Part shown: in pieces, positions 1-64,000 of the stretch | How the letters are laid out: every line of letters begins with the position of its first letter | Position numbering within the stretch: the first letter of the stretch is position 1 | Source of the DNA: a virus | Reading direction: 5' to 3' (one strand) | Virus record (IMG/VR): IMGVR_UViG_3300017963_007659 | Location: 96,001-160,000 of that record | DNA: 64,000 bases | The notes under the pieces: generated by a model | Seen by the model: only the letters and a program-made list of their open reading frames with translations | Database searches by the model: none | Told to the model about the DNA's origin: nothing | Program-made: the position numbers and the translations under genes

Positions 1-1159
1 GCTGCTTCACCGTAGACCAGGGATTCTCGTAGTCGTACTTTTCTCCAAGGATCTTGAGATCATGGAGAAGACCGATCGGAGCGTCGAATCCGCTGAGCCC
101 CTCTTCAACCAGCTCCATCTGAAGCTCTTCAATCTTCTTGAAGTCAGGATCATGCGGGAGCTTCGAGTTGGCTTCGGCGACGATGATCTCCTTGTCCTTC
201 TTCTTGGCCCACTCCACCAGCTCTTCGTACTTCATCGCGCCACGGAGGATGCTCAGCAACCACTCTGCTTCAGGACGCTTGACGATGACCCCTTTGCCTT
301 CCAGAATCTCGATCCCCATATTCATGAGACGACAGAGGTGGAGTGCATTCTTCGTGTCATAGCCGAACTTCGCTTCCAGCTTGGCGCGCTCCGGATGTCG
401 ATTCTTCTTCCACTCCTGGTAGCCCTGCCACTGCTTCATGGCATTCTTGTAGCGCCTCTCAGCCATGACAGCCTGGATCATCTCCTCGGAGACAGCAGTT
501 AGGTCTTTGAGGACAGGAGCACAGTTCTCCGGAAGCTGAGCGCTCTGGACCATCCCCGTCCAGTCAATCCCATCCAGCTCATCCTTGGTAGACTGCGAGA
601 GCTTGGAACCTGCTGCGGTCTGCTCTAGGAGCTGCGTCACAAGCCACATGTACGCGTTCATCTCATCAGCCCCAATCACGGAGCGGTGCTCCGGGAGACC
701 AAAAGCTGACCGCTGCGGAGGAGCCTTCGGCGGATTCAAGAGATACTTGCGGTGCCGTTCGATCAGCTTGAGCTGTGCGAATGCGTACCCCGAGAAGGAA
801 TGCCGAGCCTTCAACGTCAAGAAGAGATCGATCTTGCTCCGAATCCTCTCCATGAGGTCATCCATGTAGAGGATGTTCCCATCGTCGATGGCGAACAGCT
901 CAATGATGTTCGGGTTGCAGGTGGCAGCCAGATTCAAGAACTTGATCACGCCATAAACGACGATATCGTTGACCTTCTTGGCTTCTTTCTTTGGTTCGTA
1001 CTGCTGGAAGCGTTGGTTCCCGTACACGTTCTCACGGTCGAGAAGGCAGATCCCACGAAGGTCGATGTCACTCACGGGAGTAGAGGTGCCGTAGGCGTGC
1101 GACCCAGCACGGACCATGTAGATGAGCTTTCGTTCCCAGACTGGATATTTTCGAGGCAT
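1..1159 (-). CDS. DNA polymerase beta-superfamily nucleotidyltransferase (phage NrdC.11/RlaP-like), 3' end runs off the window
   Basis: Not in the ORF track. Hand translation from ATG 1159: MPRKYPVWERKLIYMVRAGSHAYGTSTPVSDIDLRG (GS-x-AYG...SD-x-D-x-RG motif), later GYDTKNALHLCRL. Confidence 0.85.
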   Translation of the reverse strand, partial: MPRKYPVWERKLIYMVRAGSHAYGTSTPVSDIDLRGICLLDRENVYGNQRFQQYEPKKEAKKVNDIVVYGVIKFLNLAATCNPNIIELFAIDDGNILYMDDLMERIRSKIDLFLTLKARHSFSGYAFAQLKLIERHRKYLLNPPKAPPQRSAFGLPEHRSVIGADEMNAYMWLVTQLLEQTAAGSKLSQSTKDELDGIDWTGMVQSAQLPENCAPVLKDLTAVSEEMIQAVMAERRYKNAMKQWQGYQEWKKNRHPERAKLEAKFGYDTKNALHLCRLMNMGIEILEGKGVIVKRPEAEWLLSILRGAMKYEELVEWAKKKDKEIIVAEANSKLPHDPDFKKIEELQMELVEEGLSGFDAPIGLLHDLKILGEKYDYENPWSTVKQ

Positions 1160-1195
1160 GATCTACTTTGACTGAGTTTGTTGGAGGAGGAAAGA

Positions 1196-2173
1196 CTAGG
1201 CGGCTTTCTTGGACGCCTCGGACTTCTTGGCCTTCTTCGGCGCGGCTGCCTTGCGGAGGAAGTCCGCAGCCTTCTTCGCCTTGGAGGCAGCTCGGTTGAA
1301 GATGCGCTTGTCTTTGCTGACAGCCTCGAACCAATTCGCCAAATATTCTGGATGTTGGCACTGCCCGTCAATCTGGAAGTCCGCGCCAACGAACGCTGCG
1401 GTCAGCTCCGCAACCAATTCCTCTTCGGCGTAGGACTTCGAGCCAAAGACGTTGTTGAGCGGTCGGTTGAGGCGGCTCTTATGACCGGTAGCGTGGGCGA
1501 ATTCGTGAATCTGAGTCGCGTAGAAGTCTTCCGAGGACTTGAAGCGGTCAAGCTCGGGAACGCTGATGCGGTCAGTCATGCTGCTGTAGCAAGCGCGGTC
1601 TCCACCGAACTGGAGCTTGAAGCCGCAGCTCTTGTGGACCTTGGACAAGAAGGCTTCGATCTCGTCGTTACGCTCAAGCTGAGTCTTCGTCGCAGCCGGG
1701 AGCAATTTCGTGTACTTCTTGGGGTCGATGGTGGTCTGCTCGACGTTGTAGACGAACTGAACGCCGCGCATCCAGGAAGTGACCGTCTCTTCGTCGCCGT
1801 TATCGTCGAGGACAGGGTTGCCGTCGGAGTCGAGCTTGGTGCGCTCGTTGGGACGGAACCATATGACTGCCCAAGAGTTGTTGTACTCGTCTTCCTGAAC
1901 AACTTCACCGTTGCGCGTCTTGCGACCCTTGACGTGTCCCCCGAGAGCCGTTGCCTGCTTCGCTGTGACCCAGAGAGGCGTATTGTAGCCGAGAGAAGAC
2001 ATGACGGCGCTGAGATACACAGCGTTTCCACCGTTGTATCCACGACCAGTACCTGCGTTCCGCTGATTACCCAACGTTTGCCAGGGCTTGACCCAAGGAG
2101 CAACGCCCTTTTCGAGCTGCTCAAGAATCATCTCAATCTGTTCCGCTTGGGCGTCTCTGCTGCGCTTTTTCAT
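1196..2173 (-). CDS. ardC: ArdC-like anti-restriction ssDNA-binding protein with zincin-like C-terminal domain
   Basis: PWVKPW, GRGYNGGN, W-x-T-x-KQA, FYATQIHEFAHATGHKSRLNR, YAEEELVAEL; start set at MKKRS after GGAGG. Confidence 0.9.
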   Translation of the reverse strand: MKKRSRDAQAEQIEMILEQLEKGVAPWVKPWQTLGNQRNAGTGRGYNGGNAVYLSAVMSSLGYNTPLWVTAKQATALGGHVKGRKTRNGEVVQEDEYNNSWAVIWFRPNERTKLDSDGNPVLDDNGDEETVTSWMRGVQFVYNVEQTTIDPKKYTKLLPAATKTQLERNDEIEAFLSKVHKSCGFKLQFGGDRACYSSMTDRISVPELDRFKSSEDFYATQIHEFAHATGHKSRLNRPLNNVFGSKSYAEEELVAELTAAFVGADFQIDGQCQHPEYLANWFEAVSKDKRIFNRAASKAKKAADFLRKAAAPKKAKKSEASKKAA

Positions 2174-2181
2174 TCTGTCCT

Positions 2182-2226
2182 CCAACCAACTAGAAACACC
2201 CTACAAGAATCCCTTGTTCCTGTCAA
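2182..2226 (-). promoter_or_regulatory. Early sigma70-type promoter + RBS cassette (ardC)
   Basis: Minus strand TTGACA-17 nt-TAGGGT then TAGTTGGTTGGAGG. Confidence 0.85.
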
Positions 2227-2305
2227 CACATTTCTTGAAGGTCAGATCTCTTTTCATACTTGAAGGTATCTACCTTCTTAATAGGGGCTGCGGTGGCGAT
2301 TCTGG

Positions 2306-2352
2306 TTGACGGAGCCGCTCCATTCTGGTAGGGTGTTTCTATCAGTTGGAGG
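2306..2352 (+). promoter_or_regulatory. Early sigma70-type promoter + RBS cassette, divergent from ardC
   Basis: TTGACG-17 nt-TAGGGT then CAGTTGGAGG. Confidence 0.8.
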
Positions 2353-2357
2353 AAAGC

Positions 2358-2600
2358 ATGGCGAACTATCAGATTTGGATCGGCGCATCCCCATCAGGTC
2401 TTCCCTTGATCGGAGCTGTTGAAGGGGCGAACAACGCAGACGTCCGAGAGCAGGTCTACCCATCGCAGATGCGACATCGCTGCGTAGCGATGGATGGCGA
2501 CAAGATGGTTATCGTCACGCAGACCGAGGCTCGGGAAGGGAACATGGAGGTACTCTCCCACTTCCCCATCGCTGACGGGAGCATGTCTTCTCGACGGTAG
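2358..2600 (+). CDS. Hypothetical early protein
   Basis: ORF with GGAGG RBS directly behind the promoter cassette. Confidence 0.7.
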   Translation: MANYQIWIGASPSGLPLIGAVEGANNADVREQVYPSQMRHRCVAMDGDKMVIVTQTEAREGNMEVLSHFPIADGSMSSRR

Positions 2601-2616
2601 GGAGATAGCCAGGATT

Positions 2617-2643
2617 TGTCTACTCAGTAGCCCTGGGTAGACG
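2617..2643 (+). terminator. Stem-loop between cassettes, possible terminator
   Basis: GTCTACTCAG-TAGCC-CTGGGTAGAC inverted repeat followed by GATTCTTGTT. Confidence 0.4.
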
Positions 2644-2650
2644 ATTCTTG

Positions 2651-2699
2651 TTGACAGGGGTAGGGCATTCTGGTAGTGTGGTCTCAGTTGGTTGGAGGA
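2651..2699 (+). promoter_or_regulatory. Early sigma70-type promoter + RBS cassette
   Basis: TTGACA-17 nt-TAGTGT-GGTCTCAGTTGGTTGGAGG. Confidence 0.9.
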
Positions 2700-2703
2700 G
2701 AGA

Positions 2704-2928
2704 ATGGATAACGGAAGCATCACGACAACTTGCGGCGAGACCTTCTCATACAGAGATCACACTCGCCTAGCGAGATTGATTCACCTTCGCTTCGGAAAAG
2801 ACATTGAAGCCGGGGCAGCGGCTTGGAGGAGGCTGATGCAGAACAGCACGACAGATGATCAGTTCGAGATGCTGGTCAACATCGGCTATCTCCACGCTCT
2901 GGAAGACAAAGAAGGAGAGCCGTCATGA
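2704..2928 (+). CDS. Hypothetical early protein
   Basis: ORF behind the promoter cassette. Confidence 0.7.
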   Translation: MDNGSITTTCGETFSYRDHTRLARLIHLRFGKDIEAGAAAWRRLMQNSTTDDQFEMLVNIGYLHALEDKEGEPS

Positions 2929-3200
2929 CATCAATTTTTGACAAGCTGGACGAAGCCGCAGATAGCGCCAGGAGCCTCGGAGAATCCAACGAGAAGATGG
3001 CACGAGGCATTGAATACGCTAGCGATTGCGTGCGTTCCCGCTACAATGAGCTGTGCGCAGTGCTGAGAAAGGCGAAGAAGCGAGCAGAACGCGAACCTCT
3101 GGATGCTCAAGAGAGAGCCCAACAGACCGAAGACTACGGCGTTGTTCTCGGTCTCGAAATGGCTCTCAAGATCTTCGAGGAAGGGGAGAACCATGGATAA
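2925..3200 (+). CDS. Hypothetical protein
   Basis: ATGA overlap with the upstream gene, AGGAG RBS. Confidence 0.7.
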   Translation: MTSIFDKLDEAADSARSLGESNEKMARGIEYASDCVRSRYNELCAVLRKAKKRAEREPLDAQERAQQTEDYGVVLGLEMALKIFEEGENHG

Positions 3201-3399
3201 GACGCAGAAAGTTCAAGACCTTCTCCGTATGGCCAAGAGCACGAGCGGAAACGTGCACGAAGCTCACCTCGCTGCCAAGCGCGCCGTCGAGATTGCCCGT
3301 GAAAACGACCTCGGAGGTCATCTCGTAGCACGTTGCCTCGTTCTCCAAGGCAAGACCCAGCGGCGGCTGGACCGCAGCCAACTCCCCTCCTACGCCTGA
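3193..3399 (+). CDS. Small DUF2786-like protein
   Basis: QKVQDLLRMAKSTSGNVHEAHLAAKRA resembles the DUF2786 helical motif. Confidence 0.55.
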   Translation: MDKTQKVQDLLRMAKSTSGNVHEAHLAAKRAVEIARENDLGGHLVARCLVLQGKTQRRLDRSQLPSYA

Positions 3400-3623
3400 C
3401 GCTCTAGACGGACATCATCTTCGTCCAACAGTCCACTATACAAGACATACGGACGCCCTCTACAAGAAGCCATATCTCCCGTCAACGGGAGATGGCTCCA
3501 GGACCCTTTTCCTGTAGCAGCTTCAACCTCAGTCTCTGGAAGAAGCTCTTCCCCACATTCCGGACAGTAGGCTCTATACTCCGGAGTCACTACTGGTCGG
3601 AATCCTACGGCGAAGTGGCTCAT
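3390..3623 (-). CDS. Possible small Zn-ribbon protein
   Basis: YCPECGEEL motif; start uncertain. Confidence 0.4.
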   Translation of the reverse strand: MSHFAVGFRPVVTPEYRAYCPECGEELLPETEVEAATGKGSWSHLPLTGDMASCRGRPYVLYSGLLDEDDVRLERQA

Positions 3624-3675
3624 ACCAAACTTTGACCAGTTCGTCCGGAAGTTATCTATCTTTGAGGAGATCTCC

Positions 3676-4293
3676 ATGAAGCACCTTCCCGCTGTTCTCT
3701 CCAAGCTTGTCCTTGAAGGACACAGCGACCTCGCCACAGAGCTTCTCTCCTCATCCTCCTGTCCTCTCCGCACCAAAGCCTATGGAGGTCTCCCCTCGTC
3801 TGGAGGCTACGTAGCATGGACGGAGTACGAGATCGGGGCGCAGCGCATCGCTGAAGCCTCACACTGCATCCTCGGCTCCATGGGAGGGGACCACTGGTTT
3901 GAACCTGGTCATATCCGGGATGAGTTGGACCTGATTGAGAGGACCGTCGAAGAATACTCCAAGCGTCTCTACTCAGATCGCCTGCTCAACTACAACGATG
4001 ACGACATCGAATTCGTCGAAGGCTCCGTCAAGAGCATCGGTAAAGCCTCTCCCAAGCTCAGAGCACGAGCACAGAAGCTCAAAGCGGAGGTAGAGAGACA
4101 GGAAGACATCCCACAGAAGGTCAAGACAACAGCGCTCTTGACCTACGATGTCGTCATTGAACTCACGAACGCTATGGAGCACAGTGTACGGAGTTGGCCG
4201 AAGAAGATGGAGAACGCCTTCCAGAATCGCAAACTACGGCAATCAATACGGAACCTTAGACATGCTGTCGATGCTATGGTTCGAGACTCCTAG
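3676..4293 (+). CDS. Hypothetical protein, possibly virion-internal
   Basis: GAGGAG RBS; N-terminal LSKLVLEGHSDLATELL motif shared with structural-region proteins. Confidence 0.7.
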   Translation: MKHLPAVLSKLVLEGHSDLATELLSSSSCPLRTKAYGGLPSSGGYVAWTEYEIGAQRIAEASHCILGSMGGDHWFEPGHIRDELDLIERTVEEYSKRLYSDRLLNYNDDDIEFVEGSVKSIGKASPKLRARAQKLKAEVERQEDIPQKVKTTALLTYDVVIELTNAMEHSVRSWPKKMENAFQNRKLRQSIRNLRHAVDAMVRDS

Positions 4294-4748
4294 TCGTCAC
4301 TCTCTGTATCATCCGAAGCGGGGAAGTGCTTCTGGATGAAGTCCTCCGAGTAGCCGTCTTTCCTCAGATCAGCGACAACCGCTTCATGCTCCCGGAATCT
4401 ATCTCCGTTGTTGTCCACTCCCGTCTGAATTCCACTGTAGGTAGTATAGATACAGGAGATGGGCAAGCCTCCGCCATCGACAGTGAGGAAAGGGTCGATC
4501 AGGATAGCTGCATCGGGGCAGCAGCCACAGGACCGACGTCGAGATACTTGAAGACCCGGATGAGAGGTGATCTCCTTCGTGTAGAAGCGCTCATTCTTCC
4601 AGCGGTCTTCACCTCGCTGGAGGTTCGGATACGTCACAGCCAAGTCTCGTAGCTGCGCGAGCTTCAAGGTCGACTTCTCAATCGACGCCTCCAGGGAGAG
4701 GAGGTGCTTCTGGATCTCGCTCAGCTCTTCTTTCTGATCCTGTTTCAT
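4290..4748 (-). CDS. Hypothetical protein
   Basis: 152 aa ORF with coiled-coil N-terminus and SCGCCPD motif. Confidence 0.7.
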   Translation of the reverse strand: MKQDQKEELSEIQKHLLSLEASIEKSTLKLAQLRDLAVTYPNLQRGEDRWKNERFYTKEITSHPGLQVSRRRSCGCCPDAAILIDPFLTVDGGGLPISCIYTTYSGIQTGVDNNGDRFREHEAVVADLRKDGYSEDFIQKHFPASDDTESDD

Positions 4749-5005
4749 ACCACGTTCCGTTGCTTCGAGGGGCGACGTCGTATTCTCTGAGGGCCTTTAG
4801 GTCCACGGGGAACACGGGGAGCTTCCACCCGTCCCAAGAGGTCCGAAGCATTGACCCACAGCTCCTGCTCTCCTGGGATCTGAACGCTGTATCGTAGCTC
4901 TGTTCTCCCCTTCGAGTTGGGCTGTGCCTGTATGGCCAGCAGCACGCCTGTGCCCTTGTTCCGAACACGTACCATGTCTCCAAGCTGATAGTCTCGCACG
5001 GTCAA
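4745..5005 (-). CDS. Small KOW/SH3-like protein
   Basis: YQLGDMVRVRNKGTGV; GGAGG RBS and CAGTCAAAGTA motif upstream. Confidence 0.6.
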   Translation of the reverse strand: MTVRDYQLGDMVRVRNKGTGVLLAIQAQPNSKGRTELRYSVQIPGEQELWVNASDLLGRVEAPRVPRGPKGPQRIRRRPSKQRNVV

Positions 5006-5250
5006 ACCTCCATCTCTCTACTTTGACTGGATTTCTGGTCAAAGTACAATGCCACTTTTGTTATAGGAGACGGAGGGTGCCCCAAACTATAACAAATGTG
5101 GTAGGTTATTAAGGAAGTAGAAGGGAACCGGACGGATGAGACTCTCCACACGCACACAATCCAAACCAACCCCTGAACGCTCAGCAAGACAATTAGCTGA
5201 ACGCTCAGCCGTTGGACCCGTTGGATTGTCGTTTGTGTTGGAGAGACCCC

Positions 5251-5661
5251 ATGTGCCGTATCGAAAGACTCGCCGAAATCGCCCACCGGGCAGCCATCCA
5301 GGATACTGACGAGGGCTGCTCTTTCCTCCTTGGAGCTGTCGTAGCCAAGGGCAGCCGCATCCTCGCAACCGGAGCTTGCTCCACGAAGACGGACCCCAAG
5401 AATCCGAAACTGCAAGCGAAGACGGAACGTTGGCAGATCTGCGCGGAGGTGCGCGCGTGCCTCAATGCTCTCAGGGGAACCGCATCCTTGAAGGGCTGCA
5501 CCGTCTACGTCGTGCGTGTTACGAAGACAGGTAGTCAATACATGATGGCACGCCCCTGTGAGCACTGCCAACGATTCTTGAAAGAGAGGCGGGTAAAGCG
5601 GGTCTATTACAGCAACCAACACGGAGAAATAATAAAAATGGATCTTTTTCTTGACCCGTAA
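5251..5661 (+). CDS. Zn-dependent cytidine/dCMP deaminase-family protein
   Basis: LGAVVAKG, ICAEVRAC, TVYVVRV, ARPCEHCQRFL, RVYYS. Confidence 0.85.
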   Translation: MCRIERLAEIAHRAAIQDTDEGCSFLLGAVVAKGSRILATGACSTKTDPKNPKLQAKTERWQICAEVRACLNALRGTASLKGCTVYVVRVTKTGSQYMMARPCEHCQRFLKERRVKRVYYSNQHGEIIKMDLFLDP

Positions 5662-5825
5662 GTCTTCAAGAAGCTTGAGCTATCCAACTCTGACGACTGC
5701 TTGGTGGTCTTAGAGGGGGTTCCGCTACCCGTCTTGAAGTCGCATGTTATTAATTAGCTAGTACATTTCACTTTTAACAAAGAAAAGGGGCCAGCCATTT
5801 TTATTCATGACCAGCCCCTTGTTAG

Positions 5826-7619
5826 ATGCGCAAGGTTACAGCCCTTCGCACCCTGAACAGGAAAGCAACCTTGACAAACTCTCCCGTCCCTTCTGTGGAT
5901 AATATAACCACGAAAACGAAGCTCAACAGCTCAGAACAGAGCACTCTCATACGAGAGATGGAGCAATGGTTCGATGTCGGAGCGGCGATTCTAGGTGTCC
6001 GAAGGACCAAAGTCCCATGCAAGGGTATCCCTTGGCGCAACCGCTCAGACGGTATTGGCTACACAGAGGAGGAGCTGTTCACTCGTATCCTCCACAACGA
6101 TGCTTCCGGCATAGCCCTCATCTGCGGTCCGACGTCAGGAATCGTAGGGATTGGCTGCGACACCATGGAAGGCGGGGAGCTGCTCCGGTCAGTCCTCCGT
6201 AACGGAGGTATCAACGCCATATCCTACAAGAGTGGGAAGGGTATACACTTCCTCTTCAAGAATACCTCCAGCCTCCCTCACACGTGCGCGAAGATCCTTC
6301 CCACCTACGGAGAGGTCGACATCCGAAGCGCTGACAGAGGCTACCTCATCCTGCCAGGATCGCTTCATCCATCAGGAGCCCTCTACGAATGGCTTGACCC
6401 CCCTCGCTTCAATCACGAAGGCAAGCTCTACCTTCCGGATGTCCCTTCTTGGCTGCTGACAGAGATCTACAACGGGAAGCACAAGAAGAAGATCTACAAG
6501 AATGAGGATGGTGACTACGATGGAGATCACCACTGGTGTAAGGAACACGAATGCAACGACCATCCCTCACTAGACCCAACAGAAGCTCTTCCACCCAGAA
6601 TCCGCAAAGGCTTCTTCATGAAGCTCTTCCGCTTCACCCTACCGAAGCAGCGCTGGGAGAAGTTCACGAAGCACCCCGCAGCCGTCGACTGGATCATCCC
6701 AGGAGAGCCAATACGAGAAGGCGAGCGCTACTACGCTGAGCGCGCTATCGGAGGTCTCGTCGCGACTTGCTACGCCAACACGACCGTCGCCATCCGTCTC
6801 CTGGAGACCTTCCGCTACGTCTACATCCCTACAAGAAGAGACCGCGAAGAGGAGATGGAGATCAACCGCTACGTCGAGAGACTTTGCCGTGAAGCTCAAG
6901 ACTCCCAATCCAATCGTGACTACAAGCATGAACCGCCCGACCCCAAGAAAGACCCCGAAGGATACGACCGATTCTGGTATAATGTTGACCGACGCAACGG
7001 TTATCTGGAGTCACTTGTCGTTGAATTCCATGAGAAGAAGATATGCCACAAACTGTATGGAGAAGCCCTTTCTGCTGAGGATTATGTACGTTTTTTGTTG
7101 TTGACTTTTAGATCCCGCCTCATTTATGTGAGTGTTTGGGGTAATAGCAAGCTCCGTACCATCTATGACTCTCTTCTTCTTCAAGAAGGTACTTCCTCTT
7201 CCTACTACACTCCATCTTCTCCCTCAGCTTCTTCTAACCGTGAGTATGCTACCTACAAGAAACATCAAGAACTCTTTGGTAGTGGTGCCTATGAGAAGCC
7301 TACGGCGAGTATAAGGGACCTTGCTTTGAGGACTACAAGTAAGAAGAAGTCGAGGAGAGAGAAGATACTAGCTAGGCAAGCTACGGAGCTACATAAGGCG
7401 CAGCGTGAGAGGAAGCGAAGATCCACACGACCTCCGAAGTTCCATAGCTCTCCTCCTGGGATGCATCTAGATCCTGGTAGCGTAGAGAAAGCTAGTAAAA
7501 GACACTTAGACATGATTCTTGTAGGGCAAGGTGAACTCACTTCATCTGGAGAGGGAAATGTCGTTGGACAAAGTCAAGTGACTTTATTGGGAGCTGAGAG
7601 CAAAGTCACAGGACTTTGA
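5826..7619 (+). CDS. Prim-Pol (bifunctional primase/polymerase N-terminal) domain protein with long C-terminal extension
   Basis: ALICGPTSGIV, KSGKGIHFLFK, VDIRSADRGYLILPGSLHPSGALYEW. Confidence 0.75.
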   Translation: MRKVTALRTLNRKATLTNSPVPSVDNITTKTKLNSSEQSTLIREMEQWFDVGAAILGVRRTKVPCKGIPWRNRSDGIGYTEEELFTRILHNDASGIALICGPTSGIVGIGCDTMEGGELLRSVLRNGGINAISYKSGKGIHFLFKNTSSLPHTCAKILPTYGEVDIRSADRGYLILPGSLHPSGALYEWLDPPRFNHEGKLYLPDVPSWLLTEIYNGKHKKKIYKNEDGDYDGDHHWCKEHECNDHPSLDPTEALPPRIRKGFFMKLFRFTLPKQRWEKFTKHPAAVDWIIPGEPIREGERYYAERAIGGLVATCYANTTVAIRLLETFRYVYIPTRRDREEEMEINRYVERLCREAQDSQSNRDYKHEPPDPKKDPEGYDRFWYNVDRRNGYLESLVVEFHEKKICHKLYGEALSAEDYVRFLLLTFRSRLIYVSVWGNSKLRTIYDSLLLQEGTSSSYYTPSSPSASSNREYATYKKHQELFGSGAYEKPTASIRDLALRTTSKKKSRREKILARQATELHKAQRERKRRSTRPPKFHSSPPGMHLDPGSVEKASKRHLDMILVGQGELTSSGEGNVVGQSQVTLLGAESKVTGL

Positions 7620-7649
7620 AAGTCAACTGACTACGGTACTTGTAGTCAG
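7570..7649. repeat. Cluster of AAAGTCA repeats and three short inverted repeats
   Basis: AAAGTCA at 7570, 7602 and 7619; hairpins AAAGTCA/TGACTTT, CAAAGTC/GACTTTG, CTGACTAC/GTAGTCAG. Confidence 0.7.
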
Positions 7650-7669
7650 CTGGCTATGTGAGGATGTAG

Positions 7670-7915
7670 ATGGACCTGGAGATTCTTGTAGTAGGTGGCT
7701 GTGCTTCTGTCCTGGCTATCACGGTCATGATGGTGGTGGTATTGATTCTTGTAGGGCTGTGTCTTCGCACGCTGCGGGAGATCCTGAAGCTGAACGAGCA
7801 GCACTATGGGACGGTGACGCAGTACGAAGACTTGAAGCTGAAGGAGTTCGGCAGCTTCAAGAAAGAGACACTAAACGAGCTAAGCAACATAGACTTCCAC
7901 GTCCGGACGAAGTAG
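7670..7915 (+). CDS. Small membrane protein
   Basis: N-terminal hydrophobic stretch. Confidence 0.6.
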   Translation: MDLEILVVGGCASVLAITVMMVVVLILVGLCLRTLREILKLNEQHYGTVTQYEDLKLKEFGSFKKETLNELSNIDFHVRTK

Positions 7916-7935
7916 GAGATTCTTGTAGCGGCTGA

Positions 7936-8220
7936 TTACTTCCAGAGTACAGCCATTAGTGTGTTGCCCTTGTGCTGCTCGATACAGAATATAGGCTTGC
8001 AATCACAGGTCTCACACCAGAAGTGTACCAGGATGCCGTTTCGACGCTCACTTGGGTTGTTCCGGATATCCCCGTTCTGAGTGACCTCTGTCTCCTCACC
8101 ATCTTCAGTGGTTACGATGACGTGAACACCTTCTGTGGAGTCTTCGATCGTTCGGTTGAAGACCTCGACTTTGAAGTGGTGGAGATAGTCCCCCTCGCAT
8201 TCTGGGCATTGTAGAAGCAT
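7936..8220 (-). CDS. Zn-finger hypothetical protein
   Basis: CPECEG...WCETC; AAGGAG RBS and TAGTCAAAGTA motif upstream. Confidence 0.7.
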   Translation of the reverse strand: MLLQCPECEGDYLHHFKVEVFNRTIEDSTEGVHVIVTTEDGEETEVTQNGDIRNNPSERRNGILVHFWCETCDCKPIFCIEQHKGNTLMAVLWK

Positions 8221-8296
8221 CAGTTTCTCCTTCAAGTTTGATTTCTTCAGCTATACTACTTTGACTAAGTTTTCTTGTAGTTAGAGATAACCTCTA

Positions 8297-8569
8297 CTAT
8301 CCGAATCGCAGCGTCTTCGTCGTGTGGTCGAGGACTACACGTCCACCCCATGAGTCCATGTCTTCAAGAGTCGGCTTCGGTGGCACCCGTCGATTCCCCG
8401 CGTTTCTTGGGTCCATCCTGTACGCATCGGAGAACAGGGAGCATACGAGCCCTCCGATATACTCACCTCTGGTGACGGACTTGCTGATCTTCTCACTCAT
8501 TCTTGTAGTAGCCTTTTCAACCTCTGCCTTGCTTCGTTTCATCCTGTCCTCCTGCCTCCCTAATCGCAT
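8297..8569 (-). CDS. Hypothetical protein
   Basis: ORF only. Confidence 0.45.
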   Translation of the reverse strand: MRLGRQEDRMKRSKAEVEKATTRMSEKISKSVTRGEYIGGLVCSLFSDAYRMDPRNAGNRRVPPKPTLEDMDSWGGRVVLDHTTKTLRFG

Positions 8570-8699
8570 GACGCACGGAAAAGCGGAAATGTGACAAGAA
8601 AAATTCTTGCCCCACTCTCTACCACGGATCTCTTGAGCGAAGTGTGCGCGAGAAAAGTCAACGAAAGTTAGTCAAGGTAGGGTAAGGAGATCTGAGCCT

Positions 8700-8930
8700 A
8701 TGTCTTTGGATAAGTTCCCCTGCCGTCTGACCAAGTATGGGTTCCGTTGGGGACCTGTAGAGATCGAACGGAGGTACTCCCATCCGAACAAGGGAGCGAA
8801 GAGGGCTGTGTGGATACGCTTGAAGACGGCTCGTCAGGAGCTGACTGTGCACATCACTCCTACTGGTTTCATTCGGATTGGCGATGGGCCTCAGAAGATC
8901 GTCAAGCCCAAGGCTGTACCGAAGAAGTAG
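8700..8930 (+). CDS. Hypothetical protein
   Basis: TAAGGAG RBS, TAGTCAAGGTA motif upstream. Confidence 0.7.
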   Translation: MSLDKFPCRLTKYGFRWGPVEIERRYSHPNKGAKRAVWIRLKTARQELTVHITPTGFIRIGDGPQKIVKPKAVPKK

Positions 8931-8946
8931 AGAAGAGGTTGGTACG

Positions 8947-9312
8947 ATGACAGAAGGATTGTTGCTGGAGGCGCTGGCTTCATATCTTGAGGAGCGCGGT
9001 ATTTTTCATAGCCAGGGTGTCTTTCTGGAGATGATCGATGCGGAGATCGAGCGCGTTCAAAAGTCTTTCAGGATTACTCCTGAAAAGAAGAAGGCAGAGA
9101 AGACGTCTCCGAAGAAGGAGAAGATGACGATTGTGACTCTCGACGGTCGTATCATGAACCCAGGAGAAGACGGAGACTACGTCTTGGATGACGAGGGTGT
9201 GCCACGCTTCAAGAATCAACGCCTCCACTATGACACCGTTGTGCAGGTCATCTGTCCCTCCGAGGATAGCCGTCGTGTCTACATCGGGAATCTTGTAGCG
9301 GAAGAGCCGTAG
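8947..9312 (+). CDS. Hypothetical protein
   Basis: GAGGT RBS, tight gene packing. Confidence 0.65.
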   Translation: MTEGLLLEALASYLEERGIFHSQGVFLEMIDAEIERVQKSFRITPEKKKAEKTSPKKEKMTIVTLDGRIMNPGEDGDYVLDDEGVPRFKNQRLHYDTVVQVICPSEDSRRVYIGNLVAEEP

Positions 9313-9630
9313 ATGCTAGCCTACAAGCTCTTTCGTGTCCGGAAGAAAGGGACTCTCGGGTCTCTCTTTATCAACAGGCGAGCTGTGCTCCCCTTGGGAC
9401 AGTGGATGGAAGCGGAAGCTCATGAGACCAAAGGCTATGCCTACCGTCCTGGGTGGCACGCTCTGGCGAAGCCTGTAGCGCCTCATCTTAGTCTGAAGGG
9501 AAGAGAGTGGTACCAGGTCGAGATCGACGACTACGAGGAGCACACGCGCCCTGAGAGCCAAGGTGGGAAGTGGTTCGTGGCTCAACGCCTGAAGATCCTT
9601 GGGAAGGTGCCTGATACAGAATTTTCTTGA
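9313..9630 (+). CDS. Hypothetical phage protein
   Basis: AYKLFRVRKKGTLGSLFIN...RPGWH; abuts the upstream stop. Confidence 0.7.
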   Translation: MLAYKLFRVRKKGTLGSLFINRRAVLPLGQWMEAEAHETKGYAYRPGWHALAKPVAPHLSLKGREWYQVEIDDYEEHTRPESQGGKWFVAQRLKILGKVPDTEFS

Positions 9631-9671
9631 CATAGGGGACGGATTCTTGTAGTGTGGTTCTAGTTGGAGGG
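9627..9671 (+). promoter_or_regulatory. Early sigma70-type promoter + RBS cassette
   Basis: TTGACA-17 nt-TAGTGT-GGTTCTAGTTGGAGG. Confidence 0.9.
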
Positions 9672-9678
9672 AAGAAAC

Positions 9679-10113
9679 ATGCTCGCACAAGAATTCGAGA
9701 TGACGGTACGCGCAATTCAGACAGGTCAGCTTTCAACTGAAGACCCCAAGACGTGTGCTTGTCGTGGTGGCGGCTGGATTCTCACCGACTTCGATACTTG
9801 GCATGAGTGCCCTCTTCATCACCGCAAGGGCATGGCACACCCCGAAGACTGTTATCCGACTCCGTGGCTTCGAGTCACCGTTGAACACACGGACGGTTCT
9901 CCGTACTCGGGAGTTATTGGCTTCGAGCCTGATGGAGACAGAATTGAGAACAACGGTCCTCTTTACAACCTTCCTGAGACTGAGAAAGACGACCTAGAGA
10001 AGGCTCGTGGCGTAGCTCGTCGTCTCCGTGACCAGATTGGTCGCTACCAGGCTAAGGGCTACATCGCGGCGAAAGACATTCGTGTTCGTCTGGCGCGAGT
10101 GTGGGTCGATTGA
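9679..10113 (+). CDS. Hypothetical early protein
   Basis: CACRGGGWILTDFDTWHECPLH; behind a promoter cassette. Confidence 0.75.
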   Translation: MLAQEFEMTVRAIQTGQLSTEDPKTCACRGGGWILTDFDTWHECPLHHRKGMAHPEDCYPTPWLRVTVEHTDGSPYSGVIGFEPDGDRIENNGPLYNLPETEKDDLEKARGVARRLRDQIGRYQAKGYIAAKDIRVRLARVWVD

Positions 10114-10116
10114 GGG

Positions 10117-10161
10117 TTGACAGGGGTAGGGGATTCTGGTAGTGTGGTTCTAGTTGGAGGG
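10117..10161 (+). promoter_or_regulatory. Early sigma70-type promoter + RBS cassette
   Basis: TTGACA-17 nt-TAGTGT-GGTTCTAGTTGGAGG. Confidence 0.9.
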
Positions 10162-10162
10162 C

Positions 10163-10507
10163 ATGATGGATAACATGGTCAGAAACGAGTACGGAGTCTG
10201 CGAATCGAATCCTCTTCCAGAAGGGTTCCACGACGAAGATTGTGTGGCTATCGTTCCTTGGGACTACGCTGAGCTGGCGAAGGTCACCCGATTCCGCCTC
10301 ATTTCGGACCCTGGATTCCCGATGTGGGACGTGAGCTACTGCATCGGACGTCTCCGCAATGGAGACAAAGTGTACGTTCAGCTTCCCTTCGGTCAGCTCT
10401 CGAAGAGGCGCTGGAAGACCGACTTGATTCATTATGCCAAGGCTGATGGCGTCTACGCCAAGCGGCTGGGCTTCTTCAACGCCGACGTCGTTTCCGCTCT
10501 CATCTGA
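10163..10507 (+). CDS. Hypothetical early protein
   Basis: ORF behind a promoter cassette. Confidence 0.75.
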   Translation: MMDNMVRNEYGVCESNPLPEGFHDEDCVAIVPWDYAELAKVTRFRLISDPGFPMWDVSYCIGRLRNGDKVYVQLPFGQLSKRRWKTDLIHYAKADGVYAKRLGFFNADVVSALI

Positions 10508-10526
10508 CTCTCTCCTCAGAAAGTTG

Positions 10527-10575
10527 TTGACAGTAGGTAGGGGATTCTGGTAGTGTGATCTCAGTTGGTTGGAGG
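10527..10575 (+). promoter_or_regulatory. Early sigma70-type promoter + RBS cassette
   Basis: TTGACA-18 nt-TAGTGT-GATCTCAGTTGGTTGGAGG. Confidence 0.9.
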
Positions 10576-10580
10576 AAAGC

Positions 10581-10919
10581 ATGTACCAAGGAAATTCCCA
10601 GTGTCGTTACCAGAAAATGTACCAGGACATGGAAAGCTTCGATGGCAACCTTCGGAATCTCTCACGTCGTGCTCTGGAGATGATCTCTGACCGCCATCCC
10701 GATTGGGAGGCTTGGGCTAAGGCACAGAAGCTTTCTAATGAGGCTATGTCCATAACCTCCAGTCTCGCGGGGATTGTCCTTCATGTCGGGTCTGACGCCA
10801 ATCTTCAATTTGTCTACAGCAGTGTAGATAAGTCGTTCGAGGAATGCTGTGCAATGCAGCGAGAAATCGAAGAGAGTCTGAAGTCATCTGGGCTGCTCTT
10901 GCCTCAAGACCTACCGTAG
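10581..10919 (+). CDS. Hypothetical early protein
   Basis: ORF flanked by two near-identical promoter cassettes. Confidence 0.75.
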   Translation: MYQGNSQCRYQKMYQDMESFDGNLRNLSRRALEMISDRHPDWEAWAKAQKLSNEAMSITSSLAGIVLHVGSDANLQFVYSSVDKSFEECCAMQREIEESLKSSGLLLPQDLP

Positions 10920-10926
10920 AAAGTTG

Positions 10927-10974
10927 TTGACAAGGGTAGGGGATTCTGGTAGTGTGATCTCAGTTGGTTGGAGG
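10927..10974 (+). promoter_or_regulatory. Early sigma70-type promoter + RBS cassette
   Basis: TTGACA-17 nt-TAGTGT-GATCTCAGTTGGTTGGAGG. Confidence 0.9.
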
Positions 10975-10979
10975 AAAGC

Positions 10980-11294
10980 ATGTCGAACGAAAGTCTCCTA
11001 GCTCTTCACTACGCGCAGATGGCTCAAGAGATCGAAGACGACCAGGCGAAGATCAGCAAGGATGACTTTGACCTTGTAGTCGACTGCACACACTGGAGTG
11101 GTAAGCGCCGACACAAGCTGTCGGACGAGGACATGTTCCGTGTCTGGACGACGGCTAACGGCTTCGGCAAAGTCACCATCGAATACATCGCGGAGAAGCT
11201 GGAGTGGGACTGGTCGCATATCCGCGACTCAGATTCCACGGCGATTGCTGCGATAGCGACCTATCTGCGGGAGCAGGGATGCGACCGTCTGTAG
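10980..11294 (+). CDS. Hypothetical early protein
   Basis: ORF behind a promoter cassette. Confidence 0.75.
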   Translation: MSNESLLALHYAQMAQEIEDDQAKISKDDFDLVVDCTHWSGKRRHKLSDEDMFRVWTTANGFGKVTIEYIAEKLEWDWSHIRDSDSTAIAAIATYLREQGCDRL

Positions 11295-11306
11295 AAAGGA
11301 GATGCC

Positions 11307-11840
11307 TTGAAACCTATTGAGACACTACTGCATTGCACGATGAAGAGGGACTACGTTGTTGGGCTCTCTCGTCAGAAAGTCCATACCGTGTGCCCTGGTA
11401 TTGTCCCCGGCAAGCCGTGGGCGAGTTTGCTAACTGCTGCTCTCCTTTGTGTAGTCTCAGTTTTCCATATCTTCCACATGGTTGCGGAGAATGAAGAAGG
11501 TGCTCTACAAGCCTTGTTCTTGGTAGGTATCATTTCTCTCGCTGCCTTCAATGTTGACTCGTTTTTCCTAGGTCTTCAGTGGAAGCTGCGCGAGAAGGTA
11601 GGAGCCAACGAAACCTGCAAGGTTATCGTGCATTTGGAAGACGGTGACGAGAGGACGTTCTCCTTCAGATCGGAGAACATCTGTGACGTAGCGTATGAGA
11701 ACCTCGCTGATGCGTTCGAGTCACAGTCTGAAGCTCGGAAAGACTATATCGAGTTCGATTACTACTCCTACCTACGAGACCAAGAAGCGGAAGAAGCAGA
11801 AGCGGCTGTGATTGCTGCTCAAGCCAAAGACCCCTCCTGA
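11307..11840 (+). CDS. Membrane protein (two predicted TM segments)
   Basis: Hydrophobic segments WASLLTAALLCVVSVFHIF and LFLVGIISLAAFNV; AAGGAG RBS. Confidence 0.65.
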   Translation: MKPIETLLHCTMKRDYVVGLSRQKVHTVCPGIVPGKPWASLLTAALLCVVSVFHIFHMVAENEEGALQALFLVGIISLAAFNVDSFFLGLQWKLREKVGANETCKVIVHLEDGDERTFSFRSENICDVAYENLADAFESQSEARKDYIEFDYYSYLRDQEAEEAEAAVIAAQAKDPS

Positions 11841-11873
11841 AAATCTAGTCAAAGTATCCTACAAGGAGTTCCT

Positions 11874-12236
11874 ATGAGCGATGAAAACGACCGAGTGCTG
11901 TACGTTCTGTTGTACAGTGGAGAAGTCACACTGGTATCTCCAGACCGTGAACACACCATAGATGAAGCTAACTTTTCCGTCAACGAAAGGATCGGCGATC
12001 ACTGGCGGCACGACCTTCCCTTGGAGGCCACAGAGAAGCTATGTCGGGAGATAGATGTAGAGGTGCATACGCTCAATGCGGAGAGCCGGATGGAGCTTCC
12101 TTTTCAAGAATGGGTTGACACCTACTACCGCGAGATGAAGGAAAACGAGGGGAAGCAGGAGGAGCGCGACTACAAGCGTTACCTGGAGCTGCATGAGCGA
12201 TTCAAGGCTCGTCGCCGCGCGGAGAAATCGCAGTAA
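11874..12236 (+). CDS. Hypothetical protein
   Basis: AAGGAG RBS, TAGTCAAAGTA motif upstream. Confidence 0.75.
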   Translation: MSDENDRVLYVLLYSGEVTLVSPDREHTIDEANFSVNERIGDHWRHDLPLEATEKLCREIDVEVHTLNAESRMELPFQEWVDTYYREMKENEGKQEERDYKRYLELHERFKARRRAEKSQ

Positions 12237-12284
12237 TACGGGGTTACGTGTAGGTGGGACTCTCACCTTACCAAGGAGCATCGC

Positions 12285-13997
12285 GTGCCCTATCTACCCG
12301 AAGATTTTGAATTTACCGCATGGTCTGATGCTGAGGAATACTACCAGGACCTCGAATCCAGGAAGATCACCAACGTCGACCGTGCAATTCAATGGCTTCA
12401 AGATTGGGGAGAAGTCCGTGAGCATCTGGATTGCTACTACGATGATCTGTACCTCCGTATCCACCTCGATACCACGGACGAGGATGCTAAGAAGGCGTAC
12501 CACACATACAACGAGGACATCTCTCAGAAGGAGTCTGAGTGGAACAACAATCTGTGTAAAAAGCTTCTTGGACTCTCGTTTCTCGCCGACATAGCGAAGA
12601 TACCTGGCTATGACATCATCATTAAGAGCATGCAGGTCGCCGCAGCTCTCTTCAATGAGGAAGCGTTGATCATAGGTGGGGAGGAAGATACCGAAGCCTC
12701 AAAGTCCTCGGAGTTGCATAGCTCGTTGACGCTCCGCTTCAAAGGAAAGGTGCTCACTCTGGACGCTGGGATGTCTCACCTGGACTCCAAGGACCGTTCT
12801 GTTCGTGAAGAGGTTTACAGGAAGGTCGCTGCTGCTCGGAAGAGTGTCCAAGAACCTCTCAACGAGCTGATGACCTCCCTCATCGAAAAGCGTGTCAAGA
12901 TCGCCAAGTTGTGCGGGCACGATGACTACCCTCAGTACAACTTCTTGGATCGACGACGCCTCGACTACGGAAGGGAAGATTGCTACGCCTTCCACGCTGC
13001 GGTGCAGAAAGAGGTCAAGCCTGTCTACAACAAGATCCATGAGTTGAAGCGCCAACGACTTGGGGTAGACACCTTTCGACCATGGGACCTCCACTGTGAT
13101 GCTTATGGTGACGAGAGGATCATCCCCTACAAAGACATCCCAGACCTGTACACGCGCGTCTACCACATGCTGCGAGAGATCGACGAGGAAGCTGCTCGAC
13201 GCTTCGTACAGCTCGAAGCCAATGACAGACTCGACCTGGAGTCTCGCCCCAAGAAAGCCCCTGTAGGCTTCCAGACGACCTCCTTGTCGAAGAAGCTACC
13301 CTTCATCTTCCTGAGTTGCGCTCAAGCCCTGGAGGACCTCTCCTCGGTCGTACATGAGATAGGGCATGCCCTCCACTCCTTCAAGATGTATCCCTTAGAG
13401 GTGTACAACTGGAAGATCCCTACCAGCGAAGTTGACGAGCTGGCTTCTACGACGATGGAGATGCTCGTCCTGGATCATCTGGAGACCTTCTTCGATGGAC
13501 GAGATGACGCCAAGAGGGCAGCCAAACGAATCAAACTTGCCTCCTTGGATGAGATCTGTCGTCTGCTGACGTGGGTATCGTGCATAGACCGCTTCCAATT
13601 CTTCCTGTATGACTTCCCCGACGCTACACCAGAAGACAGAGATGCGAAGTGGATGGACATCATGGACCGGTACGATTCCGATGTCATTCAGTGGGGAGAC
13701 TTGGAGTGGTATAGGAGTCTCCTGTGGCAGAGACAGAGCCACATCTTCGAGAACCCCTTCTACTATATCGAGTACGGGATCTCTCAGCTCGGAGCCCTCT
13801 CCGTCTGGAAGCGCTACAAGAATGACCCAGAAGAGGCGATAGCTTGCTACAAGAAGGCGTTGTCTCTCGGCTACAGTAGAAGCGTCCCGGAAATCTATGC
13901 AACGGCTGGAGCCCCCTTCGACTGGAGCCCCGAGAGGTTCCGCGACCTTATGCAGTTCGTTTTGGATGAGTACAAAGAGACAGCTAAAGGATTGTAA
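12285..13997 (+). CDS. pepF: Oligoendopeptidase F (peptidase family M3B)
   Basis: VVHEIGHALH zinc motif, EVDELAS, QSHIFENPFYYIEYGISQLGAL, LSLGYSRSVPEIYATAG; 570 aa. Confidence 0.92.
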   Translation: MPYLPEDFEFTAWSDAEEYYQDLESRKITNVDRAIQWLQDWGEVREHLDCYYDDLYLRIHLDTTDEDAKKAYHTYNEDISQKESEWNNNLCKKLLGLSFLADIAKIPGYDIIIKSMQVAAALFNEEALIIGGEEDTEASKSSELHSSLTLRFKGKVLTLDAGMSHLDSKDRSVREEVYRKVAAARKSVQEPLNELMTSLIEKRVKIAKLCGHDDYPQYNFLDRRRLDYGREDCYAFHAAVQKEVKPVYNKIHELKRQRLGVDTFRPWDLHCDAYGDERIIPYKDIPDLYTRVYHMLREIDEEAARRFVQLEANDRLDLESRPKKAPVGFQTTSLSKKLPFIFLSCAQALEDLSSVVHEIGHALHSFKMYPLEVYNWKIPTSEVDELASTTMEMLVLDHLETFFDGRDDAKRAAKRIKLASLDEICRLLTWVSCIDRFQFFLYDFPDATPEDRDAKWMDIMDRYDSDVIQWGDLEWYRSLLWQRQSHIFENPFYYIEYGISQLGALSVWKRYKNDPEEAIACYKKALSLGYSRSVPEIYATAGAPFDWSPERFRDLMQFVLDEYKETAKGL

Positions 13998-14000
13998 CTT

Positions 14001-14366
14001 ATGGCTAAAGCTAAGCTCTACAAGAAGAAAGAGACCATCCTACAGAAGAAGATCACACATACCATCCAACTTGATACTGTGATGAATGAACTTGTTCGCC
14101 GTATGAAGGAAGGCAACTTCAAGTTGGAGATAGAGAATACAAAGAAGTCCAGTGGGTCCACGTCCACACTAGACCTCCATCTGTGTATTGGAAGAGACCC
14201 TAATCTTCGGGTGGGTGGTCCTATCGTTCGGCTCACGACGGACTTGAGCGGAGATGACATCGCGAAGCTGCTTGGAACTGAGGAGATCGTCGCCGACTGC
14301 ACGAGTGCTGATGTTCTCTGCGACGATAGGGACATCGTTATCACGAAGCTCGTCAGTGAGGAATGA
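14001..14366 (+). CDS. Hypothetical protein
   Basis: ORF in operon. Confidence 0.65.
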   Translation: MAKAKLYKKKETILQKKITHTIQLDTVMNELVRRMKEGNFKLEIENTKKSSGSTSTLDLHLCIGRDPNLRVGGPIVRLTTDLSGDDIAKLLGTEEIVADCTSADVLCDDRDIVITKLVSEE

Positions 14367-14367
14367 C

Positions 14368-15399
14368 ATGAAAGCTCTAGAACGCTATGAAGCTAAACCT
14401 GCTGAGGGAGAGGAAGTCTCCTGTTGCAGTTTTAATGGGATCATGATGGAGGTCTACGACAAGAAGCAGGAGAAGGTCGTGGGGACCTTCCCTTGTGAGG
14501 CGGGCTACGGCACGCACCTCTTCCATCCCTTCAGCCACAAGGGCAAGGACTACGCGCTCTACTCACCGGACCATACTTGTAGCCGAGTGCTGGCTCTTCC
14601 GTCCTGTGAGGATGTGGATGGGGAGATCTCGCATTCGTTGGGCTTCTGTCCGGTGGATTTCTACGTACCGACTCTTGAAGACTTCCCGTACAACAAGTAC
14701 CTTGGGCGTCCAGAGCCAGATGAGTATCCCTTCGGCTTTGTGTCTGGATGCATCTGGGGTGACGACAGGTCATGGAAGCTCCAGTTCGTTGACTTCAAGA
14801 ATCTCGACGAAGGGAAGGTCACGTTCGACGACCGTCTGGGGTACTTCGTTCTCCCGCACCATCTGTCGATCAAGGAAGCCATTGCCGGTATCCAGTACGA
14901 CCCGTCTGGAGAGAAGTACTCCTACATCAGCTTGGCGCAAGGGGTGGAGAAGTGCATCTACGACCAGGAGAAGGCTCCTGCGTACATGCTGGAGTCCAAG
15001 AAGGAGGAGTCGACGATTCTGGTAGAGGTATTTTTCAACTTCAAGAATGGAAACTTCGAGATCTGCAAGTACCTGCTGCCTATTGGTCCTCAGTGGGATG
15101 ATGGGATTCTTGAAGACCTCTACTGTGCCCTCTGTGATGTGCACAAGCTGGAGGATCCTGAGTTCAAGGGACCGCTCTACACCTACGATGAAGAGGATGA
15201 TGAGAATTTCGTGCTGCCTCCTCTCGACGAGGAGCTGAAGCGCTTCCACCATGAGATCTGTCTCGTTACAGGTCAGCACAAACCAGTCAAAGAGAAAGAG
15301 GATCTTGTCTATAATGCGTGGCTTGAGCATCGGGTCAACGTAGACAAAATAGTCAAGTCCCTCAATGCGTTCTACAGTATCGACGTGAACGTTGACTAA
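14368..15399 (+). CDS. Hypothetical protein
   Basis: GAGGA RBS before MKALERY; phage-like codon usage. Confidence 0.75.
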   Translation: MKALERYEAKPAEGEEVSCCSFNGIMMEVYDKKQEKVVGTFPCEAGYGTHLFHPFSHKGKDYALYSPDHTCSRVLALPSCEDVDGEISHSLGFCPVDFYVPTLEDFPYNKYLGRPEPDEYPFGFVSGCIWGDDRSWKLQFVDFKNLDEGKVTFDDRLGYFVLPHHLSIKEAIAGIQYDPSGEKYSYISLAQGVEKCIYDQEKAPAYMLESKKEESTILVEVFFNFKNGNFEICKYLLPIGPQWDDGILEDLYCALCDVHKLEDPEFKGPLYTYDEEDDENFVLPPLDEELKRFHHEICLVTGQHKPVKEKEDLVYNAWLEHRVNVDKIVKSLNAFYSIDVNVD

Positions 15400-15528
15400 A
15401 TAAGCAGCAAGAAGCTGAAGAGGTTGAGGACGATGAGTGAAGCGAACTGGACTTACCACTTCGGTGTGCCGATTGAAGTAGAGACAGAGTGAGGGTTATC
15501 TCCACCCATCTGACCAAGGAGTGAAGCT

Positions 15529-15852
15529 ATGGAACAGTTCAAGATCAGTGATTTCTACGATGTCGAGAAGCGGAACGCTATCCTCGCCAATGGTGGTATG
15601 CCTGCCGTGCGTGCCTACCTTGAGAGCGTCCTGGCGCAGATAGAGGATGCGCCGACGCAAGAGGAGCGCGTGGAGCGCTTTGACAAGGTGTTCGGGCACC
15701 TTTTCTCCGCGACTCTTGACCATGAGGTACTCGCAGCCTACGTCCTCCAGAACAATCCCGGCGACATCCATGAAGGAGGTCTCTCCACTAACGTCATCCG
15801 CCTCCTCAAAGAGCTGGACGTCAGGAGAAAGAACGTGCCTTTCGCAGGCTAG
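15529..15852 (+). CDS. Hypothetical protein
   Basis: AAGGAG RBS, GGTTATC motif upstream. Confidence 0.75.
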   Translation: MEQFKISDFYDVEKRNAILANGGMPAVRAYLESVLAQIEDAPTQEERVERFDKVFGHLFSATLDHEVLAAYVLQNNPGDIHEGGLSTNVIRLLKELDVRRKNVPFAG

Positions 15853-15879
15853 GTTACTGTTGCTGTAACGGAGCTGAGA

Positions 15880-16086
15880 ATGAGTGATATCTGTCCTGCC
15901 TGTGGGAACTACGAGAAACCATCGAACGCCAGAGAGGACCACGTGGGAAGCTTTCTCCAGTGGCTCGACCAGAACGACATCTGCCTTCGTCGTCTAGGTG
16001 ACGAAGAGATTCTGGACAACGATGAGATCCTCCAGCAGCATGTCGATGTGCTGCGAGAAGAAGAGGATGACTCTGGCGAGTGGTAG
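15880..16086 (+). CDS. Small protein with CPAC motif
   Basis: ORF with GGAG RBS. Confidence 0.6.
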   Translation: MSDICPACGNYEKPSNAREDHVGSFLQWLDQNDICLRRLGDEEILDNDEILQQHVDVLREEEDDSGEW

Positions 16087-16125
16087 CGGCGTCAGAACTT
16101 CAAACTGAAGCCGTCAAAGAGATGT

Positions 16126-16935
16126 ATGGAAAATGATCCTGTACATCTCAAAGACTTCGTGAAGCGGTGGAAGGACAAGGCTGAGGAGCCCCATCCTTAT
16201 GGGAAGAGCACTCGCACTGTCATGAAGCGGTATGCTTCCTTCCCGGAACTCTACAAGAATGACGATGGTGAGTTCCTTGGTATCATCGACCCGGAGAGCG
16301 GGGAGAAGATCGAAGCTCCCTGGAGTGCCTATCTGCTCGCTCTCATGGAGTACGGCTATAGTCATCTAGACACGGGACGTACATTTCTTTCTGGAGTGAC
16401 AGAGTTCAATCCTCCGGGACCAGGGCCTGCTGGGTTCCCAGAGGCGAAGTCTATTCTTGTAGAGACCTGCAAGCCTCGTTGGGGTGGTGATTACTACTTC
16501 CAGACGCTGAGTTCGACGCTGGAAGGCGAGTACCGTTCTATCAAGGATGATATCTACACGCCTTGTTACATCGCGGCAATGCAGCAAGGAATGAGACTTA
16601 GAGATTGGGACAACGAGGTCAGTGACATCTATCCGGACAGAACTGAAGAAAAGCTGGCTGCTCTCCGGGAGGAGATGGGAGACTTCCCAGAGATGGTTTA
16701 CGAAGGGGACTGGAAGCGAGGCAGCGAGTCGAACCCGATGCGCGGATACAGCGTGTACTACAAGAATGTGCGCTTCGCTGATGAGCTGACCTCCGACCAA
16801 CTTGGTACCTATCAGCACTACCTCTATCTGAACAAGTGCCCTGGCTGGACTGGCGTGTCGATGAACAGGCGTTACGTCACGGAAGACAACGAGAATTCCT
16901 ATACCTTTAGGACGGTCAACGACTCCTCTGGTTGA
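16126..16935 (+). CDS. Hypothetical protein
   Basis: 269 aa ORF. Confidence 0.75.
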   Translation: MENDPVHLKDFVKRWKDKAEEPHPYGKSTRTVMKRYASFPELYKNDDGEFLGIIDPESGEKIEAPWSAYLLALMEYGYSHLDTGRTFLSGVTEFNPPGPGPAGFPEAKSILVETCKPRWGGDYYFQTLSSTLEGEYRSIKDDIYTPCYIAAMQQGMRLRDWDNEVSDIYPDRTEEKLAALREEMGDFPEMVYEGDWKRGSESNPMRGYSVYYKNVRFADELTSDQLGTYQHYLYLNKCPGWTGVSMNRRYVTEDNENSYTFRTVNDSSG

Positions 16936-16963
16936 GAGATGCCATCATACTGGCTTAGAGAGT

Positions 16964-17623
16964 ATGAAAGGTTACCTGGATACAACCATGCAGCTTCCTC
17001 ATTTGATCGACGTCAAAACGAAATACTACAAGTATTCCGCACTTGGGGCTTTCGGTAACCAGCTCAACGTCTGGAGGACCGCTGAGGAGTTTGTAGAGAG
17101 CGGCTACGATGGGAACATCGGGCTTCGCTACGCAGGCTCCGGTTCCGGGGCTCCGTGGCTTGGCAATAAAATCCCATCTGACTGTGCGGTGGTCACGCGA
17201 GAGATCTTGGCGGAACAGGAAGGCTACAACAAGGACGACTTCGTGTTCTGTGAGGCTGCTCCAGATCATCTTCTCACGTTCCAAGGGGAAGTCCAGCAAG
17301 CGGTCGGTGGTTTATCCCTTCGCTACACCTACGAGAAGTGCAACATGAGACATGCCTTCAAGATTGAGGAGCTGCATGCCTCTGGTGTAGCCGCGCTCTA
17401 TCTGATGCGGAAGCACCTGTCTCCAGCGAGCTACGACGACTTCCAGATACTCTTTGACTGGTTTCCTGGACACGTCGTCGAGTTCGCTAGCTTCTCTCTT
17501 CCGGTGGGGTGGGCATCTGGGCGCAACACCGTGGTGTGGGAAGTGCGAAAAGATGGGGTACCTCCTGGATGGCATGCGTTGGAGCGGAAGTGCCGTCCTG
17601 GACATAGAGAATGCCACGAATGA
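16964..17623 (+). CDS. Hypothetical protein
   Basis: 219 aa ORF. Confidence 0.75.
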   Translation: MKGYLDTTMQLPHLIDVKTKYYKYSALGAFGNQLNVWRTAEEFVESGYDGNIGLRYAGSGSGAPWLGNKIPSDCAVVTREILAEQEGYNKDDFVFCEAAPDHLLTFQGEVQQAVGGLSLRYTYEKCNMRHAFKIEELHASGVAALYLMRKHLSPASYDDFQILFDWFPGHVVEFASFSLPVGWASGRNTVVWEVRKDGVPPGWHALERKCRPGHRECHE

Positions 17624-17640
17624 CGTGGTAAGGAGTTGTC

Positions 17641-18387
17641 ATGCACAGTAAGCTCAAAAAAGGATTGACAATTGGGACGATAGTCTTTGCTGTCGTTCTC
17701 GCTATTGTTGTCGCGGTTCTGCTCATTGTTGGAATCACTGGTCATGATGAAGCAACCTTCATGGAGGTGTGTCGGCACGGAGACCGGGTCCTGTACTTCG
17801 ATCAAGGCATAGAAGGAGAGAGGTCTGATGGCGAAGTCGCATGTGAGAGGACTACAGAACCTCTGTGGACGAAGGCGAGCTTCCCGCTTACCGTCACCGC
17901 GCTATCGCATGACGGCAAGGTACTTCAAAGAGACCACGACGCGTGGCGGGCGATCGACCAAGCCCTGGAAGATGCCAACTCCCAATTTGGATTCCAAGCG
18001 TTTCAAAAGGTGGCACCCGGATCTCCAGCTACCGTCACCATCTTCTGGGGAGTCCCCTACGGAAACGGTCCAGCGGAGCGAGCCGAGGGCTACGTTAGCC
18101 ACTTCTACAACAGGGACGGATCAACAGATCTCGTATCTGGTAATGAGGCATGCGACTCCAACGGGCTATGCGCTCACGTTGGAATACGTGCGATTGCATC
18201 CGAGCGCGTCAGTTACATCGTCTTGGTCCACGAACTTGGGCACGTCCTATTTCTCGGACACGACGACTACACAGCCTCCGTGATGTACCCTCTCTCCTTC
18301 GATGACAGTGAAGACGCTACAATCGTCAACTGGACGCGCTTCGTCGATGGGGATGTCGACGCCATCCAAGAGCGCTTCTCTAACTGA
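17641..18387 (+). CDS. Membrane-anchored matrixin/M10-like zinc metalloprotease
   Basis: N-terminal TM helix; HELGHVLFLGH (HExxHxxGxxH variant) and SVMYP Met-turn. Confidence 0.8.
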   Translation: MHSKLKKGLTIGTIVFAVVLAIVVAVLLIVGITGHDEATFMEVCRHGDRVLYFDQGIEGERSDGEVACERTTEPLWTKASFPLTVTALSHDGKVLQRDHDAWRAIDQALEDANSQFGFQAFQKVAPGSPATVTIFWGVPYGNGPAERAEGYVSHFYNRDGSTDLVSGNEACDSNGLCAHVGIRAIASERVSYIVLVHELGHVLFLGHDDYTASVMYPLSFDDSEDATIVNWTRFVDGDVDAIQERFSN

Positions 18388-18415
18388 CTTCAGATTATTC
18401 TAGTCAAAAGAGTGT

Positions 18416-18994
18416 ATGCGAAAGTATACCTCACGAGATATCGGACGGGTCAAGACTGAAGAAGACCGGTGGTTCTACGCTGCTGGGATACCTCAACAGT
18501 TTTGGGCTGACGACTACGAGCTAGCTCCCTATCCCTTGCTATGCACTCAAGCAGACGGTTCCTTCAAGAATCTCTCCAGTGAGGGACAGCTCAAGCATTA
18601 CAACTGGCTCATGGATGTCGAGAGGCTCCGGACGTCTTCTCTTCTTGCTGTTGTAGGGTCATCTCCTACAGATGCGAAGGCGATGGTCATTGCCTGTCGT
18701 TTTGCAAAGGTAGCGGTTCTCCAGTGGCTTGGTGGCGTGCATGTCTTCGATGTGGCGAGCTACGACGCTCCAACATCCAAAGATCAGGTTGTGGTTATGT
18801 ATAATCTGTCGGCTACCGCCTACACCAATGAAAGGATTATGAAAGTCAAAGACCGCGTTCACGCCTATCAGGATAGAGTGTGTATTCTTGTAGTGGCTGG
18901 GAACCCGCATGAATATGCCACCAAGGTCCTCAATATTCAACCCAACGTCCTGTTTTACTTCGAGGGTAATCTGATGAAGCAGAGAGCGCTGTAG
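18416..18994 (+). CDS. Degenerate DnaC/IstB-like helicase-loader candidate
   Basis: AAGIPQQFW N-terminal motif, alpha/beta pattern, directly upstream of DnaB; no canonical Walker A. Confidence 0.4.
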   Translation: MRKYTSRDIGRVKTEEDRWFYAAGIPQQFWADDYELAPYPLLCTQADGSFKNLSSEGQLKHYNWLMDVERLRTSSLLAVVGSSPTDAKAMVIACRFAKVAVLQWLGGVHVFDVASYDAPTSKDQVVVMYNLSATAYTNERIMKVKDRVHAYQDRVCILVVAGNPHEYATKVLNIQPNVLFYFEGNLMKQRAL

Positions 18995-19165
18995 ACCCAT
19001 GAGTAAGTCCAATGATCGCCTCCAAACTACCGAAAACAGACGCTCTAAAGCGTTCCATTGTGGATGTCCCGACCCTCCTCCTGACGTTTGAATCCAAACC
19101 AGTCAAAGAAGGTACGGCAAAGGATCAGCCAGCGTTGCTGCTGACGCCTACTCCACGGAGCGTTA

Positions 19166-20494
19166 ATGAAAAGAAACAAACCTGAAGCGGAGCTGGCAGC
19201 CCTCAAAGCTGCGCTTGATTCCCCGGATGAACGTATTAAAGCTCGACTTCTAGGAGGATTCCGCGACACTATTTTTGGATTTGAAGCCAACAGAGAGATT
19301 CATAAGCGAATACGGTTTCTTGTAGAGAGTGCGAAGCCGATCCCGACTAGCCCAATCATGGCGCAAGACGTCGCTCTGTCCGATGTCGCACGTACCATGA
19401 TCTCTCAGCCTTCCATGACTCCTATCAATACGATGGAGGATGCGGAGGCTTTGCTCGACACACTGCGCACATATGAGAATGGACGTGTCCTCTTCAATAC
19501 TCTCCAGATGACAACGGAGGAAATGGAGAAGGAGACGCCAAGCCTAGATGATGTCGTCACAGCGATGGAGAACACCATCACCGTGGTCCGGTCCAAGGAC
19601 CAGCAGGAGGCTCTATTCCACTTCGGCAAGGGAGACAATACAGAAGAGGTGTTCCAACGCATCATGAACCCAAACCTGCAGCAGGTCTTTGTACCTACTG
19701 GTTTTCGAGGGTTCGACGAGGTAGCTGGTGGACTCGCGCGCTACAACCTCCAGATTGTCGCCTGTCACAGGAAAGGCGGGAAGTCCATACTGTGTCTTAA
19801 CGAAGGGCTGAACATGTATCAGCTCGGTCTGTCTGGCTGTATCATCACTCTGGAGATGGGAGAGGAAGAGTATGGTGGACGCCTCTTGTCCAACATCTCT
19901 GGTATTCCCTACAGCAAGATCCGTCTCAAGAAAACGTCGAGAGCTGAAAGTGCCAGAATTACGCAGGCATACCAGAACTTCGTTCAGCACGGACTGACCA
20001 ACAACTGTAGGCTCACGGTATGGCCAACAATGTCCTTGTCTCTCAGTGAGATTGGACTGCTTCTGAAGCCTTATGGGTTCGACTTCGTTATCATCGATTA
20101 CTTGAATCTTCTCCGGTATGACGGCTCTCCAGATACACCGAAGCATCAGATCCTCAATGACCAAGCTCGTGACTGCAAGCAGCTCACAGGGCTTCTGAAC
20201 TGTCCAGTCATCGCAGCCACACAGACAGACGTCACCAGCGGAAACATTCGCTACTCCAGAGCTATCGAGGAGCATGCGGACTACGTTTGGACGTGGACTT
20301 ATGGAGAGTCCGAGGAAGCTACAGGAGTCGTGGAGATTGGACAGATGGTGTCTCGGCACACGGAGCGCTTCTCCTTCAAGGTTCGGGCAGACTATGAACG
20401 TATGCGGATGACGGACTATGTGGAAATGCCATCTCAACAAGAACAAGTCAATGATACAGAGGCGACCTTGGATTTCATGGATGAGCTGAGGTAG
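19166..20494 (+). CDS. dnaB: Replicative DnaB-like helicase
   Basis: VPTGFRGFDEVAGGL, HRKGGKS (Walker A), ITLEMG, FVIIDYLNLL, PVIAATQ. Confidence 0.9.
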   Translation: MKRNKPEAELAALKAALDSPDERIKARLLGGFRDTIFGFEANREIHKRIRFLVESAKPIPTSPIMAQDVALSDVARTMISQPSMTPINTMEDAEALLDTLRTYENGRVLFNTLQMTTEEMEKETPSLDDVVTAMENTITVVRSKDQQEALFHFGKGDNTEEVFQRIMNPNLQQVFVPTGFRGFDEVAGGLARYNLQIVACHRKGGKSILCLNEGLNMYQLGLSGCIITLEMGEEEYGGRLLSNISGIPYSKIRLKKTSRAESARITQAYQNFVQHGLTNNCRLTVWPTMSLSLSEIGLLLKPYGFDFVIIDYLNLLRYDGSPDTPKHQILNDQARDCKQLTGLLNCPVIAATQTDVTSGNIRYSRAIEEHADYVWTWTYGESEEATGVVEIGQMVSRHTERFSFKVRADYERMRMTDYVEMPSQQEQVNDTEATLDFMDELR

Positions 20495-20538
20495 CTCAGA
20501 TTTAGGCCCTGACGAAATTTAGGAGCTAAGGAGAAAGC

Positions 20539-21747
20539 ATGCTGGTAGAGACAAAAGCTTCCGACCTGAAGGATAGGATCAAGATGATCTCGAACTCCTT
20601 GGGTCAGAAAGCTGACGGAGAGTGCTTGGTAACGGCGAGCAAGACTGACGGATTGACGCTGGAAGGCTTCAAGGATGGGACATACTTGAAGTGTACGCTC
20701 CCTGCTGAAGTCCATCAGGAAGGTGAGGTAGTCGTCAAATCGGCCTATCTGACGTCTCTTCGTCTCGGAGCCAAGGTACGGCTGACTTTGAACAACAACT
20801 GGCTCGACTTCCAATCCGGCAGTTTCCAGGGTCACGTGGAGACCTCCCAGGATGTTGATCGCTTCAAGGCGTCTCGTCCAGCGGAGATCATCCCCACTCC
20901 CTTCAACTTGGCGGCTGAGGACTTCGTTGAGTGCACGAAGCGCGCGTTCCTTCAACCGACTCTTGTAGGACAGCCCTACGGGATACGCTGTCAGTTGTAC
21001 GGAGACGAGCAGAACGTCGAATCTCCAGTGACGCTGGCTCTGTCCTCCATTGAGTCGAACGTCCGTGCTGTCATCGCGAAGAAGCAGCTCCCAATCGTGC
21101 TTCAGAGGGAGCCAGGTACTTCTCACACGTTCATGGACGTGATGCTTCCTCCCATCCTCTGGAGTATCGTCAGCAAGGTGAAGGGGCCAATCCAGATCGG
21201 AACGGATGGGAAAGTCTTCCATCTGCTGTCGGCTGCTGTCGACCTCTATCAACCTCTTCTTGCATTCGAGGCTCAAGATATCGAGATGTGGATTGAGCAG
21301 CTCCAGAAGCCTCCGTCGGTATTCTCTGGGGAGCTTCATGCTGATGTTCAGACCTTCCTTGGTGGAATCAACCAAGCTACGAGCGTGGTTGTCTCTGTTG
21401 GGGCACCGGTCCAAGAGATCACTCTCGATTGTGTCGCCACTGCTGAGGTCCTGAAGATCGATGTGCGTGCAGCGAGCGGAGAAGCTACGAGTGAGCTTCC
21501 TCTCACTGCGGGACCACAGGGTGAGCTGAAGATGCAGTTGGGAGCCCGTCACATGACAGAAAGCTTGGGGCTGCTGGGAAGTGGTTCCGCAGAGGTGAAA
21601 GTATGGTCGAACCCGGCAGCAGTGTTGGTCTATTCGGGACCGAAACCGGAAGAAATCGCCGCAGAGACAGACCCGGAAAAACAAAATCAATTGCGGGGGC
21701 AGATGCAGACCTACTACATCATCCCGCAGATAGCAAAGGACTCCTGA
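20539..21747 (+). CDS. dnaN: DNA polymerase III beta-like sliding clamp
   Basis: About 400 aa; LTLEGFKDGTYLKCTLPAEVHQEGEVVV matches the beta-clamp N-terminus; follows dnaB. Confidence 0.65.
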   Translation: MLVETKASDLKDRIKMISNSLGQKADGECLVTASKTDGLTLEGFKDGTYLKCTLPAEVHQEGEVVVKSAYLTSLRLGAKVRLTLNNNWLDFQSGSFQGHVETSQDVDRFKASRPAEIIPTPFNLAAEDFVECTKRAFLQPTLVGQPYGIRCQLYGDEQNVESPVTLALSSIESNVRAVIAKKQLPIVLQREPGTSHTFMDVMLPPILWSIVSKVKGPIQIGTDGKVFHLLSAAVDLYQPLLAFEAQDIEMWIEQLQKPPSVFSGELHADVQTFLGGINQATSVVVSVGAPVQEITLDCVATAEVLKIDVRAASGEATSELPLTAGPQGELKMQLGARHMTESLGLLGSGSAEVKVWSNPAAVLVYSGPKPEEIAAETDPEKQNQLRGQMQTYYIIPQIAKDS

Positions 21748-22109
21748 GCGTCTTCAAAGACTCTCCTGTAAATCCGAAGAAGATCCAGGTCATCGACGAC
21801 ACCATCGTGCTGATGAAGGGATACGAGCAGCCACAAGGGAAGTCTCTGTCTCTGAATGTGCGGTACGACGATGAGGTGATCACATTCTATTCTGTCACAG
21901 CGTCTCCTAAAGCTCTGGGGTACATCTTGGAGGTGAAGCAACCACGGTGGGGTGAGGTCTACGAAGAGCAGTGGATCTATCTCATGAAGAGTGTCTCAGA
22001 CTTGACGCCACAGACACCGGAGCTGCTGGCGAAAGACAACAGGATGCGCTTGTATCGCTATGGAGATGACTACCTATTCTTCGCTCGTGCTGCCAAACAG
22101 CGCAAGTGA
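21744..22109 (+). CDS. Hypothetical protein (start uncertain: CTG 21744 or ATG 21813)
   Basis: AAAGGA RBS precedes a CTG overlapping the upstream TGA. Confidence 0.55.
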   Translation: MSVFKDSPVNPKKIQVIDDTIVLMKGYEQPQGKSLSLNVRYDDEVITFYSVTASPKALGYILEVKQPRWGEVYEEQWIYLMKSVSDLTPQTPELLAKDNRMRLYRYGDDYLFFARAAKQRK

Positions 22110-22347
22110 CAGGGATGACTGGCCGACGTTCGAGGCGGTCTCGGAGTCCCCACTCTGGGTGGATGCGAGCTTCATTCCCAACATTGTGTTCATCGTCCGT
22201 CCCACGATCAAATGCCGCCATCCTGTCGTATTAGATGATGGGACGACGGACGCCATCGTCCAGATTATTGGAGAACCTTCACGTGTTGCTCTCTATCTGA
22301 TGCAGAAGATCTCTTTGTGGAGGTCCTCAGCGAGGTAAATGTAAACG

Positions 22348-23001
22348 ATGACAGAGCCGGAAACAACACAGCCTGAGTCTGAGCCAGACGTTCCAGCGGA
22401 ACCTGTTCCTGAACCAGACCCTCCGAAGGAGACTTCTCCAGAAGATAGGGACTGGCTGGCTGTTCCAGCGGATGAGACGTGGGCTGAGTTCGTAGATCGT
22501 ATGCGTCTCGCTCCTCACATCCAACAGGCTAATGGATTAGCGGAGCTGTTCACTCCGGATAAGAGCTTCACCGTTGAGCTACAGCAATACATGAGCGCGA
22601 AGAAGATCGACAAGACAGTGCGGACTGAAGCTGATCTCCCGAAGGTTGTAGCGCTCATCGGTGTCATCCAATCCTATCGAGAGCGGGTCTCGTCAACTCA
22701 GATCGGACTCATGGATATGGCACGGGACCTCAAGCGGGCATGGAAGGAGTGTGAAGCTTGGCTGATGCTCCATCCCTATATGAACAAAAAGAAGGACGGC
22801 GATAGAAAACGGGCAGTCCATTTGATTCTCAAGGAGCTAGTCAACGCCTTGGGAGATGTAGAGCACCTGATCAAGGCGGCTGAGACCGCTACGTGGACCT
22901 TGAAACAGGCTGCGGACTCCTATAGTGAGCAGAAGCAGGGAATCACGACCATGATCTACTCTGGGATGAAAACAGGTGCTACCCCAGAGCATGTGAGGTG
23001 A
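22348..23001 (+). CDS. Helical protein, possible UvsY-like recombination mediator
   Basis: Long amphipathic helices; replication-cluster context. Confidence 0.4.
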   Translation: MTEPETTQPESEPDVPAEPVPEPDPPKETSPEDRDWLAVPADETWAEFVDRMRLAPHIQQANGLAELFTPDKSFTVELQQYMSAKKIDKTVRTEADLPKVVALIGVIQSYRERVSSTQIGLMDMARDLKRAWKECEAWLMLHPYMNKKKDGDRKRAVHLILKELVNALGDVEHLIKAAETATWTLKQAADSYSEQKQGITTMIYSGMKTGATPEHVR

Positions 23002-23002
23002 G

Positions 23003-23596
23003 ATGTCAACTATCCAAGATGAAACTAGAGACGCAGAGGGACAATTCCTTCGCCTGATTGAGCAGCATGAGCAGAAGGTCTTGTCGCTGGTAAACAAAAC
23101 CTCAAAGCAAGATGTTCAAACGCTGGACTGCTCTGAGTGTGGCAAGCCAGTGCTCGCAGCTCCAATCTATCTCAACACAATCCAGTGCTCCTCCTGTACC
23201 CCTCCTATCACCTTGGAGTCGGAGCAGCTCGATTCTCTTCTTCAAGATGCGAGGGAGAACCTGTTTCAGCAGCTTTCTGAGCTGGACGAAGCCTTCTCGG
23301 AGAAGGAGCACGTCAAACTCCGAGACGCAGTGCTCAAAGAGCTGAAGAGCATACAGACTCTTGTAGAAGCAAGCATTGACGCTTCTGAGGCAATGCAGTC
23401 TGGAGATGAAGAAGAAGAGGACACTCTGGAGGTGAAGGAGTTCGATGCGCTGATCAAGAATTTCACAAGGATACGCTCGATTGAGCGGCTGGCACGCGTC
23501 TTTGGAATCAGTCAGGAGGTCACTTCCGATATTCTGAAGACGAAGATTGGGGTACTCTTTGGACCAAAGCCTCCGAAGATTGTAGGACAGAAATGA
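23003..23596 (+). CDS. Hypothetical Zn-ribbon/coiled-coil protein
   Basis: CSECGK...CSSC. Confidence 0.65.
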   Translation: MSTIQDETRDAEGQFLRLIEQHEQKVLSLVNKTSKQDVQTLDCSECGKPVLAAPIYLNTIQCSSCTPPITLESEQLDSLLQDARENLFQQLSELDEAFSEKEHVKLRDAVLKELKSIQTLVEASIDASEAMQSGDEEEEDTLEVKEFDALIKNFTRIRSIERLARVFGISQEVTSDILKTKIGVLFGPKPPKIVGQK

Positions 23597-24192
23597 CCAA
23601 ACCTCTCATCTATGCAGCTTACGACTACTATGAATCTGAGACACAGCCCTCTTGGGTGAGGATACTACAAGAAACGTTCCCAGAGGCGATTCTCTACGAC
23701 CCAGGACAGCCCCTGGCTGAACAAGACCTCAACGAGGACACTCTGGCGGATATCCCCTGTGTAGCCAGTCCAGAAGTTCTCCAGCTTCTACGCTTCCCTC
23801 CACATCTTGCCGCATCGGTGCGAGAGGAGGGAGTGCCGGCAGCTCTCGCTGAGGCACAAAACATGGCCAAGGGAGGCTACGTAGCGTCCATTCTCGCGGT
23901 CAACCATTATCTGTTGGTGAGGTCGTCTCTTGTAGTTGTCGATGGGGACGCAGCCTTTTCTAGCGGTCCCTCTGTCGACCTAGTTCTGGCAACGCAGCTT
24001 GGGATACCTACGGTCTTGGTGTGTAACAGAACGATACAGCCCCCATGGCTGCTCGCCTATGCCGATGTGTCTGTGACGACTCCTAAGCTCGTGAAGCTTG
24101 TCGCTACTGTCCTGCGATTTCAGCAGGAGCCACAAAAGGAGGAGGAGTCGGAAGAGCTTGATACTCCTCCAGAGCAGACTCCAGAGCCTTGA
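23593..24192 (+). CDS. Nucleoside 2-deoxyribosyltransferase-fold protein (divergent)
   Basis: IYAAY, LYDP, SSLVVVD...SGPSVDLVLATQLGIPTVLV. Confidence 0.5.
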   Translation: MTKPLIYAAYDYYESETQPSWVRILQETFPEAILYDPGQPLAEQDLNEDTLADIPCVASPEVLQLLRFPPHLAASVREEGVPAALAEAQNMAKGGYVASILAVNHYLLVRSSLVVVDGDAAFSSGPSVDLVLATQLGIPTVLVCNRTIQPPWLLAYADVSVTTPKLVKLVATVLRFQQEPQKEEESEELDTPPEQTPEP

Positions 24193-24601
24193 AGCCGAAC
24201 TGCTGAATGTTGTATCCCGTGTCTTCAAGAATCTCCCCAGCCACCCGACATGCCCGAAGCTCCGTGACGAAGTAGGCGAGACTCCAGATTCTCACGAGGT
24301 TCGAGTTCAGCTCCTTCATGAAGACGTCTCTCATGTACGTCTCCATGTCTTCGTGCACCCACTCAAGTCGCTCCAACGCATGGAGCGCTCTCCGTGTACA
24401 TGTGATCGGATCTCCAGGTACTGGACGATCGAACCCAGGAGCGGTCAGTGTGTGGAGGACTCCGACCGGGACACTGGTGATGATATCGTTGATGGCGACT
24501 GTAATGTACCCCTCTTTATTAGGGACTTCATCTTGGATGACCGCGTCATTTCCCCACCACGATCCTTCCACGATGTGGACCTTCTTACCTTTTCTTCGCA
24601 T
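24104..24601 (-). CDS. Hypothetical protein
   Basis: GAGGAG RBS before MRRKGKK; minus-strand TTGACA(24648-24653)-18 nt-TAGAGT promoter. Confidence 0.7.
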   Translation of the reverse strand: MRRKGKKVHIVEGSWWGNDAVIQDEVPNKEGYITVAINDIITSVPVGVLHTLTAPGFDRPVPGDPITCTRRALHALERLEWVHEDMETYMRDVFMKELNSNLVRIWSLAYFVTELRACRVAGEILEDTGYNIQQFGFKALESALEEYQALPTPPPFVAPAEIAGQ

Positions 24602-24649
24602 AGGTATCTCCTCTTCAAGAATCACTCTATCAGAAGACAGATGCGCTTG

Positions 24650-24898
24650 TCAAGAATAATCGTGGAGGATGTCGTTGATTACAGGGAGAAACGTGCTCGG
24701 TAAGGTTCTCGCTAGCGTAGATATAGCTGCGTATCGATTCTGGAAGTGCGTCCACTCTCTGATGTCCAAGGCAAGGATGATGTAGGCTCTGTCTTCTTGC
24801 TCTGGCGTCAGTGGGGTGTCGTCAGTGGAGATCTGTAGCAGCCGCCGTCTGGTCCGCGCTAGAAGGTTCTCTTCTGTGATTTGGTTCTGAACAGTCAC
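24650..24898 (-). CDS. Hypothetical protein
   Basis: ORF in a minus-strand cluster. Confidence 0.55.
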   Translation of the reverse strand: MTVQNQITEENLLARTRRRLLQISTDDTPLTPEQEDRAYIILALDIREWTHFQNRYAAISTLARTLPSTFLPVINDILHDYS

Positions 24899-24901
24899 TT
24901 A

Positions 24902-25090
24902 TCACCAGGTCAGCCAACCCTCCGTTCCGCGAAAGGTTGGGAGAGCCAGGTCATCCAGCTCACCGTCTCGAATTGCTTCCCGAAGAGCTTGCTTTGTAAC
25001 AGCACGTCGTCGTCGGTTCTCTTCGCGACGGATTGGGGTGTCTTCCACTCCATAGGGAGTGTTGCCCTTGCGAGCGCCTTTGTTAGCCAT
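24902..25090 (-). CDS. Small basic protein
   Basis: GGAGG RBS. Confidence 0.6.
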   Translation of the reverse strand: MANKGARKGNTPYGVEDTPIRREENRRRRAVTKQALREAIRDGELDDLALPTFRGTEGWLTW

Positions 25091-25307
25091 GAATGCCTCC
25101 GTTTAGCTATGCTAAATTGGATGCATGTTTCACCTCCTCCTTGAAGGTACCCGACCTTCGAGTATGTTGTCCCATGTTTTGAGTGAGGTGTCAAGCTATA
25201 TTCCGCCAGAAGTCGCTTTTTGACCCCACTTTTGGCGAGATATAGCGTTTTATAAGTGGCCACAACTCTCTGTCTGCTCTTTAAAAGTAGAGTAGTCAAA
25301 GTATGGT

Positions 25308-25550
25308 ATGGGTAGCACGACGGATGAGCATGGGTATCTGAAGTGTCAGCGGGAGCTAGCTGAGAGTTGGCGTCATATTGCGCTGCGCTACGAGGGATTC
25401 TTGAAGAAAAATGAGATTTGTCTTGTGTGCGGGGATCGCATGAGCAGAACTCCTGTAGGACCTGTGTGCCTTCTAGGACACCTTCCTCCCACTCCCGATG
25501 TTAAGAAGCTTTTGGTGGAATGGGTGAAGAAGGTCTGTTCCAACGAATAG
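25308..25550 (+). CDS. Small Zn-finger protein
   Basis: CLVCG...CLLGH; TAGTCAAAGTA 4 nt before the ATG. Confidence 0.65.
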   Translation: MGSTTDEHGYLKCQRELAESWRHIALRYEGFLKKNEICLVCGDRMSRTPVGPVCLLGHLPPTPDVKKLLVEWVKKVCSNE

Positions 25551-25634
25551 TAGTCAAAGTCTTGGGTACGACGAGTAGGTTACGTTAACGTTGCCTACCG
25601 ATTCAGCACAGCAGATCGTGAAGGAAGAGACCGC

Positions 25635-25790
25635 ATGACTCTTGTAGGAAGCCTCGTATTTCTCGCCGTAGCCATTTACTCCAAAACCGTAGCATTAGGT
25701 GCTGTCTTCAAACGCTGTTGTGCCGTGACCATGGACTGTGTTGATATCGCGGTCCATGGGCTCGCTTGGGATTGGGCAGACATCCTGTAA
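25635..25790 (+). CDS. Possible small membrane protein (51 aa)
   Basis: Hand translation MTLVGSLVFLAVAIYSKTVALGAVFKRCC...; AAGGAAG RBS. Confidence 0.35.
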   Translation: MTLVGSLVFLAVAIYSKTVALGAVFKRCCAVTMDCVDIAVHGLAWDWADIL

Positions 25791-25838
25791 CTAGAATCAG
25801 CACGTGGCTCTGTAAGCCAGCGGAAGGATAGGGAAAGA

Positions 25839-28800
25839 ATGCGATATCCGCAGTATCTTGCGTCGAACGAGTTGACTGCGCTCGGACGAAAGACTCTTCT
25901 GGACCGATACGCTCGCAAGGCACCGAAGACGGCACCCGTAGAGCTTGGAGACCTCGTCATCCTTTGCACAGACAAGGAGTCTGGACAGAGGGAGATTGGC
26001 AGCGTCATCGGAGTCAACAACGATGACCGGACCGTCAATATTCGCGCGGAAGATGGGGAAGAGTACACCGTCGATGTGGAGGAGGTAGACAAGCCTCTGG
26101 AGACGGATCCTCAAGATGTGGTCCAGCGTGTCGCTCGCGCCCTATCGAAGGTTGAGGAGAAGCCTCGTCGCTGGGAGAACATCTTCAAGAAGCTGATGGG
26201 CAACTGGAAGTTCGTTCCAGCTGGTCGCATTCTCACCGGAGCAGGTATCCAGCAAGAGACGCCGCTCACCTTCTTCAACTGCAACGTCATCCCAGCTCCC
26301 AAGGATAGCCGAGAAGGGATCATCGACACAGCAAAGATTCTCGCGGAGCTGTTCTCCCGTGGGGCTGGCGTCGGGACCTACCTCTCCTCTCTGCGTCCTC
26401 GCTTCGCCTACGTGAAGGGTGTCAACGGACGCTCTTCCGGGGCTGTGAGCTGGGGGTCTCTGTACTCGCATCTCACGGGGCTCATTGAGCAAGGAGGCTG
26501 CGTCACTGGAGAGACTCTTGTAGCTACGTCTAAGGGTGATTTTCCAATCAAGAATCTTGTAGGAACGACACCAGACGTCTATTCTTATGACTGCTCCACA
26601 GAAAGGACTGTGCTCAAAACAGCGAAGTGGGTGGGTAAGACCGGGGATAGTCAAAGAATCCTACGACTTACGACAACCCAGGGTCTTATTCTTGAAGCTA
26701 CTCCTGACCATCTCATCCTGTGTGCTGACAAAAAGTATCGTCCTCTACAAGAATTGGAGGTAGGGACGGCACTGAATGTCGAGAGTGCTTCTATCCACCA
26801 TGTCCAATCCGTAGAAGACTGTGGGGAAGAAGACGTTTACGATCTCGAAGTCCCTGATACTCACAATTTCTTTGTATTCTCGAAGGGTTGTAAAGAGGGT
26901 GTCTTCATACACAACTCCCGTCGCGGTGCCGCAATGCTCGTTCTACACGTCTGGCACCCGGATGTGTACGAGTTCATTGAGTGCAAGAGGGAGCCCAAAG
27001 CTAAGCAGCTCGCTCTCCTGGCTGACAAGCTCGAATACGGCTTTGGTCTCACGGAGTTCGCTCAAGAAGCCAGAGATCTCGCGGGGCAATGGCCAGCTCA
27101 CATCCAGCACGCCAATCTCTCGGTTGGAATCACAGACGATTTCATGGAAGCTGTTATTCACGATCGGGACTGGCAGCTCGTCTTTCCTGATACGACAGTT
27201 CCGGAGTACACAGAGAAGTGGGATGGGGACCTCAAGAAGTGGCAAGAGGAAGGTCATCCAATCAAAGTCCACAAGGTAGTCAAGGCGCGCGACCTGTGGA
27301 ACAAGCTCATGTACTCCGCGTGGGACTCGGCTGAGCCGGGAGTCATCTACATCGATACGGTCAACAGTGAGAGTACCTCATGGTGGTACTGCAACATGCT
27401 GGCGACGAACCCTTGCGGAGAGCAGCCTCTCCCGAGCTGGTACGGTGTCTGTAACCTTGGAGCAATCAATCTCCCTCGCTTCCTCATGGAGGATCCAGAC
27501 GACCCGAACAAAGTCATCCTTGACAAGGAAGCCTACAAGAATGCGATCCATGTCTCCATGCGCTTCCTGGACAACGTTATCGACACCACTCCCTACTTCT
27601 TCGATGAGCAAGAATACAATGCGAAGCGTGAGCGTCGAGTTGGCTTGAGTCCCTTCATGGGGCTTGCCGAAGCTCTGGTCATTCTTGGTATTCGCTATGG
27701 GTCTGAGGAGGCGGTAGACTTCGTGGAGGAGGCTGGCTTGGTCGCGGCTTCAGAGTCCCTCAGAGCCAGCGTGGACCTCGCAGAAGAGAAGGGCTGCTGT
27801 GATGTGTTGGCTACTCCAGAGGACCGGGAGAAGTTCTTGGAGAGTCTGTATGTGCAACGTATTCTCCGGTATCTGCCTCCAGAGGACAACCAGGACTTGC
27901 AGTCACGGATTCGTGAGCATGGAGCCAGGAACGTGAGCTTCACGACCTCAGCGCCTACCGGGACCATCGGGACCATGGTGGCAACGTCTACCGGAATCGA
28001 GCCCTTCTTTCGTTTCGAGTACCGCCAGAACACCAATCTCGGAACCCATATCAAACGAGAGCGTGTTCTGGATGAATGGTATAGGCAACACGGTGAGAGC
28101 GCTGCTGTTCCGGATTACTTCGTGAGCGCTGGGGAGCTGACTCCAAAAGAGCACCTCGTCATGACTGCTGCGCTCCAGCGGTGGATTGACTCAGGTATCA
28201 GTAAGACCTACAACCTACCACAGGAGTATACACCAGAGGACATCGGAAAGATCTACATGGAGATCTGGAAACGTCGATGTAAGGGAGGCACGGTCTTCCG
28301 TGAAGGGTCTCGTACCGTTCAGGTTCTTGAGAGTCTCGACCCCAAGGAGAAGAAGACGTTCGAGATGAGCTTCCCGGAGAAGACTCCTGGACCGCCGAAG
28401 GGGGACAAGAAAGATGGTTCCACGTGGTCCATCGACTCTCCCTCTGGTACCCTGCACGCTACGTTCAATCAGTATCCGACGCCAGACAACCCCTTCGAGA
28501 CATTCCTGAGAATTGGGAAGGCAGGCTCTGATGTTGGAGCTATGACCGAAGCTTTCGGACGTGTCATCTCCCTCTTCCTCCAGATGAGAGGTCCAATCCG
28601 GCCCACAAGACGCTGTGAGCTTCTTGTCGAGCAGCTTGAGGGGATCGGTGGTCGAGACCAGGTTGGCTTCGGTCCAAATAAGATTCGTTCGATCCCTGAT
28701 GCGATTGCTAAGTCGATAAGTCGACATTTGCAGTCAATAGTAGGTAGGGACGATGACTTGTCATGCTCAGAAGATGAAGAAGAGAAACCAGCTTCAACTC

Positions 28801-28895
28801 ATGGCTTGGATATGTGTCCCGAGTGTGGTAATCTCGGATTGCGGTCGGAGGAAGGGTGCACGAGCTGCGCCTTCTGCGGCTATAGCAAATGCTGA
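25839..28895 (+). CDS. nrdJ: Class II (B12-dependent) ribonucleotide reductase with mini-intein and C-terminal Zn ribbon
   Basis: FVPAGRIL, FFNCNV, SRRGAAM, ATNPCGEQPL, CNLGAINL, RRVGL, SAPTGTIG, CPECG...CAFCGYSKC; single chain with no small subunit nearby. Confidence 0.95.
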   Translation: MRYPQYLASNELTALGRKTLLDRYARKAPKTAPVELGDLVILCTDKESGQREIGSVIGVNNDDRTVNIRAEDGEEYTVDVEEVDKPLETDPQDVVQRVARALSKVEEKPRRWENIFKKLMGNWKFVPAGRILTGAGIQQETPLTFFNCNVIPAPKDSREGIIDTAKILAELFSRGAGVGTYLSSLRPRFAYVKGVNGRSSGAVSWGSLYSHLTGLIEQGGCVTGETLVATSKGDFPIKNLVGTTPDVYSYDCSTERTVLKTAKWVGKTGDSQRILRLTTTQGLILEATPDHLILCADKKYRPLQELEVGTALNVESASIHHVQSVEDCGEEDVYDLEVPDTHNFFVFSKGCKEGVFIHNSRRGAAMLVLHVWHPDVYEFIECKREPKAKQLALLADKLEYGFGLTEFAQEARDLAGQWPAHIQHANLSVGITDDFMEAVIHDRDWQLVFPDTTVPEYTEKWDGDLKKWQEEGHPIKVHKVVKARDLWNKLMYSAWDSAEPGVIYIDTVNSESTSWWYCNMLATNPCGEQPLPSWYGVCNLGAINLPRFLMEDPDDPNKVILDKEAYKNAIHVSMRFLDNVIDTTPYFFDEQEYNAKRERRVGLSPFMGLAEALVILGIRYGSEEAVDFVEEAGLVAASESLRASVDLAEEKGCCDVLATPEDREKFLESLYVQRILRYLPPEDNQDLQSRIREHGARNVSFTTSAPTGTIGTMVATSTGIEPFFRFEYRQNTNLGTHIKRERVLDEWYRQHGESAAVPDYFVSAGELTPKEHLVMTAALQRWIDSGISKTYNLPQEYTPEDIGKIYMEIWKRRCKGGTVFREGSRTVQVLESLDPKEKKTFEMSFPEKTPGPPKGDKKDGSTWSIDSPSGTLHATFNQYPTPDNPFETFLRIGKAGSDVGAMTEAFGRVISLFLQMRGPIRPTRRCELLVEQLEGIGGRDQVGFGPNKIRSIPDAIAKSISRHLQSIVGRDDDLSCSEDEEEKPASTHGLDMCPECGNLGLRSEEGCTSCAFCGYSKC
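26499..26915 (+). mobile_element. Mini-intein (139 aa, no homing endonuclease) in nrdJ
   Basis: QGG|CVTGETLV...ATPDH...DVYDLEVPDTHNF...FIHN|SRRGA. Confidence 0.95.
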
Positions 28896-28901
28896 GGTGC
28901 T

Positions 28902-29183
28902 ATGAAAGGGAACCGAATGATTCTGACGTCTTACGAATGGGGTGAGCGCATCGACTACTTCATCCAAGAGGTGGAGAGCAATAGCACTCACCCCGTATCG
29001 ATGATGGCTGACCTCGCTTTCTTGTATCGCCACATCGATGGGGAAGTGTTCGAGAGGTCAGAAGAGAACAATGATCGAGTCGACAGGTTGGTGGAGGCGT
29101 GCACGGTTGCAGGCGTCTCCATCGATGGTGTGGCTAAGATTGTGGAACAACAACGGTTTTTTGAAGCTAAGAGGAGAAGCTGA
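28902..29183 (+). CDS. Hypothetical protein
   Basis: GAGG RBS. Confidence 0.65.
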   Translation: MKGNRMILTSYEWGERIDYFIQEVESNSTHPVSMMADLAFLYRHIDGEVFERSEENNDRVDRLVEACTVAGVSIDGVAKIVEQQRFFEAKRRS

Positions 29184-29515
29184 TGGGGAAAATAAAGTAC
29201 GGCAACAAGAAAAGTCACGGTGGTGCGATGGCAAAAGCCATGGTCGTTGGGATGGAGAAGAGGCATGCTCACGCGCAGACGGCGAAGCGAAAGAGGATCT
29301 TCAGTAGATTCATGAAGACAGAGAAGGGTCGGCAGGTCGCGGCGCAGATTGAAGCTGGAGCCCTCCCTGCCGAGAGCATCGAAGTCGATGGCAACAACAT
29401 CGAAGTCAAGGCGACCGTCAATCCAGAGGTTGCAGAGGACACTTCCTCCGATGAAGGCTCAGAAAACGAGTCAAAGGATCAGGAGGAGGAAGGCGATGAG
29501 CGAACGGAAGATTGA
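29183..29515 (+). CDS. Hypothetical protein (basic N-terminus, acidic C-terminus)
   Basis: TGATG overlap with the upstream gene. Confidence 0.7.
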   Translation: MGKIKYGNKKSHGGAMAKAMVVGMEKRHAHAQTAKRKRIFSRFMKTEKGRQVAAQIEAGALPAESIEVDGNNIEVKATVNPEVAEDTSSDEGSENESKDQEEEGDERTED

Positions 29516-29828
29516 CTTCGTTGACGGTGATGTCGTGCTGTTCCTGTCTGGAGGCGTGGCGGTTCGCCGAGATGGTGTGGGGATGTATCGGGTGGATATC
29601 CGAGATGAGCCACATACCATCCAAATCTACTACCATGCAGGTGTTGGCTTTATCAACATAAACGATAACAGTCGTGACACAAGGATGCGCCTGCTTCTTC
29701 CGAGGGGGCTTGGGTCCAATCTTGAAGACGATATCGTCAGTGCTATGCTGGAGTTGGAGATCCTCTCTCAGATCAACAGCGACAAGGCTCAGAAGGGCAA
29801 GCTGCCTGACGGTTGGGCGAAGAAATGA
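29496..29828 (+). CDS. Hypothetical protein
   Basis: AGGAGG RBS before MSERKIDF. Confidence 0.65.
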   Translation: MSERKIDFVDGDVVLFLSGGVAVRRDGVGMYRVDIRDEPHTIQIYYHAGVGFININDNSRDTRMRLLLPRGLGSNLEDDIVSAMLELEILSQINSDKAQKGKLPDGWAKK

Positions 29829-30035
29829 CCTCTTCCAACGAGAAGTCCTATCGTGCCGTTGAGATGGCTAAGGTGTCTGCGCGCTATCGTCTCCGACTCG
29901 TCCGTAAGGTCATTGAAAAGCTAGACAAGAAAGCCTCAAGTAGAACCTCCGTTTCCGCACACTAACACCTCCTACGTTACTATGCGGTTCCACTGTTATC
30001 GAAATCCAGTCAAAGTACAGTAAGTGAGAAGACAG

Positions 30036-30515
30036 ATGGCAAACAAAGAGGAAGAGCTGTACTACATTCAGGACACACGCAGTGTGGTAGGAGACTGCGT
30101 TCTGTGGTGGGGTCCAGACGGCAATGGCTACACCCTCAATATCGAAAGGGCTGGCCTATACACCTACAAGCAGGCGTCGAGCCATCGGGAAACCGACGTT
30201 CCTTGGCCAAAGTCCATGGTCGACAGCCTCATCTCTTCTCATGTGCATATCGACAGCTTGAGAACGGTTCCCACAGTTGAGGTCAAGCGGTGGAAAGGCG
30301 ATTGGTACAAAACCACACACCAGGTCGTCCGGACAACGGAAACGCAGATCCTCATTTCGTGCGGACAGCGAGAGGAGCGCTACAGTCGAAAGACGGGACG
30401 TCGCGTCGGAGCTTCCAAGCAAGGACTCCGGAGCGCGAGACTCCCGCGCATCGAAAAGAGAGAACTCAAGTGGCTTGAGTCGAGGCTCACGAACACGTGG
30501 AACAAAAAACGCTGA
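30036..30515 (+). CDS. Hypothetical phage protein
   Basis: YYIQDTRSVVGDCVLWWGPDGNGYT; CAGTCAAAGTA motif upstream. Confidence 0.7.
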   Translation: MANKEEELYYIQDTRSVVGDCVLWWGPDGNGYTLNIERAGLYTYKQASSHRETDVPWPKSMVDSLISSHVHIDSLRTVPTVEVKRWKGDWYKTTHQVVRTTETQILISCGQREERYSRKTGRRVGASKQGLRSARLPRIEKRELKWLESRLTNTWNKKR

Positions 30516-30561
30516 AGTTTTGAGAGCAATTCTCAAAGAAAGGTAGTCAAAGTATATTGTC

Positions 30562-31743
30562 ATGAAGGTTTATCGCTCGACACGCTGTACCTTGAAGTAC
30601 ACCAATCCACACAAGCTGGACATCTTGTCTGAGATTATAGACGAGTACGGCAGGGTGGTGCGGTTGTACATCGACTTGTTCTGGGAAAAGTCGCGATACC
30701 TTCATAATAATGACCTCTTGAAGCCTGTCATCGAATCAATCCCTCCGACGTGGCTGGGATATAAATTCAAAAGGGACGCGGCTCGTGAGGCTCTGCGAAA
30801 CATCCGGTCTATAACGAATAGACCAGGGACGCCACAAAAGAAGCCGAACTATAAAGGGCGGTCAATGACTCTCCATTTTGACACCGCCTATCTGACGGAC
30901 TCCAAAAAGACAGATTCTTTTGACGCCTGGTTTAGATTGCGTGGAGTTGGGAAGTATTCGGATACAGGAGAGGGGATATGCATCGCTTTTCCTATAAAAT
31001 TCCACAAGCATTTCAATCAATTGAGCGCCAAAGGAAGGCGCGTCAATACTATCCATGTCTATCGGGACTCAGTACAATTCATCTTTGAACTTGAGACCGG
31101 GGAGAAGAGGACCAAGGGCAAGCAGGTCGGAGTCTACACAAATGGGGAGACTCTTGCCACTATCTCCGATGGCACGAAGTACGGTACGGACATCGGACGC
31201 TATGTCGATCGTGTACAAAGATGCGTGCCTGGGTCAAAGGGCCACAGGAAGGCGCAGCGAGCGCTCAAACAGCGTCTGAATGAAGTAGTCAAAGAAATTG
31301 GGCGTAAGCATGTCAAGCTCTTTGTGCTTGAGCGTGCCAAACCCAAGAAGGATGCGATAGGCGGACGTTGCTCGCCAGAAAACAAGCAACGATCTCTCGG
31401 TATCTGGGCATACACCTACTGGTTGGAGAGGTTTCATAGAGAGTGTGAGATGAGACGTTCTCGCTTTCGCTCTACCGCTCCTGTATATACCAAGACGTGT
31501 TGTTCAGCATGTGGAAGTACCGAGAGGAGTAATCTGTCCGGTGAAACGTTCCTGTGTACCACATGTGGTCATAGGAGCAAAGCAGCAGTGAACGTTGCTC
31601 AAAACACTTTGGACAGGTATCTCTCTGGACCCTACGGTGCCAGATTCAAACCCGGACGCTCTGGAAAACGAGGTCAGGGAACGGTATTTGTACAATCGCC
31701 TATCTCTCAAAAACAGGGATCGACGAAAGGACTACAAGAATGA
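30562..31743 (+). CDS. tnpB: TnpB-derived protein with inactivated RuvC (TldR-like, nuclease-dead)
   Basis: TnpB architecture; RuvC-I GVYTNG (D to Y), RuvC-II FVLE kept, Zn finger CSAC...CTTC intact, RuvC-III KAAVNVAQN (D to A); no tnpA. Confidence 0.85.
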   Translation: MKVYRSTRCTLKYTNPHKLDILSEIIDEYGRVVRLYIDLFWEKSRYLHNNDLLKPVIESIPPTWLGYKFKRDAAREALRNIRSITNRPGTPQKKPNYKGRSMTLHFDTAYLTDSKKTDSFDAWFRLRGVGKYSDTGEGICIAFPIKFHKHFNQLSAKGRRVNTIHVYRDSVQFIFELETGEKRTKGKQVGVYTNGETLATISDGTKYGTDIGRYVDRVQRCVPGSKGHRKAQRALKQRLNEVVKEIGRKHVKLFVLERAKPKKDAIGGRCSPENKQRSLGIWAYTYWLERFHRECEMRRSRFRSTAPVYTKTCCSACGSTERSNLSGETFLCTTCGHRSKAAVNVAQNTLDRYLSGPYGARFKPGRSGKRGQGTVFVQSPISQKQGSTKGLQE

Positions 31744-32087
31744 CCTACTGTTGTCCTCTATGTGACCTGGAGATCACCAAGGACCGTCCGTACTGTAGCA
31801 ACATGTACTGCACCGTCGGCTACTACAACTGTCTATCCATGAACTGTCTATCCATGCCAGATGCTCCAGACATGGAGGATGTCGACAATCCTCTGGATAA
31901 ACGGGAAGCTCTCAATCGAAAGCAGGGTTCCTATTTTGGAGTGGATGCGGCTTCTCAGTGGCTACTGGAGAGAGCAGCATATTCTTTCACGAAGAATCAG
32001 GATGACACAGCGCGCACTCTCAGGGAGGCAGCTACCCTGATGCGTGACTCCAAGAAGGATATCCTCGCAGACTCGAACGAAGGGTAA
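31740..32087 (+). CDS. Hypothetical Cys-rich protein
   Basis: ATGA overlap; CCPLC...YCSNMYC. Confidence 0.65.
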   Translation: MTYCCPLCDLEITKDRPYCSNMYCTVGYYNCLSMNCLSMPDAPDMEDVDNPLDKREALNRKQGSYFGVDAASQWLLERAAYSFTKNQDDTARTLREAATLMRDSKKDILADSNEG

Positions 32088-32143
32088 GTCCTCGGTTATT
32101 GTGATTTAGGGGCATTTTACGCCTCTGGACACAACGAGGCTTC

Positions 32144-33160
32144 ATGGTTGCTACCAAACCACCGGACTACATCTACAAGGATATTCCCCGATCCACCGCT
32201 GAAGCTGTTCAGAACAACGCCTATGAGGAGTCCCTCGTCCTCGTCAAGTCCGCCATCCAGCACTACCTTAATCAGTTTTTCGATTCAGATGGGAAGTATC
32301 GAAGACTTGTAGAGTCTGTGTGCCCAACTGTAGGACAATTCGTTACAGACGTTCGTGTCCCTCGGCCTGGAGAATACGAAGACCCAACAAAGTACAAAAT
32401 TCAGATCGCTCGGATGTGGCAAGGTCTCAAGCAGCGTCTTCCTTGCATCGTCATTGCGGAGACTGGCTGGACTCGTCAGAACTCTCTGAGTGACATCTCG
32501 GGTGGTATCTCCGTGCCGGGGACCGATGGGCTCCAGCACTCTCCGTTGTGGCTCAGCAACTTCCTCATGGGGAGCATCGATATTCTTGTAGGGGCGTTGG
32601 ATGAACATACGACAGGGCAGATAACTTCCCAACTTATCAATATCTTTGGGCCTTTGAAGGAGTTCACCAAAGAGACAATCTTGAAGCCGACGACACCTAC
32701 AGGTGGGTCAACCTGGGAAGTTCGGCTTCCGATGAATCAAACCATCAGCTCCAGAGAGCGAATCAACATCGGAGATGACCCTGTCTCGTCGCTGTGGTCG
32801 GCTACGCTGTCCTTGGATGACGTCCACTTCGAGGGGTCAACACCTCTCGATATGGAGGCTGCTGTTCCGACGGAGCCCGATTATGGTCCGAATACCCCTG
32901 TAGACAGCGATGACTTCCCTGACACCACAATCGTTGTTTCCTCTCCGGTTAAGTTGGGGAGAGCCCAACCATTCCGTGTAGTTAACGAACGCTACAGCGC
33001 CGTCATCTACAGCGACAATCCCCGTGTGGCACTGATACGGGGCTACACCATCATCCCTAGGAAAGTTGGTACATTTAATATAGTCGTGGCTAATGGTAAT
33101 AGTGTTGGTCTTGAGGCCGACATCTTTGCAAAGCAAGAGGTGTCTGTGGCACTTATATAG
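32144..33160 (+). CDS. Virion structural protein (neck/tail-completion-like) with Ig-like C-terminus; last 30 codons supplied by the TnpB element
   Basis: Position upstream of the sheath, LPCIVIAETG, beta-rich C-terminus, GGTTATT motif upstream. Confidence 0.6.
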   Translation: MVATKPPDYIYKDIPRSTAEAVQNNAYEESLVLVKSAIQHYLNQFFDSDGKYRRLVESVCPTVGQFVTDVRVPRPGEYEDPTKYKIQIARMWQGLKQRLPCIVIAETGWTRQNSLSDISGGISVPGTDGLQHSPLWLSNFLMGSIDILVGALDEHTTGQITSQLINIFGPLKEFTKETILKPTTPTGGSTWEVRLPMNQTISSRERINIGDDPVSSLWSATLSLDDVHFEGSTPLDMEAAVPTEPDYGPNTPVDSDDFPDTTIVVSSPVKLGRAQPFRVVNERYSAVIYSDNPRVALIRGYTIIPRKVGTFNIVVANGNSVGLEADIFAKQEVSVALI

Positions 33161-34402
33161 CTCAGAGAGGGTTAGATAGCTAGTAGGCGCATAGAGCAGC
33201 AATCACATAGAAATTTAATGTTTGTGGCACATAAAATAGCGTTATCTCCTACCCCAGATCAGGAGACGTACTTCAGGAAAGCAGCAGGTACAGCGCGCTT
33301 CGCTTATAATTGGGCTTTAGACCAATGGGTATCTCTTTACCGATTGGGAGAAAAGCCAAGTGAAGCTATGATCCGAAAAAACTTAAACAAGATCAAGTAT
33401 ATTGAATTCCCTTGGATGAAAGACGTTTCAAAAACGGTACCACAACAATCGATTAAAAATCTGGGAAAGGCTTTCAACAACTTTTTCAATAAGCGTGCTA
33501 AATACCCGAAATATAAGAAACTTGGGAGGCATGACGCATTCCGTGCGGATAATGGTCCTCAAACTAAAGGAGCCGATGCGGTCCAGGTTAATGGAAAATC
33601 AGTCGGCATACCAAAACTCGGCTGGGTACGAATGCGAGAAGCGCTTCGTTTTGAAGGCCAAATAAAGTCCGCTACGATCTCACGAAGAGCCCAGCGGTGG
33701 TACATCAGTTTTTTGGTTGATAGCCCGCTTTGCTCCTTCCAGCGCGAAAACCAAGCAGTTGGAGGAGTAGACCTTGGTCTTCGTTGGATGGCTGTTACAA
33801 GCGATGGTGTCTTCTATGAGAATCCGAAGCCGCTGAAAGCTAACTTGAGGAAGCTTAAGAGACTACAGCGACAACTTCGCAACAAGAAGAAGGGGTCGAA
33901 CAGACGGACGCGACTCCAACATCGGATCGCGGAGCTTCATGTGAGAATCGCTGATATCAGAAAAGATGCTCTGCATAAGGCGACGACATCCTTGGTTAGA
34001 GATTACTCTACAATTGTTATCGAAGACCTAAATGTAGTGGGGATGCTGAAGAATCGTTATCTCTCCAGAGCTGTCTCGGATGTGGGATTGTACGAATTCC
34101 GTCGTCAACTTGAGTACAAAGCGAAGTGGTATGGGACAAAAGTCCTCTTAGCAGATCGTTGGTTCCCTTCCAGCAAACTCTGTTCGTGTTGTGGCTATAA
34201 GTACTCAGAACTAAAGCTTGGAATGGAATCGTGGGTGTGTCCTGTCTGTAAGACAGAGCATGATAGAGACCGGAACGCAGCTATCAATCTACGGGAAGTT
34301 CTCCCGGAAGTTACGCACGTGGAGACCACGTCCTCTACTTCTCTAGCTGGACTAGAGAAGCAAGGCAGGTCGATGAAGCGTGAACTTGTTGAAAGAGAAC
34401 GG
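33068..34402 (+). mobile_element. Transposase-less IS607-type TnpB element carrying a recoded 3' end of its target gene
   Basis: Bounded by GG at 33068-69 and 34401-02; 33068-33160 and 34401-34493 encode the same 30-aa C-terminus (25/30 identical). Confidence 0.85.
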
Positions 34403-34411
34403 TACTTTTAA
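33218..34411 (+). CDS. tnpB: RNA-guided endonuclease TnpB, catalytically intact
   Basis: HTH AHKIALSPT...GTARFAYNWAL; RuvC GGVDLG, IVIEDLNV, HDRDRNAAINL; Zn finger CSCC...CPVC. Confidence 0.97.
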   Translation: MFVAHKIALSPTPDQETYFRKAAGTARFAYNWALDQWVSLYRLGEKPSEAMIRKNLNKIKYIEFPWMKDVSKTVPQQSIKNLGKAFNNFFNKRAKYPKYKKLGRHDAFRADNGPQTKGADAVQVNGKSVGIPKLGWVRMREALRFEGQIKSATISRRAQRWYISFLVDSPLCSFQRENQAVGGVDLGLRWMAVTSDGVFYENPKPLKANLRKLKRLQRQLRNKKKGSNRRTRLQHRIAELHVRIADIRKDALHKATTSLVRDYSTIVIEDLNVVGMLKNRYLSRAVSDVGLYEFRRQLEYKAKWYGTKVLLADRWFPSSKLCSCCGYKYSELKLGMESWVCPVCKTEHDRDRNAAINLREVLPEVTHVETTSSTSLAGLEKQGRSMKRELVERERYF

Positions 34412-34422
34412 CATAGTGGTTG
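34290..34422 (+). ncRNA. Predicted TnpB omegaRNA (scaffold 3' part + guide)
   Basis: Hairpins CGGGA/TCCCG, ACGTGG/CCACGT, CTTCTCTAG/CTAGAGAAG and GTCGATGAAGC overlapping the tnpB 3' end; guide predicted from about 34403; boundaries approximate. Confidence 0.6.
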
Positions 34423-34493
34423 CTGATGGCAACTCCACAGGGCTCGAAGCTAGAATTTTTGCAACTCAGGAAGTCTCTGTATCTCTCATATGA
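34401..34493 (+). pseudogene. Displaced original 3' end of gene 32144-33160
   Basis: Reads GTFNIVVADGNSTGLEARIFATQEVSVSLI-stop, with no start codon or RBS. Confidence 0.9.
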
Positions 34494-34597
34494 TCTGGTC
34501 GCACGGATGCGTCTTATAAAGACGACCTCTCTAGAGCGAGGTTATCTTTAGACGATATCGATGAAATTGACCAAATAAGAACGGAGCGTTCAGAACC

Positions 34598-37500
34598 ATG
34601 GCTGACGTCTTAGTCACATCACAATATGTGCTCCCAGGTTCGTACCTAGGAAGAATCTACACACCCAACGCCGGAACGCTGTCGGGCGACCCAAGACAAC
34701 CCTGTTACGTTGGGAAGGGTAGTCGACTTGCGACCGCAGCGAACGTTCCGATCCGCCGTGCGTTTTTGCAGGGAGAGGTCATCCCCTTCCCGCAGACGGT
34801 GCCGCACTTGGTAACTCTTGCGCACCCATCGGATGGCGACCAGACGTTGGCAACGATGACTACACAGTCGGGGGCTGTCATTCCAGCCTCGAAGTGGCAG
34901 TTCCAGAAGTCCGCTCCCGGTATCACAGGATACGACCAAATTCTGCTGTTGCCGGAAGCCTTCAACTCCACCTCGACCTACACTCTCGACTACCAGACCA
35001 TCGACCGAGATGTTGTCGATGATGTCCCGTTTGACGAGATGCGTCAAATGGTTAGAGTAGGCGACTACCAGGACCAGGATTTCTACTCCGAGCAGGTGGA
35101 CTACCGCGTTATCACCTCCAATACGGATCCAGTTCCGGACCCGACGGTGGCGAACGCGACGACTACGCTGTTCACTCCTGTTCAGCAGACGGCTACGGGT
35201 GGTGGTGCTCCGACTCCGACGGTCAATGTTGGTGCCACCTACACAGGGCAGCACAACAGGCACTATCGCTTTGAGGCGGTTGGGCTCGCACCGCTGACCT
35301 TCTTGGTGGACATCACCAACGAGGGTGGCGGCAACAACCTGACTCCGGACTATCCGGTAGGTCCGAACATCAGCGGGCTGACCTTCCCGGTCGCTATCGC
35401 GGGTGCTTACGACCTCGACTCTCAGATGGGGCTCACCTCTCTTGGTGTGCTAGTCGACCTCGACCCGGCTGACCCTGGTGTCTGGGCTGTTGGTGACGTT
35501 TTTGAGTTCAACGCGCTTGGACCGTCCGTCATCGAATTGGACCCAACCTACGACAACACCAACCAGTTCTCTTCGGTTTCTGCCCTCACAGCAGCGGCTG
35601 GAAATGGTGGAACTGGTACAGTGACACTGAACCCCAATACGGACTTCACGGGATCGACGAACAAAGATGTGCGCATCGAATGTGCCTCCTTTGCTGGTCT
35701 GTCTCCGAACCGAACCGCTCTCTTCGATTGGCAGACCTACGGGGCTGATGCGATTGAGAAGGGATCGATTCTTGTAGATGAGTCTGTCGCGGGGAACCTG
35801 ATCAACCGAACGGTAGCCGATGGAATCTCTGTCGACTTCGACTTCGGCACGGATGCTGGTGGAAACAGCGCGAACTTCGTTTTTGCGGCTGGTATCATCA
35901 CCTTCGATGCGGGTACAGGTACCTTCACTCCTAGCATGGTTGGTCGGCAGATCACCATCGTTGGAGCCACTACCCCTGCGAATGATGGTACCTTCGTCAT
36001 CGCTTCCTATATCTCTCCAACACAAATCACCTACGCCAACGCTCTTGGTGTAACCGAGGTTGGAGCAGGTACCTGGGTTGTGGAAGGTTTCTTCGTTCCG
36101 ACCTCAGCGACGACACAGGGCGACCTCTTCACGACGGCTGCTACTGCCCCCATGCTCTATTACACGGGTAAGGACGACCGAGAGTACACTCTGGAGGTCA
36201 CAGCAGCTACGTCTACTCCGTTCACCGCAGTGACTGGTGTTGCGATTGCTCCAACGAATACGTTCGACGTCGCAACGGATCTCACGACAGCCATCGCGCT
36301 TCATCCGAACATTCGGGTCGAAGGTTCGACGGGCAACGACAATCTCTATACGGTCCAGTCCACCTCCTACGATTCTGGAACGGACACCACGACTATCACC
36401 ACAGTCGAGAACGTCCCGAATGCCGTAGCAGATGGAAACCTCTGGTACGGAACAGGCGCAGCGTCCATCTTCTGGTCGACAGCTACTCCTGAAGGTGGTT
36501 TCGGTACCCTTTCTCTGTTGGATAACGACACGGCTTCACCGCTCGCCGATGAGATCAAGTTCTATGTCCGAAACTCTGGAAATCCGCTGCTTCGCTCGGA
36601 TGCTCAGAATCAGAGAAACGTCATCGCAGACGTCTGGACCTTCACGGTTACGAATGAGGATGAGATCTCTTGGACGCTCGCAGCGCGCGAGACGGAGACC
36701 ATCGCTGTAGCGGACCTTCGACAAGATACCACGGGTTCCATCACAGGAGCTTCTGGTGGCGTTCCTGGCACGCGTTACCTCATCCTTGAGCAAACTCCTA
36801 CGATCCAGCCTCTTCGAGTGTGGACGACCAACCCGACGACCAGTGTCACCACTGAGCTGACGGTTGCAACGACACCTCCCTATGTCGCTGGTTCGGACGC
36901 CTACTGGATCACCGGGACACCGTACATCTTCTTCCCGACGACTCCGACTGAGCCTGTCTCGGTCACCTACCAGCACAGAGCGTTGGAGCCGGATCCTGGA
37001 CAGGTCTACTACATCACGTCGTACTACCTGCGACCCCTCAACTTCTACAACAACCCGATTCGGTTGCTGAACGAAGACGAGGCGATCTCGGTTCTCGGTC
37101 CCATGGACCCCGAGAACGACCTTCTCATCATGGCTCTCGTTGCCCTGGTGGACTGCAACGCCTTCGCTGTTTGGGTCACGCAGGTTCGAGACACAGACGA
37201 TGACGGTGTGTATACCACATACGACTACAACACGGCTATTGAAGCCACAGAGCTGAATGACCAACTCACGGACATCACAGTTCTACAGAACTTCGATTCG
37301 CTGTCCAAGCTGAAGACGTCTGTCATCCAGATGAACGACCCCTTCGAGCGGAAGCAGCGTCTGTGCTGGGTTGGAGCCCCCATTGGGACAGAGATTGGCG
37401 ATACCGACACTCCGGACACTTTGGTCTACTTGGCCAAGAGAACGCTCCAGGTGTACGGTGAGAGCCCCGCGCACGGTGCCTTCATTCTTGTAGGCAACAC

Positions 37501-38158
37501 GGTGTGTGAGCGCACCATTGAGCTGGCTGAAGGGACTCAGACCACTGTCACCCTTGACGGAAGCTTCGTGGCGGGTGCTGCGGCTGCTCTTGTCGCCTCC
37601 TACACTGATCCTGGTGAGACCATTCTCCGAAAGGACCAGCCAGGGTTCGACCGTATCGGTGGAACGACCATCGATATTCAGTACGAGGAGAAGGAACTCA
37701 AGCTGCTTGGTGCGGCGGGTGCAAGTACCTTGAATGAGGTTGGCTCCGGTATCTACCAGTGGGTTGAGGACATCACCGTAGACACATTCGCCCAAGATAC
37801 TCAGCAGATCAACGCGATGACCCAGAAGCAATTCGTCGAGCGTTACGTCCGAAGTCGGATGGACACCTCGATTACGGGTATCGTGGCTCCGTCTGCTCAG
37901 GCGGGTGTCGCCATCGTCAAGGGCTTCCTGGTTGAGCTGCTTCGCTCACTGGCAAGTCGGGGTATCATCGGTGCGTGGACGGATGACTCTGGGAATGAGC
38001 GAGACATCGATCCTCAGAACGATGTTGAAGTATTCCGGGATGATACGGACCGAACGTTGTACCACTACAAGTTCTGGTTCAACATTCGGTACCCAATCAA
38101 GCGGACCTTCGGTCTCTACTCCGTCGACTCTCGTTCCTTCACACCGCTCGCTGCCTAG
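34598..38158 (+). CDS. Contractile tail sheath protein with large inserted domains
   Basis: N-terminal QYVLPGSYLGR; C-terminal sheath domain FVAGAAAALVAS, VKGFLVELLRSLASRGII, FWFNIRYPIKR. Confidence 0.88.
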   Translation: MADVLVTSQYVLPGSYLGRIYTPNAGTLSGDPRQPCYVGKGSRLATAANVPIRRAFLQGEVIPFPQTVPHLVTLAHPSDGDQTLATMTTQSGAVIPASKWQFQKSAPGITGYDQILLLPEAFNSTSTYTLDYQTIDRDVVDDVPFDEMRQMVRVGDYQDQDFYSEQVDYRVITSNTDPVPDPTVANATTTLFTPVQQTATGGGAPTPTVNVGATYTGQHNRHYRFEAVGLAPLTFLVDITNEGGGNNLTPDYPVGPNISGLTFPVAIAGAYDLDSQMGLTSLGVLVDLDPADPGVWAVGDVFEFNALGPSVIELDPTYDNTNQFSSVSALTAAAGNGGTGTVTLNPNTDFTGSTNKDVRIECASFAGLSPNRTALFDWQTYGADAIEKGSILVDESVAGNLINRTVADGISVDFDFGTDAGGNSANFVFAAGIITFDAGTGTFTPSMVGRQITIVGATTPANDGTFVIASYISPTQITYANALGVTEVGAGTWVVEGFFVPTSATTQGDLFTTAATAPMLYYTGKDDREYTLEVTAATSTPFTAVTGVAIAPTNTFDVATDLTTAIALHPNIRVEGSTGNDNLYTVQSTSYDSGTDTTTITTVENVPNAVADGNLWYGTGAASIFWSTATPEGGFGTLSLLDNDTASPLADEIKFYVRNSGNPLLRSDAQNQRNVIADVWTFTVTNEDEISWTLAARETETIAVADLRQDTTGSITGASGGVPGTRYLILEQTPTIQPLRVWTTNPTTSVTTELTVATTPPYVAGSDAYWITGTPYIFFPTTPTEPVSVTYQHRALEPDPGQVYYITSYYLRPLNFYNNPIRLLNEDEAISVLGPMDPENDLLIMALVALVDCNAFAVWVTQVRDTDDDGVYTTYDYNTAIEATELNDQLTDITVLQNFDSLSKLKTSVIQMNDPFERKQRLCWVGAPIGTEIGDTDTPDTLVYLAKRTLQVYGESPAHGAFILVGNTVCERTIELAEGTQTTVTLDGSFVAGAAAALVASYTDPGETILRKDQPGFDRIGGTTIDIQYEEKELKLLGAAGASTLNEVGSGIYQWVEDITVDTFAQDTQQINAMTQKQFVERYVRSRMDTSITGIVAPSAQAGVAIVKGFLVELLRSLASRGIIGAWTDDSGNERDIDPQNDVEVFRDDTDRTLYHYKFWFNIRYPIKRTFGLYSVDSRSFTPLAA

Positions 38159-38316
38159 TCCGTATCCTTATCCTCTTCTTCCACTTTTCTAACAGGCATA
38201 AGAGTCCTGCAAACCCCATCTGGAGGGCTCTGCAAGTAATCCATGATTACGTCCGCACAGAGTAGCGCTATGTACTCCGTGGACACCTTGTCGCGCTCTT
38301 CTTCGTCTGTACTCAT
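38155..38316 (-). CDS. Small hypothetical protein
   Basis: CAGTCAAAGAG motif just upstream of MSTDEEE. Confidence 0.45.
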   Translation of the reverse strand: MSTDEEERDKVSTEYIALLCADVIMDYLQSPPDGVCRTLMPVRKVEEEDKDTD

Positions 38317-38386
38317 GCTTCTCTTTGACTGTTTCATTTTAGGCGCTTCCCTTGGGTTACTCTATACATAGGAGTCTTTCCCTTCG

Positions 38387-38716
38387 ATGGATAGAAAAAC
38401 AGCAACCATCCTCACGAATCTTGAAGAGCAGGGCTTCAAGAATGAAGCTGACCTGCTTCTCCGTGCCTCCTTAAAGAAGGTAGCGGAATCTATGCCTCTC
38501 TTCCAGCCTCACCAGAAAGTATCCTTGGTGTACCACAATCGTCAGGAAGCTCTGGCGGGTGTAGTGGTTGGAATAGATGAGCGCACCATCACCGTCGCGT
38601 CGTCAACGGAGACGCATGAGTATCGATGGACAGGAGAGATCTTCGAGGATCTGGATGCGAGTAGTACTCTGTCGATTCCTGTAGCAATCCTCCCAGAGTA
38701 TAACGGAGACGAATAG
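38387..38716 (+). CDS. Hypothetical virion-associated protein
   Basis: AGGAG RBS, GGTTACT motif; N-terminal ILTNLEEQGFKNEADLLL. Confidence 0.65.
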   Translation: MDRKTATILTNLEEQGFKNEADLLLRASLKKVAESMPLFQPHQKVSLVYHNRQEALAGVVVGIDERTITVASSTETHEYRWTGEIFEDLDASSTLSIPVAILPEYNGDE

Positions 38717-40450
38717 ATGTCTGCACTTTTGACCAAAAAAGACCTTCGTGAAGCCGCCGTCCTCCTGGACACTCTTGACGTCGTTTTGGATATCGACCAG
38801 TCCTCCTGTGAAAAGAACGCTGCGGCTGTTTCCGAATTCGCCTTCACTGGACTTGTCAAGAAGTTCCCTGGACTTTGTGACAACATCGACAGGTCCGTAG
38901 AGGAGATCGACGCGGAGATCAAGAAGTTCGAGCGTCTCCGGGACAAATGGAAGAATGCAAAGGTGCAGGGAGCGCGTGCTGTGCTCCATGCTACCGCCGT
39001 AGCTATCGTCGGCTATGTGTTCGGTGATATTGGAAAAGCTGGAATAGCAGCCGCCGTCTCCTTGGTCAGTGAAGGGGTCATCGCTCTATTCTTGAGGGCT
39101 CTGGTTGCCATGAAGAAGCGCAAGAAGCGCAAGGCTATCGATGAGTTCGACCCCAAGATGGTGACAGCTTGTGAGAAGGCCAAGAAGCAGAAGGCCAAGG
39201 ATGTGGAGAAGACCTTGACGGAGATAGCGGAGAAGGAAGCTGGAGCCAAAGCCCCGTCTGTGATGGAGTTGGTGGCTACGTTTGATACTATCTCCGTGCT
39301 CTGTGAGACCCTTGACAACGAGAAGGTTGCTGGTACTGATGCTGAGCGGGAGATCCGTGAGAAGATCGCTGATTGGTCTGATGTGGCGTTTCGAGTAGCT
39401 ATTCTGAGAGCCCCCAACCTATGCACTTATGTAGGTGCCCCTCCTGAAGCTATCTCTAAAGAGATCAAGAATATCAACAGGATATTGAAGAAAACTAAGA
39501 GAGAGATGCTTCACAATCCCCTAACTGTAAGTGCTACAGGAGGCATTCTGGGGATATCTCTGATATCCGCGCTCTTCGGAGGTCCCGGTGCTTTGGTTCC
39601 GGGTGCGGTGACCCTAGGACTGATGTGGGCTGCTATTGGTGCTACTTACCTCTATCTCAAAGCTCTTACCGCTCTCTACAAGATGACACTTCGTGGTGTT
39701 ATGGATGACGAGAGGGTGCAACAAATCAAAGAGATCTGTGGGAAACATTATCCTGAGAAGCTACGTCGTGAATGGGTTGACCGACATGCGAAGGATGCAC
39801 CTCCAGAAGAAGGCTCTTTCCCAAAGAAAGCTGAAGCACATCCCCCCTTGCATATAGCTACGATGCTTGAAGCGGACCTCGACGAGATGGAGACTTCTAT
39901 CGAGCGTCTCTACCTCCTAGCCGAAGAGTTGGACGCAGCGAACTTCAAGGATGCTGCCATCCGTGACAAGGTGATTGAGAAGTGGGCCAAGCAGTGGGCC
40001 AAGCTCGTCACCAAGGCTCCAGGGCTCTGTCGATACCTCAACATGTCTCAGTACGGTTTGAAGGTCGTCATCGACCGTGTTGAGAAAGAGTCCGAGTTGG
40101 TGAAGAAGTACTGGAAGGGACGCAACGCTGACGCTGCCAAGGGTGCTGCTATCGCCATCTTCGCGCGAGTGAAGGGTTTCCCTCCTGGCTCCGAGATCAT
40201 CGCTCAGTTTGCTCTTCCTGTCGTAGAGAAGCTCATCGTGCTGTACTTGAAGGGATTGTGGCTGCTCCACAAGTTCATGAGGAAGCAAGCAGTCCCTGTC
40301 ATGCTCTACGAAGCCTTCGATTTGGCCTGTAAGACGGTGTATCCAATGAAGACACCTTCGGAAAAGGTTATTTTGAAAGAGGAAAAAGAGTATCAAACTC
40401 GACTTGAGAATGGAACTGCTGCTCCGGGGCTCCCGGCAGTCAAAATATAG
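38717..40450 (+). CDS. Protein with three internal repeats, each with a hydrophobic segment
   Basis: LVKKFPGLC / ILRAPNLC / LVTKAPGLC and ALFLRAL / YLYLKAL / VLYLKGL. Confidence 0.75.
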   Translation: MSALLTKKDLREAAVLLDTLDVVLDIDQSSCEKNAAAVSEFAFTGLVKKFPGLCDNIDRSVEEIDAEIKKFERLRDKWKNAKVQGARAVLHATAVAIVGYVFGDIGKAGIAAAVSLVSEGVIALFLRALVAMKKRKKRKAIDEFDPKMVTACEKAKKQKAKDVEKTLTEIAEKEAGAKAPSVMELVATFDTISVLCETLDNEKVAGTDAEREIREKIADWSDVAFRVAILRAPNLCTYVGAPPEAISKEIKNINRILKKTKREMLHNPLTVSATGGILGISLISALFGGPGALVPGAVTLGLMWAAIGATYLYLKALTALYKMTLRGVMDDERVQQIKEICGKHYPEKLRREWVDRHAKDAPPEEGSFPKKAEAHPPLHIATMLEADLDEMETSIERLYLLAEELDAANFKDAAIRDKVIEKWAKQWAKLVTKAPGLCRYLNMSQYGLKVVIDRVEKESELVKKYWKGRNADAAKGAAIAIFARVKGFPPGSEIIAQFALPVVEKLIVLYLKGLWLLHKFMRKQAVPVMLYEAFDLACKTVYPMKTPSEKVILKEEKEYQTRLENGTAAPGLPAVKI

Positions 40451-40505
40451 GCTTGAGTTGCTTTGTCCCTTGGTGGAATAAAGCTAGCGATAACGAGGAT
40501 TTAAC

Positions 40506-41024
40506 ATGTCTTCAATTTCTCCCTACGGCGGCAACGTACATGGCGTGCGCGCCACCCCGTTGGATCTCGACGCCACAGGTGCGCCAACAATCAAAACCTA
40601 CCATGGTGTGACCATCAGTGTCGATGGGAAGATTGTTGGACGTATCACTACGTGGAATCCGAACCCCTACACCCGTGAAGGCATGCATGTCTACGAAGTG
40701 AGCCACATCACGTGGGGTAAGCCAGTGGACTACGTTCCTGGCAAGGGTGGCGATTGGACCATCTCTTGTGGTCGAACCGAGGTTTGGAACCAAGAGCTTG
40801 AAATCGCTCTCGGTTTCCCGTCGGTCTGGTCTGACCTCACTGAGCAGGACCGTCCGTTCACGGCGCAAGAGTATTGGTACCGTGGAACAACCATCTATCG
40901 AGTATGGAACTACTCTGGTTGCTGGTTCCAAGATCGTTCTGAAGATGGTGTGGAGAACGAAGGTGACGCCATCGTTCGCACCAACCCGACGATCGCTTTC
41001 GTCTCCAGAACCATGGTGATCTAA
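40506..41024 (+). CDS. Tail tube protein
   Basis: 172 aa beta-rich (GVTISVDGKIVGRI, VYEV, DYVPG, WNYSGCWF) near the sheath; GAGG RBS. Confidence 0.75.
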   Translation: MSSISPYGGNVHGVRATPLDLDATGAPTIKTYHGVTISVDGKIVGRITTWNPNPYTREGMHVYEVSHITWGKPVDYVPGKGGDWTISCGRTEVWNQELEIALGFPSVWSDLTEQDRPFTAQEYWYRGTTIYRVWNYSGCWFQDRSEDGVENEGDAIVRTNPTIAFVSRTMVI

Positions 41025-41037
41025 CCCTATCCATCGT

Positions 41038-42801
41038 ATGTCGACACAAGAACAACAGAGGTCGGCGCGGTCTATCCGCCAACTACTTGATCAGAAGCCC
41101 AACTACGGTCGAGACGACCCTCGCTTTTGGAGGGAGAAGATCGATCGTTGGGAGCGGGGGAAGGACCGCGATCGTCGACAGATGGATACGCAGCAACGGG
41201 GCGAGCAGCCCCTGACGCTCAAGCCAACCTCCTTTTGGCAAGCTCCTCAGTCCTTCTGGCAGGGGCCACAGTCTTTCTGGCAGGAGCCTGAACCGCTCAA
41301 AGACGCTCTGATTGCCGAGATCGTCAAGCCTCTTGAAGCCGAGATTCGGCATGTTGTTCGGAGCAAGCTGGAAGCTCTCTGGGCAGTCAAGAAGGTTCGA
41401 CAGCAGCAACAGAATGTCGGAAATATCAAATGGTTCTTTCAAAAGATCCAACGGCAGTTCGAGGACAAGGTAATCAAACTAGGGGACTACCTCCGAATCT
41501 TGAAGGCATTCTACGCACTCTTGAAGCTCCTTGACGAACGACGCGCCAAGAACAAGGCGAAGAAAGACCTAGAGCAGAAAGAGTGGTACGAGCAGCAAGA
41601 GGAGAAAAAGCGTCAAGAGAAGGAGAAGTTCACTCTTGGCTCTTCTTTCTCCCAAGAGCGCGCTTGGATTGCCAAGGAAGTCTCTGCGCTAGCTGTTTTC
41701 AAGGCGAAGGGCGACGAAGGTCTCGCTGACCAGTTCCTACAAGAAACAGGTATGGGCTCTCTTGACGAGATTGAGCTAATGCCTGGTTTGAAGATCAAGG
41801 TCAAGGATGATGGTGGAGACGACGGTGGTGGTCCGGACGATTCAGGTCCCGATACTACAGATGACTCCTCTTCCTCCGATTCTGAGACCAAGAAGAAGAA
41901 GGATAAGCCGAAAACCCCCCAAGAAGAAAAGTCTTCTAGGAAGTGGATGGCTCTCTCTGCCAAATTGAGGGCAGAAGCTACAGGGTTAGATAAGAAGGAA
42001 GCCCGACGAATCATGAAGGAATTCGGCAAGGCTGTCGCTGCGGGAGATGAGAACGAAGCGCGTAAGTCACTCTCGAAGGCGAAAAATTCAACTGAGATTT
42101 GGAAATGGGCCAAAGGTATGTTTTTCAAGAAGTCGGCCCGAGGAGCAATCATGAGCGACCCTAAAGAAATCATGGCAATGGTCAAGGACCTGGACGAAGT
42201 TGCTGAAAGCCTCGAAGCCTCTGGTGCCGATGAAGCTCTCATCGAAACGATCGACAAACAGGCGGCAAAGCTCCAGGCGTACTACGGCATGGAAGAGACG
42301 ATGTACGATGACGACGAAGACATCGTAGACGACTCGGAAGAGCTGGCGCTGGACTATCAGCAGGCTCCTCCGATGCAAGCTCCGATGCAGCAGCCTCCAA
42401 TGCCTCGGCAGCCCCCAATGGGTGGTCCGATGGATCCCGGCTGTCAGCAAGCTCCGATGCTTGAAGACCAGACGACCATTCCGAATCCCGGTTTGCCGAC
42501 GCCGACTCTTCCGGATCAGACCACGCTCATGAACCCGCGTCTGCCTGCTCCAGGTATCCCAGGTCCGACCAACTCGACCATGCCTGTCCCGCAGTCTTCT
42601 GTCCCGATGGAAGAAGACGTGGCACTCGACGACGTCGTATATGACGATGATGATGACGCCTATGGCGACGACGAGATCATGGACTACGAGTCTGATATGG
42701 TCTTCGCCGATGTCGTAGCTTCTGTCTCCAGTAAGTTGGACGAGCGTGGCGCTACCGAGCTGGCGGCTGAGGTTCGTTCCCTGCTGAATGAGACTGAGTA
42801 G
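41038..42801 (+). CDS. Low-complexity, probably virion-internal protein
   Basis: Basic N-half, acidic and Pro/Gln/Met-rich C-half, terminal KLDERGATELAAEV motif. Confidence 0.65.
   Translation: MSTQEQQRSARSIRQLLDQKPNYGRDDPRFWREKIDRWERGKDRDRRQMDTQQRGEQPLTLKPTSFWQAPQSFWQGPQSFWQEPEPLKDALIAEIVKPLEAEIRHVVRSKLEALWAVKKVRQQQQNVGNIKWFFQKIQRQFEDKVIKLGDYLRILKAFYALLKLLDERRAKNKAKKDLEQKEWYEQQEEKKRQEKEKFTLGSSFSQERAWIAKEVSALAVFKAKGDEGLADQFLQETGMGSLDEIELMPGLKIKVKDDGGDDGGGPDDSGPDTTDDSSSSDSETKKKKDKPKTPQEEKSSRKWMALSAKLRAEATGLDKKEARRIMKEFGKAVAAGDENEARKSLSKAKNSTEIWKWAKGMFFKKSARGAIMSDPKEIMAMVKDLDEVAESLEASGADEALIETIDKQAAKLQAYYGMEETMYDDDEDIVDDSEELALDYQQAPPMQAPMQQPPMPRQPPMGGPMDPGCQQAPMLEDQTTIPNPGLPTPTLPDQTTLMNPRLPAPGIPGPTNSTMPVPQSSVPMEEDVALDDVVYDDDDDAYGDDEIMDYESDMVFADVVASVSSKLDERGATELAAEVRSLLNETE
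41230..41292 (+). repeat. 3 x 21-bp in-frame tandem repeat (SFWQxPQ/E)
   Basis: TCCTTTTGGCAAGCTCCTCAG / TCCTTCTGGCAGGGGCCACAG / TCTTTCTGGCAGGAGCCTGAA. Confidence 0.9.
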
Positions 42802-42841
42802 CATACTTCCAACTCAACCTAGTCAATAAAGACTAGGAGGA

Positions 42842-43321
42842 ATGGACTGTATGGGCACTACGACGCCACTGCATAGTCAGGACTCAAGCCCATGGAAGCT
42901 GTTCGAGTTCTACGCACGACGCTTCCAGACCTTTTCGTCGCAGCTCGCTGCATTTCAGCGTGCCCTTATTGTTGTGTTCACAGAAGGCTCCTCTGAATCT
43001 CTGAACTACCCTCTCCATCGCAGTCAGGTGGTGGAGATGACTACCTTCTGGACCTCCAGCCAAGAAACCCTCATTGAGCTATTTTTGGATGTCCCTGCAA
43101 ACAAACGACGACTTCTGTCCAAATACGTCGATACCCTTACGAGAAACCTCCCTCTCATCGATGAGAAAAGCTGCGCGCTTCAGCAGAATCAAGGGGAGTT
43201 GTCCGTGCTCATGAAGGATGCACAGAAAGCATTCACAAGAGTTTCTGCAAAGTTAGAAGAGCGTGCTCGCTGGTATCGAGTACACCCCATCTTGAAGAGC
43301 CACGCAGAGACAAGCGAATAG
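42842..43321 (+). CDS. Hypothetical helical protein
   Basis: AGGAGG RBS. Confidence 0.65.
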   Translation: MDCMGTTTPLHSQDSSPWKLFEFYARRFQTFSSQLAAFQRALIVVFTEGSSESLNYPLHRSQVVEMTTFWTSSQETLIELFLDVPANKRRLLSKYVDTLTRNLPLIDEKSCALQQNQGELSVLMKDAQKAFTRVSAKLEERARWYRVHPILKSHAETSE

Positions 43322-43386
43322 CCCGATCAGGGGGTTATCTTCTTCCAGTACCGTTGAGAAGCTCATACTTGTAGGAGAACTTAGTC

Positions 43387-44151
43387 ATGTCAACTACTCC
43401 ACGTAAACCTACTCTTGCCCCCAAAACGGAGAACCTTGGTGGTCGCTCCGCTACAAGAGTCGATTTGAACGAGATGGCTGAAGAGGAGCTGGAGAGCACC
43501 AATCAAACTGGTGTAGCCCCTACTTTGGGACCGAATCCTCCACAACCACAAAACTTCGTTCCGTCAGAGCAGCACCTTTCCGACGAAGCGGCTCCAGAAG
43601 CAGCTCCCGAACCTCCCGTTGTCGGCGCTGATCGCCCCTACGCTCCGGAGCAGCAAGCTCAGAACGTCTTGAAGATGCTCAAAGAGAAGCTGGGAGTTCG
43701 GCGCGTTGAGCCTATCGATGTGAATGTGGGCGGCATGCGCTTCACCATGGTCAAGCTCTCCGATCGTGATGCGGAGTGGGCAGTCAGCAACTCCGATGAG
43801 AACACCGCGCACAGAGGTGCCTCTGTCTCCTCTCTCCGCACGTCTATCGTTGCGATGTCGGTGCGCGCTATCGAGGGTATCCCTCTCTATCAGGTTCTGG
43901 ACATCCAGCTTCCTGAAGACCAAAGAGGGAAGGCATTGGAAATCGCTGACCAGCTCTATCCTCCTGTAGCCGTGCGCTTCGCTGCGGCTGCGAAGTACCT
44001 GAACATGCTTCGAGATGAAGTAGACGATAGTGTCTGCCCTGCATTGTATGACATCTACAACGTTCAAATCGAGGAAAAGCATGCGGTCAAAGTGGAGATG
44101 GACGCCCCTTTCTCCGAGACGCCTTCAGAGAAGGAAGAGACCCAGAGCTAG
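43387..44151 (+). CDS. Tail assembly chaperone (G-like)
   Basis: Follows the tube gene; ends just after slippery site C CCT TTC. Confidence 0.7.
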   Translation: MSTTPRKPTLAPKTENLGGRSATRVDLNEMAEEELESTNQTGVAPTLGPNPPQPQNFVPSEQHLSDEAAPEAAPEPPVVGADRPYAPEQQAQNVLKMLKEKLGVRRVEPIDVNVGGMRFTMVKLSDRDAEWAVSNSDENTAHRGASVSSLRTSIVAMSVRAIEGIPLYQVLDIQLPEDQRGKALEIADQLYPPVAVRFAAAAKYLNMLRDEVDDSVCPALYDIYNVQIEEKHAVKVEMDAPFSETPSEKEETQS

Positions 44152-44600
44152 ACCAGCTCGGTTGGGTTCTCGCGAAGTGTAAGGTTCTGCCTACGGACCC
44201 TGCTGTCCGTAAGATGGACCCAATCACTACGCTGTGGTACTCCATGTGGTTGCATCGTGTAGATGAAGAGAATCGTCGCTGGTGGGACGATACTCTCGGT
44301 ACCCGATGGGACAGAGAGTACTTCGACAGCCTAGCGAGAGGCGGTGGAGACGGGGAGCGTCCGGACTCAGTTCGTGTCCCCATAACACTGGCGCTAGCTC
44401 AAGTCGACTTCCTCAAGGAGGTCAAGAAGATTCTCGGTACGGCTGCTGCGGACATGCCTGGAGGCATTCCGAGTGGGTTGGAAGACAGTCCTGTAGTCGA
44501 GATCGGCAATTGGCCGAAGAATGACTTCCTGGCTCTCATCAGTGGTGCAGGTCTCCTTCCTGAGCACCTCGACCCCAAGACCAAGCCCAAGAAGAAGTAG
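44106..44600 (+). CDS. -1 frameshift extension of the tail chaperone (GT-like)
   Basis: The -1 frame is open from the CCCTTTC heptamer (44106-44112): PFLRDAFREGRDPELDQLGWVLAKCKVLPTDPAVRKMDPITTLWY. Confidence 0.75.
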   Translation, partial: PFLRDAFREGRDPELDQLGWVLAKCKVLPTDPAVRKMDPITTLWYSMWLHRVDEENRRWWDDTLGTRWDREYFDSLARGGGDGERPDSVRVPITLALAQVDFLKEVKKILGTAAADMPGGIPSGLEDSPVVEIGNWPKNDFLALISGAGLLPEHLDPKTKPKKK

Positions 44601-44623
44601 TCAAAGTAGACAGAGGAGGACAG

Positions 44624-44860
44624 ATGCACTACGATGACGAGAAACGTCTTGGCGCGGATCTCACTACAAGAATCGCCAAGGCGGCGCAGCAGTTCTACCC
44701 CTCTGGCATTGTAGTCCCTGATGGTCAAGTAGCGCATATGCGCAATCTACAAGACTTCATGGGGAAGTTGGGGGAGTCAAAGCAAGACCCTCTCATCGGT
44801 TGGTACCAAGGGCTCCCTGTATACCGGTCTCTCGGGAGAGACGAACTCCTCATCTTCTGA
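44624..44860 (+). CDS. Hypothetical protein
   Basis: GAGGAGG RBS, TAGTCAAAGTA upstream. Confidence 0.7.
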   Translation: MHYDDEKRLGADLTTRIAKAAQQFYPSGIVVPDGQVAHMRNLQDFMGKLGESKQDPLIGWYQGLPVYRSLGRDELLIF

Positions 44861-44874
44861 GTCCCAAAAACCTC

Positions 44875-44905
44875 TTGACATAAGCTCAAAATTCTGGTCA
44901 AAGTA
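44875..44905 (+). promoter_or_regulatory. Hybrid promoter: TTGACA plus GTCAAAGTA at the -10 position
   Basis: TTGACA-TAAGCTCAAAATTCTGG(17)-TCAAAGTA. Confidence 0.6.
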
Positions 44906-44956
44906 GGACATGGGCGAACGCTGTTCTCCTCAGCATGAGATGACCTATATAGTTAC

Positions 44957-45202
44957 ATGAGCGACGACATGGAGTCAGCGTTGGCCAAGCGCTACTATCT
45001 CTACGCGAAGTCCTTTGGTCTTTCCCCGACAGAAGCTCTTGCTCGTGACTCAGAAATCTTTCCTGACGACAAGATGGAAGGATTCGTTGCGTGGAACAAG
45101 ACGCAGATCTACCATTGGGCTCAAGCCAAGAACACTCATCCTGATTGGGCTGTGCTCTATCGGGAAGAGGTCTCAGCCTGGATTGAGGAGCAGCTCGAAT
45201 GA
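44957..45202 (+). CDS. Hypothetical protein
   Basis: ORF. Confidence 0.6.
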   Translation: MSDDMESALAKRYYLYAKSFGLSPTEALARDSEIFPDDKMEGFVAWNKTQIYHWAQAKNTHPDWAVLYREEVSAWIEEQLE

Positions 45203-45386
45203 AACGATTCGGTGAAGTTGACTATGAGACCCAACTGAAGAAGATAGGCTTCAAGAAAGTGATGGTCGGTTCGACGATTGCCTACACTCGCCCTGGTCTC
45301 GTCATTCCCTCGGAGCCGCCGAAGAAATAGCCAGTCTCCAGACGCCTCTCGGGACTTTCCTGGTCAAAGGTATGTAGGGAGGTCTC

Positions 45387-45719
45387 ATGGCAGACGACAA
45401 GGCAGAAGAAGTCCGAGATGCGATCAATATTCTTGTAGCTACTCTCGCCGTCACGAACTCTCTATTCGATATCGGGAAGGAGAAGACGGTCGCGTTGATT
45501 GAAGACTGCGGTCTTCTAGCTCCAGAGGAGCCTGACGTTACCTTTGCCGTATTCCAGGCTCTCCTAGGGAGGAGTAAGCTCAAGATACTTGAAGACCTTG
45601 AGCTTCTTGCCCAAAGGTTGGAAGCGGTTCCGGGGGCCATTCGAGAGGCTTGTGCGGTCTACAAGGAGCTACAAGGATTGGAGACCTCCACCGACGAGGA
45701 CGACGAGGAGACGTCATGA
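45387..45719 (+). CDS. Hypothetical protein
   Basis: GGAGG RBS. Confidence 0.7.
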   Translation: MADDKAEEVRDAINILVATLAVTNSLFDIGKEKTVALIEDCGLLAPEEPDVTFAVFQALLGRSKLKILEDLELLAQRLEAVPGAIREACAVYKELQGLETSTDEDDEETS

Positions 45720-46639
45720 AGCTGATTAAAGATGGGATCTGCAACGACGTCGAATTCACTCTCGACGACATGCGGGAAGCCATGACGGACTACTACTTGA
45801 AGAAGGCGAAAGAAGACCCCTCTCTTCGGGTAGACGACGCTCCTCATCCCACCTGTGGTGTAGTCACCGATATGCCTGATTACGAGAACCTGGGGGCCTC
45901 TTATGTCCAAGATACTCCCAACTCCGGACACTTGCGTTGGATCGACAAGAAGCGTGCCCGAGATCTGAGTCTGAAGGCTCAGATGAAGCGACGGCTAAGA
46001 CAGGGGCTTGATACCCGAATTGTCGCACACAGCTCTCCAGGGCACTCATCAGACCCCGAACATGTGCGCTGGGAAGTGTTGAAGAATCGCAACACTCCTA
46101 TCCAGGGGAGTGCTTCGGACGCTTTTCATTTTGAGGTCTCGAAGAGTCGAAAGAGGGAAGAAGCGCTTGTCTACTTGAGGGGGCTAGGGGTTCCTGATTT
46201 CATCATCCAAGGTTGGGACTCCGCGCGGGAAGAGTCTGACTCCTACACGGCGTATGTGCTCGCTGCCGTGCAGTGTGGTCTTCCAGCGACGATCCAAGAA
46301 TTCGGACATGCGGCTGGTTTCACCAAAGAACACATGCGAGACGCTTTGAAGGTGAGTGCGAACCTTCCTCCTGCTGACCACGCGGCGGCTGAACCTGGTC
46401 TTCTCGACGTCTCGCAGGAAGAGAAGACCATCACCGACGGTATGCTACACGCTCTTGGTGTTGACCCAGAGTTCCACGAAGAGATGAAGAAGAAGCACGA
46501 GGAGCACAAGGAAGGCATATGCTGTGTCCAGGGCTGCTCAGCCGAAGCATGGACCCGTCCTAACGGCACCAAGAAGTTCTGTACGGAGCACGAGACCGAA
46601 GAGTTCACCTACAAGAAAACAGGCTTAACCCTCCTGTAA
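45716..46639 (+). CDS. Hypothetical protein with C-terminal Cys/His finger
   Basis: ATGA overlap; CCVQGC...FCTEH. Confidence 0.7.
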   Translation: MKLIKDGICNDVEFTLDDMREAMTDYYLKKAKEDPSLRVDDAPHPTCGVVTDMPDYENLGASYVQDTPNSGHLRWIDKKRARDLSLKAQMKRRLRQGLDTRIVAHSSPGHSSDPEHVRWEVLKNRNTPIQGSASDAFHFEVSKSRKREEALVYLRGLGVPDFIIQGWDSAREESDSYTAYVLAAVQCGLPATIQEFGHAAGFTKEHMRDALKVSANLPPADHAAAEPGLLDVSQEEKTITDGMLHALGVDPEFHEEMKKKHEEHKEGICCVQGCSAEAWTRPNGTKKFCTEHETEEFTYKKTGLTLL

Positions 46640-46717
46640 CCCAAAACAAAACAATATTGTTGTACAACGTTTCTGTTTTTGTTCTCCTCCTCAAGACAAA
46701 CCTAGTCAAAGTAGAAT

Positions 46718-46924
46718 ATGCCCTATACAGAAGATGGCACCATCTACACCGATCAGTGCTGGCGAGAAACAGAAGACTCTCCAGGGGTCAAGATTACTGA
46801 TATTCTCCTGGACGATGCGTCAGGAGAGGAAGTCATAGTCTACCGGTACTTCAAGGATAAAAATAGAGGGAGCGGATATTGTTCCCCGCGCTCTCGGTTC
46901 GTAAAGAGGTTCACGAGGTATTAG
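46718..46924 (+). CDS. Small DUF1653-like protein
   Basis: EEVIVYR...RSRFVKRF; TAGTCAAAGTA 4 nt before the ATG. Confidence 0.5.
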   Translation: MPYTEDGTIYTDQCWRETEDSPGVKITDILLDDASGEEVIVYRYFKDKNRGSGYCSPRSRFVKRFTRY

Positions 46925-46925
46925 G

Positions 46926-47138
46926 GTGACTGAGGTACCATCGAAGCTCCGAAGAGGGCACGTCTGGGTACGAAAGGGAAGTCCCCAGAGTGCGTGGGTT
47001 CAGATTGAAGCTGTAGCTACGCCCACGTTCGATGACCCTCAGAAGTATGTTGCCTTTCGTCAGATCGGAGCCAATGACGCCTTCCTCTCGACGGTGGATG
47101 AATTCTTGAAGGAGTACGAGTACGATGACGGATCCTGA
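46926..47138 (+). CDS. Small DUF1653-like protein
   Basis: YVAFRQ...STVDEFLKEY. Confidence 0.45.
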   Translation: MTEVPSKLRRGHVWVRKGSPQSAWVQIEAVATPTFDDPQKYVAFRQIGANDAFLSTVDEFLKEYEYDDGS

Positions 47139-47364
47139 CAAGACATTCGAGATCTGCTACTCTGGTGGAACCAATATCAAGGTCAGAGAGGTGTGGCCGG
47201 ATGGAGATGCTCCAGAGAACCCCACGGCTGAGGATGTCATGAAGAGGATGAAGGAGTCCTGCAAGGGAGTCAAAGCCGACCTTCTCATGGATTGGAATCT
47301 CGCTGGGGACCTCGACATCTCAGTCATCGACTACAAGGTCGGCAGGGCACATTGGGACGAATGA
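47125..47364 (+). CDS. Hypothetical protein
   Basis: AAGGAG RBS. Confidence 0.65.
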   Translation: MTDPDKTFEICYSGGTNIKVREVWPDGDAPENPTAEDVMKRMKESCKGVKADLLMDWNLAGDLDISVIDYKVGRAHWDE

Positions 47365-47588
47365 AGAAGGAACGTCAACCACGACCAGGAGTGATGAAAC
47401 GCGTCCTCTTTTCCGAGCTGGAGGGGCGGTTGGATGAGTGCCACAAACACATCCGACGCACAGGGGATCAGATCATTCTTGTAGACGAGGAGAATCTTCC
47501 TCTTGGAATCTTCATGGATATCAACACGCACAACGAGCTGAGACCGTACTTTGAGAGAAAGCTCGGACGTAGGAAGATAGACCTATGA
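47361..47588 (+). CDS. Phd/YefM-like small DNA-binding protein
   Basis: VLFSELEGRLDECHKHIRRTGDQIILV...PLGIFMDINTHNEL. Confidence 0.5.
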   Translation: MKKERQPRPGVMKRVLFSELEGRLDECHKHIRRTGDQIILVDEENLPLGIFMDINTHNELRPYFERKLGRRKIDL

Positions 47589-47830
47589 TCCTCTTCGATA
47601 AGGTCAAGATAGATGAGATACGGCATGGGTCCTACTGTGACCTGTGTCATGCCTTTCTGGAGTGGGGTGCGGAGTGCGTGGAGTCCAAGGTCTGGGACTA
47701 TGGATTCAAGAGGATGGAGAAGAAGCTCCTCTGTCTTGACTGCATTGGTCCGATGTCACAGCTTGCGGACTCTCCTGTCGGAGCCTCGATACACGCTGAG
47801 GACAGGCAAGAATACCCGGAGGAAGAGTGA
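47585..47830 (+). CDS. Small Zn-finger protein
   Basis: YCDLC...LCLDC. Confidence 0.6.
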   Translation: MILFDKVKIDEIRHGSYCDLCHAFLEWGAECVESKVWDYGFKRMEKKLLCLDCIGPMSQLADSPVGASIHAEDRQEYPEEE

Positions 47831-48450
47831 TGGAACGCTACCCGCAGATCCCACACCGAACCCAAGTCAAGACGAAGGGGGAGATCTTCTACGCGTTCGA
47901 TAAGCTCGATGGGTCGAACGTCCGCGTCGAGTGGACCAAGAAGAATGGCTATCACAAGTTCGGTCGGCGTAAGGCGCTCCTGGACAACTCCAACGAGTTC
48001 CTACCGGAATCGGAGGACATCATCCGAGCTAAGTACGCCTCGGAGCTTGAGGAGGTCTTCAAGAGTCGGCGTTGGCCTCTCGTCACCTGCTTCTTCGAGT
48101 TCTTTGGTCCGAACTCCTTCGCGGGGAACCATGTGCACGAGCCGCATGACGCTGTACTCTTGGATGTCCGTCCCTTCAAGAAAGGGATCATCCCTCCACG
48201 GGAATTCTTGAAGCACTTCGATCACCTCGACATTCCGAAGCTCCTCTACAAGGGACCGATGAACCAGGAGTTGATTGAGTCGGTGGAGAACGGGACTCTT
48301 GAAGGGATGACCTTCGAGGGAGTTGTCTGCAAGGGGAGCTACGACCGGAAGAAAGGTCGTCCGACCATGTTCAAGATCAAGAATCGAGCGTGGTTGGAGA
48401 AGCTGAGGGCACGGTGCCCTGACGAGAAGACGTTTGAGAGGCTGAGATGA
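47827..48450 (+). CDS. RNA ligase (compact adenylation domain, Rnl2-like)
   Basis: FDKLDGSNVR (motif I), FFEFFG, FEGVVCK, FKIKN. Confidence 0.8.
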   Translation: MMERYPQIPHRTQVKTKGEIFYAFDKLDGSNVRVEWTKKNGYHKFGRRKALLDNSNEFLPESEDIIRAKYASELEEVFKSRRWPLVTCFFEFFGPNSFAGNHVHEPHDAVLLDVRPFKKGIIPPREFLKHFDHLDIPKLLYKGPMNQELIESVENGTLEGMTFEGVVCKGSYDRKKGRPTMFKIKNRAWLEKLRARCPDEKTFERLR

Positions 48451-48791
48451 GTACCAAAATTCCGAAAGAGACCACCTTCTTATGGGATGACGGGTCCTAT
48501 GCTGTCGCCCGACAGGATAACGAGACATTTGCTCAGGACTTCTGTGAGATGGTGTGGCTCAAAGGTCTGCCGACCTCGTTTCGAGAGACCGAGTGGGTAA
48601 CGGAAACCATTCCCACACAGTCGTCCTACTGTTGTAGTAAGACCTGTACCTGGATTGAGTACATCGATAGATGTTCCTTGTATGAGGAAGACCTGTACTA
48701 CAACGCTGATTTGAAGATGATGGTGCGCTGTGACAAGTGCTTGAAAGAGAATCCGACGAAAGAGATCGCGGATCTGCGAGAAGAAGAGTAG
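48447..48791 (+). CDS. Hypothetical protein
   Basis: ATGA overlap. Confidence 0.6.
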   Translation: MSTKIPKETTFLWDDGSYAVARQDNETFAQDFCEMVWLKGLPTSFRETEWVTETIPTQSSYCCSKTCTWIEYIDRCSLYEEDLYYNADLKMMVRCDKCLKENPTKEIADLREEE

Positions 48792-49259
48792 ATGCATACT
48801 TGTAGCACGACGAGAGCCTGTGAGGGAGAGCGCTGGACCTGGAAGGTAGAAGACCTCTGGGAAGCTGCTAGGGACCTCCCTGTGCATGAACTGGACATCC
48901 CAGCGGTCACAGAGATTACCGACCTCCTAGAATCACCTGTGGGGCATGTGTGGGGCTCTGAGGGAGAGTTCACCTTCTGGAATCTGTTGGAGCACATGGA
49001 GAGGGTACTTGAAGCTGACCTGAGCTATCCTATCCTGGCTAGTCCAGAAGGAAGCATTTTGGACGGGATTCATCGGCTGGTCAAAGCTCGTCTCTACGAT
49101 AAGACGGTTAGGTGGCAGCAGTTTGAGGAGTGGCCTGAACCGTGGAAGAGGGAGAAGGTCACAGCTCCTACCGATTGCCCTGAACGGGACGAGCAGTGCG
49201 ACCCGCAGTGTGCTGTCTGGGCTACGGGCGACCACAGGTGCAGAACGGAGTGGGAATGA
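48792..49259 (+). CDS. ParB/Srx-like domain protein
   Basis: ADLSYPILASPEGSILDGIHRLVKA. Confidence 0.65.
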   Translation: MHTCSTTRACEGERWTWKVEDLWEAARDLPVHELDIPAVTEITDLLESPVGHVWGSEGEFTFWNLLEHMERVLEADLSYPILASPEGSILDGIHRLVKARLYDKTVRWQQFEEWPEPWKREKVTAPTDCPERDEQCDPQCAVWATGDHRCRTEWE

Positions 49260-49528
49260 GCGAAAGAACCCCAAAAGATGCGCTTCGCCACGCGATGCAC
49301 CGGGCTATTCGGTATGCAGAGATGCGCCGAGACGCAACCAAGCCAGGAGCTGTCATCGAAGCGATGTCCGAGGAAGACAGGCGACTCTTGAAGGAGCTGT
49401 CCTCAGATGACTTCAAGGATGTCTGGCGAGACGTCATTCCGGACGAGCCTCCGCATGGGTCTCCTGCATGGAACGCGATGGGATGGGAGTACACTCTGAA
49501 GGCGATTCTTGAAGGCAGGTACAAATGA
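49256..49528 (+). CDS. Hypothetical protein
   Basis: ATGA overlap. Confidence 0.6.
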   Translation: MSERTPKDALRHAMHRAIRYAEMRRDATKPGAVIEAMSEEDRRLLKELSSDDFKDVWRDVIPDEPPHGSPAWNAMGWEYTLKAILEGRYK

Positions 49529-49781
49529 GCGACGAGAAGAAGAATACCGTCCTGAAACCAAGCAAGCTGAACCTCGACTGCCCGGAGTGTCAGCGCAAAA
49601 TCTCGCATGAATGGGATCCTTCTGCGGAGACGTGTAGATGCACTGGCTGTGACTACACGCGCAGTGAAGATGTGGTCATGGAGCCTCCTGGAGCGAATCA
49701 TATACGCTTCATCATTCACTACGAGAATGAGCTTCAGAAGGTGATGGACAGGTTGGTGTACAAATGAGCGACGAGAAGAAG
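49519..49781 (+). repeat. 24-bp direct repeat flanking one gene
   Basis: GTACAAATGAGCGACGAGAAGAAG at 49519-49542 and 49758-49781. Confidence 0.95.
49525..49767 (+). CDS. Small Zn-ribbon protein
   Basis: CPEC...CTGC. Confidence 0.65.
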   Translation: MSDEKKNTVLKPSKLNLDCPECQRKISHEWDPSAETCRCTGCDYTRSEDVVMEPPGANHIRFIIHYENELQKVMDRLVYK

Positions 49782-50498
49782 GAACGTCCTGAGTGGATGG
49801 AGAAGCTGTTGGAGGCACCTCTTCAAAAGGACTGTTTGATCATGTCCGAGGGTACCTTCAAGATGCTGCTTCAAGATTCAGCACTCAGTGTAGAAGAAGG
49901 CACTATGGACGATGAGACCTACGCTGGTCTCGAAAAGGTCTTCTCAGAGAGTATCGAGCGTCGAGACGCAGCACTCAGGAAGCTCCGCGCGTTGCCTTCA
50001 TTCCCAGGTTCTCTCATGGCTACGACAAGCCTCCCTAACGAAGAGGACCTTGAACAGGCTGTAGAGCTGATCCGAGAGCCAGAGACAGCCGCGAAGATCA
50101 AGGAGCTGGATGCGGAGACTGTCCCGGAGCCTTCTATGTTTGAAGATGTGGAGCGCATCCGCAAGTACACAACACCTCAGCACCTACAAGGAGTTCCTTG
50201 GACCAAGCTGAGCCGTTCCTACATGGCACGGGTCGCTCCTCATGTCTTTGAAGGTCAAGACAAGGCATACAGTCTCGACTTCGAGATCTGCAACACCTAT
50301 TGGGACAACTCGGGGGAGTGTTCTGACCTCGTGGCTGAGGGACATGTGAAATGGGATGGCTGCATGAACGTCTGCTTCTACGATGACTACATGCACTTCT
50401 GCTGTCCGGATGACGCTGATGAGCTGAACAAGGCTTTGAGATGGGTCTGGTCGCAGGGGAAGACGCTAGAGACTTGGGATGAGCTGCTGGACTACTAG
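49764..50498 (+). CDS. Hypothetical protein
   Basis: 244 aa ORF, ATGA overlap. Confidence 0.7.
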   Translation: MSDEKKERPEWMEKLLEAPLQKDCLIMSEGTFKMLLQDSALSVEEGTMDDETYAGLEKVFSESIERRDAALRKLRALPSFPGSLMATTSLPNEEDLEQAVELIREPETAAKIKELDAETVPEPSMFEDVERIRKYTTPQHLQGVPWTKLSRSYMARVAPHVFEGQDKAYSLDFEICNTYWDNSGECSDLVAEGHVKWDGCMNVCFYDDYMHFCCPDDADELNKALRWVWSQGKTLETWDELLDY

Positions 50499-50500
50499 CT

Positions 50501-50809
50501 CTATCCTTTGTAGTATCCGTGGTCGATTTTGTGGCTCATTCCTAGCCCTGTACACCACTGCCTACTGACCTCCACGGGAGCCCACTTGGGCATTTCCCCA
50601 TCAGACACGGACCAGGAGCTTCGCTCGCTATAACGATGTTCCCAGCTATTGCAGTCGGGGAATTGGCGGCGCACGACGCGTGCCTGGAGGGTCTTGATCT
50701 CACCAGTCTCTGGGTTCTCATAAACACCGTTCGCGATGTCTCTTGATACCACAGCAGCCGTGAACCAGTGAATCTTGACCATGAGGGTGGCTTTCTTGTC
50801 GTCTGTCAT
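50501..50809 (-). CDS. Hypothetical early protein
   Basis: GTTGGAGG RBS; minus-strand TTGACA(50853-50858)-17 nt-GATAAC. Confidence 0.7.
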   Translation of the reverse strand: MTDDKKATLMVKIHWFTAAVVSRDIANGVYENPETGEIKTLQARVVRRQFPDCNSWEHRYSERSSWSVSDGEMPKWAPVEVSRQWCTGLGMSHKIDHGYYKG

Positions 50810-50957
50810 GCTTGCCTCCAACAGCTACAGTTATCTCAAATTTCAGGTCTTCTGTCAAGAGGAATTTTGCTACGTAAGCGCGGCGAGATCGCCTTTTCGT
50901 CAAAATTATCCCATGTAAGGGAGAAATCTGGTCAAAGGGTAGTAGGGAAGGAGCGCG

Positions 50958-51173
50958 ATGTACAACTTCAACTTCACTGAACACAGCGGCATTTACTCGA
51001 ACGCGAAGAGGAAGATTGCCTTCTGTGTGGAGGGCTACCGGGTATCAAGGGAAGCATTCATCGCCTACATGGAGAAGAATCGAAGTCCCTCTGAACTCGC
51101 GGAAATCTTGGAGATAGAGCAGTCCTATTTGGACAAGGGCTACACTCGCGCAAGAGAGCCTGCTCTCCTCTGA
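50958..51173 (+). CDS. Hypothetical protein
   Basis: AAGGAG RBS, TGGTCAAAG motif upstream. Confidence 0.65.
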   Translation: MYNFNFTEHSGIYSNAKRKIAFCVEGYRVSREAFIAYMEKNRSPSELAEILEIEQSYLDKGYTRAREPALL

Positions 51174-51250
51174 AGAAATCTAGTCAAAGTATAGGGACCA
51201 AGATGATTCAACCACCATGAAGGGAACCACAAGGAGGACACCATGAGGCG

Positions 51251-52018
51251 CTAAAGAACTTGAATCTTCGATTGTTGGCTTGGGACACTTCCATAGCCTA
51301 GGTCTACAAGAATCGCCCGCCTTCCCCTGAACCTGACATTCCCAGCATGCAAGTCATAGAAGACAATACGTCTATGTGACAGAGCCTTAGCCCATTCCAT
51401 GAGGGTGTGGAGTTCATTCTTGTAGCGGTCCATCAGAGGTTCATACTTGAAGTTCTTGCCGAACTCCCCCCATCCTTCCAGGTCCATCCCCTCTTCTTCA
51501 ACCTTGCGGTCTTTCTCTCGGTAGTAGTCCTCAAGAGCGTAGATGAGCTTGCGGTTGAGACCCTTCTTGAGCATCTTCCGGAATGGAAGATTGCGGTCTC
51601 GAAGCGTATCGAAGATATGGAGGTACTGACTGAGTTCCATCCCCGCAGCATCCGTGAGCTTCTCAGCCACGATACAGTAAAGGACCTTCGCTTCTGGAAG
51701 AGGACGGAAGACGTCATGAACCTGGAGCAACCAAGGACTCGGCTTGTCTTTGAGGATCTGAGCTGCCCACGCATCGTTGTAGTCGGTGGTGATCTTGAGC
51801 ACACGTTTTCGGTTGCCCTTCAGCCAGAAGACTACCGCATACTGTCCATGACCCAGCATCGCTGGCTCTTGCGTCTCCCCCAGACGGTCTAGGATAGCCG
51901 TTGTTATCTCATGGATCTGTGCAGGCGTCTTCTCTTCGGGAAGATGCTCTCGCTTGAGGAGCTGCGCGAAGACCTTATCGAATCGTGTGAGGTCCATATA
52001 CGTGAAGTCCTCTACCAT
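51251..52018 (-). CDS. Ser/Thr protein kinase-like protein
   Basis: LGHGQYAVVF (Gly loop), VLKIT, IVAEKL, YDLHAGNV (catalytic loop), LVDLG. Confidence 0.85.
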   Translation of the reverse strand: MVEDFTYMDLTRFDKVFAQLLKREHLPEEKTPAQIHEITTAILDRLGETQEPAMLGHGQYAVVFWLKGNRKRVLKITTDYNDAWAAQILKDKPSPWLLQVHDVFRPLPEAKVLYCIVAEKLTDAAGMELSQYLHIFDTLRDRNLPFRKMLKKGLNRKLIYALEDYYREKDRKVEEEGMDLEGWGEFGKNFKYEPLMDRYKNELHTLMEWAKALSHRRIVFYDLHAGNVRFRGRRAILVDLGYGSVPSQQSKIQVL

Positions 52019-52425
52019 TGCTTCTTCCCGTCCTTGGTCGGATAGCCCAGCACACCATCATCCATTCCAATAGGCGCTTCTTCGTCTTCCCACACCTTGG
52101 AGCCGTCTAGGAGGCGTAGGGCTTTCTTGTAGGGCAGCTCGACTGCTGTACGCAGCTTGATCTTCTTTTCCTTCCAGACAACCTCTTCCGGATAGACTAG
52201 ATCTGGGTAGGTGTATGTACTGAATAGGACTACTTTCTTGCGATGCTTCGGTCGTCCTAAGCTCGTCTCCTGCACACCAGGAACGTAGGCTCCTCCGAGA
52301 GCTACGGCGTAGACTCCAGGGACAATACTCGAATCCCAAATCTCTTTAGTTCTGATGATTTCGGAGAGACCTTCATCATCGGTGAAGTGGACGTAGAAGA
52401 GGTTTCTTGGAGAGGGTTTCTGCAT
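52012..52425 (-). CDS. Putative ADP-ribosyltransferase-fold protein (H-Y type)
   Basis: YVHFTDDEGLSEII...EIWDSSIVPGVYAV...YPEEVVW resembles HYD/HYE-clade ART motifs. Confidence 0.5.
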   Translation of the reverse strand: MQKPSPRNLFYVHFTDDEGLSEIIRTKEIWDSSIVPGVYAVALGGAYVPGVQETSLGRPKHRKKVVLFSTYTYPDLVYPEEVVWKEKKIKLRTAVELPYKKALRLLDGSKVWEDEEAPIGMDDGVLGYPTKDGKKQW

Positions 52426-52498
52426 AATGCGCTCGTTTTTAGGTAACCGTTTGGAAACTCGTCACAAACTAGTCAAAGAGAGTAGAAGGAGATTCTAC

Positions 52499-52792
52499 AT
52501 GACAGACGAAACGTTTACCACCTCTACGGGAAGCATAACGATCTCGGTCAACGAGGTAGAACCGAACAGTCCCTTGGGAGAGATCACGGAGAACACCTAT
52601 CCTATTGGAACAGTGGTTCGCCTCATCGCTGGAAGTCCTCTCATGACGGTGGCAGAAATCGTCAGCAAGACGTTGCGCAAATGCTATTGGTTCATTCCCT
52701 CTGGAGATGTTCCAGACTTCTATGAAGGCAAATGCTACGCGGAGACCTTCCATGTCAATGCTCTGATGACTGTTGATAGGGACGCTGAGTGA
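52499..52792 (+). CDS. YodC/DUF2158-like protein
   Basis: YPIGTVVRLIAGSPLMTV...CYWF...ETFHVNAL. Confidence 0.65.
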   Translation: MTDETFTTSTGSITISVNEVEPNSPLGEITENTYPIGTVVRLIAGSPLMTVAEIVSKTLRKCYWFIPSGDVPDFYEGKCYAETFHVNALMTVDRDAE

Positions 52793-53010
52793 GCTGGAAG
52801 CAGGTCGATATCGGTGGAGCCGCGATGTGGTCCAAAACTGGGGAGACCGAGCTGCACCTATACCCTCCAAATGGTACCCTATGGTCGGAAGTAGACCGAG
52901 GTACGTTGCCTGGCTTCACTCCAGAAGGGCGTCAGCAGTATGGGGCGAGTGACAATAAGTACTTGCTGAGACTGGTAGGAGCTATAAGCGAGCGGCTTCA
53001 AGAAATCTAG
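52789..53010 (+). CDS. Hypothetical protein
   Basis: GTGA overlap. Confidence 0.6.
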   Translation: MSWKQVDIGGAAMWSKTGETELHLYPPNGTLWSEVDRGTLPGFTPEGRQQYGASDNKYLLRLVGAISERLQEI

Positions 53011-53023
53011 TCAAAGATAGGGT

Positions 53024-53341
53024 ATGAAGCTGACCAAAGCCCAGAAGGAACAGCGTGCCCTCTGGAAGAATCCTCCTCCTGTAGAGGCAACGAGAGAGCA
53101 GGCGCGAGCCCTCTTCGATGAGAACGGTAACTTCAAGAATTACGATCCCTACCGCCGTGCTGACGATCTGTTCTTTAACAAGGATGGCTGGCCTGTGGCA
53201 GAAGTGCTGGCATATGCACAGATTCTTGTAGACACCAAGGAGCTGGACCATTTCTGTGATGCTGTAAAGATTCTGCATGCTTGTGCGTTTGCTCGTTGCA
53301 CCAAAGGGAACTACTCCCCCTGCTACATGTGGAGAAGGTAA
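53024..53341 (+). CDS. Hypothetical protein
   Basis: TAGTCAAAGAT upstream. Confidence 0.65.
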   Translation: MKLTKAQKEQRALWKNPPPVEATREQARALFDENGNFKNYDPYRRADDLFFNKDGWPVAEVLAYAQILVDTKELDHFCDAVKILHACAFARCTKGNYSPCYMWRR

Positions 53342-53342
53342 G

Positions 53343-54635
53343 ATGGAACGTGTGCGCATCCTAGCTCAAGACTACCTGTTGACCCATTCCTTTGGTGATC
53401 TCTACGAGAAGCACCACATCAGAGCGAGCATTCGAGGGCGATTCGTCTCTCTGAACTACCATCAGCTCAAGTCAACAAGGTCTGACCCTGTCTCGCAGCA
53501 GTGTCGAGGAGCTGTCCTCCTCCATGACCACGACGACATCGACTACGAGACTGTGGTAGGAGAGACGCAGCTCCTTGCTTGGCCTTTCAACCGCTTCTTC
53601 AACTTCAATGAAGGCGTATGCGCGGACATTGATTGGACCACAGCGGAAATCCAAGAGAAGCTGGATGGCTCGCTCTGCTTCGTCTACTACAACCCCCTCG
53701 ACGGTCAGTGGGAAGTCGCTACGAGGAAGGTCCCGCAAGGCAACCTCCCTATCAATCCATATGGAACAGAGACCGTTCGTGACCTCTTTCTTCAAGGATT
53801 GCAGAGGGTCATCGGAGGCTTCAAGAGTCGAGGTGTCTCTGACTTCGATGACCTCATGAACAAGATGGACCCGTTTCGCATGCACACCTGGATGTTCGAG
53901 CTGACCTCTCCGGTCAACCGGATCGTCTGTGTGTACAATGACATCTCAGTCACCCTCTTGGGACGGCGTAATCTCCAGACGGGGAGGGAGCGGAGCGTCC
54001 GAAACAGTGCCCTTCCCTTTGGTATCCCCATAGCGGAGACCTACGACCTGAAGGATCTCAACGCCATCATTTCCTTCGTGCAAAGGCGTCCTCCGCATGA
54101 CCATGAAGGGATTGTGGTCTGTGACGCATACTTCAACAGAATCAAAGTGAAGTCGGAAGCTTACGTGTTAGCGAACAAGATGCAAGGGCACCTCGCTTCA
54201 AGCCCCCAGAAGATCACGAGCATCATTCTTGAAGGGGGCTGGGATGACGTCTCAGGTCAGCTACCGGACTACATTCGGGAGCAAGGGGACCTCATGTCCC
54301 AAGCCTTCGGGGACATCGTTGCCAGAACTATCAAAGCATTCCGAGAGATTGAGAAAGAGGTCGCGGACCAAGGTCTCACCATCGAGGACAAGGACCACCG
54401 GAAGACATTCGCTCTCGCCGCCAAGGCTCGGAAGTGTGATGTCCAGGCAGTCATGAATTGCTATGGACAAAACGCGGACGCCATGATAGAGTGGTTCCAT
54501 TATCGGGATGGTCGAAAGCCTGATATGCGTGGTAGGCACGTCAAGCGCATAAGGGACATGATCAAGAAGGAGATGGAACGGAATGGGACATCGCGCAAAG
54601 CGTTCTGGGAAATCCAAGAAGACGAGGAAGAATAA
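53343..54635 (+). CDS. T4 Rnl1-like RNA ligase
   Basis: CRG, AWPFNRFFN, QEKLDGSL, WEVATR, MFELTSPVNRIV, HEGIVV, RIKVKS. Confidence 0.9.
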   Translation: MERVRILAQDYLLTHSFGDLYEKHHIRASIRGRFVSLNYHQLKSTRSDPVSQQCRGAVLLHDHDDIDYETVVGETQLLAWPFNRFFNFNEGVCADIDWTTAEIQEKLDGSLCFVYYNPLDGQWEVATRKVPQGNLPINPYGTETVRDLFLQGLQRVIGGFKSRGVSDFDDLMNKMDPFRMHTWMFELTSPVNRIVCVYNDISVTLLGRRNLQTGRERSVRNSALPFGIPIAETYDLKDLNAIISFVQRRPPHDHEGIVVCDAYFNRIKVKSEAYVLANKMQGHLASSPQKITSIILEGGWDDVSGQLPDYIREQGDLMSQAFGDIVARTIKAFREIEKEVADQGLTIEDKDHRKTFALAAKARKCDVQAVMNCYGQNADAMIEWFHYRDGRKPDMRGRHVKRIRDMIKKEMERNGTSRKAFWEIQEDEEE

Positions 54636-54885
54636 GACACGGAAGCCGAAGCCGAAGGTAGTGGTTCTCCCGCTGAGTCGTCATCGGGTTCGGTATCCAG
54701 AGAAGAGCGAAGAGTGGAGTCCCTGGCTATATTCGTCGCTTCGCAGGAAACGAGTCAAAGTAGTAGACGGGAGCTTCCGGTGGATGGTTCTCCCGCCGAC
54801 GCCAGACACAAAGAAGATAGCTCGGCTGTCGAGAGAGGCATTTGACGCATGGCAACAGAACCAGAGCTGTACTACGAGCCCCTGA
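54583..54885 (+). CDS. Basic hypothetical protein
   Basis: ORF overlapping its neighbours, AGGAG RBS. Confidence 0.45.
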   Translation: MGHRAKRSGKSKKTRKNKTRKPKPKVVVLPLSRHRVRYPEKSEEWSPWLYSSLRRKRVKVVDGSFRWMVLPPTPDTKKIARLSREAFDAWQQNQSCTTSP

Positions 54886-55979
54886 CTGACAAGTACAGGC
54901 CCAAGACGCTGGATGCAGTCTTCGGTCAAGATACAGCCAAGAAAATCTTGAAGGGGATGCTGACTACGAAGAAGATAGCACGCGCCTATCTCCTCACAGG
55001 TCCCCACTCCACAGGAAAGACGACGCTCGCACGCATTCTCGCGCGAAACATGAACTGTGAAAAGGGACCTGCTAAATCATGTGGGAAGTGTCCCTCCTGT
55101 AACGCGATGGACAAGAAGGTCCACCCTGACGTCACAGAGATCGACGCAGCGAGCAACCGAGGTATCAACGAAGCCAGAGAGTTGAAGGCTCAAGCCTCTC
55201 TGGCTCCTCGCTACAAGAAACGTGTCTTCATCATCGACGAAGTTCATGGACTTACGGGGCATGCCGAAGAGGCATTACTCAAGACTCTTGAAGAGCCTCC
55301 ACCCTCAACAGTCTTCATCCTCTGCACGACAGACCCTGGGAAGGTGCGCGCTACCATCCGGTCTCGGCTGAAGTGGCTCAAGCTCTCCCCTCTGAATATC
55401 AAGGACTGTGGAAACCTGGTTCAGATGGTCTCGGCTGGAGAAGGGTTCCCTCTCGACGAGACGAACTCTCAGCTCGTTGCCAAGTATGCCTACGGACATC
55501 CACGGGAAGCTCTCCACCTTGTCGAGAACATCATCGACTTCGCTGCGAGTGGCGAGAACGTGGAAGACCTGAACCAAGTCCTGGACAGGATTGTCTCCCG
55601 TGCGCTCCAGATGAGCCCCGAGATGCTCTCTGAGAAGTATGTGGAGAACGTGCTCCAGGGACTTTCGGATCAAGTCTACAAGTATGTGGCGGAAGTGGAC
55701 AACGCTCCTGCCTTCCTCGAACGTGTCTGCTACATCCTCCGTCAGAGCCTCATCCTCTCCACAGGAGGGTTCAAGAGCGCGGACGAGTATTTCGATCGTT
55801 TCTTCTCGCGGGGATGGGTACGAAACTTCGGACCGGCCCAGACTCTCAAGATCTACAACATCCATCTGGACGCACTCCTGAAAGCTTCCACCTATACCAT
55901 GGATCCTGTGGAGATTCTCATGAAGGCTGCGATTGAGAGTCTACTCATCATCATGGAATGTCCGCCAACCGCCAAGTAA
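54849..55979 (+). CDS. dnaX: DNA polymerase III gamma/tau-like clamp loader
   Basis: KYRPKTLDAVFGQ, TGPHSTGKTTLARI, CGKCPSC, DVTEIDAASNRGI, IIDEVHGL, LLKTLEEPP, TIRSR. Confidence 0.95.
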   Translation: MATEPELYYEPLTDKYRPKTLDAVFGQDTAKKILKGMLTTKKIARAYLLTGPHSTGKTTLARILARNMNCEKGPAKSCGKCPSCNAMDKKVHPDVTEIDAASNRGINEARELKAQASLAPRYKKRVFIIDEVHGLTGHAEEALLKTLEEPPPSTVFILCTTDPGKVRATIRSRLKWLKLSPLNIKDCGNLVQMVSAGEGFPLDETNSQLVAKYAYGHPREALHLVENIIDFAASGENVEDLNQVLDRIVSRALQMSPEMLSEKYVENVLQGLSDQVYKYVAEVDNAPAFLERVCYILRQSLILSTGGFKSADEYFDRFFSRGWVRNFGPAQTLKIYNIHLDALLKASTYTMDPVEILMKAAIESLLIIMECPPTAK

Positions 55980-56003
55980 CTTCAGCGGTTACCTTGTAGA
56001 CGG

Positions 56004-56822
56004 ATGAACTACAAGAATATCCTGAATGTAGCAGACGTTCTTGACTGTGACTTCAGCGAAACCTCGTTGGCAAGAGCCCTCATTCTCAAAGAAGTACACC
56101 CTGTTATTCTTGAAGAGTATCATACTCTTGTGCATGTACAGGGACCAGGAGGCGTTGGTTGGGTTCTCCCGACTTCAACGAACGTCGAATCTGTGTATAG
56201 GAGGGTCACGCGGTTGGTTTCCAAAGGAGAGATGCTGGTAGTTCCACCCTCTCTCCTGGACAAACGTTGTATACCTCTACCCCATGACTTTACATTTATT
56301 GGGGAGACCTCCTACATGGAGGGACAAGCGCACTCTCCGCATTACAGCCAGTTCTCCAAGGACCCAGACAACTTCCGGATCATCCCTCTCTACTCTGAAG
56401 GATACGACCCCGATAGTCTCCACATCATGCTCATGGAGTGGTTCAAAGATGACCTTCTCCTCTCCGAGTATGACAAGCATGCGGTAGAGCATCTGATTGG
56501 CAAGCGACCTTGGTTCGCCGATTACGTGGGCCTGAAGGGACTCATCCTTCAAGAAAGAGTGCCCATGGAGTCTGCCGACATCTGGGAACCAAGAGGACTC
56601 ATCATCACGGCGCAGCTCTCCAAAAGGCGTTGGGGTGTGCTCTACAGGTTCGGAGAGGACACACAGACCTATCTCACTACCTGTGCTGCCAATACCTACT
56701 TTGCCCCTGAGTTCGACGATGGCTGCTCCAAAGGCGACTCCGCGCTGCACTTCTTCAAAGCTGGTCTGACCAAGACTATGGTGCCGCTCTATCAGGCTAC
56801 GGGGAAACTTAGTCAAAGCTAG
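56004..56822 (+). CDS. Hypothetical protein
   Basis: 272 aa ORF; GGTTACC motif upstream. Confidence 0.7.
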   Translation: MNYKNILNVADVLDCDFSETSLARALILKEVHPVILEEYHTLVHVQGPGGVGWVLPTSTNVESVYRRVTRLVSKGEMLVVPPSLLDKRCIPLPHDFTFIGETSYMEGQAHSPHYSQFSKDPDNFRIIPLYSEGYDPDSLHIMLMEWFKDDLLLSEYDKHAVEHLIGKRPWFADYVGLKGLILQERVPMESADIWEPRGLIITAQLSKRRWGVLYRFGEDTQTYLTTCAANTYFAPEFDDGCSKGDSALHFFKAGLTKTMVPLYQATGKLSQS

Positions 56823-57008
56823 GTGATGCTTGAAATTCTATTTAGCATAGACGCCACCCTACGGTTGCTGCTCGTCTACTGTGTCCTATCGATGACGGCG
56901 ATGACTGTTCTCCTCTTTCTCATCTGGCTCCAAATCAAACGAGTCAATAATAAAGAGGATGAGAAGACAGAAACCAAACGGAACTCCACAGATAAGAGAT
57001 CTCCTTGA
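56823..57008 (+). CDS. Small membrane protein
   Basis: Single TM segment; TAGTCAAAGCT upstream. Confidence 0.55.
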   Translation: MMLEILFSIDATLRLLLVYCVLSMTAMTVLLFLIWLQIKRVNNKEDEKTETKRNSTDKRSP

Positions 57009-57142
57009 CACGATTCTTGTAGCCGTAGAGAACCATCACATAGAGTGGTACGACGCCACGGAGGGGACGGTTCCCATAGAGCCCCTCGACAAGAAGCTCT
57101 GGGATACAGCGAAAGAGGTCCGTGACGCTTTGGAGGGCAACG

Positions 57143-57514
57143 ATGACAGACTCAGAGGGTAATACCGTCGAGCAGCCTTGGGTGGATATCGTTCCGGGGC
57201 AGATGAATCAAACCCATCAGCTCATGGGATGCATCGCTCCACTCTTGACGTACCTGGAGGGCTATGATTCCAGATCCCTCCACACGCTTCTTAGCATGAA
57301 TCAGAACCCTTACTGTGAAGGGGACGGTTCGATGTCTGTCGAACAATGGAACGCAGCGGCTGATGTTAACGATATGGTCAACGACCTCCGAGAGGCATGT
57401 AGGGCATTCATGAACGCTCCGCTTGGTCCTGCTGTTCGTGAAGGACCTCGACACATAGCTCGTGCTTCCAAAGTCATCGCTAATGTCTTCGCAGACGACG
57501 ACATCCCTTTTTAG
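57143..57514 (+). CDS. Hypothetical protein
   Basis: GGAGG RBS. Confidence 0.65.
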   Translation: MTDSEGNTVEQPWVDIVPGQMNQTHQLMGCIAPLLTYLEGYDSRSLHTLLSMNQNPYCEGDGSMSVEQWNAAADVNDMVNDLREACRAFMNAPLGPAVREGPRHIARASKVIANVFADDDIPF

Positions 57515-57532
57515 GAGTATTTAAGGTAAGTT

Positions 57533-59938
57533 ATGACAGCTACGTTCAAACGCCTTCGAGCTACCAACACTCTCACCTACCGTGAGTTGGATGTCCCCCT
57601 CGACAACCAGGGACTCGTCCTCATCACGGCGAAAAACAAGGACACAAACGGGAGCAATGGGTCGGGGAAGTCGAACATCTGGGAGATGCTCTGCCATCTC
57701 ATCTTCGGGACAACGGGGAAGGGGCTGAACAAGAAGGGAATCATAAACCAGTTCGTAGGCAAGGACATGCTTGTAGAGCTGGACCTGGAGGTCAACGGTA
57801 CTCCCTACACCTTCGTGGAAGCCAGAAAGCACAAGAAGCACGGGACTGGTTTCCAGGTTCTCGAAAATGGGAATGACATCACGCCCAAGCGATCTGCTGG
57901 AAAGAATGAACCTCAGCTCCTCATGCAGGAGATCATCGGGTTCTCCCTACCAGAATACCTTGGTATGGTCTACCTCTGTCAGAAATTCAACCATGTGCTC
58001 GTCAAGGGAACGAGGAGCGAGAAACAAGCCTACCTCTCCGCACTCTTCGACCTCGACAAGTATGAGGTGCTCCACAAAGAGGCTAAGGAGCGGTCCAAGC
58101 AAGTCGAAAAGGACATGGCAGGCTACCAGTCCTATGAGAGAGACCTGGAACGCTGCAATGAAACCTTGGCTAACATTCCGGATACCGCTGTCCTCACACA
58201 GGCCCTGAATGACTCCACAACCATCATCAGTCAGAAGAAAGAGGAGAGGACTCTCCTGACACAGGAGATCACCAAACTCCGAGCTGCCAACCAGCAAGCC
58301 CAGAGGAAAGTTGACGCCCTCTCTGCCTTGAATGACCTCAACTTCGCTGTCATATCTGAAGAGGCGTTCCAGACGCAGCGTACAGCGGTGGAAGCGAACC
58401 TGACGAAGGTACGTCAGACAATCAAGTCTCTGGAGCTGATGATTGAAAAGCTGAAGCACCGGGAGAAGGTCCAGAGCCAAATCCCAGCTCCACCGACACT
58501 GAGTCAGCAGGAGCTTCTTGACACAGCGCAGCAACTCCGCAGCAGCATTCCCACCAAGCAACTCCTCATTCAGCAGATTGAGGAGCGGAATCGAATCGCT
58601 GTGCAGCTCGAACAGTTCAAGACGCAGAGGGAAGCCTATCCCCCTCCTGAAGAGCTTGACGCCTCTCTTGCGAAGCTTCGAGAAGAGAACGCGACGGTCA
58701 AGGCTCAAGTACGAGAAGCGGAGTTCGCGCTCCGTGCTGCTACAGAGGCGAAGAAGTCTCTGGACGATATCACCGGGAGCGTATGTCCCACCTGCCATCG
58801 TGGAATTTCTCCGGAAGAGAAAGACCTGCTCATTACTGGTTTGGGTCTTCCGGAGAAGCAAGCCTCCTACGATACTCTGAGTCAGCAGGGACGAGATCTC
58901 GTAGCTGAAGAGGCGCAAGTCGTACAGCAGAAACTCGCTGTGGACAAGATCTTCGAGGAGGAGAAACGCCTCCTAGAGCGCTACGTGACCCTTCCTACGG
59001 ACATTCTTGAAGAGGTGCAGGAAGCCCTTCAAGAGAACCAGGAAGCCCTCCAGACGGCTGAGAACCGCCTACAAATCTGGTCTACCATTGAGACCTTGAA
59101 CGCGCAGCTCGCCAACTTGCCTGAAGGCGACATTGCCATGAACGAAGCTGTTCTTGTGGACTTCCAGGAGCAGAAGGCGGCCTACAAGAATGAGGGTGAC
59201 ATCCTCAACAAGGTGTCCATTTGGATTCGAGATGCGAACTTGGACACTGATGACCTTACGGGGGATGAGGTGCTCCAGGAGAAGCAGGGGATTCTTGAAG
59301 ATCTGACGACTCAGATTGAGGACCTTATTAAAGAGCAGACTGTTGTACAGGGACAGCTTCGCGAGAGACATGAAGTCGAGACCCTGAAGCAGACGGCTGA
59401 AGAGATGTTGCAGGAAGCCTCTGCTCTTCGCCCCCGACAGATTTATCTTCCCAAGCTCGTCGATGCGTTTGGTCCGAAGGGACTCAAGACGGTTCGCTTG
59501 GATATCATCATGCAGCAGCTTGTGAAGATTCTGCCACACTACCTCAATCCCCTCTTCTCTGGTTCTGGTTATAAGGTCAGCGTGGGCAAAAATCTAGAGT
59601 TCGAGCTGTCGATGCAGCATGAGGGAAAGAGGATCGTACTTCCAGGTAAGGGGACGAGCGGAGGGGAAGCCAAATCTCTCGATATGGCGAACCTCTTTGC
59701 GCTCCGAACGTTGCGAACATCGCATAAGTCCGCTAATATATTGATTGTGGATGAGCCTTACGGAGACTTGGACGCAGGGAAGCGAGGTATCTTGACTGAC
59801 CTCTTCCAGCAGCTCCGAGCTACTGAGGCTGTTAGTAGCGTGTTCGTAATCACGCATGAATCTGAGGTCTTACAGCACTCCTTTGACAAGGTTTGGACTG
59901 TGGTCCGTGAGAACAACGAATCAAAACTGAAAGTGTGA
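57533..59938 (+). CDS. sbcC: SbcC/Rad50-like recombination nuclease ATPase subunit
   Basis: GSNGSGKSN Walker A, long coiled coil, CPTC Zn hook, TSGGE signature, LIVDE Walker B, VITH. Confidence 0.93.
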   Translation: MTATFKRLRATNTLTYRELDVPLDNQGLVLITAKNKDTNGSNGSGKSNIWEMLCHLIFGTTGKGLNKKGIINQFVGKDMLVELDLEVNGTPYTFVEARKHKKHGTGFQVLENGNDITPKRSAGKNEPQLLMQEIIGFSLPEYLGMVYLCQKFNHVLVKGTRSEKQAYLSALFDLDKYEVLHKEAKERSKQVEKDMAGYQSYERDLERCNETLANIPDTAVLTQALNDSTTIISQKKEERTLLTQEITKLRAANQQAQRKVDALSALNDLNFAVISEEAFQTQRTAVEANLTKVRQTIKSLELMIEKLKHREKVQSQIPAPPTLSQQELLDTAQQLRSSIPTKQLLIQQIEERNRIAVQLEQFKTQREAYPPPEELDASLAKLREENATVKAQVREAEFALRAATEAKKSLDDITGSVCPTCHRGISPEEKDLLITGLGLPEKQASYDTLSQQGRDLVAEEAQVVQQKLAVDKIFEEEKRLLERYVTLPTDILEEVQEALQENQEALQTAENRLQIWSTIETLNAQLANLPEGDIAMNEAVLVDFQEQKAAYKNEGDILNKVSIWIRDANLDTDDLTGDEVLQEKQGILEDLTTQIEDLIKEQTVVQGQLRERHEVETLKQTAEEMLQEASALRPRQIYLPKLVDAFGPKGLKTVRLDIIMQQLVKILPHYLNPLFSGSGYKVSVGKNLEFELSMQHEGKRIVLPGKGTSGGEAKSLDMANLFALRTLRTSHKSANILIVDEPYGDLDAGKRGILTDLFQQLRATEAVSSVFVITHESEVLQHSFDKVWTVVRENNESKLKV

Positions 59939-59948
59939 GGCGTAAGCT

Positions 59949-60341
59949 ATGCCTAAAGGGTCAGACCTGTATATGTCCGCTGCGATGTCCGCAGCCATGG
60001 TTGAGGGAGATTGCACAGAGTACAACTGTGTGAACTGCAAAGCACCGTGCTGTGGGTTCCATGTTGGCCTCAATGAGCAGGAGTTGAAAAACGGGCACTA
60101 CCTTGTGACCGAAGCTCCTGGGTATCCTATTCTGGCTCGTACAAAGGAGGGGGCTTGTGTATACCAGAATCCTGATGGGTCTTGTGGTATTTACGCAAGG
60201 CGTCCGTGGATTTGTCGAACCTATACCTGTGAGAAGGATACTCGAATTGACGACGTAGCTCGTTTCGAGACAGGACGTCCCAATATCGATACTCTCCTTC
60301 CAGATGAAAAGGCATCGGATGGCGAAGACACAAACAAGTGA
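59949..60341 (+). CDS. YkgJ/FliB-like Zn- or Fe-S-cluster protein
   Basis: CVNCKAPCC...CVYQ...CGIYARRPWICRTYTC. Confidence 0.8.
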   Translation: MPKGSDLYMSAAMSAAMVEGDCTEYNCVNCKAPCCGFHVGLNEQELKNGHYLVTEAPGYPILARTKEGACVYQNPDGSCGIYARRPWICRTYTCEKDTRIDDVARFETGRPNIDTLLPDEKASDGEDTNK

Positions 60342-61185
60342 GGAAATGCCAAAGTGCCGTGTCAAAGCACATGGCTACTGTAAGGGGCAGTGCGATACGT
60401 GTATTTCTCATGAAGTAGCTGAAGTCATTGCAATGGTGTCTGCTTCAGACCCGAAGACGGCACAGCTATGTCTTCAAGAATTGGACTTCGGCACGGTCTG
60501 GGACAAGATTCCGGAGAACTTGAAAGCTCCTCCTGAAGACCCCTTCTACTGCTCTATTCTTAAGACAGAGGTCGTCGTTCCCTGTTTGCTGAGGAGTTGT
60601 CCCTATTGGGTAGATAGGACATCAGCGCAGAATTGTCTCCTGTGCTACTACAAGGAGCAAGAGGGAAACGAGGAGCTATCAACACGGGAGATTGCGGAGG
60701 TCTTAGACTACACGGTCACGGAAACGAACAGCCTGTTGGAATCTGCTATCACTGCTCTTAGGCATATGGCAATTGGTCTTCCTGTCGGCAGTCAAGACTT
60801 GCAGGCGACCTTCGAGTTCGTTCAGACGGAGTATGTGTGTTGTGTCTGTGAGAGACCTACACCAGAGGACCTGACGGAAGTGCTGAGAATCCCAGAGCTT
60901 GGGTTGGCTTACTGTTCTTTGGCTTGTAGAGTACGGAAGAATCCTACAGTGATTCATCTGGAACACAAATTCCATGCGGACATTGCTGACATTTTGACCT
61001 GGACGTTGGCCAACTTTGTCAAAGCGAGTGCTATGGAGCAGGCACTGAACATGGATTCCTGTGCGATTCAGCAGCTTATCCGCCAATTCCTTGGGAAAAA
61101 CGCCTTATCCGCCTTCCCTGGAGAGAAGCTCCCTGAAGCTATTCAGCCCTTCGAGGCGCTCTTCTCTTTCAACAAACTGGTTTAA
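60304..61185 (+). CDS. Cys-rich protein with sigma-region-4-like HTH
   Basis: ELSTREIAEVLDYTVTETNSLLESAITALR plus several CxxC groups. Confidence 0.5.
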   Translation: MKRHRMAKTQTSEEMPKCRVKAHGYCKGQCDTCISHEVAEVIAMVSASDPKTAQLCLQELDFGTVWDKIPENLKAPPEDPFYCSILKTEVVVPCLLRSCPYWVDRTSAQNCLLCYYKEQEGNEELSTREIAEVLDYTVTETNSLLESAITALRHMAIGLPVGSQDLQATFEFVQTEYVCCVCERPTPEDLTEVLRIPELGLAYCSLACRVRKNPTVIHLEHKFHADIADILTWTLANFVKASAMEQALNMDSCAIQQLIRQFLGKNALSAFPGEKLPEAIQPFEALFSFNKLV

Positions 61186-61243
61186 AAAGCAAAGGTTATC
61201 TTTAGATGAAGTTCTTGACGCACAGAAAAAGGGTTGGTTTACG

Positions 61244-61993
61244 ATGAGCCAAGATATGTTTCAAAAATTCCAAGAGCGAAAAGCTGCTGCTGGGCGTCCA
61301 AGGGGCGATCTCTACCTCGCAGACATTCAGCCCATGGACTCCAAGAATGCCGCGCGCATCCTGCTCGGGTATCATTCGTCTTTGAAAGAGCCGACTATGG
61401 ATGAAGTTCAAGCATTCGTGGTTCAGCGCTTCAAGGGTAAGGTCGAGCCTGTTTCGCGCAGTGCTGCTCGACATCCTGATGTCAATGGGTTCAGCTTGGT
61501 CGTCAAGTCTTTCACGCCTCGTCGACCGATTGGCGATGCTGATGGCATGACGCGAGTCACTGGTTCAATCTACACAGACAAAGAGAACGTGTTCTGGGAT
61601 GTGGACACCGACGAGAACGGCACGACTTTCCTGGCTCGCAGGCAAGAAGCTACTCTCATGGACATCCTGAACGAGCATCGCGCACCGTCCAGCCTCAAGA
61701 ATGCCAGCTTCGCCAAGACCCAAATCTCGGCTGCGGTTGTGTATGCTGGAGATACGGTCAAAGGCTACGCGAATGGTCGTCTGTACGTCGGAACGGTCAC
61801 CGACGTTCGTGGAACGGACATCATCGTTCAGCCGAAGCAGGGGGAAGCTCTCAAAGCTTCTCTGACTGAGATTATCTCGGTTGAAGAGCGAACCGCTGAG
61901 CTGGACAATGCGACGAAGCAGAAGCTGTACGAGTACTACACTCAAGCCTACGGCAGCGAAGAGTACGCTCGTAAGCTCGTATACGGACCGTAA
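61244..61993 (+). CDS. Hypothetical late protein
   Basis: Strong phage codon bias; GGTTATC upstream. Confidence 0.7.
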   Translation: MSQDMFQKFQERKAAAGRPRGDLYLADIQPMDSKNAARILLGYHSSLKEPTMDEVQAFVVQRFKGKVEPVSRSAARHPDVNGFSLVVKSFTPRRPIGDADGMTRVTGSIYTDKENVFWDVDTDENGTTFLARRQEATLMDILNEHRAPSSLKNASFAKTQISAAVVYAGDTVKGYANGRLYVGTVTDVRGTDIIVQPKQGEALKASLTEIISVEERTAELDNATKQKLYEYYTQAYGSEEYARKLVYGP

Positions 61994-62028
61994 TAGCTGG
62001 TGCTGAAAGCACCTGGGAGAATGGTGCT

Positions 62029-62679
62029 ATGACCTCCTGTCCTGTCTGCCTGAACAAGGATGCAGAGACGCTTGAAGCGATCAAATCCGCCTACCTGGAT
62101 GAAGGTGCATCTGCGGAGGAGATATCGAGCGAGTTCAGCATTCCCTACGACCTCATCATGGAGCATCTCTCCAAGTGTATCACCTCTGGCGAGAACAAGA
62201 TCGATGGTATGAATGATCGGTCTGAGGACCTCCAGGAAGTATACAGGAAAGTCAAAGAAGCGCTAGATGAGGCGCATATCACCTACATGGCAGACTCCAA
62301 GGGCAGTAATGCCCAAGGGTATTCTCAAATTCTGATGCAGTTTCGTGGACTTGTTCAAGACATCCATCAGCTCGACAGTCCAGAGAAGCTCGCCAGTGAG
62401 CTAGCGAATGACGTGGTTGGACCTCTTGTCTCCCGTGTCATCACTACGGTAACTGAAGAGCTGCATCGTCTCCGGGAAGACCTGACTCCTAAAGTTGGAG
62501 CGGAGCACTCCAAGGCGGTCAGCAATGCCTCCAGCGACATGCTGAAGCGTATTGGTTCTAGGCTCACCATGGACCAACAAGAAGCTGTAATCAAGATTCA
62601 GAAGCGCTTCAATGTCGTCGGGGATGACGAAGGTTCCAAGAAGAAAAAGCCCTACAAGAGTGACGCTGCTCTACACTAA
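62029..62679 (+). CDS. Possible terminase small subunit
   Basis: CPVC followed by an HTH-like segment and helices; directly upstream of terL. Confidence 0.45.
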   Translation: MTSCPVCLNKDAETLEAIKSAYLDEGASAEEISSEFSIPYDLIMEHLSKCITSGENKIDGMNDRSEDLQEVYRKVKEALDEAHITYMADSKGSNAQGYSQILMQFRGLVQDIHQLDSPEKLASELANDVVGPLVSRVITTVTEELHRLREDLTPKVGAEHSKAVSNASSDMLKRIGSRLTMDQQEAVIKIQKRFNVVGDDEGSKKKKPYKSDAALH

Positions 62680-62745
62680 CGAATCCACTGAAACCTTCCT
62701 CGGTTACTTGTAGGAGAGGGAATGCCCTCTTTTTAGTGGACAACT

Positions 62746-64000
62746 ATGCCTAAAGTAAAACCTACCATTTTAGAGGACCCTACTGCGGTTCCGTCTCTGG
62801 ACTTGCCAGATCCGGAAGCAATGGTCCAACAAGCTATAGACGCTGACCTTGACGCTAGCGTCTTTTCCATTGACGAATCGGGTATTGAGTGGTGCCCTAA
62901 CATTGTTGAATGGGTCACTGAGCCCAAATTCCTGTCAGCAGAGAACCCTCCCTTCCCAAAGCAGATGCAATGGATGCTTCAGCTTTTCGAGGACTACTGC
63001 CCTCATTGTAGTGATTACGACTACATACAGGACGTCCCTGCCGGGTCCTCTTTCGATGAGCTGTTGGATAGGGTTCAACCGCTGGAATTCGGCGTATGCC
63101 CTAAGTGCAGAAAGAACAAGCTCCAATTCGAGAAAGAGGGGCTGTTTCACTTCCCGAATGAAGTCAACGTGTGCGCTGGGATGCGCTCTGGTAAAACAGC
63201 ATGCGCTGGGATGATTACCAGCTATCATATTCACAAGTTCTTGCAGCTTCCAACTCCTGCGAAGACCTTTGGTCTCTTGACGGCGAAGCAGACGCTGTAT
63301 GGCACTTTCACTGCGACTACTGCGGGTCAAGCTGAGCAAACGCTGTGGAAAGCCTTCAAGGATTTGCAGGACGGCTCCGCTTGGTACCAAGAGTACATCA
63401 GCTTCATGGAGGACAAAGCAGCTCGTCTCGGTACGGAGCTGTACCGTGAAGGTGATACCTTCGTCTACTTCATCGGGAAGCGCATCTATCTCACCTACGC
63501 TCCTGCTGACATGAAGAAGCTTCGTGGTCGCACGAGGTTGATTGCTGGGGTCGATGAGATTGGCTTCATGGATGACAACCCACAGCGCGTCACGGCGAAC
63601 GCGGATGAGACATACGAAGCTCTAATCAAGTCTCTACGTACTGTTCGCTCAGGAGCGGAAGAGCAGCGGCGTCGTGGGAACTTCAACATTCCAGACGGTC
63701 TCATGATCAATATCTCATCGCCATGCTCCGCTTCGGACAAGATCATGCGTCTGGTGGAAGAGTCCATCAGAGACCCGCGAAGAGTTTGGGATCATGTCTC
63801 CACGTGGGAAGCCAACCCCACAATCAAAGAAGAAGACCTCGCTTCTGAGAAGCGTGCGAACTACGTCACGTACCTGCGAGACTACGGTGCTATCCCTCCG
63901 ATGGCGCATAACCCCTTCATCTCCTCAGAACAGTCAGTCTTGAAGCTCGCGGACAACACCATCGTTGGTCCAGGGACGATGCAGTATGAGACGCAGAAGG
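62746..64000 (+). CDS. terL: Terminase large subunit (partial, runs off the window)
   Basis: Not in the ORF track. Hand translation gives CAGMRSGKT (Walker A), ATTAGQA, KLRGRT, AGVDEIG (Walker B), INISSP, STWEANP. Confidence 0.9.
   Translation, partial: MPKVKPTILEDPTAVPSLDLPDPEAMVQQAIDADLDASVFSIDESGIEWCPNIVEWVTEPKFLSAENPPFPKQMQWMLQLFEDYCPHCSDYDYIQDVPAGSSFDELLDRVQPLEFGVCPKCRKNKLQFEKEGLFHFPNEVNVCAGMRSGKTACAGMITSYHIHKFLQLPTPAKTFGLLTAKQTLYGTFTATTAGQAEQTLWKAFKDLQDGSAWYQEYISFMEDKAARLGTELYREGDTFVYFIGKRIYLTYAPADMKKLRGRTRLIAGVDEIGFMDDNPQRVTANADETYEALIKSLRTVRSGAEEQRRRGNFNIPDGLMINISSPCSASDKIMRLVEESIRDPRRVWDHVSTWEANPTIKEEDLASEKRANYVTYLRDYGAIPPMAHNPFISSEQSVLKLADNTIVGPGTMQYETQK

Follow-up and report, generated by a model that had tools for sequence, protein, structure and literature searches.

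A TnpB homologue with two of three RuvC carboxylates replaced and a recognisable guide-RNA scaffold in a large uncultured marine phage

P0001 (30562-31743, plus strand) is a 393-aa homologue of the nuclease TnpB, encoded by a marine phage that is large and uncultured. Two of its three RuvC catalytic residues are replaced (Y192/E257/A342 for D-E-D), and the guide-RNA scaffold and right end of an IS607-type element can still be recognised within its ORF. We give about an even chance to the reading that P0001 is a solo IS607-type TnpB degenerating after its fixation, with the reading frame still open. What we observe, and document below, is its family, its dead triad, a right end and a scaffold that have been kept, its status as a singleton and the lack of the gene in related phages. 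The original prediction, made from the letters alone, had been of a nuclease-dead TnpB domesticated under a phage promoter as a TldR-like regulator. A TnpB fold with a dead RuvC centre, without a transposase and behind a phage promoter-like motif, was indeed recovered; domestication as a TldR-like regulator was not borne out.

The analysed window is a 64-kb stretch (positions 96001-160000) of the 186-kb IMG/VR record G000, and coordinates are those of the window unless a locus is named. IMG/VR classes the record as 'provirus' with a completeness of about 50%, so that the earlier description of the phage as lytic is not established; its GC content is 52%. Neither a Y1 transposase, nor a serine recombinase, nor a tyrosine integrase was found in this roughly half-complete record, in line with the predicted absence of tnpA. 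A nucleotide search of 29000-35000 against GenBank phages matched nothing, and Rfam returned nothing relevant for 29000-36000. P0001 is carried by seven metagenome contigs with the same neighbours, and the protein is identical in all seven; two of the contigs (L001, L002) are base-for-base identical to the window, and the identical P0001 sequence occurs in samples of two studies with marine sediment and seawater metagenomes. With window, L001 and L002 identical and the nearest homologues at about 43% identity, the material represents one genotype that carries no population signal, and synonymous sites are saturated for dN/dS.

Homology to TnpB was supported by profile and by structure, the check that had been proposed for the prediction. 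The family profile matched solved TnpB structures with E values of 1e-19 to 1e-23, and the AlphaFold model of P0001 (mean pLDDT 82) retrieved AsCas12f (E 5.7e-16) and ISDra2 TnpB (E 2e-12) in Foldseek; the modelled protein has a TnpB/Cas12f fold with the domain order WED-REC-RuvC-zinc finger. Taken alone, P0001 scores E 2.8e-5 against Pfam Cas12f1-like_TNB, under the curated cut-off, and 37.6 bits against NCBIfam guided_TnpB, where the cut-off is 100; its matches to PHROG 'transposase' families have E values of 1e-10 to 1e-12. The profile places the three catalytic columns on GVDVG, E and DRDEN of the solved ISDra2 TnpB, which we take to be the catalytic D191, E278 and D361 of that protein. 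In 25 of 25 aligned homologues (38-45% identity) these columns read G-I/V-D-T/S-G, Glu and N-A-D-x-N. P0001 has GVYTNG at RuvC-I, with the Tyr codon of Y192 at 31135-31137 where every relative has Asp, and KAAVN at RuvC-III, with the Ala codon of A342 at 31585-31587, again in place of Asp. The RuvC-II Glu (E257, 31330-31332) and the CxxC..CxxC zinc finger (C314/C317/C332/C335, 31501-31566) are kept, all of them in columns that are invariant in the alignment with the 25 homologues. The basic 'lid' segment (residues 262-277, 31345-31392) is degenerate: the family consensus K..KRRL.KN.RRS is mostly gone, and the segment, with a pLDDT below 50, is predicted to be disordered, as is the C-terminal tail (residues 366-393). 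On each of these points, namely the full-length frame, the two altered motifs and the retained Glu and zinc finger, the prediction had read the sequence correctly, and as far as aligned residues can tell, P0001 is confirmed as nuclease-dead, with two of its three RuvC carboxylates gone.

The dead state is rare in the clade. A word-indexed search of 5.8 billion proteins gave 26 full-length homologues at 35-45% identity, and an exhaustive HMMER search of 1.84 billion cluster representatives gave 937 relatives, the best non-self match being 43% identical; no orthologue above 45% identity was found among about 15 billion proteins. The best non-self match, at 43-45% identity, has D-E-D intact. The triad is likewise kept in all 71 viral homologous loci in which the region is present (two further loci end before RuvC-III) and in 136 of 138 full-length cluster representatives; the second of the two representatives without it looks like a frameshifted fusion. 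The clade survey of contigs used two search patterns, one of which required the Asp and one of which did not. Among the sequences surveyed, P0001 is the sole point-mutated dead member of its clade. A resolvase-type serine recombinase lies directly upstream of the homologue in 28 of the 71 loci from viral contigs and assemblies, which identifies the clade as IS607-type; in one bacterial assembly (L005) the resolvase-type gene overlaps the start of the P0001 homologue. The clade is frequent on large phage contigs of 100-600 kb. Across the family loci (L008-L079, besides L006 and L007), 43 of 71 have no transposase. Several near-identical copies differ in their flanks, a pattern that suggests mobility or homing in the absence of a local TnpA.

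What constitutes the mobile unit could be read from the relatives. Their similarity extends 4-52 nt beyond the stop codon, as far as a conserved ..(G)GAACGGT, and ends sharply there. A 241-kb IMG/VR phage holds two copies (L006:3001-4152 and L007:3001-4152) that are 94% identical from ATG to AACGGT and unrelated outside, and this confinement defines the unit as running from the start codon to AACGGT; no conserved left end beyond the ATG was found in the clade. By comparison with the relatives, the right end of the P0001 element is the AACGGT at 31680-31685, inside the frame. The ORF reads 58 nt beyond it, and in no relative does AACGGT lie inside the ORF. The P0001 frame has passed over the ancestral stop and beyond the end of the element, and it continues in the leader of the next gene. 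From this read-through come both the disordered tail and the ATGA overlap with that gene, and the overlap, as a by-product, is in itself no sign of integration into an operon.

The same end carries an omega-RNA-like scaffold. An RNAalifold consensus of the last ~170 nt of 48 non-redundant relatives has compensatory changes in 16 of its 25 pairs, the clearest case being a hairpin over the codons of a conserved GPYGA peptide. A covariance model built from the 48 relatives, with the window left out, found a single match in the 64-kb window, full-length, at 31526-31685 on the plus strand in the 3' part of the ORF, ending at AACGGT (82.1 bits, E 2.4e-13); this score falls within the 57-176 bits of catalytically intact relatives. 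The proximal hairpin (UCUGG..CCAGA) and the terminal composite hairpin (CCC-GAC-CUC / GAG-GUC-GGG) persist in changed letters. Pairing is lost at three of the seven positions of the outer helix and in a 3-bp hairpin over the RuvC-III codons. The folding energy of the 3' RNA is no better than that of shuffled sequences (z -0.48).

P0001 sits behind what looks like a phage promoter. The motif TAGTCAAAGTA at 30544-30554 (plus strand) lies 7 nt before the ATG, as the prediction had noted, and just outside the left boundary of the element. The window has 17 copies with at most one mismatch where 0.56 would be expected, a 30-fold over-representation, and most of them closely precede a start codon and share the strand of the gene. 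A one-mismatch copy, TAGTCAAAGAA, lies inside P0001 at 31286-31296 (plus strand), 240 nt upstream of the scaffold; it is probably fortuitous, since it coincides with the conserved peptide EVVKE, although an internal transcript from it could in principle cover the scaffold and the next gene. Elsewhere in the window a sigma-70-like module, TTGACA-N17-TAGTGT, is repeated and followed by a conserved leader containing ctcagttggttggagg (2210 on the minus strand; 2667, 9643, 10133, 10544 and 10943 on the plus strand), and these modules are probable early promoters, distinct from the TAGTCAAAGTA class. Downstream of P0001 follows a 115-aa Cys-rich ORF (31740-32087, plus strand), whose start shares the ATGA with the P0001 stop, as had been stated; AAGGA precedes its ATG by about 10 nt, and the only promoter-like motif that could serve it is the TAGTCAAAGTA ahead of P0001. 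The nearby active TnpB of the prediction is found at 33218-34411, a canonical TnpB of a different subfamily, with D-E-D intact and 16% identity to P0001.

Three related phage loci (L083, L084 and L085) place the insertion in one lineage. Their copies of the neighbouring 338-aa gene are 70-80% identical to that of the window, and they keep the order ribonucleotide reductase, 338-aa gene, gene of about 1180-1186 aa; a search of viral contigs for close relatives of the 338-aa neighbour itself found none. P0001, the 115-aa ORF and the second TnpB are all absent from these three loci, so that the insertion is specific to the lineage of the window's phage; the exact empty site is unreadable at their nucleotide identity of about 68%. 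The intact second TnpB (window 33096-34411) replaces the junction between the 338-aa and 1186-aa genes of the relatives (L083:8925-8953). The ribonucleotide reductase genes (window 25839-28895; L083:3204-6872) also differ in what has been inserted and where: the window is longer by about 420 nt at 26497-26919, and L083 by about 1 kb (an intein with an HNH domain by Pfam) where the window is continuous, at about 27415. These differences point to independent intein-type invasions.

The guide of P0001 is predicted, by analogy with the family, to be templated by the flank at 31686-31705 (plus strand), a stretch now translated as part of the C-terminal tail and belonging at the same time to the 5'-UTR of the next gene. 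No second target of it was found in the 186-kb record, where the best match has 4 mismatches in 20 (0.14 such matches expected by chance), two of them in the TAM-proximal half, and IMG/VR and the metagenome contigs hold no exact match. Among 185,579 species genomes there is one exact 20-mer match, with about one expected by chance. It lies at L087:4356-4375, on contig JBGCDT010000497.1 of a Saprospiraceae MAG, within 560 nt of intergenic DNA that follow a LuxR-type response-regulator gene; we give this site no weight as a target, the match being at chance level and the MAG having a GC content of 39% against the 52% of the phage. Inference of a TAM from 27 independent solo insertions yielded no usable consensus, the only signal being a weak preference for A at -4/-3. 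An 11-mer at 31731-31741, which starts 46 nt beyond the scaffold end, was considered as a guide against the -10 regions of the early promoters and rejected, its core ATTCTTGTAG being abundant genome-wide and mostly inside genes. This decamer occurs 65 times and ATTCTTGAAG 69 times on both strands of the 186 kb, with about 0.36 expected of each; ATTCTTGTAG together with its T/A variant has 134 copies genome-wide. The copies are mostly in genes and may be followed by any base, examples in the window being 7682, 8499, 9643, 18884, 31741 (minus strand) and 44673 (minus strand).

P0001 has diverged far and evenly. FastTree places it within a well-supported clade of 60 rows, on a terminal branch of 1.45 changes per site where sister rows have about 0.3-0.5, although the placement of so long a branch is uncertain. 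At columns that are at least 90% conserved it deviates in 38 of 114 (median 2), 76 of the 114 being still kept. The changed share is 42% in WED-N/REC, 41% in WED-C, 37% in RuvC-I/II, 40% in RuvC-III and 13% (2/15) in the zinc finger; judged by these columns, the RuvC centre has not been selectively degraded, nor the binding lobes selectively spared. A deep-branching, intact relative (L065) has a WED/REC divergence like that of P0001, but its RuvC-III is conserved. Codon usage lies at the 15th percentile of phage genes (z -1.1) and is uninformative on residence time. An open frame of 393 codons on so long a branch suggests that the frame has been under selection for most of that time, and gives no date, recent or old, for the catalytic losses.

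In the reading to which we give an even chance, a transposase-less copy of an IS607-family TnpB/omega-RNA element would have landed, in this lineage only, between a phage promoter and the next gene, and would have become fixed in the phage population, as the identical sequence in seven contigs from two studies suggests. With every genome of the population carrying it, no genome would offer an empty site for cutting any longer, and catalysis would cease to be selected for. The nuclease would have been lost afterwards through D192Y, D342A and degeneration of the lid, as is expected of a selfish homing-type element late in its course; in the homing-cycle model that Goddard and Burt are reported to have proposed in 1999, homing endonuclease genes degenerate in this way after fixation. 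What has held the frame open may be its position, since a premature stop between the promoter and a gene coupled to P0001 in translation would have polar effects. We infer this order of events and the lack of a function for P0001, a protein that probably has not evolved a new job. Several points count against decay. A frame of 393 codons without a stop or frameshift on a long branch speaks for selection having kept it, and large phages usually purge useless DNA. The hairpins, zinc finger, model confidence and scaffold score that are taken up below weigh in the same direction.

The alternative that survives best is a lineage-specific exaptation of the TldR type, which we regard as possible though clearly the less probable account. 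TldRs are TnpB-like, nuclease-dead repressors (Wiegand et al., bioRxiv 10.1101/2023.11.30.569447), and a phage-borne, fliC-associated TldR clade has been described (PMC13418256). P0001 would accordingly bind the RNA from 31526-31705 and occupy a TAM-flanked site without cutting it; the target could be an unoccupied promoter-proximal site in co-infecting relatives, or a site in the host, and the effect would be that transcription is blocked or the site protected. The replacement of two of three RuvC carboxylates, with fold, Glu and zinc finger remaining, is what such a protein would show, and the screen that found TldRs selected for at least two mutated DED residues (bioRxiv 10.1101/2023.11.30.569447). 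The scaffold with its proximal and terminal hairpins and its AACGGT end has been kept, partly by compensatory changes. A phage promoter-like motif precedes the ORF by 7 nt, coupling joins the ORF to the gene that follows, and the frame has stayed open along a long branch; phage-borne TldRs are known from temperate phages. Compensated hairpins, a nearly untouched zinc finger, a pLDDT of 82 and an 82-bit scaffold would also fit a protein that binds RNA and DNA. Against this stand the absence of a clade of dead orthologues, of a conserved new gene association and of the gene itself from related phages, features that, together with a right end and omega-RNA scaffold still recognisable as those of a transposon, speak against the 'domesticated' state of the original prediction. 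The regulator role that it proposed fares no better: the guide is mere flank, with no other target in the 186-kb record, no exact viral or metagenome match and a sole exact 20-mer among the species genomes at chance level in a 39% GC MAG; the scaffold has lost three of the seven pairs of its outer helix as well as its 3-bp hairpin; and conserved WED/REC residues have been lost as often as RuvC ones. In a more restricted form, which we rate as somewhat doubtful, the exaptation would be young and confined to this single lineage, the solo TnpB, expressed from a phage promoter, having stopped cutting but still loading its omega-RNA and binding the promoter-proximal empty site of co-infecting relatives or a host site.

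It seems improbable, by comparison, that the protein is dispensable and the locus retained for the sake of its RNA or of downstream gene expression. Transcripts from the upstream promoter, translated through P0001, would then bring ribosomes to the ATGA-coupled 115-aa gene or, alternatively, the structured 3' RNA would serve as an mRNA element. The ATGA overlap, the AAGGA about 10 nt before the downstream ATG, the position of the gene's only promoter-like motif ahead of P0001 and the fast, evenly spread amino-acid change in an open frame all agree with this. The 115-aa gene, however, has its own ribosome-binding-like sequence and does not require coupling, the kept zinc-finger cysteines and 76 of 114 conserved residues are not predicted by frame maintenance alone, and the folding-energy z-score of the 3' RNA is merely -0.48. 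Very unlikely indeed is a P0001 that still cuts through non-canonical residues such as E196, a candidate judged on sequence, four residues after Y192 and in place of the family's Asn, because, although alternate RuvC catalytic positions are documented in some TnpB/Fanzor proteins, two positions are lost rather than one, no acidic residue lies in or beside the RuvC-III motif HRSKAAVNVAQN (the family's flanking Asp is gone too), the lid is degenerate and changing any one DED residue abolishes TnpB activity (bioRxiv 10.1101/2023.11.30.569447).

Dead TnpBs, phage-borne ones included, are already known; P0001 is a new and isolated one from a different, IS607-type clade, in a large phage whose genome, in the half that is available, contains no integrase. 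From TldRs it is clear that a dead TnpB can turn into an RNA-guided transcription factor, and to our knowledge the earliest steps on the way from TnpB to TldR have not been seen. The P0001 locus is a clean case, in which the nuclease is gone and the guide-RNA scaffold and transposon end are in place. Either an exaptation is beginning here or a selfish element, once fixed, is decaying in the normal way, and since decay is likelier on present evidence, the value of the locus is mainly that of a test case. Were exaptation true, P0001 would be an RNA-guided blocker in phage-phage or phage-host conflict and would show how a selfish nuclease begins to turn into a TldR-type regulator, here in a phage without a seen integrase; demonstration of RNA loading and sequence-specific binding would raise its interest. 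A further result is the IS607-type TnpB clade itself, widespread on large phage contigs and with a mobile unit from start codon to AACGGT.

Set beside known systems, P0001 shares with IS607 TnpB/omega-RNA elements the fold and domain order, membership of a clade often preceded by a serine-recombinase TnpA, a scaffold overlapping the gene's 3' end and terminated by a conserved right end, and a flank-templated guide; it differs from them in its Y-E-A for D-E-D, in an ORF that reads through the right end, in a record without TnpA and in scores under the Pfam and NCBIfam cut-offs for TnpB. With TldRs it has in common descent from TnpB, mutation of at least two RuvC residues, the absence of tnpA, carriage by a phage and a guide-RNA scaffold adjoining or overlapping the gene. 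TldRs, however, form clades with conserved mutations, whereas P0001 is a single sequence of one genotype; they keep stable associations with accessory genes, whereas the 115-aa neighbour has been seen only with P0001; and their guides match a promoter, whereas no target was found in the phage record for that of P0001. They often have C-terminal truncations and no identifiable transposon ends, while P0001 has an intact zinc finger, a C-terminal extension and an identifiable right end and scaffold. The TnpB at 33218-34411 is, like P0001, a transposase-less insertion absent from related phages; unlike P0001 it belongs to a different subfamily (16% identity), gives strong Pfam and NCBIfam matches and has D-E-D intact. 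Intronless homing in phages has been reviewed (PMC13565253). Degenerating homing endonuclease genes are protein-guided, whereas the family of P0001 is RNA-guided and fixation of P0001 is read from seven identical contigs only; the likeness is that, in both, a fixed selfish phage nuclease would have lost its catalytic residues while its frame is still open.

Follow-up and report, generated by a model that had tools for sequence, protein, structure and literature searches.

We describe a tnpB gene that lies inside a conserved gene of a large phage together with a substitute for the gene end that it displaces. It was found in a 64,000-nucleotide stretch of viral DNA (the window; positions 96,001 to 160,000 of IMG/VR record IMGVR_UViG_3300017963_007659). 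Judged from its sequence, the locus is probably a transposase-less cassette derived from an IS607 element and composed of a substitute tail of 30 codons, a 57-nt spacer, tnpB, and an omegaRNA (Table 1). A natural element of the "cut the empty allele and copy yourself in" kind would be laid out in this way, and homing between co-infecting phages appears to be the best reading of it, with a probability of roughly 60%.

Table 1. Features of the tnpB locus and its surroundings (window coordinates)
Feature	Position	Strand	Basis
Host gene body, first 308 codons	32144..33067	+	ORF, homologues, structure model
Candidate TAM / GG core GTTGG, left junction	33065..33069	+	GG conserved in four relatives
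Copy A, substitute last 30 codons and stop	33068..33160	+	In-frame fusion to gene body
Spacer, 57 nt, stop of A to tnpB start	33161..33217	+	No left-end similarity detected
tnpB, 397 aa, RuvC triad and zinc finger intact	33218..34411	+	Pfam/NCBIfam, alignment to relatives
omegaRNA scaffold, portion alignable with relatives	34288..34402	+	Overlaps tnpB 3′ end; alignments A2, A3
Copy B, displaced last 30 codons and stop, detached from any gene	34401..34493	+	Continuous with ancestral downstream intergenic region
Guide template, first 16–20 nt past right end (start of copy B)	34403..34422	+	Position follows from right end
Ancestral intergenic region with conserved motif GGTTATCTTTAGACGA	34494..34597	+	Aligns to relatives' intergenic regions
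Downstream gene, 1186 aa, syntenic partner / right homology arm	34598..38158	+	Synteny in four relatives

Copy A continues the reading frame of the gene body, which leaves the host gene whole despite the cassette: the ORF at 32144–33160 encodes 338 amino acids, copy A included, compared with 337–340 in relatives. Six homologues of the host protein were found, at 34%–80% identity. Foldseek searches with an AlphaFold model of the protein (pLDDT 64) matched lambda gpV, T5 pb6, tail terminators, and the Ig-like domain of gpV, and on this model the product looks like a virion protein of the tail-tube or terminator type whose C-terminus forms an Ig-like domain. The two gene ends agree at 25 of 30 residues, and at these 25 positions the codons differ synonymously in 17 cases and are the same in eight; 61 of 93 nucleotides are identical, and the longest in-register identical run is 7 nt. 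Both copies open with GG, and B keeps its own stop. The best flank-to-flank protein alignment between A and B scores 117, against a mean of 39 (sd 12) for mismatched flank pairs and a median of 35 at bacterial TnpB loci, so the likeness is not due to chance. Target-site duplication is ruled out as the source of the pair, as the copies are just 66% identical. An earlier note on this DNA, made from the letters alone, had reported the duplicated gene end, its recoding, the shared GG, and an undisrupted host gene, all of which are borne out here.

Empty sites exist, since four related phages (L002, L003, L007/L008/L009, and L010) have a single copy of the gene tail and no tnpB. Their alleles are uninterrupted at the site (...GTTGG|TAC...), as the earlier note had predicted for element-free relatives, and two of the four have ACGGG in place of GTTGG upstream. 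The GG at the left junction forms the first two bases of a glycine codon (Gly309) that is invariant in all four, and the limits of the insert, about 33070–34402, place it at this GG within the host gene. GG is also the integration site of IS607 elements, whose TnpB recognizes a TAM with GG at its end (PMC10690162). Tandem paralogues older than tnpB are ruled out, given that the relatives carry one copy. In each of the four, the host gene is followed after 99–131 nt by a homologue of the 1186-aa gene (63%–76% identical), and the intergenic region just downstream of B aligns with these 99–131-nt counterparts (in L002, L003, L007, and L010). All four sampled empty alleles belong to distant relatives (about 67%–70% nucleotide identity). 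Neither the locus nor the host gene had a match in a cultured-phage collection searched at the DNA and protein levels, and a scan of viral contigs with the host protein was likewise negative. A degenerate DNA pattern for the motif GTFNIVVA hit two viral and 62 metagenome loci, among which the sole true family member was already known, and hence it added no further empty or occupied alleles.

The earlier note had described the element as a foreign allele of the last 30 codons plus tnpB plus omegaRNA. The anatomy stands and is now more sharply defined, with A a possible foreign copy at this locus. Divergence and GC3 do not discriminate a native tail (GC3 is ~0.33–0.35 in both copies). With third positions saturated, the nucleotide identity of B to the four relatives is 0.79, 0.72, 0.72, and 0.59, and that of A is 0.64, 0.66, 0.56, and 0.57; B is the closer copy each time, but the values for both copies are inside or close to those of 30-codon windows taken from the gene body. 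Synonymous sites are saturated in every comparison with relatives, so that either copy may be the foreign one here.

The TnpB protein contains the Pfam domains HTH_OrfB_IS605, OrfB_IS605, and Cas12f1-like_TNB, matches NF040570 at 304 bits (cut-off 100), and aligns to ISDra2 TnpB with an E-value of 2e-65. In the alignment to relatives the RuvC columns contain D185, E269, and D351, confirming the acidic residues noted before, and the zinc finger has two CxxC pairs. Overall, TnpB and its RNA scaffold look undamaged as far as their sequences can be read. The nearest TnpB among 5.8 billion proteins is 57% identical. The closest relatives with genomic context (L091, L092, and L093; 53%–55% amino acid identity) lie directly after MerR+Resolvase genes, and the L019 tnpB is preceded by a 212-aa MerR-HTH/serine recombinase ORF. 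This position directly downstream of a serine-recombinase tnpA assigns the protein to the IS607 lineage, in keeping with the link drawn in the earlier note, with the caveat that among NCBIfam models IS200_TnpB (348 bits) outscores IS607_TnpB (273 bits), each score being under its cut-off. A second TnpB-like gene, at 30562–31743, lacks RuvC residues and has no flank duplicate (its score of 44 equals background).

A search of the whole 186-kb record detected neither a serine recombinase (Resolvase, PF00239) nor a Y1 transposase (PF01797), as expected from the reported lack of tnpA. A left end was sought in 33040–33217 by local alignment to the corresponding regions of five relatives that carry tnpA, and scores did not exceed those of shuffles, a result to be read with the caveat that left ends vary among subfamilies and a strongly diverged one could escape. 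Mobilization in trans by a host TnpA was rejected, as a left end was not found. Compared by eye with the intergenic regions of relatives, the 57-nt spacer has no convincing homology; a single, weak match to a promoter overlaps the spacer.

At the other side, the element ends at 34402, and its terminus, GAGAACGG, is common to L091, L092, L015, L016, and L019, in a family ending ...GAACGG; in independent IS607 copies, homology stops exactly after ACGG. The first hairpin of the omegaRNA is 100% paired in alignment A3, with compensatory changes in four of five pairs, and the omegaRNAs of the relatives have one hairpin more than the shorter one of the window. Rfam gave zero family matches over 29500–35000 (E ≤ 1), and, folded as a single sequence, the 3′ region is no more stable than shuffles (z = −0.9), so that the evidence for the omegaRNA comes from comparison with relatives. 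TnpB guides are ~16 nt long and are read off the DNA flanking the right end (PMC8612924). As the conserved scaffold ends at 34402, the guide is templated by the first bases of B. Guide-like sites in the genome are B itself (exact) and A (3/16 mismatched), with no other near match; over the longer guide, A differs at positions 4, 10, 16, and 19. Each of the four empty alleles has two to six mismatches to the 20-nt guide, none being perfect, and position 10 is mismatched in three of the four. The earlier note took the undecayed state of B for a sign of recent invasion. This does not follow, because the first 16–20 nt of B template the guide and the rest would act as a homology arm, neither being free to decay.

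Comparable layouts were found elsewhere. At a threshold score of at least 70, flank duplicates occur at 10 of 72 viral TnpB loci and at one of 71 bacterial loci, the latter a prophage, which answers the suggestion that phage tnpB genes be searched for duplicated ends of neighboring genes. The clear cases are L076/L081, L082–L088, L036, and L020; the duplicates of L038 and L052 look low-complexity. The duplicated gene fragment always lies on the guide side, and the phages that share the layout are unrelated and differ in TnpB subfamily and host gene. Among cultured Bacillus phages, cassette carriers alone have the substitute tail, and the displaced tail matches empty alleles. The tails of the empty alleles are 82%–93% identical to the displaced copy of L076 and 66%–70% to its substitute, whereas those of the carriers IEBH and 250 are 93% identical to the substitute and 67% to the displaced copy; the gene bodies are 82%–94% identical throughout. 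These comparisons indicate that the inserted end is clearly foreign and the displaced end native, a point that is settled in this analogous system only. The guide-side sequence of L076 matches the BMBtp3 empty allele over its first 17 nt. Bacillus phages that share the substitute tail and left module (93%–94% nucleotide identity) differ in their other flanks, and one rescue-tail/arc/promoter module occurs in combination with either of two TnpB-omegaRNA units, whose junctions differ. Among Bacillus cereus-group phages, IEBH and 250 are carriers and BMBtp3, Waukesha92, and LY4 are empty.

A homing cassette of this kind would probably have originated when an IS607 element inserted at this GG and the insertion was rescued via illegitimate recombination with a diverged allele, an event that probably also replaced the left end and tnpA. 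[quoted passage not shown] The break would then be repaired from the carrier genome, whose gene body would serve as the left homology arm and whose copy B, with the region downstream of it, as the right one. In this way the recipient phage would acquire A, tnpB, and the omegaRNA. The carrier's own junction would be spared by the four mismatches of A to the guide. Recombination between A and B, and with it loop-out of the cassette, would be blocked by their nearly saturated synonymous divergence, which leaves a longest shared run of 7 nt.

Several observations count against homing. One genotype carries the cassette and the nearest TnpB is 57% identical, which gives no sign of movement between phage backgrounds; the sampled empty alleles mismatch the guide, two of them with ACGGG; and the window's omegaRNA is one hairpin short and the Rfam search null. 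The locus might instead be an inert scar of an IS607 element that landed at the GG: recombination with a diverged allele would have repaired the gene and left tnpB stranded, no longer cutting or spreading. The missing tnpA and left end, the single known genotype, the lack of a close TnpB relative elsewhere, the shorter omegaRNA, and the imperfect guide would all fit a scar. We nevertheless consider one unlikely, given an unbroken 397-aa ORF with three catalytic residues and both CxxC pairs, and an RNA scaffold that retains its conserved motifs, a paired hairpin, and an exact terminus. Moreover, the layout recurs with different TnpB subfamilies and host genes, and repeated benefit-free accidents are hard to invoke. 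Less probable again is a weapon rather than a drive, with TnpB cutting the tail-tube gene of competitors and so excluding them, the substitute tail conferring self-immunity, and copying of the cassette rare or irrelevant. The anatomy would be identical, homing endonucleases that kill diverged competitors are on record (reviewed in PMC13565253), and at about 67%–70% nucleotide identity the carrier would often be too diverged to serve as a template for homologous repair. The gene body and the B-plus-downstream region are usable as homology arms, however, and the Bacillus substitute tail and left module, shared at 93%–94% with other flanks differing, have the footprint of copying and not of killing alone; both points count against a mere weapon.

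Regulatory domestication seems improbable. Here the TnpB-omegaRNA would bind its own locus (B, or weakly A) and control the 1186-aa gene in the manner of TldR, a role that the position of the guide target ~200 nt upstream of that gene and the presence of a nearby TnpB-like gene without RuvC residues might suggest. But TnpB keeps its full RuvC triad, B is preceded by the element's scaffold and not by a TAM-bearing flank, and relatives regulate their homologue of the 1186-aa gene without TnpB. That two strain variants of the gene tail were joined in assembly is a natural concern with a metagenome-derived record having two alleles of one segment 1.3 kb apart. Yet the locus is 100% identical over up to 15 kb in independent assemblies from at least three samples (ENA, Logan, JGI, and IMG/VR; the phage is present in ERZ27256783, SRR6963591, SRR14699966, and IMG 3300028840), all contigs bearing the cassette being of one genotype, and the right junction is a conserved transposon terminus to the base; the chance of an artefact is accordingly negligible.

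TnpB ranks with the most abundant genes of prokaryotes; the roles shown for it are transposon retention after excision and spread in plasmid populations, and TldR-type relatives act as regulators. The locus resembles IS607 TnpB elements, such as the Clostridium botulinum IStron TnpB, in its RuvC triad, in the GG core at its junctions, in an omegaRNA that overlaps the 3′ end of tnpB and stops at the right end, and in a guide taken from the DNA flanking that end (PMC10690162). Unlike IS607 and IStron elements, it has no tnpA, recognizable left end, or group I intron, and a substitute piece of the host gene occupies the left-end position. Identity as an IStron was rejected, as the Rfam search (29500–35000, E ≤ 1) found no group I intron and the gene is kept whole by a DNA substitute and not by splicing. 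RNA-guided cutting of the element-free allele and copying from the occupied one is how IS200/IS605 TnpB homes (ISDra2, PMC8612924; Geobacillus, 10.1101/2023.03.14.532601), and TnpB-driven spread without TnpA has been achieved experimentally in a plasmid gene drive (PMC11870625). The proposed mechanism is like these three in that the empty allele would be cut and the occupied one copied. Those elements, however, occupy permissive sites and bring no piece of a host gene with them, whereas here a conserved gene is invaded and its repair is carried along, and the proposed arena is a mixed phage infection.

The three-part layout itself has a precedent in fungal mitochondria, in the mobile endonuclease ORFs (mORFs) of Allomyces macrogynus (atp6) and Glomus (atp6, atp9, cox2, and nad3). 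There too, a foreign C-terminal end continues the reading frame of the gene, an endonuclease gene follows, and the native C-terminus lies displaced beyond it (PMC3630166). The earlier note held the architecture to be undescribed for TnpB; this stands, as no paper describing a replacement-gene-end layout for TnpB was found in the literature, although these mitochondrial endonuclease elements have it. In mORFs it is the native end that looks like its counterparts in relatives and the inserted end that has diverged, a pattern with a clear counterpart in the Bacillus phages and a possible one here. They use protein-only LAGLIDADG or GIY-YIG enzymes in an organelle, whereas the present system would be RNA-guided and has a phage host; since its guide is the displaced gene end, target and cassette are physically coupled, unlike in mORFs. 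The homing endonucleases of T-even phages (Seg and Mob; intronless homing and marker exclusion) differ in being intergenic and protein-guided and in lacking gene-end duplicates (PMC13565253).

If the homing reading is true, TnpB would have a third way of life, in which it does without a transposase and resides in essential phage genes together with a piece that repairs them. It would be an RNA-guided analogue of mitochondrial endonuclease elements and of intronless homing in phages. Synthetic cleave-and-rescue and home-and-rescue drives, which are engineered with Cas9 in insects, join in one cassette a nuclease directed against an essential gene and a recoded, cleavage-immune rescue. The cassette would be their natural phage counterpart and a model for them, including the avoidance of self-cutting and of internal recombination. 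It would also explain stand-alone tnpB genes without tnpA, which are common in phages, and supply a mechanism for mosaic ends of structural genes. It is about an even bet that phages hold a widespread and undescribed class of RNA-guided "cut-and-rescue" TnpB-omegaRNA homing cassettes, which have shed the transposase, invade conserved genes, carry a synonymously diverged rescue piece that mismatches the guide, use the displaced original as guide template and homology arm, and are assembled from modular parts. The Bacillus cereus-group phages, carriers and empty relatives alike, provide cultured material for testing the homing idea.

We read this locus with high confidence as a TnpB-omegaRNA cassette that lacks a transposase, brings along a substitute gene end, and has its guide templated by the displaced one. 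The duplication of a 30-codon gene end reported in the earlier note was borne out: 25 of 30 residues are identical between copy A (the substitute tail fused to the gene body) and copy B (the displaced version behind tnpB), and the codons at these shared residues differ in 17 cases and agree in eight. Nucleotide identity is 61/93, with a third-position identity of 0.30 and a longest common in-register run of 7 nt. Flank-to-flank protein alignment scores 117 here, against a mean of 39 (sd 12) for mismatched flank pairs and a median of 35 for 71 bacterial TnpB loci. The record containing the window is a 186-kb IMG/VR virus, and an assembly chimera is ruled out because assemblies made independently from several samples agree at 100% identity across as much as 15 kb.

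Features of the window and of comparison loci (coordinates without a handle are those of the window)
Feature	Position	Strand	Remarks
Second TnpB-like gene, 393 aa	30562-31743	+	TNB domain only; NF040570 38 bits
Host gene, 338 aa	32144-33160	+	terminates in 30-residue tail
Copy A, 30-residue tail of host gene	33068-33160	+	
tnpB	33218-34411	+	starts 57 nt beyond copy A
OmegaRNA 3' region	34288-34402	+	115 nt before copy B; aligns with 3' regions of eight relatives
Copy B, 30 codons and own stop	34401-34493	+	shares last 11 nt of tnpB
L076/L081 duplicate			53 codons, 66% nt identity, 25 synonymous changes
L082/L083/L085/L088 duplicate			5' end (start codon region) of gene antisense to tnpB
L082 copies	2759-2858 and 4204-4300		displaced copy on guide side; layout in other orientation
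L036 copies	2798-2851 and 4295-4348		18-codon gene end either side of tnpB, 13 synonymous changes
L020 copies (= L104, Thermoactinomyces intermedius)	2880-2962 and 4166-4250		~85% identical

Six homologues of the host protein were found (34%–80% identity). Empty alleles, as the earlier note predicted, do exist: in the four related phage loci with DNA (L002, L003, L007/L008/L009, and L010) each host gene has a single tail, rather than both copies, and tnpB is absent. A homologue of the window's 1186-aa downstream gene follows 99–131 nt after the host gene in these four; compared with them the window has 1333 nt additional. The 104 nt beyond copy B align with the relatives' intergenic regions, including the motif GGTTATCTTTAGACGA, and with respect to all that follows it copy B therefore lies in its ancestral place. 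The uninterrupted junction reads GTTGG/TAC in L002 and L007, and ACGGG/TAC or ACGGG/AAC in L010 and L003, its GG being part of an invariant glycine codon. The outcome that the earlier note named as refuting, both copies without tnpB in all relatives, is thus not what these loci show. With small variants, GGTTATCTTTAGACGA is conserved ahead of that 1186-aa gene in each of the five phages (34494-34597 in the window; L002, L003, L007, L010) while the remaining spacer differs, and it probably marks a promoter or regulatory site.

The window TnpB has three Pfam domains and aligns to ISDra2 TnpB (8bf8) with an E-value of 2e-65. The reported integrity of its RuvC acidic residues is confirmed by D185, E269, and D351, which occupy the catalytic columns; two CxxC pairs are also present. 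Its nearest homologues among 5.8 billion proteins are only 50%–58% identical. A MerR+Resolvase gene directly precedes tnpB in 3/3 of the closest homologues examined, as it does in viral relatives such as L019, and on these neighborhoods the lineage is IS607, as had been proposed. The NCBIfam IS200 model scores somewhat above the IS607 model on this protein, both under their cut-offs. The claim that tnpA is missing holds for the whole 186-kb record, which has no serine or Y1 transposase, and the left-end regions of five tnpA-bearing relatives have no counterpart in 33040-33217. GC3 is 0.46 in tnpB versus 0.59 in the host gene body and 0.64 in the downstream gene, which is consistent with a foreign origin and amelioration not yet reached.

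Motifs such as GTGGAG and TGAAGC are common to the 3' regions of the window and its relatives. In a shared hairpin 100% of cells are paired, with compensatory changes in four of five pairs; its covariation score was reached by 0/500 shuffles, and slid controls gave at most 50% pairing. The window RNA is without one hairpin that the relatives possess, and neither Rfam nor a single-sequence fold supports this RNA. GAACGG, or a close variant, terminates all of these 3' regions, and homology among L016 and L019 (independent, tnpA-bearing) and L015 (tnpA-less) stops exactly after the terminal GG, which therefore puts the window's right end at 34402. The guide, as shown for TnpB generally, is the next ~16 nt past the right end (PMC8612924); by position, the guide bases at this locus are the start of copy B. 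Both copies do begin at GG, as noted earlier, copy B's being the element's terminal core dinucleotide and copy A's the target's, which is the hallmark of IS607 junctions (PMC10690162). The 16-nt guide has just two matches in the genome, copy B itself and, with three mismatches (positions 4, 10, and 16), copy A; at 20 nt, position 19 differs too.

The flank-duplicate test used at the window was also run on 72 viral TnpB loci. Scores of at least 70, the threshold, were reached in 10/72 viral loci and 1/71 bacterial loci, the latter a Thermoactinomyces prophage corresponding to L020. The clear cases are the L076/L081, L082/L083/L085/L088, L036, and L020 duplicates; L038 and L052, also above 70, appear to be low-complexity and were kept out of them. 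Every verified case has the gene-linked copy 5' of tnpB and a fragment on the guide side. The L036 pair shares 15/18 residues and only two codons, with a longest common run of 3 nt, the most extreme re-spelling among the pairs seen. The L020 duplicate covers the terminal part of a DnaQ-like exonuclease gene together with its terminator hairpin and is much less diverged.

The host gene of L076, a Bacillus prophage-type locus with an analogous cassette, was found in Bacillus cereus-group phages, in 14 records that represent 11 distinct phages. Phages IEBH and 250 have an arc-like gene and tnpB behind it; LY4, PfNC7401, Waukesha92, BMBtp3, and CUBc25 are empty, the next gene lying 9–11 nt downstream. 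The gene bodies are 82%–94% identical to that of L076. Tails of the empty alleles are 82%–93% identical to the L076 displaced copy and only 66%–70% to its substitute, whereas carrier tails show the reverse (93% to the substitute, 67% to the displaced copy). Judged by these opposite identities, the substitute represents a foreign allele in strict linkage with the cassette, and the native allele is the displaced tail. The L076 guide-side sequence equals the uninterrupted BMBtp3 allele over its first 17 nt, adjoining TTAT, and L076's own substitute departs from it at positions 3–6. IEBH (L242, EU874396.1, 2501-4440) and L076 (2326-4360) share substitute tail, terminator, arc, and promoter at 94% nucleotide identity, the module common to IEBH, 250, and the prophage extending up to the tnpB start codon. 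The IEBH and 250 TnpBs have 35% amino acid identity to that of L076, their tnpB unit has an IS607-type end ...GGCAACGG after the stop codon, abutting the next gene's start, and the displaced tail copy is absent. This suggests that TnpB/omegaRNA units have been swapped behind a common rescue module.

Layout, recurrence in viruses, the Bacillus linkage pattern, and known TnpB activity (PMC8612924), including spread in plasmids without TnpA (PMC11870625), lead us to infer that the cassette homes between co-infecting phages. Against this, the window cassette is known in one genotype only, a close TnpB relative is absent, and so is a perfect guide target among the distant relatives sampled. The strong synonymous difference between the copies need not be "designed": cassettes with similar copies would either be targets of their own guide and cut, or disappear via recombination between the copies, so that only diverged pairs would persist. 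The earlier suggestion of a recent invasion, drawn from the undecayed displaced copy, is unsupported because its roles as guide and homology arm constrain copy B.

TnpB homing in bacteria and plasmids is already established, and a 2026 review treats transposon homing into co-infecting phages as a theoretical category only (PMC13565253). The earlier note knew of no such architecture for TnpB. That stands for the full-text literature, subscription journals being outside its coverage, where we found no description of TnpB cassettes with replacement gene ends; it does not stand for the three-part layout itself, which is established for endonuclease ORFs of fungal mitochondria (Allomyces atp6; Glomus atp6, atp9, cox2, and nad3), although these are protein-only (PMC3630166).

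The host gene, called a likely essential structural gene, has no match in Pfam, NCBIfam, or PHROGs. An AlphaFold model built from seven sequences (mean pLDDT 64; ~80–90 in the C-terminal 80 residues) matches lambda tail-tube protein V, T5 pb6, tail terminators, and the gpV C-terminal Ig-like domain in Foldseek, with probabilities up to 1.00 and low TM-scores. A structural role is thus reasonably supported, and the duplicated 30 codons would form the last two strands of the predicted Ig-like domain; conservation and synteny would point to essentiality.

The product of the second TnpB-like gene has Y and A in place of two RuvC aspartates, the first and the third, and is therefore probably nuclease-dead; it may bind DNA under RNA guidance in the manner of TldR. 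No flank duplicate surrounds the gene. A 115-aa ORF (31740-32087) overlaps it, and both are absent from L002, L003, L007, and L010. Another homing-type element is, by its domain matches, variable inside this phage group: the ribonucleotide reductase large subunit has intein and HNH matches in L002 (3204-6872, 1222 aa), and in the window phage (locus L004, 1696-4752) it is 1018 aa with a faint intein match only.

Follow-up and report, generated by a model that had tools for sequence, protein, structure and literature searches.

The closest described relatives of the system presented here are the TnpB proteins of CboIStron (PMC10690162) and the ISFba1 TnpB/RAGATH-18 system (PMC11061315, PDB 8IAZ), which belong to a clade whose nearest members lie behind a serine-recombinase tnpA. 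It is established that the guides of IS607 elements derive from the flank 3' of the right end (PMC10690162). The TAM of CboTnpB is TGGG, in which G at -3 is read most strictly, while the transposase strictly needs only GG (PMC10690162). AGGAG and GAGGG have also been measured as IS607 TAMs, and in ISFba1 TnpB residue N121 contacts the G-rich TAM at -3/-4; single mismatches at guide positions 1-13 abolish or strongly impair cutting by this protein (PMC11061315). Gene conversion stimulated by TnpB cleavage is known (PMC10690162, PMC11870625), as are intronless homing and the killing of competitors by phage endonucleases (PMC13565253, PMC11620839).

The window, a stretch of 64,000 nucleotides that forms part of a virus record of 186 kb from a large uncultured phage, contains a tnpB gene of this clade between two structural genes. 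It is probable, with some reservation, that this immobilised, transposase-less IS607 derivative serves as a free-standing nuclease, guided by RNA, for homing or against competitors. The locus consists of the following features.

32144-33160, + strand: intact tail-terminator/neck-like gene (open reading frame, 338 aa), the last 30 codons of which are copy 1
33064-33069, + strand: the carrier's 5' context of the guide-like site, ending in TTGG with T at -3, a predicted non-TAM
33070-33160, + strand: copy 1, the apparently working, diverged gene tail
33164-33171, + strand: IS607 target motif that ends in GAGGG and abuts the true left end on its 5' side, the best predictor of the TAM
33172-33180, + strand: IS607 left-end remnant, with tnpA deleted
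33218-34411, + strand: tnpB of the IS607 clade (397 aa)
34290-34402, + strand: shortened omegaRNA scaffold of 113 nt, found with a covariance model and ending in the IS607 right end GAACGG
34403-34422, + strand: predicted guide, 20 nt long and beginning right after the right end
34403-34493, + strand: copy 2, the terminator gene's apparently displaced 3' end, with reading frame and stop codon preserved
34494-34597, + strand: native terminator-to-sheath intergenic region
34598-38158, + strand: tail sheath gene (1186 aa), the right homology arm

As in CboIStron and ISFba1, the right end terminates in CGG, the scaffold overlaps the 3' end of tnpB, the guide comes from the 3' flank and the context of the left end is G-rich. 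Unlike these elements, the one in the window has no tnpA in the record, a left end of about 9 nt, a shortened right end and no intron, and its scarless excision would not create a guide target. In other aspects the locus is reminiscent of intronless homing by SegF and Mob in phage T4 (PMC13565253): a nuclease gene lies between conserved genes, its product is predicted to cleave the adjacent gene in related phages, the carrier allele is predicted to be resistant, and flanking sequence would be co-converted. Here, however, specificity would come from an RNA templated by a retained duplicate gene end instead of protein-DNA readout. The proposed bias of inheritance by cutting element-free copies resembles the IS605 TnpB gene drive in plasmids (PMC11870625) and restorative homing (PMC10690162), but the target lies in a phage and inside a probably essential gene that is kept whole by a second gene end. 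PhiPA3 gp210 (PMC11620839) is likewise a homing nuclease of a large phage, one that can be turned against a related phage in the same cell. It is an HNH protein encoded in an intron, whereas the window nuclease is RNA-guided and intron-free. In the open literature, a scope that leaves most subscription journals aside, no description of this layout was found.

The 338-aa protein has no match in Pfam, NCBIfam or PHROG. Its AlphaFold model (pLDDT 89.6) is matched by Foldseek to the neck/terminator proteins of phage 812, T4 (gp15), Pa193 and T5 (p142), with E values of 1e-5 to 1e-4 and low TM scores. In the model, residues 309-317 and 327-336 form two strands of a C-terminal beta domain and fall within the last 30 residues, which makes it probable that cutting the gene short at the GG would be harmful. 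Precisely these last 30 codons are present twice, as copy 1 (33068-33160 including the GG) and copy 2 (34401-34493 including the GG). The two share 25 of 30 residues with the stop codon in register, and are 67% identical over 91 nt (E 1.9e-5 in a comparison of the genome with itself); the duplication of the gene end is not due to chance. From a GTG within the omegaRNA, a reading frame stays open to the end of copy 2 (34380-34493, + strand), and a 37-aa peptide is formally possible from it.

Which of the two is the original end can be read from relatives. Four of these (L081, L084, L085 and L086) are free of tnpB and have a terminator protein that is 70-80% identical, followed directly by the sheath gene, the product of which in the window shows ESM Atlas feature matches to PF04984/PF17482 clusters at 0.95. 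In all four, some 100-130 nt containing the conserved motif GGTTATC separate the stop codon from the sheath gene, as behind copy 2, where the intergenic region has the same length and carries the motif at 34540-34546. Moreover, three AT-rich empty alleles are nearer to copy 2 (63-69 of 87 nt) than to copy 1 (49-57 of 87 nt). Because of this shared downstream region and this greater proximity, copy 2 is to be regarded, as far as sequence comparison goes, as the displaced original gene end and copy 1 as a working substitute. No tnpB occurs in any of the neck-gene loci examined and, as is characteristic of homing endonucleases, the nuclease gene is optional between conserved genes, being missing from the four relatives. 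Upstream in the window (25839-28895, + strand) lies a Class II-type ribonucleotide reductase gene with a short intein; in the same gene of L084 the intein has an HNH match.

The 397-aa TnpB matches profile NF040570 above the cut-off and NF038280 below its cut-off. Its RuvC residues D185, E269 and D351 are all present, which rules out that it is a TldR, a nuclease-dead TnpB repressor, and its zinc finger is intact as well. The closest relatives, about 50-57% identical, are encoded by IS607 elements with a serine-recombinase tnpA, and the window protein sits on a long branch of 0.57 substitutions per site in a FastTree phylogeny. A second, divergent TnpB homologue of 393 aa is encoded 1.5 kb upstream (30562-31743, + strand); it has kept the zinc finger while the RuvC-I and RuvC-III aspartates are replaced, and is a candidate TldR-like protein.

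An earlier note on this DNA had placed the left junction at 33069/70. The duplicated gene end begins there, and the left end of the IS lies instead at 33172, 11 nt behind the stop codon of copy 1 and directly after GAGGG. The segment 33168-33180 occurs once in the genome and is identical at 13 of 13 positions to the left end of L179, an IS607 derivative that still has a start fragment of tnpA; it resembles the left ends of L176, L063 and L001 too. The similarity to relatives stops after 9 nt, and in the 46 nt between the left end and the tnpB ATG no 3' remnant of tnpA could be shown. A resolvase gene (PF00239) is absent from the record, which CheckV estimates to be 50% complete. On the other side, alignments of near-identical IS pairs at different sites end right after GA(A/G)CGG, which sets the right-end boundary and corresponds to GAACGG at 34397-34402 in the window. 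The right-end subterminal segment is reduced from about 42 model positions before the terminus to 5 nt.

The element thus has a right end in GG and a left end after a G-rich target, as expected for IS607, but not the intact subterminal ends (about 40 bp on the left and 60 bp on the right) that CboIStron needs for excision. Furthermore, its flanks do not add up to a single empty site, since post-stop DNA lies on the left and mid-gene coding DNA on the right. The element (33172-34402) can therefore be described from its sequence as a transposase-less IS607 derivative that has lost tnpA and the subterminal end sequences, and it stands outside the intact IS607 and IStron families with respect to tnpA, ends, intron and continuity of the flanks. 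A search of 33000-34700 against Rfam gives no family match, hence neither an intron nor a curated omegaRNA; a Group B IStron was rejected for this reason and because there is no room for a group I intron. In a distant relative (L087:1067-1082) the terminator stop codon is followed by AGAGGG, the ribosome-binding site of the next gene. The left end in the window is preceded by AGAGGG too, and such a ribosome-binding site may be where the IS first inserted.

The omegaRNA itself is conserved. A covariance model built from 13 IS607 relatives, with the window sequence excluded, matches 34290-34402 with 58.8 bits (E 1.2e-14), the next match in the window having an E value of 0.45. The stems of the family covary in the model-fitted alignment, and a long-range pairing of 34316-34320 with 34378-34382 in the model is accompanied by two compensatory changes in the window; folding of the locus alone gives z values of -1.2 and -1.7, which is weak evidence. 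All strings and coordinates of the earlier note are exact, including the 11-mer at 34369 and the GG dinucleotides at 34401-02 and 33068-69, and the inverted repeats of its three hairpins are all present. The first (34292-34306) and third (34338-34360) are part of the conserved fold; the second (34317-34331) is a real repeat, but it competes with the long-range stem and probably lies outside that fold. With the scaffold ending at 34402, the guide is predicted to start at 34403, as proposed before, and thus at the start of copy 2.

TTGG had been proposed because the TAM was read where the duplicated gene end begins. This applies the left-end rule at the wrong place, the true left end following GAGGG. 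All 17 related insertion sites read GGG at their end when the boundary is set behind the run of Gs. The boundary could sit one G earlier, and for this reason the flanks were rejoined and the reading frames checked. At five loci (L098, L171, L175, L176 and L254) the target must comprise the full run of Gs; L001 and L092 fit one G fewer, with GGG still left, while L094 and L063 are weak cases that would permit T or A at -3. The left junctions of L001 and L092 seem one G longer than the reconstructed empty site, unlike those of L171, L175 and L176. All seven well-resolved empty sites have G at -3. In addition, N112 of the window protein aligns with N121 of ISFba1 TnpB, given an inferred numbering offset of three residues, and its TAM-contact loop and segments are the same as in GGG-inserting relatives. 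Since related elements insert after GGG and the TAM equals the sequence 5' of the left end, a GGG-type TAM is favoured with moderate confidence, and TTGG or a relaxed motif is a rather doubtful choice.

This bears on a different view of the locus, in which the TAM is TTGG (or a relaxed D-G-G), the uninvaded gene with that context is targeted and immunity resides only in the guide mismatches. The strict need of IS607 TnpA for GG only speaks for it, as do the TTGG context in two of the four close empty alleles (L081 and L084), the boundary ambiguity of one G in L001, L092, L094 and L063, among which L094 could be an ATGG site, and the long TnpB branch, which may reflect a TAM shift relative to the relatives. 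Nevertheless this view is unlikely: the left end at 33172 follows GAGGG or AGAGG, neither of which is TTGG, G stands at -3 in all well-resolved sites of relatives, the TAM-contact segments are those of GGG-inserting proteins, and no IS607 TAM characterised in PMC10690162 or PMC11061315 has T at -3.

The only other match to the guide in the 186-kb genome is 33070-33089 in copy 1, with four mismatches at positions 4, 10, 16 and 19, as had been noted; positions 4 and 10 are within the first 13. Under a GGG-type TAM the carrier site likely lacks a TAM, having T at -3, as well as being mismatched in the seed. The Val codon GTT of the carrier would remove the TAM at copy 1, and C at -3 would protect the guide template, copy 2, itself. 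Carrier immunity is plausible under either TAM. The two seed mismatches speak for the claim that the occupied allele is protected, the missing TAM likely contributing as well, and the claim that recoding provides the protection is overstated: copy 1 differs from the guide at four positions and natural alleles differ at two to six. In a synonymous comparison of the two tails 7 of 24 codons are identical, marginally below natural pairs (P 0.02-0.28, depending on the baseline). Designed recoding of copy 1 was rejected as unproven, the divergence being within or near the range of natural alleles.

The base composition of the tails adds a further element. GC3 falls from 0.58 in the gene body to 0.33 in each tail; in copy 1 it amounts to 10 of 30 where 17.5 are expected, from about the GG onwards, and the change lies at the GG or slightly upstream of it (z -2.9 and -2.7). 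Since 6 of 103 gene tails are equally low the signal is modest, while in relatives the GC3 of tail and gene body agree. It is no more than suggestive of a joint arrival, as expected from homing with co-conversion, in which an AT-richer donor supplied the tail together with tnpB and copy 2. The change point also fits a crossover right at the GG, a point in favour of a TTGG TAM; the shift leaves donor and recipient undistinguished as the source of TTGG. Sliding identity between gene body and sheath gives no clear lineage switch.

That the target is the uninvaded gene, as first suggested, agrees with the identity of the guide to the gene end that tnpB-free relatives keep in place; against this, no empty allele with a perfect guide match was found, each having a mismatch at position 10 or elsewhere in the seed. 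With 67-70% nucleotide identity the known empty alleles are distant ones, and they are mismatched to the guide at 2-6 positions. L085 and L086 have GGG at the guide-like site, and L081 and L084 have the TTGG context of the carrier; if a GGG-type TAM is assumed, TAM-bearing alleles thus exist in the lineage. Protein and pattern scans, INPHARED, cluster look-ups and identical-protein contigs yielded no close empty allele. The identical-protein contigs all have the same occupied layout, and every assembly of the phage seen carries the cassette. Eight exact 17-mers of GGG plus guide occur in viral contigs, all of them chance matches in two unrelated sequences. The true target would be an allele of a closer sibling phage that is not among the known ones.

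It could be imagined that the locus is an inert relic, that is, what is left of an IS607 element together with the scar of a recombination between two phage lineages, with a nuclease that has no current target and a guide position that is a by-product of GG-core recombination. The missing perfect target, the shortened omegaRNA and a synonymous divergence of the tails near that of natural alleles are in line with this, but the combined reading is improbable. The 397-aa frame is intact with all catalytic residues, the scaffold has compensatory changes, and the signals of the guide RNA are kept while those for transposition are lost. Untranslated copy 2 has neither stops nor indels, which indicates recent function or renewal by recombination, and the layout recurs independently.

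This recurrence is found among the fetched tnpB loci. Five independent viral cases have a piece of the flanking gene duplicated near the guide position (L010, L026, L028, L064/L066/L071 and L072/73/75/78), as against 1 of 70 testable cellular loci, and that one (L181) is the same prophage as L010. The duplication starts exactly at guide +1 in L010, L066 and L072. L010, a Thermoactinomyces prophage, encodes an IS605-type TnpB and has a duplicated exonuclease gene end (L010:3889 and L010:5175); related elements insert after TTTAT, and the resident gene copy has TGTAT and one mismatch. It also has an apparent left-end-like hairpin at the end of the tail, and appears to represent the same arrangement as the window in a different TnpB clade. 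Diverged duplicates at or near the guide position are likewise present in L066 (3542 and 5191), L072 (3761 and 5206), L026 and L028, and the resident copy of L072 keeps TTAC, with five mismatches in the first 14 nt. Two further arrangements were observed in passing. Behind one IS607 element on a 254-kb contig lie two tandem omegaRNAs (L253:3586-3728 and L253:3892-4031), each with its own right end and guide. In L102/L008, around 2700-4300, an IS607-type tnpB without tnpA lies inside a jumbo-phage tRNA cluster and the sequence after the omegaRNA looks tRNA-like; this phage (same contig as L255) has a distant terminator homologue.

A role without cleavage has also been considered, in which TnpB-omegaRNA modulates transcription by binding to the terminator gene or the late operon of the phage itself, or in which copy 2 is translated from the GTG at 34380. 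In favour of such a role, the genome holds a single partial match, that to the phage's own gene, and a RuvC-dead TnpB lies 1.5 kb upstream. However, it is very improbable, given the intact RuvC triad, an own site with two seed mismatches and without the predicted TAM, and the lack of a group I intron or other Rfam match.

We return to a nuclease directed at other phages. What the sequence offers in its support is an intact TnpB, a conserved omegaRNA, a guide that corresponds to the displaced gene end, alleles free of tnpB and the loss of the parts for transposition; expression, cutting, spread and an origin by re-joining of the right end at the GG are what we infer. In this scheme, TnpB-omegaRNA would cut co-infecting sibling phages with an uninterrupted terminator gene, at a guide match behind a G-rich TAM, likeliest GGG at -3 to -1 (for example a Val GTG or Thr ACG codon before Gly). 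Repair off the carrier would copy in tail, tnpB and omegaRNA, or the rival phage would simply be damaged, while the carrier would be spared twice, by T at TAM position -3 and by seed mismatches 4 and 10. As to the origin, the IS may at first have been a harmless insertion in one allele, 11 nt past the stop codon, its right end being joined later, at the GG, to the gene of another lineage, either by GG-core recombination or by a crossover between two IS copies. Re-joining at the GG would give a guide in exact register without designed recoding.

In a wider perspective, the chances are about even that phages repeatedly turn immobilised IS607/IS605 TnpB into RNA-guided homing endonucleases aimed inside essential genes, as a cleave-and-rescue drive. 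The displaced gene end would be kept as guide template and homology arm, a borrowed allele without TAM or seed match would keep the gene working, and the guide would be captured by re-joining the IS right end at the GG with the left end elsewhere. At similar loci, it is the left-end remnant of the IS, and not the point where the duplicated gene piece begins, that shows where to read the TAM. The two proposed layers of self-immunity can be told apart at this locus by pairing each TAM (GGG-type or TTGG) with each version of the tail (copy 1 and copy 2). If active, the system would join intronless homing by free-standing phage endonucleases with RNA-guided TnpB drive, its guide being re-targeted by moving the right end alone, and would account for the persistence of transposase-less tnpB genes in large phages.
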